Assembly: GCA_964199315.1 (NCBI GenBank)
Contig: OZ116698.1
Span: forward strand, 21,700,001 to 21,764,000
Reading direction: 5' to 3'
From: Orbicella franksi
Taxonomy: Eukaryota
DNA length: 64,000 nucleotides
The first letter of the stretch is position 1, and every line of letters starts with the position of its first letter. Below, piece after piece: positions 1-64,000 of the stretch. Made by a program: the position numbers and the translations under genes. The notes beneath the pieces were generated by a model that saw nothing but the letters and a program-made list of their open reading frames with translations, was not told the origin of the DNA and searched no databases.

Positions 1-14100: not shown

Positions 14101-17100
14101 AAAACAATAATCATACTTGAGAATTTTCATGTCTTTTGGATAACAAGCAATCGAAGAGGACATAGGGGGGTAGCACTGAAATTAGAGGAGCTGGAGAGCA
14201 TTAGTTAGCACTGGCAAAGCAAAGGCAAGACTTGGGAATTTAGTGGAGTGAAGGGAATTGGAAGACTTGGTATGCTTCTGTGGGAGTGTGAAAGGAATAC
14301 AGACAATGAGATGTTACAGATAGCTGTATACAGACACTCATATTTTACACACCTTGTATACAAATAATACAGTAAATGGACAACAAGTGTCCTGGTTAAG
14401 GAACTCTACAAAGGTTACTGAAATGTAAAATCACACAAAATTTGATGCTCATTTGAGACTAAGCTTGGTCGTATTAGAGTTTTCTTAATAATTGAAGGCT
14501 TTTGTGCAAAAAGGGTATATGTAGCATTTTGGGTCGATTTTTATTTTTTGTAGGATCGAGCTAATTTTTGGCAGACTGACTTGTTTTGACATGAAAAGCA
14601 TTGTTGTATAATTGTTTTCGAGAAAAAATGTATGCAAAAAACTCAGTTTTCCACAGGTATCTTTTGGAGATCTTTTGTTGAGCAAAAAACAAAAGAAACC
14701 TTTGTTTTGCTAAATGATGAAGTCACCAAAGTATGGTATTTGCCGCTAGTTTTATTATTCATATAATTATGCAATTCTCTTACTGTTGCTTCCTTAGCGC
14801 AAGCGAATAAGGCGCTGAATTGGCCAGATGCGAGTTTGTTTTGTCATGACACCGATTTGATACAAGGTCGGTCAATTTTTTTTTTCCGGTCTATTTTTCT
14901 ACTTCTTTCAAAAATCAAAACATCTATTTAAAAAAAAAACCGTGCTGTCCAAGCTGCTAAAAGTAACCGTTTAAGTTTGCGCCGCATCATAATCCACCTT
15001 GGAAGGATTCGCTCCAAAAGATGCCGCTCAGAAAACTGAGTTTTTTGGCATACGTTATTTCTGGAAAATGAAGTGCAAATCAACAAAAACAATTACGCAA
15101 CGATGCTTTTCATGTCAAAACAAGTCAGTCTGCCAAAAATTAGCTCAATCCTACAAAAAATAAAAATCGGCCCAAAATGCTACATAAGCCCTTTTTGTAC
15201 GAAAGCCTTCAATTATTTTGCCTTCAAATGAAACCAGGAAAATATGGAATCCACCTCTTTAGGAAATGCTGTGATGACTTCTCCCTCACTGTACCCTATA
15301 GCAGAGTATAGCTTCTCCAGTTCTTCTTTCTTCTGTTCTTCAGTTAGAATTTCTGTTAAGACAATAAGGAAACCATTTAGAGGTAAGTTCACAACTGCAC
15401 TTAAGATCATTCACCACAATGTACATCTATGTCCCACATGTGTCCTCATCCACAGCTTATGGCTAACTGGCACAATGGTTGTGAGAGGTAAACCAGTTGT
15501 TTCATGTTTCGTAACAAAGGAGAAACTAATGGAAATCGCAGCTCGCTGCAAAATACTTTTTTACCTCCTTCTTCATCGTTTTGAATGAACATATGTGCTT
15601 GATACCCAAAAAAGACTGTAAATTGAGAATTCTAAGCAATGTTTTGAAGAAAACACTGCTTTCAACAGGAAATTAATAGATACAGGCATGTTAAATTCCC
15701 AACTTCTCTTTTCATTTAAGGCCAAGTAGTAAACCTTGGCACTTACTCCTGATAGGTGGAAGTATATGGCAAAATATAGAAGCCTGACCTGGTTGTTCCT
15801 TCTCCTTCTTGCTCTTTTTGCTAGAACCCCAAAATCCTGAAAACCATCCACTACTTTTCTTCTCTTCAGCCTTCTTTTTCTTTTGTCTCAAGGCTGCAGC
15901 TTCCTAGAGTGAGGGGAGTTTGAGAATTGACAAGTATTGCTTAGAGAGAAAGAACATACAATTCTATTTCTTTGGGTAGATGTAACTCAGAGGCATTGTA
16001 ATAGCCATTACTAACAGTAGAGTATGCCTTTATAGCAAAGAAACCTTAGCATCAACGGACAATATGGTGCAAGACTTAGTCATGTTTTGGGGGCACATCC
16101 ATTTATTGGTAATGCAGCTAACTATCTTGTTGAGCCTCCTGTACTCCACACAGAATCACACCAATCCATTGTTATGGATGACCTTGTGGTCCCTGTCATC
16201 TATCATATAAGAAGCAGGCACATTTTCCTACAATAAAATATTGTTAACCTTGATTGCATTTTATGTGTCACATGTATTTCACCAGCCATCACCCTTGAGT
16301 TTGGTTTCTCATGTGGGCCATTTTGGATTATTGCAACTCAAAACCAGGTTCATTGGTGGTCAAGTAAGTTAAGCCTAGAGAACATACATTCACATTGACA
16401 CCAACCTCATATGCAGCTTGACGACGGCAAATTGTGATGTTCAAAACATCCAGCTTGCTTTCAAGGCCCTAAAGAAATGGAAGAAGTCATTGAAACTGCC
16501 GACATGCTATATCTTTAAAAAACATTGAGTACAATAACAAATGAACAACATATAATCATCACTAACACCAAGTACGCAGTATATACCTCCAGCTCTTTAA
16601 GTAATGAATCAGAAGGTTTGTCTTGCAGCAACTTCTTCTTATACAAGCCCTTGTACTTCTTACAGAGATCCCTGTAGAAGGTGGCAAGAAGCAAATTTAG
16701 TCATAACCCGTCTAAACTGCCCACTCTCCAATCCTTCAAGGAAGACCTCAGAACAGAGAGTATTGAGGGTTACAGGGTGCAACTGTATGTAAAGTCTGCA
16801 TGTGAGCAAAGTGACCTATCAGGCTGGACCTTATCCTGGCTTCTGTAGCATGAGACAACCAGGAGTGTTTCAACTCCCACCTGGATGCATTTTATAAAGT
16901 AAAATAAAGTAAAGTGTCTTGCACAAGAACACAACACATTGTCCCCAGCCAGGGCTCAAACCCGGACTGCTCAATCCAGAGACAAGCACACTAACCATGA
17001 GGCCACTACGCCTCCCACTACCATACATGTACAGTACATTAAATAGTTTGGACAAATGCTATTGGATGCAAATTAGCATGTATCAACTTGCCTGTGTTCC

Positions 17101-20100
17101 TTCATATGGTTCCATGACCAGTTCCTCAGTCTCCTTCTTACATCTTCCTCAAGGATACTTGTGATTGCATAATTCCACCTGTAAAAAGATGTTTTAAAAC
17201 AATTATGGAAATTTTTCTACTAGTTCAATCAGTAACTAAATCAAAGACAAGAAATGTACAATCAAATAGTTACCACTGTGTAGCATGGCCAAGAAGAGGG
17301 ACATTTGGTTTATATTTTCTGAACGTGGAATTTGTGGCCATTCTGTCAAAGGACTCCAGTAACTCCATCACATCATGATACTGCTGTCTCATCAGAACTA
17401 GTGATATCTCTTGCAAGACAAGGCTTAGGAAAATCTAAATAATTGAACAAATTAAAAAAAAAAAACGTTAAATACATATTGTACCCTATTGCAATGTAAG
17501 CATCAGTAAGAATATTGAGTCTACGTAAACTAATGGAAAATGTTCTTCTAGAGTATAGAAACGTTCACAAACATGTATTTGGACATTGTATCGCAATTTT
17601 CAAAAGTGAACTGCAAACTGTGTAATTGTATGAACTTACCTTGGGCATACTTAGATCAGAACCAGGCTTAACATTCATCTTTACTTTTGTGATGGCTGAG
17701 ATAGGCTTTAAAACTAAATCACAAACAAAAAAGTGGTTTGCTTTGAAATTAATATATAAATAAATGAAGGGAAAAAGGAAGGAGGGAGGGAGGTACAGTG
17801 TAGAGAGGGAGGGAAGGAGGGATGGATGGACAGGAGGATGAAACAATAAATATATAGAGCGGTTTCCGATTGGTGTGGTAAAACCAAAACAAAAGCAATT
17901 AATTACCAATCAACTACTCAGCCAATGTCAAACCATAGTAAAATAAAAACCAATGAAAGTAATTGCCTGATTACTTTTGACACTCAATTGAAAACCACTC
18001 TGAATGAGTAAACAAATAAATAGAAACAAGTATTTTTATGGACCTTTTCGGCGATACGACAGCCATTTTGAATTCTATTGTTTCAAACAGCTATTATGGG
18101 ATGCTCAGGGGGCAAATTAATAGCTATTTGCCCCCTGATCATCCCATAATAGCTATTTAAAACAATAGAATTCAAAATGGCTGTCGTATCGCTGAAAAGG
18201 TCCACTAAGTACTCTAGAGACCCCATCCATAAACAAAACAAATGAGTGATCAGTTTACGCATGACCTATCGAGTCCCACACTGAAATCAGTCCTGACAAT
18301 TGAGTATTTTTGTAAATACCAAAATCCTTTGCAAATATAATTAATTTTACAAACTCACTGTATCTAAAATTAGGTGGAGAATAATGCTGTGCTGTCCTGA
18401 TGGCTATTCCTCCCTTGGCTTGATTCTAGAAAGTTGCAAAATGAAGCAGAGCCCTTCAGCAATAAGTTAAAATTGCTTCATAAAACAACATAATTATTGA
18501 TCACAGGTAAATGGCTCAAAAGTTAGGATGAAATGTAAAGTTTGTAGCACTGTCTATACAATGTACAGTGTACATACACAACAATATAGCTGGTGGCCAG
18601 TCAACACACAAAAGAAACCCATCTGCAAGTGGCCATACTAGGTAACAATGGCAAGAATGGAAAAGGGAAATGTGCATAGCACACAGATATCATCAAATTA
18701 AAAAATGCAGGTGCATTGTCTGATCTAGAGCACGCAATTGTGGGATTGGCGCAGTTCGATGGAAGATGTCCCCTCAAATATTCACCACATGGGTCATTTT
18801 GGCGCAGCAAACATCTGCAGCTACTGACTTGTAATTTTCCTTCGTTTACTACGTTTTTCGAAAACTTTGTGTGATTTAAAGTTTCATAGAATTGACAATA
18901 TAAAACAGCGTACGTTTTATGAATGTTTACGACACGGACAAATAAAAATGGTTGCCAGAAGCTGAGATGAGATTCCTGGGAACAAGTATAATAATTCTTA
19001 TTGGGGGTCAATTTATAAAAATGCACGTGCTCATTGCGAACCCCTTACTTTTCATGCTTGATTGATGAAACGCGACATGTTATTTTGGTTGTTTTCTCTG
19101 TCATTCTGCTATACTATTGTCATGTCAAAGTAGAAAAGAATATGATCATTCTTTGGTCGAGAAAACAAAAGAGAAGAACACAGACCTTAAATGGAAACCA
19201 GCAGAATTGACAACGTTGATGACAATAAATTGAGTGATTCTGATGAATGTGAACCTTTTGTTGAACCGAAAGCCAAAGCAGCTAGGAGAAACTTTCAATC
19301 TACCTGGTTGGAAAAATTCAAGTGGTTGCAATACAACAACACAAAGGGTATGTTGTGTTCAATTTGCATTGACTGACTTGACTTTTTTTTTATTTTTCAC
19401 AAGAAAAAAACATTGTGTCCCCCAAAAAACTGGAATGTCCCCTAGAATATCCCCCTTAAGTGAAATCCTAGATCAGTCACTGAGGTGTCATATTATAATT
19501 AGCATTAAAGGCAAACCTTCTGCAAGTGACTACCCAAAATGTCAAGCCTAGGCGGTCACTTACGGGAGGTGGTCACTTATGAGACCTTAGACCATATTGG
19601 GTCAGAATTTCGCCTCATTAGCATTATAAGGAATGTGTTGGCCACACCGGATACTGTACTTTGATTTTCATAATGTAGCTGTTTTAAACTTTTGACTGTT
19701 CTTGAGAGAACAGTGAATCAGGAAATCCGTTCTAAGTTTCTTTTTGAAGACTGATAATGTACAGTGTATGTGCATTTTTTCTTTAAATTTTTAAATGTTT
19801 TATTCATGTGGAAAGTCTATTTCAAGAAAAAATCCGGTACTTCCCACTGAGAAATTTCTGTGTCTTGTTCTACCCAGGAAATCAATGCGATAATGTTACA
19901 ACATTTTATTATCCAATTTCCATTCTATTATCTGTCCAGTGGTTGCTTATGGGAGGTTAAAAACAAAAGAAACTTTCAAACTTATAGCTCTAAAAGTGGT
20001 TGCGATCATTTACAAGAGGTTCCAAATATAGTGATTCGACTTGGAAACTTTTGGTAGTTTGGAAAACTGGCCACTGAGCAGAGGTGGTCGCAACCAGAAG

Positions 20101-23100
20101 TTTGACTGTATTTCGCTGTTTTTTCCCTGCAGCTTGCCATTTTTTAAGTTAGAGTTCCAACCAAACATTTCCTTGGCAACAGCAATCCTCTGGAGTAATT
20201 ACAGACACTGTGTATGACAATGATGACTGCACAATAAGGAACAAGACAAGCGTAATTACCACCCAGTCCTCTTGTGATGGCAGTTTTCCAATGTCGTCTT
20301 TTGTATTCCAGTACAGGGCAAGGCTGTCAAGTTTGACAAGCTGACCAGCAAGAAAAGGAGAAAGTGTGATTGAATTTACAATTCTAAACAACTTCACTGA
20401 ACAAAACAGGCCAACTACATTATTATTAAAATTCTAACTTAATGCCAAGGCTTAAGGGATTAAAACAAAACAAATTACACTGAGGCTGATTGATGGTGAT
20501 AAATGATAGCAGCTCCTCTCAACCACTTTACAGAGAAATGCAATTTTGACAAAATGCAAAAACATAGTTTTGCTGCATACACAGGAGAGTTTTCAATTAA
20601 GAGGACTAAAGTACTATTTAGTTCTGCCAAACTTGGCTAGTCCATCAGATGGTGTAAACATCAAAACAAAACAAAGAAACCTACATGCATACTTTTTCTT
20701 TTGATAGAGTTAACATCAAAGATATCACATATTAATTGATCACAATGTATAATAGCCTCCAACAATTAAGGACCAAGCTATGAAATTCCTACATTGCACG
20801 TACACATAGAATGCATTAAAGCAAGAATTTAGTAATGAATAAAAGTCTCACCTTGTGTACAATCTGCACGCTTTTACCAACAATAGAAGGAATCCAGTTC
20901 TCATCCGTGGACTATGAAACGTAAAATGACCGTAAGCTTACACAATGAGTAAAATATGGATTAACTGACTGGAGGCAGCGTGGCCAAGTGGTCATCGTGT
21001 CGGACTTGCAATCCAGCGGTCCCGGGTTTGAGTCCCACTCTGACCACTACCTGGATTTGTTTCTCGCTAGCCCCGAGTTCAAATCCTCAGCCACACATGT
21101 AAATAGCCAACTGGTTTGCCGCCGGCCAGTTGGGATTCTTAACAATGTTATGTTCAATTAACTGGAATTATTTGTTTCAGTTGTTTACTCAGCCCCACTA
21201 CCACTTGTGCTATAAAAACATTGCCGAGGATAAATAAAGGTTATATTTCATTAAGAAATGTTTTTGGCCCAAAATTCACGGCAGTTTACCCCATACTTAC
21301 TCTAAACTTTCTTCCTTTTCAGACTCAAGCGCAAGAGTGAAATCAAACTCTCTGGATCATGTGTAGTAAGGCATGTACTGTCGAGTGTTGATCGATACCC
21401 TTGATTGACTCTTGAACGACATCTTGATTGACACTCAGTCGACATCTCAATCGATATTCGGGCGACACTAAACCAACACTCAATGAACATCTCAATTGAC
21501 AAAGAAGCTTGATCAACAGTCGGTTCATATTAGGCCAAGTCCTGACTGACTCATATGTATCAATCAACACTTGATGGCAGGTCTGCAAAAATTAGTCAAC
21601 TCTCAACCAAATGTTGACTAGATGTTGATAAAGTGTTAACTGAGTATCAATCAAGATGTTGAGTGAGATACTGATCGATATTCAATTGAGGGTCGATTAA
21701 GGATATCGATCGACACTCGACAGCAGATGCCTTAAGTATACATGATTCAACTCTCTAAGGTTACTTGCCAAATTTTGCTTCAAACAACTGACAAGTTGTA
21801 AGAACAAGCTTCAGCAAATGCCTGAAGTCAAGACATTAACAGTTCTATACATGTAACTTCTTGTACTTTTTCAAGGCAAGGAAGATTATACATTGTCAGC
21901 GATTTTCACTTTTATTAAAATTTCCAGACCTTCTTTCCACCCTGTATGAACCAGTGCACACTTACCTGTGCAGACAAATTTTCCAGAGTAACGCCAATTG
22001 AAAATGGGGCTGATGGATTGGTAACCTGACACAGGAAATAACACGTTTATTAAAAAACGTAATATGAAGTCAGTCCAAGCAGCACTGGCACAGCAGTGTG
22101 AGTGTGGTGTGAATGCGGTCCAGATTTGATTCCAGCCCAGAGTCATGTGCGTTGGGCTTGTTGTTTGTTCTTGCCTTCCCCTTAGTGTGTTTCTTCTGCG
22201 GACTCCAGTTTTCCCCTGCCCCCCCAAAAACCATTATTTCCAAACTCCAGTTCAACTTGAAAAGAGGACCCACATGAAAACCACCTATGTCTGGAGTAGC
22301 TTCCTCTCCAAAAAATGTAATTCATTATTATTATTGAAGGTCTGTAAAAACCAGTGGGTAATTAACCTTTACTTAACTCCTTACAAGACAGTGCACGTAG
22401 CAACTTAAACACCATATAGATCTGTACATTTTGGTTTTAAATCAATGTGTGCTGCTAGTGTATCAACTCCATAAATACAGCAACAACAAACCACCAAACT
22501 CTGAGTATATTAACAGGGTTCTTAGAGACTATCCTGAACTTCCTTCATGTTGAAAGTGGCTGTTATGCAGTGTATGCAATGAAACAAAAAGGATCCACAG
22601 AATTGCCTGTTATACATGTAACAACAAGTTCACCAATCACCAACTGTAGAGCATGAGGGTGGTATTCTAGCCTTTTGTTCAGGCTACAATGTGCAAGTTG
22701 TCAACAAATGCTCGTACCCACCTTCTATAGACCCTTTGCATAAATGCGCCTGAATTTGAATAACAATACTTTGTACATCCTTAGCCTCATACAGGGTGGC
22801 AAATGGTGAATACGAGACTTTGCGAAATGATGAGATTAGCGTTTTTCTTTGTGAGCCGAAGACATTTTGATTTCTTCAATTGCGAGACTGAGACTTTAAA
22901 GTGTTTTAAATGCGAACTCAAGACTTTCAGGTTCTAAGATGTTGTGATGTCATTTAACTTTACTAAAAAAAATTAAAAATAAACAAATCGGTACTTCGCG
23001 ACTTTCTTAGCCTTGAAAAAAATCGAGACTGCGGACAGCTTTGTGAGAAAAATCGAGACTGCGAGACGCACATAACTGCTAAAAAACGAGACTGCAAGAC

Positions 23101-26100
23101 TCGTGAAATTCAACGAAAATTTTGCAAGACCTATGGTTTTTGAAGGACCATTCGCCACCCATTCGTACTTATGTTTTTTCACTTGAATGTGAGGCTTAGG
23201 ATGTATAAGTATTGCTAATCAAATATCTGCACAGTTTTTGCAAAGGGTCTATGTCCAAGAGAAGGGAACTTGAATTTCTCTTGAATGAGGACCAGCACAG
23301 GGCAGTTTTCAACTGAATTTCTCAAACTCATTAATAATTCATCAAGTTTAAACAACGGAAATCATGACCGTGACGGTGTTTGGATCTCTGATCTTAATTA
23401 GCATAGATTTTTACGATTTTAATTCTCCATTTTCTCCTTAGTTTTAGTTTCGATTGAGAAGATATATCAAACACTCAAGACAGTGTTTGACCACATTTCC
23501 AAACACCTCGAAGTTCGTCAAAAATACTCCGCTGTGCATCGTATTTTCAACTCTCTTCTCGGAGTTTGGAAATGTGGTCAAACACGTCAAAAGTAATCAA
23601 GCAATTACTTTGGTTTTGGGTTTTACTTTGTCAGTTTGAAGTTGGCTGAGTTGTCTAACTTGTAAGTAATTTTGATTTTATGACACTCAATTGAAAACCA
23701 CTCTATATTCTAGATAACAACATTATGCTTTTCTATACAAGCAAAGAATATTGTTATCTAAATATACTTACAGAGTCTTCATAGCGTACATGTATATTGC
23801 AAACAGAGATCTGTAAAAAAAGAAAGGCAGCATGTAGTAGTGAACATGACTATAGTAGACAACATAACAATGAGAAGAAAGACCATATCCTAATCGCTTT
23901 AAGTGTTATTTACAAAATATAAATAAACACACTTCTCACAAATGGCCAAAAGGAAAGGAAGAAAATATAATCACAATAAACAAGCTATATTGGCATATTA
24001 ATCAGTGTCCATTTGTTCTTTTTCTTTTAACTTACCTGAAGGTTCTTGACAATCTGCATCGCCAACTTCTCTACAAAGCTGTCAGACTTTTCATCCTTTT
24101 GTGGTGCTATAAGTTAACATAAGAAAGCAGTCCACATTATTTTTTGTAATAAAACAAATCAGTCATTGAACAGAAGGCTGCTGCCTAACAGCCACCCGGA
24201 TGCCTGAGGCGCCTAAGTTACAAGTGTGGGCGACTAAATTTTTTTTCAAGGAGCCCGAGTGGGCGCCTAAACATGGAGGTTTCATTTCCATCTAATCTGT
24301 CCGATGACTTCAATCCCTTGTAACCAGTAATTACAAGCAATTCCTGATGGTACCTTCGTTCCACCAGCCTAAACCTTCCAACCATCGCTGGTCATCATCA
24401 TCGATCGTACAGTGTACATGGCTACCATTCATTCTGACCAGCCAGAATGTCTCTCAAAACCATTCAAAACATCAGTCTCACAATAAATTAAATTAAAACA
24501 ACAGTAGCCCTGATCTTATTTTGATTTCGTCACGAGAAATATGGGCCAAACTATGACAACTAAGTCTCTCTCCACTCACAAATAGCCAAAGACAGTCATT
24601 TTTGAAAATTCCCCTATAATGCATTGTGAACTCAGTATTGAATACATGTACATCATGAATGCTATTGGACTGTGTCTCTGTTGATACCCTTTTGACAAAG
24701 AGGCAATATTCCAGTTGTAAAATAGAGCTTATGAGAACAAATATTTTTGGAAATGGAGTAATGATGCTGTTGGTATTATATTTCCAACTTCTGATTATGT
24801 AAAGGCTTTTCAACAGAAAATATGAAATAACATGATCATTCAGTTTCTGTTAATTTTAGCATGCCCCACCAAGGAAAACACATTTCAGTGACTCCCCAAG
24901 TGCCTCTTTCTTTTTCACTTGTTTCCATTTGCAGCTTGCATTTCATGATTTGTACAATGTATTTTGTTTTGCTCCCAGATAAATTATCCAGGAGTCTCCC
25001 AGATACTAGCCTCCTACACAGACATTCTTTGGGCTTGTCACACAATCTTCCTCCCCCAAGGAGGTGAGGAAGATTACGTGACGAGCGCAAAGAGCATCTA
25101 CTCAGGAGGCTACCCAGATACAGACCAAATCTCCCAGTCTCTGTACAGGTCATTTATTCTATTGAATTCAAAGGAAAGTGCTTATTTTGGCTTGTTTCAA
25201 GCCTGTTTCAGGGCAAAATAATGAAATATTTGGCATGTTTTTGTCGCTGAATAATTTGGAGGAACTCCACTTTTAACAACATTTTTTTAGGGTAGAGAAG
25301 GTAAAATTGGCGATCTCCCAGATTTAATTTTTTTTTTATTAGGTTGGCATCTCTGGAATGGCAAAACTCAAACACTAAAGTAACACATAATTTTGTAAAA
25401 ACAGCTGCAGTGCCAGACTCGTACCCAGTCACTATTTATTTGTTTTTTCGGAAGAGAAGATTGAATACTAGGGTGGATGCACAAGGTTTCATGGTAAGGG
25501 TTGAGGGAAAATAGCTATTTTTCCTTTGACCCTTCCCATGACACCTTGTGTGCCTTAATCCACCCCTAGTATCCAATCTTCTCTCCCTAAAAAACACATA
25601 AATAGCAACTGGTACAAGTTTGCTGTAGCTTTTGCATGTATACACCAATTATTGAATGTTATTTTGTTCAAATTACAACATGAATATATTCTTCCTCAGT
25701 CATGACCTGACCAGTTCGCTGAACACTCAATTCCACAAATTTGATTGATATTAGTGTCTTGAGGAAACTCTTAGCAGAAAGAAGGGGAATGCCCCTGGGA
25801 CCCCTCCCCAAAATTTCCCATGTTTCCCATTTTATATGGGAGTCACCGCCAGGATGTACACACAAATCATAAGCATAAACAAAGTAACTGAATTACATAA
25901 AAAAAACATACCATGTTTTTTCTTCTCCTCCTCCAGTTGCCTTGCTAACTCCACAGCATCCAACTGCCTCTGCTTCTTTTCCTGCTTGGCTTTCTCTTCT
26001 TTCTCTGCATTATACTTAACATCTGATGAAGAAACAAACAAAATCATAACTTTCCTGACATGGATTGCTTACAATTACCCTCACATGTGTTTCAGTAACT

Positions 26101-29098
26101 ATCCTACCCTAGTGCGTTGGAGAAAGTGTAGGGTTAGTAAGATACAAAGTGCATGCACTAACCATTAGATCACTACATCTCTTGCAGACTGAGCAATGGT
26201 AGTTAAGGTGAGTAAAGTCTACATATGAGCCAAGTGGCCAATCAGGCCAGAGCTCATCCCAGTTTCTGTAGCATGAAGCGACTAGGAGTATTCCTACTGC
26301 CCATGGGTGGGATGCTAGTCCATTGCAGGGTTACCCCCAGCAAAATTAAATTAGACTGAGCAATACTTACCAGTATTTGGTCTGACAAGCAAGTAAAGGC
26401 CATCTACTTCAGCAATAACTGGTTCTGAATACAAATTTTTCCAAGGTATCTTGAGCACCAGCTTGCCTGCGAAGACAATGAAAGTCATCATCATGACTCA
26501 TTATTTCATTTACAATTTCCATAACAATAATAATTATTTGTTACAGCAAACTTAGAAGCCTCAGCACTTACTCACATTAAGAAATATGATTACTTCCCCT
26601 AGATGGGAAACTACATGTACACTGTAGTCCATTATTTCCCCAAAAGAAAACATGTTCTCCATGTTTATTTAAAGTGAGTTATACAAACACTTAAGAAAGT
26701 TTGAGAGAACTTGAAAATATTGTGGAAGCGCTCGCCCATCAGCCTGTGTTCCCACAGAATTTCTCGTTCTCCCAAACTTCCATTCATATTTCTATTACAC
26801 AATTAGATTACAAGCTTGAGATTTCTATCACGTGATAGTTGAAGAGGGTGCAGCCCGAGTCAACTATCACACATAGAAATCGAGAGCGAATAATCTAATT
26901 GTTTTAGTATAAATCTACTAGTCGTTCAAAACTTTATCTAAATCTTCTTCACGGACACTTTGAAAATGCCAAGAAGTGGCCGTCATTTTGTTAACAAGGA
27001 CACACTACTACACTACTCACTATCTATCACAGAATCGATAGTGAGTAGCATAGCCAATCAGAGAACGGCATTTGTGATGGAATGCTGGTAGATTTATACC
27101 AAAACTCAATAAATAATAGTAAATAGTGATAAAAATAACTTACCTAAATGACCACGCAATACCTTGACTGGTAAATCTAGATCATCCTGCAATCAGAACA
27201 TGCATGTACCTATTACTATGGCATCTGATGCAACTAGGGTATGATGTCTTTATCACTCAGCTAAGATGTTTTTTTGGTTTCCTCCAAAATTAAAATGCAC
27301 AGGACTATTCCTACTTCAAGCGACTTCATTTACTTCATTTCCATTTAACATCTGTTTGTTTTGCAATTTCCAAGGTAGCTAATGTTTCACCCATTGTAAA
27401 ACATCATTGCCCATGCATGCATAGCGTGCCCTTTACTTTTAAAAAGTTTCTTCTGCTCTGTGCAGGGTCTTTCATCCAAAACAAGTGGTTTGTCATTTAT
27501 GATTTCTTAGAGCTCAGCATCTTGTTAATTCTTCAGTTGGTTCAACACTTAAAAGGAGTCAGTCATCTGAAGTAGACATGAGAAACACACTGCAGGCAAT
27601 TGGTCTTCCTGATAGGCACAGGAAGTATGTTGTTATGGTTAACAGTCTCCATACTGACTGAGACAAAATAATTATTTTTATTAAAACTTGGATCATTGGG
27701 TAATGCAATTTAAGAGTTTTCATCAGCTTAGCCATCTTATAATATATGAGCAATTATACCATGCTCTAAAAATATGGTAACTTGGTTTTCTATATTTTGG
27801 GGGTGTTTTGAATAAAACAATTATTTCACTCGCGCTTGTTGGATACGAGATGATTGTAGCCAATTCAGCGTTATGTGCTTCGTTGGCTATCTATCATCTC
27901 ATGTCCTATGCAGACTTGTAGAATAATTGGTAATAAAAAAAAAGCAGAGCTCTTTGTTTCCATGGAGATCTTAATAGGTACTAGTAATATGAAAGCTAAT
28001 AGCATGAGAGCACAGTTAAAAACACCTGTTTCAAATATTTGATGATTGCATGACACTTGTGGCAACTGGCCAGTTCAAAATGGGAGTATAACTGCTATTT
28101 TCACATAGAGGGAAAACCTGTTTACAACCACTTCATTTATATACTAAACATATTTCTAAAGCAAGTTTTGTTGCATCAGAACAACCGCTAATTATATTCC
28201 AATTAATCCAGCTATGTTTCTGTGCCAATTTATAAATAACTTGCATTTTAGTTCACAATATTTTCTTGGACTCGTTTTGTAAAATTGTAACGCCAGACAA
28301 CCCTGAAGGAAAGTAAAATGCAAATATAAATGGCTCAGGTAAGTCGTGGCCAAGACTTGAACAAGCTATATAACATTAAACTTAGGGTATTCCCTTAAAA
28401 AATACTGTATAGAGCTTTAGTACAACTCGTGGCAAGATAACAGGTCAACAGGTTATTTGCACACCAAGCTTTCACGTCTGAATGAAGAGATAACTCTAGA
28501 CGTGTCCATTATTTTTCAACCGGTTGCAAAGACGTATACCTAACTTTAATTTTGCTGGAAAAATCTAGCCATTCGATCTCCAGGGTCCTCCAGTTTGTGG
28601 TAGACATGTCCGGACACTCGCAGACAATACAAACTGTAGGTTTGTATGTGGGCTTGTATGCGGGTTTGTATTCTAGTGAAGTCTACGAGCTTTTATAGTT
28701 TATAGCTAGATATTTCCAAACTATTTTTAAATCCCTTTGCGATTTCAGCCACCGTTGCTGTTTTAAAATAACCTCAAGTCTTATCTGCACTTTAAATGAG
28801 AAAGAACAACCAGGAGTATTTAAACGAATAAAATACACTTACTAAGGCGCTCTCCTTTAAAATCAAATTTTCGAGTCGAACATCTCCTGCAAACGTAAAC
28901 ATAACGTTATTTTAGACAATAAGTTTGAATAAAAAGTAAATCACGATTACAATATTTGAAATTTCTTGCAACTAGCACTGATTAGTTTTGTGACCCACCT
29001 CCCCAAATCCCAAGACGCAACTGCGAGGAATCAAGATTTTCCAAGTATTGGCCGGCGTACTTGTTGAGAAGATCGACCACGTACGACTCGAACACCAT
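606..29098 (-). CDS. VPS13: VPS13A/C-like (chorein) bridge-like lipid transfer protein, 5' portion, 35 exons, runs off window start
   Basis: Starts [79 protein letters not shown] (chorein_N). Phase-consistent exons: 28999-29098, 28843-28886, 27144-27186, 26371-26466, 25912-26022, 24036-24106, 23772-23810, 21966-22025, 20852-20911, 20260-20340, 18359-18425, 17640-17713, 17274-17434, 17092-17178, 16587-16671, 16406-16468, 15789-15903, 15255-15352, 14026-14096, 13719-13796, 13197-13294, 12728-12837, 12310-12368, 11476-11560, 10630-10697, 8199-8280, 7530-7617, 7173-7290, 6468-6540, 4456-4521, 3790-3935, 2925-3012, 2124-2354, 1253-1398, 606-817. Total 3274 nt, open frame; all introns GT-AG except one GC-AG. 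Later motifs include [37 protein letters not shown] and [13 protein letters not shown]. Confidence 0.95.
880..1060. mobile_element. Foldback/MITE-like palindrome
   Basis: Inverted arms aatcagattgcagtattttgatcacgtgattgaaatg / catttcaatcatgtgatcaaaatactgcaatttgatt, with outer arms gagtagtataggg / ccctattctactc. Confidence 0.7.
3333..3468 (+). mobile_element. RTE-type LINE ORF2 C-terminal remnant
   Basis: Frameshifted [10 protein letters not shown] / [17 protein letters not shown]...DEDE*, resembling the RTE C-terminal signature TTWRRTV...WxEAExxAxDRxxWR. Confidence 0.6.
4860..5172. mobile_element. Composite foldback element (101-bp CAATTA..TAATTG hairpin plus module with 17-bp inverted repeats)
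   Basis: caattagaccc 4860-4870 / gggtctaattg 4950-4960; agtatcacccaactagt 4965-4981 / actagttgggtgatact 5154-5170. Confidence 0.75.
5340..5510 (-). mobile_element. CR1/L2-type LINE 3' ORF2 remnant
   Basis: [25 protein letters not shown] resembles the CR1/L2 C-terminal LPxxRTxxxKxSFSYxGAxxWN motif. Confidence 0.6.
5617..5637. repeat. G21 homopolymer (also G14 at 11812-11825 and G16 at 60643-60658)
   Basis: Direct reading. Confidence 0.9.
6808..7089. mobile_element. hAT-like MITE, 282 bp, 6-bp TSD
   Basis: TIRs CAGGGTTCG..ATGAACCCTG, many TTCCAGGAC subterminal repeats, TGTTTA on both flanks. Confidence 0.8.
8885..10445. mobile_element. Composite foldback element interrupted by a 1086-bp insertion
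   Basis: 8885-9075 plus 10162-10445 is the reverse complement of 26640-27110; hairpin at 10176-10276. Confidence 0.75.
9076..10161. mobile_element. Non-autonomous hAT-like element, 6-bp TSD
   Basis: Ends CAGTGTTGGAAATTA / TAATTTCACTG, CTCGCC/GGCGAG subterminal motifs, GATTTA duplicated at 9070-9075 and 10162-10167. Confidence 0.75.
10903..11201 (+). mobile_element. tRNA-derived SINE, family 1 (CORE/Meta-like body)
   Basis: A/B-box-like head (ggttcgaaccc), body gtgttcttgggcaagacacttaactctcac, shared 3' tail with 16805-17016 and 26210-26341. Confidence 0.75.
13456..13640 (-). mobile_element. SINE family 2, partial
   Basis: Reverse-complement match to the 3' part of 20971-21246. Confidence 0.7.
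14487..15217. mobile_element. Foldback element with about 165-bp TIRs
   Basis: aataattgaaggc...gcaaaaaactcagttttc is inverted at gaaaactgagttttttggc...gccttcaattatt. Confidence 0.85.
16110..16175 (-). mobile_element. Possible Ty3/Gypsy reverse transcriptase remnant
   Basis: [15 protein letters not shown] resembles the Gypsy RT motif xRFCVDYRxLN, with TGA plausibly from CGA; short match only. Confidence 0.4.
16805..17016 (-). mobile_element. SINE family 1, internally deleted copy
   Basis: Head and tail match 10903-11201 in reverse; middle missing. Confidence 0.7.
17855..18001. mobile_element. MITE (TAGAGCGGTTT...AAAACCACTCT family)
   Basis: Terminal inverted repeats; a second right end lies at 23585-23704. 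Confidence 0.65.
18039..18204. mobile_element. Near-perfect 166-bp palindromic MITE
   Basis: tggaccttttcggcgatacgacagccattttgaattctattg...caatagaattcaaaatggctgtcgtatcgctgaaaaggtcca; arms pair almost to the centre. Confidence 0.85.
18714..19482 (+). mobile_element. Internally deleted hAT-like element with TTF zinc-finger remnant, 5-bp TSD
   Basis: TIRs CATTGTCTGATCTAG / CTAGATCAGTCACTG, AGGTG on both flanks. ORF 19191-19376 [28 protein letters not shown] matches the ZnF_TTF pattern. Confidence 0.75.
19517..20110. repeat. Split dispersed repeat (GGTCGCTTACGGGAGG-motif family)
   Basis: Motif-rich segments 19517-19625 and 19860-20110 (ending gtttgactgta), separated by unrelated DNA. Confidence 0.5.
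20971..21246 (+). mobile_element. tRNA-derived SINE, family 2
   Basis: Head ggaggcagcgtggccaagtgg...gggtttgagtccc, tail ending aataaaggttat; homologous to 13456-13640. Confidence 0.75.
21354..21748. mobile_element. MITE with about 45-bp TIRs and GTCGA-rich interior
   Basis: ggatcatgtgtagtaaggcat...gtcgagtgttgatcgata inverted at tatcgatcgacactcgac...atgccttaagtatacatgattc. Confidence 0.75.
22075..22335 (+). mobile_element. tRNA-derived SINE, family 3 (V-domain-like), degenerate
   Basis: Decayed tRNA-like head, body ...ggactccagttttcccct..., (ATT)n tail. Confidence 0.5.
22727..23252. mobile_element. Nested MITEs
   Basis: Outer ATAGACCCTTTGCA..TGCAAAGGGTCTAT with about 60-bp arms; inner 22794-23160 GGGTGGCAAATGGT..ACCATTCGCCACCC with CGAGACT repeats. 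Confidence 0.75.
23320..23585. repeat. Dispersed repeat family A, copy 2
   Basis: Near-identical to 235-515. Confidence 0.85.
25007..25112. mobile_element. 106-bp MITE with 9-bp TSD
   Basis: TAGCCTCC..GGAGGCTA termini; CCCAGATAC at 24998-25006 and 25113-25121. Confidence 0.8.
26210..26341 (-). mobile_element. SINE family 1, 3' fragment
   Basis: Reverse match to the tail of 10903-11201. Confidence 0.65.
26640..27110. mobile_element. Composite foldback element, uninterrupted copy
   Basis: Hairpin 26800-26901 between two inverted-repeat modules; reverse complement of the 8885-10445 element minus its insertion. Confidence 0.8.
27660..27930. mobile_element. Composite element with 112-bp CAATTA..TAATTG hairpin
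   Basis: Hairpin 27818-27929 (gagatgattgtagccaa / ttggctatctatcatctc) preceded by AAAA and an upstream module. Confidence 0.6.
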
Positions 29099-29229
29099 GA
29101 TTGTTAAGCGAAGTAGTTCATTTTCAATCCAAAAGAGAGTCTAATCAGGTATTAATTTAGTATTACACAGTTAGGAGCCACTGCTTCCACTCTCAAAACA
29201 AAAAGATGCGAGAGTCATGCGACTCGAAC

Positions 29230-29290
29230 ATGAGCCCGCGGTTATCGTGACGTCATCGCTTTTCCCCGCCACTTTCGCTCCTCGTTTGAA
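29230..29290 (-). promoter_or_regulatory. VPS13 promoter candidate with CRE palindrome and GC box
   Basis: TGACGTCA 29248-29255 and a CCCCGCC GC box just after it, in CpG-rich DNA about 150 bp upstream of the ATG. Confidence 0.5.
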
Positions 29291-29734
29291 ATTTTCGACG
29301 ATCTTTTTTCTTGCAAAACAATCAAGACAATCAAGAGAGGCCCGTCTGACTGAAAAAAATGCCAATTTTTCGCAGTAGCACAACTTTGTAGGTGTCCATT
29401 TATGCTAAAACAATCGGAGTACTTCTGAAGCGATAAATTTTTAACGCAGACAGGCAAAATTAGAACCTGCAGAGTTCCACTGAACGCGTACATTCCGTGT
29501 ATTTCAAGCATGAAAATGGCTACCAGAAACCAGTTGCAAACCTCGAGAAAAAGAAAACGACAAGAATTAGTTTTGGAAAGGTTTTGTGCTCATTGCTTCA
29601 ATTTCATTGGAATATTCAATTGGCTTCTTTTTCACCACAGGGAGCCCACAACATTCACCTCAGTAACACTAAGGATTATACACCGGATAAAATGTCAAGA
29701 ATATATTTATGACACAAGCCTACTAAACATATTT

Positions 29735-29857
29735 CCTCCGCCCCCCCCCCCCTTTATTTTGGGTAAAAAATCGCAGAAGGAAGAAAAGCCGGTAGAGCAA
29801 GCCCTCACTCCCTCCCCCCCCCCCCTCCCCCTTGGCTTAAGGTCTGGATCCGCCACT
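29735..29857. mobile_element. hAT-type MITE right-end fragment
   Basis: Ends ...ggtctggatccgccactg with C-runs; left TIR not found. Confidence 0.5.
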
Positions 29858-30399
29858 GAACGTATCGCGAAAATTGAGGATTTTCATGTTTCTGCATTCA
29901 ACAAAGAGTGTGGCATGGCATGAAGTAAATTTTTTTCTTAAATTCGTCTGTACGAAAAACTAGAAATAAACTTTTAACACAGGTTCCCCAACATAGCAAC
30001 ATCTCCCAGATTTAATTAGCAGAATCTTTCTCTCTTTTTTTGATATATTTTGAACAAATTGAATGTTAGGTAAATCGTAAATCAATTCCTTCTTTGATGT
30101 TACTTACTGAAAAGTAAAACTCTATCCTGATTCAAGGTGATGTGGAACACAACCAGTAACCGGGGCGAAGGGTTAGAAATTACTACTGAAAGACTCTAAA
30201 GATATTCTGAGCCCAACAAAAAAATATACGGTCTTGTAAAAATACTTGTTGGGGGAATAAAAGGACATTTAAGTCAGTGCTTCCTTTCATTTCCTCTCAA
30301 TTTACCACCCGGAACAAGGTGGCCATTTTAGCAAAAACGACTCTAAGATACACAGTATACCTTGCGTAAACGGTCCTTGTTACCGATCTCACGGTTTTC

Positions 30400-30720
30400 G
30401 AATTTTTCGTTCAAACAAAAAACAAGCCTCACCGCTCGATTTATCACGCCATATTTAGGATTTATGCGGAGTTTCATAAGAATCCGTTGCGCATTCATAA
30501 AAATATGGGATCCCAAACTTGCCAATCTTTTCAGAGAAATGTATCACAGGGGCAACGCTTGCCCCTGGCATCCATTTTTCTGAAAAAATTGCAAGTTTTG
30601 GATGCCATATTCTGATGAGTTTGCAACAGATTCTTATGAACCTTTGCATATCTACTAAATTCGGCATGATAAATTGATCTGTGCAGGGTTTTTTTTGCTT
30701 GTATGTAAAATACGAAAAAG
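30400..30720. repeat. Degenerate foldback palindrome centred near 30555
   Basis: ttcataagaatccgttgc..cttgccaatcttttcaga / tctgaaaaaattgcaag..gcaacagattcttatgaa around caggggcaacgcttgcccctg. Confidence 0.65.
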
Positions 30721-31716
30721 TGTTAATATTGCGTGTCAACGGTAAGAATGTCCATTAAAAGCAAAAGTATCAAATTAAAATGGGCAAACACACTACAGCC
30801 TTCTGATCTGGGCTTGAGTCTTTCTCCGTCAACTAGGCGCTAAGGCCAGGCAGCCCAGGTAGCCTGATCACATGAAAGGATGAGCACCAAGACTCGCTTT
30901 GAGAAAGTGGTGAAAGGTGATATTGGTTTTTATGGTCGGCCATTCGTTTGAAAATTACGACAGGGTATATGCGGGTTTCTCTGCCGCGTGTACTTGTTAA
31001 CACGCGTTACGTATGGGCTTTAAGCCCAAATACAGGACCATTTAGATCACGTAGATACGCACCCACATATTTGCGTAAACCCAAGCGCGGGGATATGCGA
31101 AATATATGCCCAAATATACGCGTCCTACAAGAACCTGCAGGTCTTGCAAATTACGTTGTATATGCCAGCACGAAAAGTGCGTTATGCCACAATGGCTTGT
31201 TCATGTTTGATGGCAACGTAAATTACTTTACCTAGAAATCGCCGACAGTGGTGAAATGTCTTGTTGTGGTGATCTATTTATTTTTTGCTACTGCTCTCCC
31301 ACGACTGAACTTCTAGAAACAGTAATGCGTCTTTTGGATGATTGATAAAGATTTTATCCGCACGCAGATCGTAACATGGCAGAGAACTTCATCGTTTGTC
31401 TTGAAGTTGCTCTGGATTCTGTTCATTGTTTAGTTGATTCTTTGAACAGAAGTGCCCAAGCAAATGCTGAGAGAATACTGCCTCTTGAATTGCTGGTGAG
31501 ACAACTTCAATATTTACTACATAGATGAGAAATACTTGCAGTAAGAGCTCGGGTACATTCTCTCATAGTCGGATGACAGGCGTCCCAAGCTCACGTCTCG
31601 AGAAAAGCGAAAAAAAAGTTAATTCTCGGACACGTACGTATTTATTGATGAAAGCGTCACGCGCGCGTTGTGTGAGTCTGGGGCGAAAAGAGGCGTGATC
31701 ACGGTGTCGAATGTTT

Positions 31717-31982
31717 CATTCTCGTCCCCAGAGGCCGCGCTCCTTTTGGTCAGCACCCAGAATCGCGACCTCTGGGAAGGTCCAAATTTCTGAGCATACG
31801 CAGAGTAATCGTTTCGTATTCTCAGCCAATCGGATTTTTCAGACTTGACTCTGAGCATGCGCAGATTGACGGGAAGTCCGTGAATCGCGGACTTCCGGTG
31901 TTGGACCTTCCCAGAGGTCGATCTCAGAGGTCTCGATTCTTGGTGCAGACCAAAAGGAGCGCGGCCTCTGGGGACGAGAATG
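31717..31982. mobile_element. 266-bp MITE with about 60-bp TIRs
   Basis: CATTCTCGTCCCCAGAGGCCGCGCTCCTTTTGGTC..GACCAAAAGGAGCGCGGCCTCTGGGGACGAGAATG. Confidence 0.9.
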
Positions 31983-32599
31983 CTTGAGATTCAGCTAGGC
32001 CTAGTCGTGTCCAGTCCTCTACAGTTTATCCGTTGCATATATTTTCCCCGTATACCACAGCAAAATATTGTGCAAATAACTGTTTTATCTCATGCTGCTC
32101 CTATACATGTACCTTACAGGTATTAGGCTAGATTACGCTACGAGCGCTCTGTTTGCTTTTTTTTTTCTGAAATCCTCTGTGCGATAGGAAAATTAAAAAT
32201 ATGCAAATTGGGCAAAGAAACCACTCAATCATCATTGTTCATTTGCTTCGCATTCGTGTATTCGATTGGTAGGCTAGGAAAAGAACGAGACTTTTCGCAG
32301 TCGAGTACTAGGTAGACAACTTAGATAAGGTACAACTTTGACAAAATTGTGAAAAACGTAACACGGAGAAGAGTAAGAAACAGACATGGTCATTTCGGAT
32401 CTCCAGTGGACTGTAAAGATAATCTCGTTCCCAGGCTCTCTCTCCTTTGCCTCCGTTGTCGTTGAGGAGATAGCTAAACGTCATGAACGATGGAGAGATT
32501 TTGAAGGTGTTTAACTACTATTATTGTAGAGGAAAGAGCTCCGAACCAAAGTATTTTAGTTCCACCGAATACTAAATTATATCGCTTCAATAGATTTGC

Positions 32600-33216
32600 G
32601 GCTGGTTTTCACTAGGAGTCGGAGTCGTGGTCGTAAAAGAGCTTACGACCTTGTGAAAATCAAAAACCGGAGTGGAGTAAGCGGAGTGATCGGAGTCATA
32701 AGCTCAGCGGAATCGGAGTCGGAAGATAAGATAAATAGACACCTTTATTTAAAAGTAAAAAACTCTAAAGGTAAAATTTTCAGGTAGACCCTTCAGGGAG
32801 CTTACAAAGCATCTCTGCTATCAATAGGAGCCCTGAAGCTATTACCTAACATAGAATACACAGTGATACTTATATAGGATAATAGGAAGAATCAGAACGT
32901 TTCCATTTCTTCCGATTCCGTTTACGAATCCGTCGGTTATGATCCAGTGGAAACTAGATTGTCGGAGTCAGAAGCAGAAGCAGAAGAACCAACCAATCAC
33001 AAGGCCCGGAATCGGGCATTGTTGTTGGTTTGTTCTTCCGCTCATGCTTCCGACTCCAACAATCCAGTTTCCACTGGATCGTAAATAAGCGACGGAGTCA
33101 TAAGCGGAATGGGTACTATGCTTCCGACTCCGTCGGTTTGATTTTCACTACATCGCATCGCTCTACTCTTCTGACTACGACTCCGACTACGACCCCGTCG
33201 CTAATCAAAACTAGCC
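32600..33216. mobile_element. PIF/Harbinger-like MITE (GGCTGGTTTTCACT ends, CGGAGT repeats) with a nested insertion
   Basis: GGC..GCC termini, TTA right flank, dense GGAGTC/GACTCC repeats; interrupted at 32726-32884. Confidence 0.65.
32726..32884 (-). mobile_element. 5'-truncated retroposon tail inserted in a MITE
   Basis: GGAAG duplicated at 32721-32725 and 32885-32889; the minus strand ends aaataaaggtgtctatttatcttat. Confidence 0.6.
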
Positions 33217-33507
33217 TTAATAATGAAAGTCTTAGTCGCGAAGTAGAATAACCATGCTCAGGCACCAGAGGCTAAATTGCTTTGCTCACAAAAAGGGAAC
33301 GAAAGCTTTGAGGAATACATATCAAGAATTTTACGACACGCAAAATAGACTACAAAACATTTGTCCCCTCTGTTTTTCTCCACTGTCTGTAACATGTAAC
33401 TCGTAAAGCACTTGTTATATTTGAAAGAACGTAATGCCTAGTTCCCTAGTCCCCATGTTACGATGTTACGATCACTGTGATCACTCTAGAAAAAGTTAAG
33501 CGATCCT

Positions 33508-33720
33508 TAAGACCACCTTTTCCATATAATCGCCATGATTGATACGGGATTTAAAACAATGCCTCACAAGACCTGGATAAAACAACGATGCATTGATTTC
33601 TGGTATATATTTCATCGCGTGGACAGCTATATAGGATCTCTGGGGAGAGTTTTTCATGTGATCTCAACAATCGTTGAACTTTTTTGCAGTGATGCAAGCG
33701 ATCATATGGAGAGCAGCCTT
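33508..33720. mobile_element. Degenerate MITE (TTCCATAT.ATCGC / GCGATCATATGGA TIRs)
   Basis: Inverted termini flanked by TTAA-like sequence. Confidence 0.55.
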
Positions 33721-33950
33721 AAAGGAGCCCAGTCGTGGTATTCTGAGTTATTTTGGCGGCCATGTACAAAATTACCTTTACATTGAAGGAAACTTGAAAA
33801 TAGTAGTTTACCAAGATAGATAAACACCAAATAAATAATAATCCATAAAGGAACAGGAATGGTTAAGGATGGATAAGATAAACACGTACTACAAACAAAC
33901 GAACTTTAAAGATTTAGGCTCGGCTTTTCAAGATGCGCAAACCGTAATAA
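33718..33950. mobile_element. End fragment of a TTAA-flanked DNA element (Kolobok/piggyBac-like)
   Basis: Begins TTAAAGGAGC; other end not found. Confidence 0.3.
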
Positions 33951-36882
33951 GCAAGTCTCACGCGACGTCATAGCTAACACGTGATCACGAACAAGAAAGA
34001 TAGCACGCTTTGTTCTTCAATTAAACGTAAACGCTAGATTAAGGAAATAATCACGTGAAATATCTTTGTACAGGTCTTCCTTTGCACCTGTCCTGCAAAG
34101 TAGCCGTTTGTTTGTAAAAATAACTTATTGTCTGTCACAGCTGTAGCACACGCGGTTTTAACTTTCATTTCATTCAGAAACAAAGCACCTTTGTTTCAAA
34201 TGAAATCAAGGAATAAACTGGTGCATGAACCATAAACAATGGCCTTGAATTTCAGGTTTGAAGGAAAAGGAAACTAGACCACAATGAACAAGGGAAATAA
34301 GAAAAGAGGATTACAAAATTGACACAGAGTTTTGTCAGTAAACGGACTGTATAACTGGGAAACTTTGACAGTGAATAATGCAATGTGAGAGCGCGCGGAA
34401 GTGTGATACTGAATTTACTGACTGATAAGGCGAACTATAAGGCGTATCAGTTGCACCATTATTAAAAACCGCTAAAGTATCACTTTTTGAGATAGTGTCA
34501 TTGCGTCCCACGGCCCTCCGAAAGTGAAATGTTAGTCCTTCCGAGGAAATCTGTAATCCTTATAGGAGCCCAAAGATAACTTCCTTTCTACTTTCCATTG
34601 TCCCAAGATCAAAGCATTAATTTCCCGTCCGATTGCTAGGAATGTTCTTCAATGTTACTTCTACAGAATTTAATAGTAAATCAAGACATCACCTATGATT
34701 TTTTATGATCTTCGCACCGGTTCACCTGATAATACACGTGTATAATGTTGCAAGCTAGGGGAATCGATACCTTGATCAGACTTGTGCTTCAACCCAAGAC
34801 ATGTAGGGCGGAAAGAAAGAGTCTATCTGAATAGGTGACGTCAGCTGAAAAATGACCGATTTATTTGCACAGTTCACTTTCCGACCGGAAAAGACAACAC
34901 CTCTTTTAGTTTCTGACAATAGAGACAATTGGCACTGAAATCAGCAAATGTGTTTGTCGAATAAGGAACAGTAAATCAAACCTTTAACTGCTTATCTCCA
35001 AGGGAGGGTGTTGAAAAGATATTTTCAAATCGGGATGAACGTCTCGCGTTCAGATTCCTCGCATGTTCTGAAAACACGACTTGCTCCAGTCACTTGTTCA
35101 GGAAATAGTCCTCCGGACGCTGTATAGCTCTGTTTGATTTTTTTCAAAGAATTCTCAACGGCACGATCTCAGAGTAGCTCGCGAACACCTGCCAACAGTT
35201 TGCAGGCTCTTGATAACAAACAGCGTGCGATGAAAATATCATCCGGCTCATTTACACTTTGTTGCTTCAGGATGAACTAAAGTTTTACGCAACTGCCCGC
35301 CCTTCGGTGTCTGGTGTACAGTAAACTCTGCCTGTGCCTGAAATAAATGTATCCCTCTGTTTTGTTGAAGTAGTTATTTGGTCAAAGTTGTCTTCTGAAA
35401 AGCGAAGAAATCGGATTATAAGGAAATTCAATTATAAAGTGATCTAAAACTTAAATGCATTGTGCGTTATCCCAGCGGAAGAACTTCCCGCCCTTTTCCA
35501 GTCTCGCTCCCATGACCTTTTCCCTGACTTAGGGGGGCAGCCATGGGAGCAGGTTTGCCCCTTTTCCCTACTCCTGTCCTCTTCTCCGAGAAGGAAACAT
35601 CATAACACTACGCTCCACAAAATATTTAGCATCGAATTCCATCGTCTCTCACAAATAACATTATTGGAATGGTTATGCAACTACTGGTCTGCTTCTTCAC
35701 CGTGTATAATTTTAGAGCATGCTGAAATTAAAACCTCCACGTTGTCGTAATCTTTCATCTTTTCGTGTATGGAAAGCTTAAATCTATCAAAGGGGAACAG
35801 TAGCGGTGAGCTATAACAGAGCCGTTTTTAAGTCATTAATGTGGCCTAGAGTTTAAGAATAGCCTATTTTATTGTCACTACCACAAGTTGCAAGACACAC
35901 TTTTGTTGTCTTCGAGTCTATCGACCAATCAGCTGCAAGACCAAGACTTTCCCGCGCTTCCAGAGTACGTAAAGTTGTACATATCATGCTTGGAGCTCTG
36001 ATTGGTGAATTCAACAGACCGAGGTTCATTCATTAGACGTAGTGCGAGAGGTTTCAAGTCACTGCAAAACGGCTATAACATGTCATAAGAGATTTTGGTT
36101 TCCTACGACACTCAGCCACGTACACTTTCTAAGATACGTGACTAACAAGTTGATGTCTGCTGAGAAATCAGCGTCAACTGCAAGTATCTCAACAGTTTTG
36201 AGTGTTCTGCTCCGGTGCCTTTTATTTGAAATCGTTGAAGCGTTTTTAGTCATCTTCAATCAGTTGACAGAAACAATCACAATTCAGCATGAGGGAAAAC
36301 GCATAAAGTATTTGCGTGTAAAATTCAGGCAAATGAAAGACTCTCTTTAGAAAGGCCTGTAAAGTTCTTTAATCAAGTTTCGCTTGTGAAGTGATTCTGT
36401 GTTCATGTCGTACACACAAACATGTACAAGATGCTCGAGAATGTCATAACAAGTCAACAACGCAAAGTTAACAAACCCCTGTCAGGTTACTTTTTATAGA
36501 GTTGCGGGTCGTCAGTCAATAACATGACAGTATTGCATGGGTCGCGCCCATAAGATATGGACCAATATTTACCTGTGCACGCCCAACAGAAAAACGTGCA
36601 CCGTAAAATACTTCTAACCAATTCGGATTAAACCTGGAAACTACATACTTACAGGGAAGCTCATTTCGCTACTTTCCTTGGGGTAATTTACGTCAACAAC
36701 AAAACAAAACGTCGCTTGGATTCCAACACATTTGCATAGATTTAAAGTAGCCCAGTTCCGGTTTGTTGCGCACCAGTAACCTCCTCTCATGCGGCAAACA
36801 TCATTAATTCTCAACAAAGCCAATTATGCTTTCATCGCGCAATAAAGGATCCTTCGACGGTGAGTTATAGAAGACCTTGTTT

Positions 36883-37112
36883 CACGCGATCCACCACTCA
36901 GCTCATAACCCTGCTGTTCAGCCGGTGTTTTGACAAAGAAATCGCCATATTTCGAACAACACGCGCTGTTTGGTTGCACGTGCTGCACCGTTCAAGCGCT
37001 AACTCGCCGTCTGATTGGCTACGGACCAGATGGTCCGCACAATAGAGCACGAGAAAAGAAGTGTGTGGGAAGGTGCAAAATGCATTTTTCCCACGGGTTT
37101 TAACGCCACGAG
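36883..37112. promoter_or_regulatory. CSL/Su(H) paired site (SPS) with Hes-type N/E-boxes
   Basis: TGTGGGAA 37064-37071, 16-bp spacer, TTCCCACG 37088-37095. CACGAG 37048-37053 and 37107-37112; CACGCG 36883-36888 and 36960-36965; CACGTG 36977-36982; CCAAT (reverse) 37014-37018. Confidence 0.7.
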
Positions 37113-38925
37113 GCCACTCGAACCGTCAATATTTACAAACTCATTCATTTTCTTTTGTTTCGATGTTCCTTCATAAACATGCATACCAAGATTCTGATTT
37201 GACACCAAGATTTATGCGATTTTTTGACGTAATTTTTCCTCCCTGTTTCAACGCCCAGTATCTACGAAAGGAACTAATTACGTCGCAAGCCCTTCTAAAC
37301 GAACTTCCTTAACAACAAATGGCCACAAACCATATTCACGCTAATTGAGAATTGTAGCGTGCTCCCTAAGGCCGACAATAAACCTGTTATTGTCTGCTAG
37401 GTTTCTCAAATTGGGCGAATGTCCAAATACAGAGCCACAAGCGTAAACAATTGTTCAGATTTTTGTTTCATTCCGCACAATTAAATTGTTAGTGGAATCA
37501 TACAAATACACTATTCTCGTGAAACACAACAAGAAAAACACACCTGTATGTTTTCTAATGCAATTCAAGGTTTTATTTCCATCCCAAAATACTCTGTTAT
37601 CGTTTATAACACAGTTACTTAATGAATTCCAGGTAAAAGTTATAAAAATAATATACGGGATTAGTACAGAAGCAACCCATCGGTCATGACAATGGCTAAA
37701 ACCGACTTGAAAACCCTTATACTTGTGATAGGAACTCAAAATACCTCGAGTATATTGTCGAAAACGAGTGGCGAAACGGTGGGGCATAAATGTTCTTCAA
37801 TGTACAAAAAATGTATTTACAGTCTTAAGATTTCCTAATTACATCTTAAAAATATATTAAACTTTTCTATAGCTCTATGTGTTTAGTTCCAACATGAAAT
37901 TCAATTATTCGTCTATAAATCAATTGCAATTCTTTTTTTTTTTTTAAAAAGGCAGCTACCTTTCAACCTCATCATATATGTGTGCTTTGTTAGTTTAGGA
38001 GCAGTATTGACTCACTGCATTTGCATTCCTCTAAAATACCACAACAGCTTATTATCTCGCCGGAAACACTGATCAAAGCTGTGTTCATCAGTAGATTTGT
38101 TGTCCGTTATTGTGAAATCAGTTTTAACGTCTCCTGTAAAAACTGAACCCGTTTGACACAACAGGCCTGAACAGGGTTGTGAGATAAATTGTAAAACGTT
38201 GCCCCCTGGTTACTGCGTTGATTAAAATAATTTAGAATTAGACGTGTCCGTTTGTTTTTCTCCGCCCCTGAACTCGCCACAAAAAAAAAAAATTCCGCGG
38301 TGTACGAACAGTTGTAAGTAATAACTATAACATTAAAATACAGTAGTATTGATAAATAACTCGACGGGACTAATAACATTATTGTATACAATAAACACGG
38401 CAGTTTCACCAAACGAACTTTTTTCATTGTAACACAATTTTACCTCTTAGAGAAAGTTAACTACAACAGTTAGTGGAGTTAACCATTAAACATATTAAAT
38501 TTTTTTGTTACAAAAAAAAAAACAATTTTACAGCAGCATCGCACATAAGCGCGCATGAAATAGTCACTGCCTTTAGACAACGGCCAAAATTCACACAACG
38601 CTACACATCAGAAGGATAACTTTTTAACAAAAGTGGAAGCGAAAAAAATGTGCTACTTAGTTTGTGCGACTTGAGACTGATGTTTGGATGGTCACGCAAG
38701 GTTTCTGCCGAAGTGTTGTGTGACAGTCCAAAGGGGAGACCTATAGTTTGTGACTACTCGTCACTGCAAGTAAAAGTTTATTAATTAATACGCTTTGGGG
38801 TCCTGGCTCCACTAACAAATGAAAACAGGGTGAAACAACGGAGTGTAACATCTATTGTGGCGACTCTCATCTGGACACTGGACAATGAAGTCATGGTAAA
38901 AACAAGTAAAGTACACATACACTGA

Positions 38926-41485
38926 CTAGCACGAAGACGATGACGATGATGAAGACCACTGCCCCGGCGAATCAGGGGAAGGGGTTGGGAACGAAACAAA
39001 CTTCTGAGGTGACGACTCGTAGCCGTTGACAAACGAGCGAGCTTGTGGCTGCGAAGGGAGTCTTTCTCCGCCCGCATAAACAAGTTGGTGGTTATGTAAC
39101 TGAAATTGTTGATGGTACATCGAATAATCGCCATTTTGGTAGTCTTTTCTGGGCGGCATCAAGTTTCCTCCTCCACCGCCGCAGCCGGGAAACATGTTGG
39201 AGTTCGTAATAGCCTGATACGAGGCCAGTTGCGAAGGCGTCGTATTAGGAGCCTTCTGCGCAGAGTGACAAGTTCTTCCATTAAACACTAGAGGCCGAGA
39301 GTCAGGGTGGTGCAAACCGCCATTGTGCAGATCCGGCGTGCTATGCACAGAGTAAAGTCTCTGACCCTCTAAGGGGTCCACCACACGCCTCACAGGCGGT
39401 GCTGCATTAGGTACGTACATACAGTCTGAAGTAGTGGGCACAATGTGGTCCACAACGGTCAAAGGCCCTATTGTCGAGCTGGGAGGGAACCCGCACATGG
39501 ACATATCCGCAGGATCGTTAAAAGGATCTATGTCGTCCAGCGGCAAATCGTCCCACCCGATCTGGACTTCCTCCAAGCCCGCCAAGTCGTCCGGCGACAA
39601 TATTTCTAATGGTTCTAATGGTGAAGGCGGCTGTGTATCAAGCGAATTTGGAGCCTGAAGCGGCGACAAGGTAGTCGAATCCGCGGGCGAAATGCCCGTG
39701 CTCCCGAGAGGAGAAAGTCCGTTTGTGATCGGTACACAATTTGGCGAAAACGCCTGTTGTTGTCCGGTAGCACAAGAAGTCACCAAATTAGGTGGCGAGA
39801 GCGTTGTCACAGTGCTCATGGCAGGGTACACTTCCTCATCGGGGCGTGCCTTCTTCCGCTTCCGTTTAGCATTATTGTTATTATTATTACTTCCTGAAGC
39901 AGTCGACCTGGGTCGTGTGCCAGGTGCTCTGTTGACAGTCGTCTTGGGACGCGCCGGTTGGAAATGAGCCACCAATGAAGGTGCGCCGCCATTGTGAATT
40001 TCAACCGCTGGTGGAGATGTTGCAGGAGGAGAAGCCATACCTGCGAGTGGAGATTTTTGCCCTTCGGGGGGTGAGGTGGGGGCTGGCACAGCCTTAGGAG
40101 AGTTACAGCCTAATGACCAATCCGTGAGCAATTCCACAATGTCGTGATGATGCCTCTGTTTTGCGATATCTTCCGGTGTCATATCCATAGTATCCGCGGC
40201 TTTGCGGTTAGCATAGTTCACTAACAGATGTCGTACGGTCTGGATGCTTCCCTCCCGACACCCAAGGAACAGCGGTGTTTGACCCTATAAGAGATAACAA
40301 AACGGAATTAGAATAGAAGGGGAAAATCCGTCTCGTTATAAGCGACTCACTAGCCGGGGTTAATATGATTAAGTTATTTTTTAACTAACCTTTTCATCTT
40401 GAGCATCCTTCTTGGCGCCATTCCGCAGCAGTTCCTTGGTCACTTCCAAGCTGTTCACGGAGGCAGCCCAATGCAGAGCGGTTTTTCCTATCAAGACACA
40501 AATCAACGGTTTTAGAGACCGCGGCGAAAGCTCAAATCAATCTCCAAGATATCAGAAACTACAGATCACACACACACCTTGATTATCCGCACTGTTGACC
40601 TTTACGCCGGCTTTGATGAGGTGACGCACGAGATCGGGCAAGTCATGCCTTGCAGCCAGGATAAGCGGTGTGGTACCATCGTCCATTCTAGCCTCAAGAT
40701 CCGTGGCACGATTTCGTAGCAAGATCTTAACGACAAAAGAAACAACACCGTTTAGAGACGGAATGAAAAATGTCGAGAATAAAGCGTTTTCTGCGTCGTG
40801 AACAGCACTGAACTTACCAGGTACATATCTACTTGAAGAACATGCAATACTAATTCTTATTTATCAGAACATGTCAATTTTTGTTTACCTAGCACACGTG
40901 GGATATCACTTCATATTTACCTGAAACACTCCCTGAGCATCAGCTCCAATAGCTAAGTGTAAAGGTGTGCGGTTGAGTCGGTCCCGTGAGTTAGCATCAG
41001 CTCCATAATCCAGAAGACGTTTAGCAACATCAGCTCTGGAATGTCGAGCAGCAAGATGAAGCGGTGTCTCATCTTGGTCCGTCTTAGATCCATAGCTTGC
41101 CCCAAGAGACAGCAGATCCGAGACCATCGCTCCTCCGCTGTCGTCGCTGTCTTTGTCGTCATCCAGGCTGCTGCCATCACCGTACCCACCGCGACACGAA
41201 GCCAAGTGCAAGGCGGTCATTCCACCGGGGCCTCTGGCATCCACCTCTATGTTTGATGCTCCTCGCTCGCCACTGCCCTCCTGAGGAGGGGTCAGAGCCA
41301 GCGATGGGTTTCGTACAGTCACATCCGCTGCTTGCTTGTGGAGGCTGGTCCATTTACGCGGGTCTTCTCCGTTGTCCAGCTTGACGCGTTTGGATTCTCT
41401 GGGAGGGGTGAGGTCTGATCGGCTGCTCTCGCCATCCGCACAAGCACCTTCTTCGTCAATTTCCGAGGAACTTTTGCTCATTGAT
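38926..41485 (-). CDS. NOTCH: Notch exons 16-19: ankyrin repeats, NLS (KRKRKK), PEST
   Basis: [51 protein letters not shown]; C-terminus [20 protein letters not shown]. Confidence 0.95.
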
Positions 41486-44400
41486 CTGGGAGAAAAGAGA
41501 ATGATGAAATCAGCCAGAATTCTTCCTTCCTTAAACCTCGTGTTCATGACTTTTGTAGACGTCAAGATGCCACAAGGACAAAAAGTTTACCTCATGGACA
41601 CTTCCTGGCCGACGGGTTCACGCCTCGTGGAAGACTGTCGTCGAGGTCGATGTCTTGGAAAACCTTCAGGTACCCACAGTTTGGCGTACACCCTCTTGGC
41701 ACCAGCCAACACTCCAACAATAAACAGTGGAATACCCACACACAGCATAGCAATGTAAAGTGGCGACAGAGGGGGAAGATCAGGGGGTGGTTCTTTGGGG
41801 GTCGGAGGTTCGTCGTCAACTGAAAAAAACCAAATTCATCAGATTGATGTCAATGGTTAAAGTAACTGTCTACTCTCATGGGCTCGTTGCGTAACGAGCA
41901 ATGCACGACATTGCGTGACGTCCGTGACGAACGGTCGTGCGCCTTGTCGATAGTATTTGATGCGTTTCTGCTCTTACACTTCTGGAACGCAAATGGAAAA
42001 TAAACAGAATCAGACTGACTTGCACTGCTTCAAGAGAAGAAATGACAACTATTACCTCTAACTTGATACACGGGGTAAGGTAGGTCTAACTTGTTGGAGG
42101 ACTGTAATGCACCAAGGTAGCGAGCTCCCTGAAAGCAAACCCAACAAGTTTCAGTTAATCCCGGCAATTAAGCTAGCAGTAACAACTCAACAGACACCTA
42201 ACAATCAACATATTTGAAGGTGAACTTACATCGCTCGCTTTGTAGATACACGTGTGTCCTGAGCATCCTCTCTGGTCGAGATCCACGTGAACTTCCGTTC
42301 TTTAAGTAAAAACCAACAGAGAAGGCAGTCAATTCACTGCTCGCTAAGGTTACATACTAGAATTTCATTTACAAAACCATCCCGTACAGCATAATAAACT
42401 GCACCACATGGAAATACTGTTCACTTACAGGCTTCTATTTGAATGGTCACACTAGTATTCCATCCCCAGACTTTAACGTTAAATAAAACCACATTGTACA
42501 GCATAATAAACCGTAACACATGAAATTACTGCGAAACAGATTTCACTGGAACAATATCCACAGGTTTCTCTCTTGACTGTGAAAGAGCTAAATCGCACTG
42601 GCACAGAACACATTGACTGAGTTATTACAGAACACTTACCCTTTCGTGGACCCTTCCGCTGCCCGTCTGACAACGTAATGAGTCAGCTTCAGGATAGCTT
42701 GTCGGCGTGAGCGCTGTTTCAGGGCCTCAGTAGGAGAAGGAATAGTCACGGAGTAGATCATTTGCTCGTTATCCTTTTTCTTGATAAATGCAATGGTTTC
42801 CAACACTGCAGAAAGTTCTCTCATAAATATTCTGGAACCATTCCTAAAAGTGTCTGGTGTTACCAACAGCACAAGTACAAGCGTTCCTTCGCCCTGGGAC
42901 ATTTAAGAAAGACATATTAATTTACCACTGCCACAAAAAGCTGCTGATGTGTACTGTTACTATACTAATGTATTATAAACAGTCGAAATCAATTTCACCC
43001 ACCAATTTAGGACTCCCTGTTTCACAGTCTAAACCATCCTTCAAGCAGGCTTCATTGTTGCAGACTGAATCACACACTGCATTTTCAAAGCGGGCAGCAC
43101 AATAGTCGTTATTGCTACGATTCATATAAAAACAATTAAAGTTAGACATTGAGCATCAGTGCGACAAACAGAGTTCGTCGAAGAGTCAAGGTAAACAGTC
43201 TATGCCCCCCTTAAGAACTGAAGATGGCAAAGGGAGAGGAGAGAGAAATGGGAATTAGTAACTCTTTGGGGACACAAGTTCTTAATTAAAAAATACAAGA
43301 GACAGACACAGAAAGGGTTACAAAGTGATTTGTGTATCATACCTGCATTCTTTTTTAGGAGGGCTGCAATCAAAACCGTCAAAAAGACACTCTACTTTGT
43401 TGCAATGTTTGTCACATTGACCATTTTTGAACACTTCGTAACAGAATTTTCCAGATTCTGTCAGTGCAGAGCAATTTTTCCATGGTTCAATTCCAAGGGA
43501 ACAGGAAGTGCCATCCCAGTTACAAGAATGAATGTTGCAGTTTGGCTACATTCGAAATAAAGGAAACATGCATGAAAGAGTCAGAATCCACAATAAAATA
43601 ACCTTAGTAATCATGGCTGCACTTCGTTTTTTGATACATTCACATTTTGAAAACTATTCAGCATGTGTGACATTTTTATCCTTTATCCTCACATAAACTA
43701 CACACACTTCAGCACAATACACTACTGCTGGAGAAAAAGTAAAAACAACAAGGTACATGTAGGTAGTATCTGCTATTTTAGTATGATGGCTCATATAGCC
43801 ATAGCCATAGCCACAGCCATAGCCATAGCCATAGTAAGTTTTTCTTGGACAAACCTGTCCAAGGGGGAAAGGTACAATGAGGTTAACCCTATGTAAAGCA
43901 CCACCCCGTGAGACAAGGCCAGACCACACCACTGGGAACTACGTACTCTACTCTTTTCGACAAGCGTGTGGGTCCTTTAACGCCTCCTGCTAACCATGTA
44001 ACACTGAAGATGCAGGAGACGGGGCCTACGGTTAATAGTCCTTATCCGAGAAGACTTGAACGTCTAATCAATTGCAGATGTAATTACAAAGGCAGTGCAT
44101 TCTCCTCAGTTATTTTAAGACCCTAAGTGTTAGTCCGACCTTCCGTATAGCAGACTGGCGCTCTACCAACTGGGCTAGCCAGTGCTTAACTACAGCTTTT
44201 GCAACAAGAGACAACCTGAATGGGGACGTCTAGGGTTAACCCATCACGTTTGTTTGTTGATGTCCATTTCCATAAGTGAGCAGAGATATGCTGCACTCCT
44301 GACAGCCTAATAATTGCATGTTATCTTAATCATGACAATAATTATGGCCTTTTGTCATCAAACAAATGAAACAACAAAAAAACACATCAACTTACATTGC

Positions 44401-47400
44401 ATTTCCCTCCATCAAACTTCTTTGCACAGTCATCACGGGGGCACTTTGCTTCTTGTTCACAGTTTGTACCGCTGAAATTGTCTAAAAGCAGGAACAATTT
44501 CATGATTAAAATACTATTCACACATAATGTCCTTAAAATAACAACAAAATTTGAAATAAACACAAGGGCAAGAACAAACTCATTCCCGAGTTTCTATGAA
44601 TAATCTTAATGCCGTTGACAAACTTCTGTTCCCTGTCAAACAATAGCTCAGTTATAATCAAGCCTGATCTTTCACCCAGATTCACGTTAACAAATTCATA
44701 CACAAGTGTTAATTTATATGCTGTGTACTTAACTGCCTTGAGGCAATTGATCCAGACAATCACTTCCTCTAACCAAACATAATATATCTGCTTAACATGG
44801 CATTAATTGCGTTTGGCCCTGCTTTTCCACTTTTCCACTCAGGGAATGTAATTAAGTCCTATCTAAGAATACAACATTACAACAGTGACCTTGGGACCAG
44901 TACTTAGATGAGAGGTTAACCAGCCATGACAAAGCAAGCAGTGCTTTCAGCTAAATTGTTTCCCTTGTTCAAAAGAGTTTAGACGTCAGAAATTCGTTTT
45001 AATATTCCCATACTGACGACACAACACTACAGAATCCATGTGGCGTCTAGCAAGCTGGTTGCTATTTTTGAGCAACCAAGCAAAACTGCCCAAATATATA
45101 TTAGAGACGCTACACTTACATGTACCTCGGAGAACTAAGTAATTGACATGACATTTCTTCAGACATAACTTGACTGAGAGAAAAACTGAGCATGAAAAAT
45201 AAAGTTTTGTTCAAAGAGTAAAATAAAGTTCACATGTTTACCTGGACATTTACATCTGTAGTGACCCACCATGTCTTCACATGTACCACCATGCATGCAA
45301 GGATTGCTTTTGCACTCATCCACGTCCTGTTCACAGTTTATTCCGGTGTATCCGATAGGACACTTACATGTATATGTACCAAATCCATCCTCACAAGTTG
45401 CTCCATTCTGGCAAGGTGTGGACAGACAGTCATCCTGGTTCCACTCACACATTCGACCATTAACTCCATGCATACAAGAGCACGAGAAACTACCGTTGAC
45501 ATGTGTCAGACAGGTGCCACTATTCAGGCAAGGATAATCTGAACACGAGGAGACTGCACGCTCACAGTTTAATCCTGAAAATCCTTTCTGGCAAAGGCAA
45601 GTATATTTGCTGGCACCATCTTTGCATTCTGCTCCATTCTGGCAGGGATTTGACAGACACTCGTTTATGTTAAAGTCACAGTTCTTGCCCAGAAATCCAG
45701 GCCTACACATGCAGCGATAATCATTATCAGGCAGTGAATAACATTTGTCAGTGCCTAGAGGTGAACAAGGGTTAGAAGCACATTCGTCAATGTCCACTTC
45801 GCAGCGCAATCCTGAATATCCCGCTCTGCACAGACAGGAGAAACTTTCCAGACCATCTTGGCAAGTACCACCATTGAAGCAAGCATTATCTGGACAATCA
45901 TTAGGATTACTTTTGCATGTATTACCAACATATCCCACAGGACATGAACAGAAAAAATCGTCAACTAGATCAGTACATGATCCACCATTCTCGCATGGGC
46001 TCGAAGCACAGTTATCAACATTTATTGCACAGTTGTCACCAACAAAGCCTTTCAAACAGCTGCAAGAGTAGTTTGACACTCCATCGATGCAACTGGCACC
46101 ATTTTTACAAGGTCCACTGGTGCAATCATTGATGTTGATTTCACAATAGCTTCCTGTAAAGCCAGGGGCACATGAACAGGACTGCATATTCTGGTAATCA
46201 TCAATACATGTTCCCCCATTCAAACACACATCGCTTCTTGAATTTCTGGCCTGAGCACAGGTGATATTCTCGACATCACAAATAACGCCTTTGAATCCAG
46301 TCAGGCAGTCACACTGAAAATCAGTCCCAGTTTGCTTACACGTACCACCATTTTTACATGGGGAGTTCTGACACCAATTGATTACATTTTCACAATTCGT
46401 TCCAGTGTAGCCAGGTTTACAGTAGCAGCGGTATGAAGCAATTTCGTCGACACAAGTGGCTTCGTTCTGACAAGGTGATGATCTGCACTCATCGATGTGC
46501 TGTTCACACCTTCGTCCAGAGAAGCCAGGTGCACATTCACAAAAGAAATTATTCTCTCTGTCGACACATGTTGATCCTTGTAGACAGGGGCTACAAAAGA
46601 AAAAGAGAAAGCATATAAACTTAGTCAAATTCATGAAATAAACTCTTATGATAATCATTCTTATTCTTATTATAGTAGCATTTAACAAGATTGTAACTTG
46701 AGAGTGCAGTGCAATGTAAAAGCAATTGCCTGAAAACTAATGAGCACTACTTTCACATACCACAGTTTCTTTTTTCTAGGTTTTTTTTTACTTTTACATG
46801 TATAACTGGGCACTGTTTGGAGTGAGAGGGTGAAATAAACTAGTGAAATCCTTAAGCATCTGAATTTGGGTTTGTTCTACCACCCACCCCACCCAACCCT
46901 CTGGGGGGTGGGGTCTTGAAATTGTGCCCTTTACTTTTCCCATCCACTTGGTGCAATGTCTCACTATTACACGAAACAACTTATAGTACAGTACACTGTG
47001 GTCATGGAGAATGTTTAAGTGACAAAAACATCAGGTACTAATTGAACCACAGTCTTTTTTAAGCAAATCATGCAAAGAAATAAATTACAAAACTCACCTG
47101 GATTTACAATCGTCAATATTGATTTCACAGGTAGTACCCCTGAAACCAGCGTAGCAATCACAAATGTACCTATTGACCCCATCTCTGCACTGACCATTAA
47201 AGCAAGGGTTTGCAGCACATTCATCAATATTAACCTCACACAACTGTCCACCATACCCAGGCATGCATTTACATGAGTAGCTATATTGTTGTGAGACACA
47301 AGATGCACCATTTTTGCACTGGTTTCCAAGGCAACTGTCAATTATGGTCTCACAGCTTCTACCTATCATATTGAAGAAGAGAAAGGAGAAAAAACTCTCA

Positions 47401-50400
47401 AGGATGCTGCAACATGTTCCTAGGGAGTCCACTATTCAAACTCCTGGTGGTCTAGTACTGTAAAATGCACTCTTCCTCATTACTTGTAGGAAGTCTACAT
47501 GTACATTTTAATCACTTCATGAAATCACAAAGAAAAGCATTAACTTATGATATCCTGAACACCACAAAGAGACAAACCTGTGAAACCCGACTGACATTGG
47601 CAGTGATACTGAGCAACACCATCTGTACAAGTTCCCCCATTTCGGCAAGGTTGTGATGCACACTCGTCGTAGTTACTATCACAGTGGGGGCCATCAAAAC
47701 CTGGATGGCACTTACATTCGTAAGCATCAAGTTTATCATTACATGTCCCACCATTCTTGCAAGTAACTCCTATGCAGTCATCAACATTGTGTTCACATCT
47801 TGTACCTTTAAGCAGAATGGAAGTTACTCATGACATAAAGAAACAGTAACATCTGCACTTGTCCAAACAGTTCTCAAACTCATTAGTACCAGTAATTCAT
47901 CAAATTGAAACAAAGGAAATCATAATGAAGATGATGTTTCATTATCTGATCTCAATTAGCATGGATTTTTAGGATTATATAACTCCAGTTTTTCCTTAAT
48001 TTAAGTTTTGACTGAGAAGATATATCAGACACTCAAGACAATGTTTTAGCACATTTCAATACATCTTGAAGTTCATCTTAAGTACTTTGCTGTCTCTCTT
48101 CTCAGTGTTAGGAAATGCAGTAAAACACAGGCTCTCATGTTTGCTATAGTAGGTCAATCATCATGCAATGTAAATGAACACTTCAGAATTCAGAACTGGC
48201 CATGATAATGATTGCAGAAAAAGATCAATTACTTTCTAGACATAAATAATTGTCTTGTGTAAATAACTTTGTCTGAAGACACCTAGTTTCAAAGAATGTG
48301 GAATATTGGAAAAGCCAAACTTTGCAAGGTATTACAGGAGTCATTACTTTATGGCATGAGCTCTAGGTCAGAGTTAAGGCATAATACTCAAAGACAATAC
48401 ACCAAACAAAACTCTTCGACAGTAATTTACAGGTACTTTCCTCATAGGATATCGAAACATTTATTTAGTTTTGTAGTATATACCATAAAATTAATTCTAT
48501 GAAATGAAAGATGCCTCCTCATTAATGAGTTGCATTTTCTGTTTTCTTTGCTCATGCTAATGCGGTAAGGGGCAGTTTAACATTGACCACCCCTGAAAAA
48601 TAATGCACATAAAGGTCAATTGTCAGGCAACTTACCACTTGTGCCTTTAGGACATCTGCACTGAAACCCATTTTGTTTATTCTCGCAGGTTCCGCCAAAC
48701 ATACATGGATTGCTGGAACATTCGTCAAAATCTTCATCACAGTTCTTTCCAATGTAACCAGGGGCACAGATGCAGGAGTAGCTATTGATGCCATCAACAC
48801 AAGTTCCATAATGCTGACAAGGGAATGACATGCAGTCATCTATGTCTGTCTCGCACACTTTACCAGTGAAGCCACTGGCACAAGAGCAAGTATAAGAGGC
48901 AAGGCCATCAGAGCATGTAGCACCGTTCTGACAAGGATTTGGGTTTGCACACTCATCAATATTTATCTCACAGTTAGTTCCACTGAAGCCAGATTTACAC
49001 TTGCACCTGTAACTATTCAATTCATTAACACATTGTCCTTCGTTTTTACAAGGGTTGCTGTTGCATTCATTAATGTCCACATTACATGTTTTGCCTGTCC
49101 ACCCAGCTAGACAAATGCATGTAAATTCACTGACGTAATCCAGGCACTGAGCGCCGTTCTTGCATGGGTTGGATGCACACTCATTAATGGGCAAGTCGCA
49201 CCTCTCACCTGTAACAACATCACACAAAACCTGTTTACTACATTCCCATTGTTTGCATATTTTTGTTGTATAGCTTGAGGAGCCAAAAATGCCAGGACTA
49301 GTCCTTTCTCTTGTAACATACATATACAAGTCAGTGTTATACTTTTCCCCTTAAAGAAAACACACCAACCAACAAAATCGAAAAAAAAAATGACTGAGGA
49401 AAGTGCCTCAGCTTGCCCTGCTATAGGCCATACTGGCTATTGGCCTGCATGTGGGACCTAATATGATAATTACCTGTGTAACCTGGTACACACTGACATA
49501 CAAATGATCCAGGTGTGTTGACACATGTGCCACCATGGTGACACGGTGAAAGACTACTAATCATGCACTCATCGATGTCAGCACTGCAATTTTTCCCAGT
49601 CCATCCTTTTGGGCAGTGACAATTATATCGTCCAAAGGGATCTGTCAAACATGTTGCAGCTCCATAACATGGATTGGCGTAACACTGATCAATAGACTGG
49701 CACAAAGGACCTGCATAACAAAATGTTGTTTGACATGTGAGTAAGAAACTTGAACAAGTATCTGTCATTTCATTATCAAAGCAAAGCCCTACCACTTTAG
49801 GTGGCAAGTACTCTATTTAACTGATTTGTTTTGTCTATAAAAATGTAACTACGAGTACAGTAAGTACATAGGTTGTTGTTGTTGTTGTTGTTGTTGTCAA
49901 TGGTCGTGCTGTGCAGTTACATGTACATGTGTATGTTACCGCATGATATAAGAAAATGTTTCTACAATTTTGGTGACTTTTATTAACTAGTCCAATCCAA
50001 GTAAATAAATACAATACATAGTTAGGCATTAGAAAGTCCAAAAGTCACTCTAGATCTTCTTACCTGTCCATCCTGGTGGACAGAGGCAATCATATTTGCC
50101 AACTCTATCCACACAAGTGCCACCACTTAGACATGGGGGGCTCCCATCTGCTTGAGTAACACAGTCATTCTTGTTGATGGAACAATCAAATCCTTCCCAA
50201 CCAGAAATACAACGGCAAAAATAGCCTCCAAAAACGTCTGTACAAGTTGCTCCATTATGGCATGGATTTGATAGCACTAGACACTCGTCAACATCTGTTT
50301 CACATGTGGCCCCCGTGAAATTTGCAGGACAACTGTTAATGAAAGACAATAAATTATGACACACATGTTTGCAAATACCATATTTCCAAGTTGAATATTA

Positions 50401-53400
50401 TAATTCTAGTTCTATGACTCTAAACATGGACTGAACCATGCCATACTAGTAACAAACCTAATTTCAAATATACATAGATAGTTTGGTCTTTTTGAAAATA
50501 AAGGGCAGCTTGAAATCAAGTAATTTTAGGCAGTTCTATGAAGTGCAAAATGATAATCAAAATCCAACCAAACAAACAAAAGTTACTTTTAAAATGATTG
50601 TCAGACACAGATACATGCATACACATATGCACAAGCTTATTTAAAGTAACAAAAAAAATGCTCGGAAGTGGGTGGTCAAAACTGGAACAGACTAAACCTG
50701 CTTATTTACTTCATGGAAATCACATCTCAAGTGGCAATCTTTTCTCTATGTATTAGGAAGCACACAGATTGTACCAAAATGCCTGTCTAAAGTTATGTAA
50801 CAGAAGTCTCTTTCACTACAACTGCTCACATCTTTCCGTGCCCTCAGGGTGTGAAAGCCTAATTGACTTGTCAAAGCAAGCCATTGAGTTTTAATTTTGA
50901 CAATGTTTATTTTGAGGAAAAAGACTTCAAAGTAGTTTGAGCCAACACGCAATTACCCTCCAATGTTCTCTTCTTCCTCCAGCAAACATTCTCATTGCAC
51001 TTCACTCTTAAAGCACATATTTATTAACAAGACAACAAAACATTTGAACAAAACTAATAAGAACAATAGAAATCATGGTTTGCCACACCACCTAGCTGGA
51101 ATTCATTGCATGAAGTTTAACGCCCTGTTGTGAAAAAAATTAGTCATCTATAAATCCATGGTTTTTGTTTTGCTTTGCTTTTTTGCTTTAGCTCACCCAG
51201 TCAGGTTTGTGTTCTGAGCACAACTTTAGTGAGGATTCCTTATTTTCCTACAGACTGTAATACCATTCAGATGGAAATAATGAAAACAACCTTGTCACAC
51301 CGTGACAAATGGAACAAAACTAAGGACAATTCTTGCACCCTTGAAATAAGCTGATTAAATTTTTAGCTAATGACAATTCATCAGAATATATTATTACATA
51401 AATTGAATTAAAATAGAACACAAAATGAAAATATTATCAATAAAAAATAGCTGACCATAAGGGAATATAATATATGGTATAGACTTTGTTTGAGATAAAA
51501 TGTTTGGCAAATAAATAATCTGTTATGGCCACACACGAAAAGCTTAACTAAGGTCATAATAAATTTGTACGTCTGCCAGTTTTGATCACATTCCTTTTTT
51601 GATGATCCGTACCAATCACAGTGAAAATCAAAAACTGCAACATGACTCATAGGGCACTTATTAAAACCTGACAGGCTATTCCCTGGTAGTCACAATATCA
51701 AGAGTAGATTTGTGGCCCCCCAGGGAAACATTGACTTTTAGCCACAAATTGCTCAATAGCTTATGTGATCCTTACTGCCTAAAAAAGGCCAAATTTTTGC
51801 ATCCATACTGTGAAGTACCTTGAAGTCATGAATTAATGAATAAACCCTTATCTATTTTCTTTTCAAAAATGTTGCCAAATCAAAATAACTGCCGTCTGTA
51901 CATACAAATTACCAGCATCCTTATGGAACATAATCATTACTTACAAACAGGAAAAAAGGCCTAAAATTAAGCCACCAATAAATCACCAAAGAAATACCAT
52001 TCTGGTAACAAAATGCAAGTTTCCTACCTTGCGTACAGCTGCTAACTAGCCTATGCGTAATCTCCGCATGTTTCATGCTGATCAAACAATTGAGCAATAA
52101 CAATGAAAGCTACAATTGATTTTAGCCACAGAGCCAAATATCACTGATGATCAAACTCCTAACCATAACGGTTTTACAAAAAAAAATATCAAACAACTTG
52201 CTCTCGTGGGTTGATTCCTGGAAATCATAACTGACCATTCTTCTTTGAAAACCTCTATTTTAATAACAACACACAATTAACGTCCTAGTTAACACGATTA
52301 CGTGGTATCAGACTTTGGTCCTTTGTGCCGTTCAGAAAAACAAAAATGTCCCCAAAATGCTATTAGTTAGCCTGTGAAATCCATGTTTGAATAAGATTGG
52401 CTTCATCTTATGTTTAAAAACAACCCTTTTGATCTTTTTCGAAGATTAGAGATTTGTGAATTCACAAAACATGGAAAGATTCTGTTAGAGGGGTGTTTTT
52501 ACCTAGTTCTCCAGAAAAAGAAAGTATATAAGACTTCTCTTACTAAGCCGCGGAGTTGCGACCCGCAGTTACTGAACCAAAAAAAAAACATTCCGTCTTT
52601 CTTTGGACTGTCTCTCTTGATTCGTAAACCATATCAAACATTCCTGGGATGAAACAAGCTACGTAAATAAAGATTATTCAAAAACGCCAATAAAACTTAG
52701 GCAGAACTGTCGTTTTCGCAAATACGAATTAATTAACAACTGAGACGAATTACGGAGTGACGAAAGATGACCAAAACAGCGTTAAGGCAAACAGGAAATC
52801 AGTTTCGAATTCCTCTTTTCTTTTTCCAGTTTTGAATTTCTAATATCCTTTTACAAAACGATTTCCTCGTGGATCAGACTTATTATGAACATCGATTTTT
52901 TTTTGGCGACCATTGTTTTTGGAATATTTATACGACTGGCATGTGGAAACGTAAGAAGGGATTCGTGCAACAACTATTTTAAGCTCAATAATCTTTCGCA
53001 CTTTATTCCAGACCTAATCCATACGGAGACCAGTTTCTGCCACAATTATAAATCCTGTTAAACGCGCAGGATTGGTCCATTTTGCGCGATAATAGCTAGC
53101 TCAGTGAGTAAATACTATGTCAACTTGATCAACTCAAATCCAGTCCAACAATTCGGAAATCGCTTAATCGTTGGGCGAGCTTCTGCGATCACTTTTTGTT
53201 TTCTGCAGCAACTAGCTTGTAGCCGTTAAACTGAAGTCTTGAGAGTTCATCAACATAAAAGCCCTGTTAATTAGGCCAAGCTTTAGAAAACGTGTCGACG
53301 CACCAAGCAAAGTTTTTCTATATTTGCGCCGCTTCGGGAACGAACACGGTCTGTCACACACATCCGATGAAACTTTTCAACACCAATTTTCAATTAACTA

Positions 53401-54850
53401 TCTTATTTAGTACACTTAAAACGGGTTTATTGAGGACAATTTTATGTTGAATAAAAACATCTGCTACGCTTTCTTAATAATTCATGTTGTTTGCTGCCAG
53501 CGACTGTTTAAGAATACCCACAAACATGTGTCATTACCGTTGCTAGTAATGATAATTTTGATTACACCGAGAGGATCTAAAGCTTCTGTTAGCCTTACGC
53601 GATAGGAAATCAGCTGTGTTTCCAAATTCCAATTTCTTAACGACTTGAAGGCAGAAAGGCTACCTTCCTTCATAGAGGTGAATACTGTAATTAAGTCTGT
53701 GGCATACACACAGAGTTGTGGTTTTTCGGTGCCATTATTTACCAATCTAAATGCCGTGCTGTTCTAGAGGTGTTGAGCGCGCGAAGTTTACGCATTGGCT
53801 AAATACAAAAAATAAGACCAAATAAAAGCAAAAAGTACCCGGGAAAAGCTACCTTACTAGAAAATGAGCTTTCGAAGAGATTACGAGACATTAATTTCTG
53901 TCTTGCTAAATAAACATCGTTCTGTCAACTAGCGCGGAAACCATGCAGGCAAGAATTCACGTGCCGCACACAATCACGACTAATAAGAAAAGCCGTCTTT
54001 AGCAAGACAACTTGACCGAGCGAAAGAAGCATACCTGCAATTGGCCTTTCCCTGGATTTCTAAACATGTTCCACCGTTCTTGCAGTATCCGTTATGACAC
54101 GTGGAGGCTGCAAGAGACAAACAAAAGGACGGAGTTGAGCCGAAAAGCCGTCAAAAGCCAGGTGGAACTTTTAACAATACGCTTGAATGTTACAAGGTGA
54201 ACAGAGACAGCTGTGCGATCGTGTAAGCTGCTCCTCACCCACTTCCCTGCTAGCAAACTGAGCAGCTTTCGACAAGCTCAGCCAGCTTTTTAGGGCCACA
54301 TATTTGCGAAACTCAATTCTGCGGACAAAATTCCACAGGGGATCGTTTATCAAAAGGTTAACCTAATTTTCGTGAAGTACTGGTGCAATGTCCGGCAGAG
54401 TCCTGTCAAACTAATGTTAAATATTTTCCCCAGATTCTACCCTTTCGTAACTTCAAAGATACAGCGCAATCTGTGCCAGGTTCCCGTGTTAAACTACGAC
54501 GAACGTAATTATCTAGGCGAGGTGTAAATATAGCCGCAGTTAGACATAATGAAGTAGCGCCCCATGGAATTGAACCAACCGTCTTTTCAATTACCCAAAC
54601 GCACTAGATTCTTCTCTTCACATTAGAAACCTCTGTTCAAATCTTCGATCGTGAAATTCCCAAGCAAAAACCGAGTGTGTAGCGCTGAAGCGCGCCAAGG
54701 TTCCAGTGAAGTGCATCTTTGAACGCCATTTATCCAAGAGTGGCATCCGACGGTTAATAATATGGCATCAGAGCACGCACTTCGAAAATAACTTTTCGAC
54801 TTACCAAGCACCATCGGAATGAACACGATCGCTATAACATAGCCCTTCAT
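38926..54850 (-). CDS. NOTCH: Notch receptor, complete, 19 exons, 2078 aa (26 EGF, 3 LNR, HD, TM, RAM, ANK, PEST)
   Basis: Exons 54805-54850, 54035-54107, 50064-50332, 49474-49710, 48636-49208, 47578-47805, 47098-47362, 45242-46590, 44396-44481, 43343-43545, 43003-43114, 42640-42893, 42230-42299, 42056-42128, 41591-41819, 40921-41485, 40578-40725, 40390-40487, 38926-40284. Sum is 6237 nt, all introns GT-AG and phase-compatible, with the full Notch domain order. Confidence 0.95.
41591..41819 (-). CDS. NOTCH: Notch exon 15: transmembrane helix and RAM ([34 protein letters not shown])
   Basis: Hydrophobic span, GVL S3-like site, and a WxPEGF CSL-binding motif. Confidence 0.92.
42056..44481 (-). 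CDS. NOTCH: Notch negative regulatory region exons 9-14 (3 LNR plus heterodimerisation domain, furin-like RSRR site)
   Basis: LNR motifs [16 protein letters not shown] and [24 protein letters not shown]...KQRSRR; [15 protein letters not shown]...[17 protein letters not shown]. Confidence 0.9.
43795..44190 (-). mobile_element. tRNA-derived SINE (Nin/Deu-domain-like) with (GGCTAT)n tail, in Notch intron 9
   Basis: Head ctggctagcccagttggtagagcgcc (A-box; B-box deleted), body ...gtgggtcctttaacg..gacggggcctacggtt..tccttatccgagaagact, hexamer tail 43795-43834. Confidence 0.6.
45242..50332 (-). CDS. NOTCH: Notch EGF-repeat exons 3-8, including EGF8-12-like ligand-binding region
   Basis: Tandem cbEGF repeats (DxDEC...C.NGG.C...C.C..G..G..C) in ORFs 50050-50364, 49421-49807, 48616-49329, 47094-47432 and 45159-46688, plus exon 47578-47805. 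EGF11-like [28 protein letters not shown]; EGF12-like [27 protein letters not shown]. Confidence 0.95.
47870..48145. repeat. Dispersed repeat family A, copy 3 (diverged)
   Basis: Collinear, degenerate match to 235-515, inside a Notch intron. Confidence 0.75.
49872..49897. repeat. (GTT)n microsatellite in Notch intron 3
   Basis: About 8 GTT units. Confidence 0.9.
54035..54107 (-). CDS. NOTCH: Notch exon 2, EGF1 C1-C4 ([25 protein letters not shown])
   Basis: Pyrimidine-rich acceptor ...tctcttgcag and donor CAG|gtatgc. Phase 1 to 2; completes an EGF with [10 protein letters not shown] at the start of exon 3. Confidence 0.9.
54805..54850 (-). CDS. NOTCH: Notch exon 1, signal peptide [15 protein letters not shown]
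   Basis: Hydrophobic N-terminus followed by a strong phase-1 donor TTG|gtaagt; phase matches exon 2. Confidence 0.8.
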
Positions 54851-54929
54851 TGCGAACTTGGCGTTCAATTCCTAATAAGATCGATCAACTTTTGCGCTTC
54901 ATCGGGTGAGTGGGACATCGAACCGTGAA

Positions 54930-55110
54930 ATGCACAGTATTCCCACGAACGACCGGAGGACTGAGCGATAGAGTTTCACCACACTGAACTCCCTAGCGGG
55001 CTTCCCACTGATTAATTTGCATATGCATTTTACTACGCGTCGCGCTCTTTCCTTTGTGGTCCAAGTGGCCAATCACAGAACGCGGTCGATGATTGACCAA
55101 TGGCACGGTA
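54930..55110 (-). promoter_or_regulatory. Notch proximal promoter candidate (CSL site, POU octamer, two CCAAT boxes)
   Basis: TTCCCACG 54940-54947, ATTTGCAT 55015-55022, CCAAT 55069-55073 and 55097-55101, in CpG-enriched DNA 90-250 bp upstream of the ATG. Confidence 0.6.
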
Positions 55111-58100
55111 TTTTCTTTGATTTCTGCATTAGTGCCGTGCTCAGGGTCGCTTAATTGTCCCTACTGCCTAATTATCACATCAACTGGTGTAATTTGTGCA
55201 GCCAAGTGTACCTACACTTCCATCCTTTTACACATCACAAGGGATTACTTGACGTGGGAAAAAATCCGAGTTGAAGCTCAAGGACATGGGTCATTCCATA
55301 TGCAAGCAAATTTCGACACAAGTCCTTAGACACATTTTCGCCTCCAGTCGGTCTAGTCATAAGAAGCTTGGCGTGGTACAGATTACATTCGGGGTAATAA
55401 ACAACATATTTCATGTCAAGACAAGCTCGAAGTGCATGCGCACTGCTCTCTATGTGCTAACTCCAAAAGTCAACTTTTCAGTACTCTTCTATTTTCACTA
55501 AGTCCCCTTGTCCTTAGTAAAAAACCAAATCCATTTTATCTAGAGGAGGTTTCTCTCCATTCTACGTTTGTTTTGAGTCGGCTTAATAGGCTTCGCCGTC
55601 GTTTTCTCTTTTTGTCAAGGGTCTTTGACAGGGTTTCCATAGCAACTGAAGCTACATCCAAGACGGGAAATTTTCCCACGGCTTCCAGATAAGATATGAA
55701 CGCACAAACGGAAAGTAATCTATTGTCGTGAACTCGACAAAGTCGTCACCCCGGAAAGCTGAAGGAAAAAAAAAAAATCCATTCTCTGCATTCTGTTAGA
55801 TATAAACTGTGCACGTTTTCCAGGAATACATTTACAGTTTCCTGTGGAAATATTAAGTTGAAACGAAAACTGATCATTTTAAAATGAGAGACGGGACATT
55901 ATGATGTTGCCCGCACTTCCTTCTACGGACTACTTAATTTGCTATACAAAAGTGGCGGCGTTCATGTCTAGTTAGCGCACCGTAAGAAGCATAGCCAAAA
56001 CTAAACATGTCCAAAGTTGAGAGGTTTCAAAATACTGTAAAAGTATCGTGACAGTGTGAATTTCAAACTTTCAGTGCACCTTTTTCCGGTTTTATATTTC
56101 TTAGATCATTAAGAATTTGTTGTGAATTGCGAGATTAATGCCAACTTAACTCCTTTGGCCTCAGCACAGTGCTGCATATACAATTTCGCTCCAACACGTG
56201 AAGTTTAGCGCTAAACTGAAAAGATTGGGTCGAAGACGAACAACATCAACACAGATAATCTCTAGAGCAAAAAAAGAAATCAATCGAGCAAAAACAACAT
56301 GAAGGCTACACAAAGCAAACACTGACCCAACCGATATTTCAATGTCCCGAACAATATTGACATAAAGATTTTCACAAGTTAATAAAATTGAATTATGCTG
56401 CGAAGTCGAACAATAAACTTCGGACAAAACCGCGTTGGCTTGAGCTCTATTGTACTTTAGGTTAATTGAATGGCCTTCAAAAATGACAAGATGTGATGAA
56501 TTGACAGACCTCAGATGACGTACGGATTTCACATGCTCAAAACGCAACAAAAAGTTCCGAGCCTTTAAACAAGTACAATACCACTTTAGCTCTTTCAGTA
56601 ACGTTTTTAGCCCATTTGATTTAAAAGAAGATCACTATCACAACTCCTTTCAGTAGATGCGCATATTTTTATATTATGTATCAAAACTATTGATACTGGT
56701 TCATCATACTTCTATGCAACTTTTTGGACGCGTTGTTCTTGAAACATTTTTACGTTATTTATCGTTGTAGCGATAATCACAAGTCTTTTATAGGTTATAT
56801 TGGCGATGCAGCGTGACCGCAAATTTCAATTTGTCTTTTGCTTGCCTTGTCAGAAAAGTCAATACTGCAAAATAAAAGCAATTTCTTGATCTCAATTTAG
56901 TCACGTGATTCAAATCATATGACTTCTTGCCACGTGTCGAAAGAATGTCACCTCCGAAAGGGTGTTACGGGTGTCATAATTGTCAAACAGTACGCGTTTT
57001 GGATTCCTCACTGAAAAAACCATGTGCTTTTGAATTTTCCTTCCGAATCCACCCGCCAAAACAACACTGAAGAACTCCTTTATTTTTTCGGGTGACTTAT
57101 CACCGAATGCTCAACACACTTGGAACACAGCCGAGGGCTACAAGATGGCGTTAACAAGTTCAGGCAGGACTTCAAATTAAAAACGGCTGCAGTTTACCGT
57201 CCATAGTGGCTAAAGATGAAATGTACTGTACTTAATTATCAGAACCAATAAATCTTTTGTTGCACTTTGTGTTACGGACTAATTTTCTTCAGTCCCAAAT
57301 ATACTTGTTCATTGTTTTAGTTTATTGGCGTAATGTGATGCCATTTTGCATTGAGAAATTGGTTCTTCTTACGCCTTCTCAACACCAGTTTCATTACTGT
57401 CCTCGATTATGCATTCTCAATTCAAAGTTTATGATAGTCTCGCCCGAGGGAACGGAATTCGAAATTAACGAAGAAAGCAGAGGAAGGGTATGTTTTCGAA
57501 ATCTATTCTTCTCAATTTGTATCGCTGTAGCGGCTGGTACAGCCGTTTTCTAAAATGTTTCCATAAGAGAAGAAAAGCTTAAAAGTTCCTTTGAAGACAC
57601 ACAAAAAGGTGTTTCGACAAGCGGCATCGTGCGCTTAACAATGGAACACATGATCAATTGAAAGGACACTCGATCGCGACCAATAGGAGCGCACCATGTT
57701 CCTTCCATAAACAAGAGTTTCGTTATCTCCAGGGAGTACAAGTGTTTCTCCTGCTGGCTGATGAAGGCCAGTGGAATTAACTTAACAATGTAGAATGATA
57801 AACACGTTGTATCCATGGCCGGCTAAATGGCAAAAGCCAAAAGTGTACAAATGACCATCAGGTGAAATAACGTTAAACAATAAACCCGCTCATACAGTAC
57901 GCGCGTAAAGATTGAAAACTGCCGACTCGCTGTCGACAGGCTGCTTCAAATAAGGTACAAGCTGCTGCACGCCTTTTTTTTTTTCTTAAGGAAGAGCATA
58001 AGCCTCCAAGAAGAGGATTTTAAAAGCGCATGTAAATTGCACTTTTTTAGTGGTGTAAGAAGCACTATCAGAGGAACCATTTGTGACCTCCATCAGGATG

Positions 58101-61100
58101 GATGACTTTTCAAGCCAAGCCAGTTCAGATGTAAAGAGTTCTTATTCATTTTTGTGAGCATTAATCTGAGGAGTCAAGCTGAGGCAAGGTACGTCAGTTA
58201 TGGTTTCAGAAAGAGTTATTCGTTTTTAGTCCAACGGGCTAACAAACCCGGGAGCAACCTCAAGGGGTTCTTTTCTGAAGTGCTGAAACCGACCATGTTA
58301 GCAAAACTGATCTCTGCTAATAGTAAACCAACAATGCAGCTACACGCTAAGCTAGCTAATCTGTGTGAAATTTATGAACAGATTTTATAAAACATGCAAA
58401 TAGAATTTCAATATATATATGGAATTTGAAAACGCACTTATTTCTTTGAGCCAGTCAGGATACAGTAGCGCTTGGCTAAAAAGCTCAAAGCATGATTGGA
58501 AAGTTTGGAAGCGTTTGCACAACAGGTATATCAGCAGCTAACAGTACTGGATGGTTGTTTTCCTTACAAATTCAAAACACTTATTTGTTTTTTTTTTTCC
58601 TGCATGTAGTCGCTCGCCCGAATTGCAGAGTCATATCTCGTTTAGTACTTGTTGCGCGGGACTTTTCCCTCCAAAAATCAATTTACAATTGAATACATTC
58701 CGACAAGGCGTGTTCAACTGCTTCCAAATTTAAAATATTCATCGATTCGTTCCCCTTCACTTACGGCAGGTGGCTTAATGAAACAACAGAATACCTTTCC
58801 TAACAAACAATTGTTTCAACAACCTCTTCGATAACAAATCAAGGCGTCACAAGCCATTTTAGTGGCACCCAATCGACCTTCCCATCCCATTTTGCCGGCT
58901 GGACTTCTTTCTGAACCTAGCGCAAAAAATGAGATTTTGTTTATTTTTGGCTTCGTCAATGTTCATGTTTTGTCAATAGGAAAGATCGGTCTCGTCTTTG
59001 ATCAAGTCTTTGTTTGTATAGGTTCAGCGGGAAACATACACGGGTTGCGTGCCCGTTGATCGCATGCTATTGTGGTAGTAATATTGTTTGTTAACGGTAA
59101 TACTGCTGGTGACCGTTGAGGGGCGAGGAGCAATTCAAGTGCATGACGCAAGTTTTTGTTGCACATTCACGGAACGTTTTACTCATACCATCGAGCAACT
59201 GAAAACCCACGACAGTCTTTGGTCTTTTCTACAACTGATTACAGATTCTCACGCAGTTATAATTAGTATTTTGTTTACTTTTTTTGTTATTACGCATCTT
59301 GTTGGGCTTTGACTGATGAACTGCATCGTCAGCCATTGTTCTATTGAAGATGAAATAAATAATGCATTCTTTTTTTCGCCGGTCTGTATACCAAGTCTAT
59401 AAGCAGATATAAGCATCACTTGTCATTGCATGATTTATGACGTATTTATTGCTAGTTACTGAAGTTTGTGGAAAACACACAGTCTTTAAGTTCAAAACGC
59501 CCCCGAACTGTCGGGTTTGTGAGAGCTTGTGAGAGCCGCCTACGCCAAAGTCACCATCAGTTTGTAAAATGTGTCACTTCCAAACATAATTTTGATTGTT
59601 CGTCTGCCCCCCACCCCTTTTCAAATTAACAATTGAGCATGACTAAACTGCTAATTAGGATAATTCTCTCGTTTATTTCGACTTATTAAGCGATTGTTGT
59701 CTTTCACATTGAGTTTTGCGAAGGAAATGTCTCTCAACGGTGTTCTCGTTGCCTCAAGTGCAACTTAAGTCATCCAGCATCTTAAAACATATAACATTAC
59801 AAAACGTGCTTGGTTACCACAAAAACAAATTCAAAATTTATGATTCCAATATATTAAACAGAGTGCAAAAACCACTTTGCAGGAAGCTACTTCTCGTCAC
59901 GGAAGCCACTTCAGTACAAGAACCAATCAATCAGATGAACGAGCTAGAGTGGTGAATGACAGTGGTCAATCACGTCATCTTGTGGTCAGCAGTGAGTAGG
60001 TTTGTTTTAGAAATACAAACGCTCTTTCACTCCCTTCGCTTCCTTTATAGTTCTTTTTTTGGGACATTTTGTTGGCCTCACTATCAATATAAGTAGCCTG
60101 AACTTACCAAAGCGACCATAAACTATTTCCGTTGAAGTCATTAAGCTAATTTTTTAATTATTGCAAATTGGTACTCCTCTCTGACAGTGGCCCTTGAACG
60201 CGCTCTATCTCAATTTCAAAGAGGGAACATACTTGCGCTTAATATCAAAGCACACGCTACAGAAAGGTTTTTTAATGATTTCATAGTTACCTTAATAAGC
60301 TGACACAAACAAAACATTTGATTTAGATGGTTGCCATGAAGCCTTCACCAGCCAGGTATAAATATACTCCGTAAAGTTCAGCAAAGAGTGTCATGTAAAT
60401 TCTAATATAGCGTACGTATTTTCTATTTTCGTCAATATTTGTAATATCGATTTGAAAACAGATTCAAGAAATATTTGGTTCCCTTAGTTATCGATATAGG
60501 GGATTGTCAGTTACTGCCAAAATCCATCGTCCCCGAGAGTGGTGTTGCTAAGAAACATGCAAATAATGGACAAACAAGATTCAGAAAATCACTAAATCAG
60601 AAAAAAAAAAGTAAGAATTTCGTAGATTTTATTAGAAGCTGAGGGGGGGGGGGGGGGGAAGCATTTACTGTTTTGAAATTACAATACAAGTTGAAATGTA
60701 AATAGAAAAAAATAAAGTCAATGTAGTTCTTCTGCTTAGGTTAGAATTAGTTCTGCGTGTGAATTTGAGAATATCTCTCTAATATTCCCCAGTTTTAGTT
60801 GGAAAATATTCAGTCATGTGATGCGTTTAGACCAATCGCACGAGAGCAAAAATATTTGATTGACCGCAATTCATGATAAACGCTACCGTATAACAGTATA
60901 ATAGTTACTTTTTACGACTCACAGGCAAGTAAACTGAAAAAAAAGGACCAAACCCTAACTTCGTTTATTTTCAGCTTGGATAAGTTTACAAGCAATGCTA
61001 TAGTGACAAGACAATCAGCAAGCTCTTTCCCTCAGATAGCTTTATGGATACGACATGTACTTAGCAAAATCTCTATGCGCTGAGTATAATGCTAGACAAA

Positions 61101-64000
61101 TCGGCATCTAATTACAGTTTTGATTTGCTACTCTATTCAGTTATTGGTTGAATTTCGTCGAAATTCGTCCTATCGCCACATCAATGAACTAACATAAAGC
61201 TTAAGACAATCGGCTTTGAGAATTAATATTGTTATGTAAGGGTTAATAACTTTGAGCGAAGGCCGAGAGAGGGGAAAACAACAAGGTTGTCAAAAGACTG
61301 CGACATTTTCAGTCGCGGAAATGTTTTTCAGAAGAAACCGTCAGATTAACATCGTTTTCTTTGTTTCATCAGCGCATGCGCGCGTTCAGTTTTCTGCCAC
61401 TTCCACCCCTTTTTAAGTTTTTCCGTTTTCTAGATGTTCCTCTCCTGTACAGTCTAGAACGTTTATTTTTGGAAACTCTTAAAAGAAAGCCGACTTTCAT
61501 CAGCATAAACATGACAAGCATTGGAAGCTGCAATCTTCATGGCAGCCAAGTCTGATGATTTCTGGTGCCAAAGGTCGTAGCGATCAGCTTTCTCACTTTG
61601 ACAGGCGCTCTGAAATAATCCATATGATTTCTTTGATATAAATGAGCTGAAAGATTCTACGAGTCCTCCAGTTAGATTAAGGCTAACTCATTCGCACTCT
61701 TTACAGGAGCAATCATCATGATTTATATATCGTAGTCAAAGCTTTTTCCGGCTATGCTCCCTTCCAGATTTAATATTGTTTATTTACTTCATTCTTTTGA
61801 TTCTTTTGCTCGAACACGCACAGTCTTGAAATTTTTAGTGGAAGCTTCTTAGCTGCTGTCTGATACTTGGCACGGCTCGAAAGGAGGCGGAAATCTTGTT
61901 ATCTCTCTTCCCATATCAGGTGTACTGTCCTAAAAAAAATCCTCTAGACAGACTAATCTGAAAGGCCTGCATTTAAGACAACTGCTTACACATGTTAGCT
62001 GGCGAACAAATAGCTTTATCGCATAAGGAGTTTTCCAGTGTGTCAATTAATTAAAACAAGCAAGATATTGAACGCACGAGAAGGAGCACAACTGATAAGG
62101 AAATTCTTAACCTCTAGTTTTCCGATGTATAATTCGCAAGTGTGTGTGGAAATGCGGTCCACAATCTGTTTTTAGAAAATACAGACCAGACTTTGAAAAA
62201 TATAATCAAAAACTATATTTTTTTTTCAAGAGTCCAACCGGTATAGCAGAAATTCATGAGAATTGATGTCGAAATTAGTCAGAAAGAATTGAAGGGCCTT
62301 AACGTCATGTAATCAATATTAATACTGATCACTTTCAATTAAATTGTCCTACTTTAAGCAGGGTGGGGTTTTTATTAGTTTTACTTCTCAAAACTAGCCT
62401 TTAGATACCTTTTCTGAAAATAACAAAAGCCAATTTTTAGATTGCGAAGTTGTTCAGTTCTTTCAGTTCTTTTGCTACAGTCTCCAAGACTTGAGAAGCC
62501 ATAATGACAAAAGCGCGAATCTTGTGTCAGCACGGATTAAAGACCTTGGACCACTAGAAAAAACATGAGCATGTATCATTCCTGCATGGCTTTCTGTCTC
62601 CCTACAGATAATAGATTTCCATAACAATCTAGGCCATAGGGTTATCTGTCCACAACTATCAGCCCCATTAAGATTGCAGAGCACACCAGTAATTCTGTGG
62701 TTGTTTGGCCTCCGCATACACACATTTGCCCACACCTGACAGTTCAGTCATTTAACATGCTACTCTGATAATTAATCGAAACTTCAGTTACCGAAGTTTC
62801 GACCCTGTTGTTATTCGAAAAAGTTTCAAAAGAAAGTATTAAAGAAATACGATGAATGTTGCAAGAGTTAAACTCAGACAAATTCAAGAATTGAACTGAT
62901 TAAAAGCATTGCTGTTGTTTGACGCCACGTGGAAAGTAGCATGCGGATAATTGCTATAGGAAAGAACTCCTTTGTCTGCAGAAACAGAACAACAGGAAGT
63001 ACAACTGAAAGCAAGGTCAATGTTACAAAATGGTTCGAAAGTGAAATAAGCTGTGGAGGATGTCGTGAGATACGGATGGTGAAAGCGGAAAAAGTAACTC
63101 GTACAAAGAGGAACAAGTAACTCATACTGAAAGTGGAACAAGTAACTCATACAACTGCGAAAGTATTTTGTGTAAAGAGGTTGAACACTGATTTAAATTT
63201 TTTCCATTATTCGTCACAGTTTAAGCATATGCATGCTATTTCAGCAAGATCTGTTATAGTGACCCATATTCCTCTCTGATTCCTTGACAAAACTCGCCCT
63301 AAGGAAATCGAATCACCAACAACGACATTTGGAAGAGCAGACGGTTTTACACAGGAAGGTTTTCAGAAGAAGCTACCAGAAAGGCAATCTATTATTCTAA
63401 AGCTTAATCTTTCAAGGCCAAGAAAACAAATATTCATATTCTTGAAAATTCCACGGGTGAATAAATATTTTCTTTATTTGATCCCTGTATTCTTTTTATT
63501 TATCTCTGTCGCAACTAAACTCCATCTATTTGTTGATCTAAACAGACTAAATCTCGTGTGAGGAGTAAATATTCTATTATGTTAATGCGCTTAGTCGGTC
63601 GTAACTGTTGAATTAAGGTCGCGGCGGCTGGGTCCGGATTTTAATGACTAAAATTAACGTCGATAAGACTAAGTTGTAACATGGCGGATTTCAGTTCTTT
63701 TAGACACGAACTGTTAGCGCGATGACCAGGAGCACGTTCAAGGAATAACTGATTAAGAAACGTTACTTAAGCCGGTGATCTCTTTGTGCGCAAGCGATTT
63801 TCATGGAAATCAGGCACACCTCAAAACCCGCTTTGACAAGCCCGATAACAATGGATGCCACAAGGCTCATTCTTTTTATATCAAATCATAATTCATCATG
63901 ACCTCTCGCTGTGCTCTCGGGCTATATGTGGATCGAGTTTATTTTTGCAACCGAAAAAAAAAAGTGCTAACAAATTTTGTTTCGCGCGTGGACAGCGCTA

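Follow-up and report, generated by a model that had tools for sequence, protein, structure and literature searches.

Locus organization

The window, meaning the whole stretch of 64,000 nucleotides of Orbicella franksi DNA that was analysed, carries the Notch gene on its minus strand. EGF-repeat reading frames lie at 45159-50364 and ankyrin exons at 40381-41565, and the splice joints 40283/40389 and 40486/40577 are supported by RNA reads. Coverage of the Notch 3' UTR ends at about 37550 in three poly(A) RNA-seq libraries, 15-25 nt after the AATAAA signal (Table 1).

About 470 nt beyond the Notch poly(A) site, outside the mature polyadenylated mRNA, a pattern search of the window sequence located the head-to-head paired site TGTGGGAA-N16-TTCCCACG at 37064-37095. 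Left of this element lie 36 kb of poorly characterised window DNA. Both half-sites match the CSL consensus YGTGRGAA, and the 16-nt spacer falls inside the definition of the Su(H) paired site (SPS), namely two consensus CSL sites placed head-to-head and 15-17 bp apart (PMC7561103). Every sequence-level property of a paired CSL site is present. This agrees with the first-pass annotation, which had described a pair with a 16-nt spacer and both halves at consensus about 1.8 kb downstream of Notch; the pair begins 1,831 nt beyond the stop codon. The accompanying motifs that it had listed, CACGAG boxes 10-11 bp to either side and two CACGCG words, a CACGTG and a CCAAT box nearby, were likewise recovered. 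The pair lies in a conserved non-coding core, and the extended conserved region around it additionally holds homeobox-like sites and a second GTAAATATTG at 36563-36572.

Table 1. Coordinates of features at the Notch locus and in the paired-site element
Feature	Position	Strand	Remarks
Extended conserved non-coding region	36440-37215	.	Nearer relatives L014, L020, L015
CTATAAAAAG (TATA box)	36490-36499	-	Invariant among nearer relatives
CACGCG, two copies	36883-36888 and 36960-36965		Window sequence
CACGTG E-box (class B)	36977-36982	.	Window sequence
Conserved non-coding core	37011-37184	.	blastn, tblastx
CCAAT box, plus-strand ATTGG	37014-37018	-	Notch-sense GCCAATCAG; window sequence
Palindrome GGACCAGATGGTCC, 14 bp	37023-37036	.	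Encloses CAGATG (proneural-type) E-box, 37027-37032
N-box-like CACGAG	37048-37053	+	10 nt before pair
CSL/Su(H) half-site A, TGTGGGAA	37064-37071	+	Notch-sense reading: distal TTCCCACA
Spacer GGTGCAAAATGCATTT, 16 nt	37072-37087	.	Window sequence
CSL/Su(H) half-site B, CGTGGGAA	37088-37095	-	Same 8-mer clustered at own Hes promoters
N-box-like CACGAG	37107-37112	+	11 nt after pair
GTAAATATTGAC, forkhead-like or TATA-like	37125-37136	-	Kept offset to pair
Notch poly(A) signal AATAAA	37572-37577	-	RNA-seq coverage end
Last coding exon of Notch, last ankyrin repeat to C-terminus	38926-40283	-	Stop codon 38926-38928
Three further CGTGGGAA words, Notch 5' end	54940-55680		54940 minus, 55253 plus, 55673 minus

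Frequency of paired sites

The strict pair YGTGGGAA-N15-17-TTCCCACR occurs twice in the 497-Mb genome, against once for a reversed control, and a relaxed form occurs 8 times against 5. Genome-wide enrichment of either form was rejected on these counts, so that frequency alone does no better than chance, whereas conservation at orthologous loci does. Within the 64-kb window there is no second such pair, and none of 100 dinucleotide shuffles contained one. Loose YGTGRGAA words are not enriched in the window (11 against 8.8 expected); of the strict word CGTGGGAA there are four copies where 0.85 would be expected, a count reached by none of 100 shuffles, and all four sit at the two ends of Notch, one in the pair and three at the 5' end. 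An origin from a multicopy repeat, which had been named beforehand as grounds for dismissing the site, was checked: a 501-bp region occurs just once in the 497-Mb assembly, and derivation from a repeat or transposon was rejected for that reason.

The second strict pair of the genome, on contig 13 at position 18621446, lies upstream of a forkhead gene (Pfam E = 1.6e-40) at a distance of 3.4 kb. A third CGTGGGAA occurs there at about 400 bp, and GTAAATATTTATAC stands 37 nt off the pair. A general composite class of GTAAATATT plus CSL was rejected, with 11 genome-wide occurrences against 9 and no enrichment, and the forkhead/TATA-like motif beside the contig 13 pair may therefore be a coincidence.

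Conservation among lineages

Orthologues were found with the 431-residue product of the last Notch exon, and their loci were then fetched. Named homologues of this product come from Montipora foliosa and Pocillopora verrucosa. Lack of conservation had also been named beforehand as grounds for dismissing the site, but both half-sites and their spacing are conserved: a head-to-head GTGGGAA pair with a spacer of 15-17 nt stands 1.6-2.35 kb after the Notch stop in eight other lineages. The identity of their Notch C-terminus to that of the window is 84% in L020, 79% in L014, 73% in L015, 69% in L016 and L017, which group with Montipora, 62% in L018, 39% (BLASTP) or 36% (tblastn) in L023, and 33% in L026. 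The 7-mer core of half-site A is identical in all eight, half-site B is invariant in nine of nine compared loci including P. verrucosa, and none of the 14 half-site core positions has changed among the retained pairs of the compared lineages. The spacer measures 16 nt in five other lineages, 15 in L016 and L017 and 17 in L023; its sequence is almost invariant in scleractinian-grade loci and unrelated in L023 and L026.

The core is better conserved than the adjoining coding exon, with blastn identities of 83.9% over 174 nt to L016 and 83.3% over 126 nt to L018, against 69.0% and 66.4% for the exon, and the remaining intergenic DNA cannot be aligned to either locus by blastn. Matches of the core in tblastx occur in all six frames; its conservation is therefore non-coding, and a coding potential of the element was rejected. 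The sequence outside the core is not retained in the deep lineages. A conserved block at the Notch poly(A) site (37558-37654) is present in all loci, and the element keeps a distance of about 0.4-0.6 kb from it in the lineages where the block could be aligned.

Losses were also observed. Behind a minus-strand Notch copy of P. verrucosa (L022) the block is kept, and a 28-bp deletion has taken out half-site A together with one N-box, the counterpart of that at 37048. In L019 the element is absent within 6 kb; this gene has 79% identity to that of L016, stems from the same sample and is either its paralogue or closely related to it. Behind the poly(A) block of L013 there is a large insertion, which carries a DNA_pol_B_2-like gene and places the element, if present, beyond the fetched flank.

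The two most divergent loci were placed with a tree from about 105 residues of the ankyrin domain (one ankyrin exon), in which bilaterian Notch was represented by fish, ostracod and one other sequence. Montipora foliosa is joined by L016 with a support of 99/99. The stony-coral cluster does not include L023 and L026; a long branch (100/99) sets off bilaterian Notch, and both loci stand on its coral side. Both also have the corals' acidic insert in the ankyrin-exon sequence. Because of this placement and the coral-type insert, L023 and L026 are taken as non-bilaterian, probably from other anthozoans.

With these data a functionless chance match, which we hold to be hardly credible, can be weighed. 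It would suit the genome count of 2 against 1, and a scan of thousands of windows would yield one such site; against it, eight other lineages have the same pair in the same position, and no other non-coding block of the locus is as well conserved as the one that contains it. By our own rough estimate a pair of this kind would turn up in 6 kb with a chance of about 1e-5 per locus. As far as sequence comparison can tell, conservation has already refuted this explanation.

Notch is the sole conserved neighbour of the element, and conserved linkage to Notch and to no other gene was found across the compared loci. This bears on the suggestion, in our view improbable, that the element acts at long range as an enhancer of some other gene and stands beside Notch by happenstance. 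Enhancers can skip genes, and the 36 kb to the left of the element would leave room for such a target. Against this, the left 36.9 kb of the window share no coding similarity with the 8-10 kb downstream flanks of L022, L023 and L026, nor do the downstream flanks of L023 and L026 share any with each other; 14 neighbouring reading frames contain no Pfam domain, and the distance to the Notch poly(A) block is kept wherever the block could be aligned.

A 7-bp inverted repeat in a weakly transcribed zone just past a poly(A) site, with a spacer unusually conserved among stony corals, could also serve an agent other than CSL, such as another TGGGAA-binding factor, a boundary or termination roadblock, or an RNA or DNA hairpin. 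We judge this very improbable, as both arms match the full 8-mer of this coral's own Hes promoters and the spacing stays within the 15-17 bp SPS range. There are furthermore no compensatory changes at the 14 stem positions in nine lineages, and the spacer is wholly replaced in L023 and L026; fixed arms around a replaced spacer are the pattern of protein-DNA recognition and not that of base pairing in a hairpin. A structured RNA was rejected on the same lack of compensatory changes in the arms and on the absence of Rfam matches above threshold; the only Rfam hit is a sub-threshold snoRNA-like match at 36789-36840 (21 bits against a threshold of 52 bits).

Partner motifs and spacing

The motifs found to be both present and conserved are the paired site, the proneural-type E-box, the N-boxes and the TATA-like motif. 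Read in Notch sense, the invariant parts follow the order GTAAATATTGAC, paired site, CATCTG(G), CACGTG. The first GTGGGAA follows GTAAATATTGAC at 42 nt, measured from G to G, and this distance is 42-43 nt in every lineage; the 12-mer is identical in L026 and reads GTAAATATTTAC in L023. CATCTGG is invariant in the seven sequences of the first alignment, in L022 and in L026, and CATCTG, the CAGATG E-box on the other strand, follows the pair after 31 nt in the window and after 30 nt in L026. CACGTG is retained in five of the seven first-alignment sequences and in L026, at a distance from CATCTG of 45 nt in the window and 44 nt in L026.

The remaining boxes are less widely kept. CACGAG at 37048 occurs in the seven first-alignment sequences (as CACGAT in L015) and is absent in L023 and L026, while its partner at 37107 is invariant in scleractinian-grade loci and L022, changed to CACGAT in L026 and missing from L023. 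The CCAAT box is retained in scleractinian-grade loci and P. verrucosa and lost in L023 and L026. Of the two CACGCG words, the one at 36883 survives only in the two nearest loci, and not even the nearest loci have the one at 36960.

These losses touch the proposal of the first-pass annotation that Hes repressors act through the boxes. The CACGAG boxes are real and kept in scleractinian-grade loci but absent as CACGAG in L023 and L026, and the CACGCG words, although present in the window, are not retained beyond close relatives; of the two parts of the idea, Hes repression is therefore less well supported than the paired site.

CSL usage in this coral

Eight Hairy_orange matches genome-wide mark Hes/Hey genes. 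In all five of the Hes promoters that were examined in detail, the first 0.7 kb or so upstream contains 3-4 YGTGRGAA words, most of them in the strict form CGTGGGAA. A unit of stereotyped build, CCAAT-N12-TTCCCACG, recurs in these promoters, and the TATA box stands 10-17 nt beyond the proximal site. The paired arrangement (15-17 bp, head-to-head) occurs in none of this coral's Hes promoters. As pairs are neither enriched in the genome nor present at Hes promoters, paired-site logic is not shown to be general in this coral.

The LAG1 DNA-binding domain (PF09271) of CSL is encoded on contig 10. Human NOTCH1 complexes dimerise through the ankyrin contacts R1985, K1946 and E1950 (PMC7561103). Residue numbers were transferred to the coral protein by means of alignment ranges to chain 2f8x_K and the human sequence. 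The coral lysine in KRLLD and the arginine in RNRATD are presumably the counterparts of K1946 and R1985, with aspartate in place of E1950. The KRLLD and RNRATD motifs are also found in L016, L018, L023 and L026 and in the fish and ostracod Notch sequences.

Transcription around the element

The depth over 36967-37360 is zero in all three poly(A) libraries. In the stranded library X21 only the Notch strand is represented, with no plus-strand RNA over 34800-40700. Two poly(A) libraries have about one read pair each at 36376-36966 (depth 0.5-1.0), and a trace with depth up to 0.9 lies beside the poly(A) site at 37361-37557. One metatranscriptome contig extends to 36936 and a second, of depth 7, spans 36018-36912, where the coding exon has a depth of 116. 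Between 0.47 and 0.93 of the sampled words of 36000-37540 are contained in 14 RNA runs from 13 studies. The zone 36000-37540 would on this basis be transcribed weakly or present as DNA carry-over; transcription running through the poly(A) site would explain the signal most simply.

A promoter of the Hes/E(spl) type drives an adjacent bHLH-Orange gene, and the window contains none: HLH (PF00010) and Hairy_orange (PF07527) have no match in contig 1 at 21.70-21.764 Mb, so that the element does not qualify as a Hes promoter. A hidden Hes gene was rejected, as whole-genome searches with both domains placed none in the window. Beside the element there is also no reading frame common to the window, L014, L020 and L015. 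A poly(A) signal of a mini-transcript behind the TATA box at 36490-36499 was rejected because the AATAAA words are not aligned between species.

The element could nevertheless be the Notch-responsive promoter of an unannotated, low-abundance and probably non-coding transcript rather than an enhancer of Notch, which we regard as unlikely without being negligible. Starts would be expected, with the same limited likelihood, on the plus strand at about 37160, convergent with Notch, on the minus strand at about 36950, or from the TATA box at 36490-36499. The plus-strand order of CCAAT, E-box, N-box, pair, N-box and a TATA-like AATATTTAC 31 nt after the pair recalls the Hes1 and E(spl) promoters, and the coral's own Hes promoters combine CCAAT-N12-TTCCCACG with a TATA box at short distance. 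Rigid spacing across deep lineages, the conservation in nearer species of about 80 nt past the TATA-like motif, and the invariant CTATAAAAAG 600 nt further on in Notch-sense direction would fit a promoter as well, as would the sparse RNA at 36376-36966, the depth-7 contig and the 14 RNA runs. What speaks against it is, to begin with, the RNA itself: X21 has no plus-strand signal over 34800-40700, the three poly(A) libraries are empty at 36967-37360 and reveal no transcript start at the element, and the low signal falls with distance from Notch, as read-through or genomic DNA carry-over would. Nor is there a conserved reading frame, an Rfam match above threshold or a bHLH/Orange domain in the window to represent the product, and the sequence beyond the core is not kept in the deep lineages.

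Proposed function and significance

Judged by the sequence comparison, the element is functional by the standard of purifying selection, and it is very probably a conserved regulatory element with predicted binding of CSL. The fuller reading, which we consider probable with some reserve, is that of a Notch-responsive, dimer-dependent paired site at the 3' end of Notch that feeds back on Notch. That CSL occupies the sites, that dimers bind cooperatively, that the element depends on Notch and which gene it controls are inferences. In the absence of signalling CSL would occupy both sites; once Notch is cleaved, two CSL-NICD-Mastermind complexes would assemble on the pair and touch through their ankyrin domains, so that the response would be cooperative and switch-like. 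Where and when this happens would be set by factors bound to GTAAATATTGAC, the CAGATG bHLH box and CACGTG at their fixed spacing, and in stony corals the two CACGAG boxes and the CCAAT box may act as sites for additional factors. The target would be Notch itself: with Notch as the sole conserved neighbour and three CGTGGGAA at its 5' end, Notch is the most likely target, and a 3' autoregulatory enhancer of Notch is the most likely identity of the element.

Several observations count against this feedback reading, namely the lack of genome-wide enrichment of paired sites and of pairs at the Hes promoters, the locus L019 without the element, the deletion of one half-site in P. verrucosa and the aspartate in place of E1950. 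A core promoter would likewise account for the conserved sequence of the spacer and for the TATA-like motif at 31 nt.

Paired CSL sites and the dimerisation of Notch complexes are known from flies and vertebrates, and their age is unsettled. The element suggests that paired-site control by Notch is older than the bilaterian animals. It may even be, though this falls a little short of probable, that the common ancestor of cnidarians and bilaterians had the dimer-dependent paired-site mode together with a fixed bHLH E-box partner, wired to Notch itself. If so, the element would be the oldest traceable paired site and a Notch-feedback switch that can be aligned across stony corals, with its motif layout kept in at least two more distant non-bilaterian lineages.

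The element is a small (about 170 bp), sequence-defined object for testing the age of paired sites, and comes with natural variants: spacers of 15, 16 and 17 bp, the Pocillopora half-site deletion, and lineages with or without the N-boxes and CCAAT. It suggests that Notch signalling may feed back directly on coral Notch from the 5' as well as the 3' end of the gene, which would be relevant to lateral inhibition and the formation of boundaries in animals that lack a bilaterian nervous system. To our knowledge, non-coding sequence that can be aligned, or recognised by motifs at fixed spacing, across such distant cnidarians is rare, and because of this rarity the element should be useful as a marker of regulatory grammar.

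Comparison with known systems

Among cnidarians, the Hydra genes HyHes, HyAlx and Sp5 respond to DAPT and have RBPJ motifs in their regulatory DNA; such motifs are enriched within 5 kb upstream, and the HyHes promoter is activated by NICD (bioRxiv 10.1101/2021.02.09.430419). Like these genes, as far as described in the part of that report considered here, the coral locus is a case of cnidarian regulatory DNA with CSL/RBPJ motifs; the same part deals with promoter motif enrichment and makes no mention of paired architecture or of the Notch locus. A search of the open literature found no paper that joins paired sites with cnidarians or with Nematostella.

The coral's own Hes promoters (L004-L012) use the same vocabulary as the element, with CGTGGGAA, CCAAT, CACGTG, GTAAATA-like and N-box/class C words, but differ from it in having 3-4 dispersed monomer sites 100-500 bp apart.

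Notch autoregulation via CSL/LAG-1 sites is known for lin-12 and glp-1 of C. elegans and for mammalian NOTCH1 and NOTCH3. The coral resembles these in having CSL sites at the receptor locus, with three CGTGGGAA 5' and the pair 3'; the lin-12, glp-1, NOTCH1 and NOTCH3 cases involve 5' or intronic monomer sites, and we know of no conserved 3' paired site described at a Notch receptor gene.

Compared with the SPS of Drosophila E(spl) and of vertebrate HES1, HES5 and NRARP, the coral element differs in lying about 0.47 kb past the Notch poly(A) site instead of upstream of a bHLH-Orange gene, in having a cnidarian host, in the additional conservation of the spacer sequence and of the GTAAATATTGAC partner, and in that its cooperative binding is a prediction from sequence. 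It shares with them two YGTGRGAA sites set head-to-head at 15-17 bp, the adjacent N-box-like CACGAG words and a proneural-type E-box close by. A paired site combined with a proneural E-box is the 'SPS + A' pattern of the fly literature.

Paired CSL sites and Notch 3' ends

Genome-wide, the only strict paired CSL site (YGTGGGAA-N15-17-TTCCCACR) besides the pair at the Notch 3' end lies on contig 13, 3.4 kb upstream of a forkhead-domain gene; another copy of CGTGGGAA, the third at this site, occurs roughly 400 bp from the pair, and GTAAATATTTATAC is 37 nt from it. This site is a candidate for a second dimer-type Notch target.

Beyond the Notch 3' pair, two further words are conserved in the nearer relatives L014, L020 and L015, namely CTATAAAAAG and the second GTAAATATTG, which is found in the splice-donor-like context CAGGTAAATATTGG. 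Read in the Notch sense, both are located approximately 520-600 nt past the pair, and conservation continues for about 70 nt after them. No reading frame common to the window and the three relatives follows.

In one close relative (L013) a large insertion, which shifts away whatever sequence is downstream, encodes a 900-residue frame with a faint match to DNA_pol_B_2 and looks Polinton- or Maverick-like. The Pocillopora verrucosa locus contains a partial Notch 3' end, in which ankyrin exons are accompanied by a C-terminal exon that is present twice; a second Notch copy has its 3' flank tail-to-tail with this end. In the conserved block of the locus a 28-bp deletion takes out an N-box together with one CSL half-site, which may reflect a true lineage-specific loss or else an assembly artefact. 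Two Notch 3' ends from one sample (ERZ25067889; coverage 34x for L016 and 31x for L019) share 79% protein identity, and the paired site is present in L016 and missing from the 6 kb searched in L019; the two ends either are paralogues or come from two acroporid-like species.

Coordinates of features in O. franksi and other corals (contigs are those of the O. franksi assembly)
Feature	Location	Strand	Remarks
Strict paired CSL site	contig 13, 18621446-18621476 (L003 1501-1531)		spacer 15 nt
Forkhead-domain gene	L024 5136-6584	minus	near contig 13 pair
CTATAAAAAG	window 36490-36499	minus	invariant; conserved in L014, L020, L015
Second GTAAATATTG	window 36563-36572	minus	conserved in L014, L020, L015
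Insertion	L013 8792-13227		directly after Notch poly(A) block
P. verrucosa locus (L022)	GCA_036669915.2, CM071752.1, 3861500-3884356
CSL (LAG1) DNA-binding domain, N-terminal part	contig 10, 10.323, 12.172 and 12.369 Mb
HLH-domain cluster	contig 7, 25.64-26.02 Mb		at least 12 matches
Hes/Hey loci (L004-L009, L012)	contig 10, 19.895-19.900 and 25.888 Mb; contig 11, 14.00-14.10 Mb
CGTGGGAA x3, Notch 5' end	window 54940-55680

CSL and HLH gene families

Because three separate loci on contig 10 match the N-terminal part of the LAG1 domain, the genome sequence suggests several CSL-like gene copies in this coral. The HLH matches on contig 7 have open frames roughly 150 residues long, some of which contain in-frame stops, and the cluster suggests that a small bHLH gene has expanded in tandem in a lineage-specific manner.

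Hes/Hey promoters and the Notch 5' end

The Hes/Hey genes of this coral share a stereotyped promoter layout: a span of about 0.7 kb contains three to four YGTGRGAA words, most of them CGTGGGAA, and CCAAT-N12-TTCCCACG is the recurring unit. A distal site is followed after about 100-125 nt by CACGTG, and a TATA box occurs 10-17 nt past the proximal site. The L006 and L009 promoters, both on contig 11, are near-identical copies. Within the 64-kb window CGTGGGAA occurs in 4 copies versus 0.85 expected, all belonging to the 3' pair and the three words at the Notch 5' end, the layout of which resembles that of the Hes promoter clusters.
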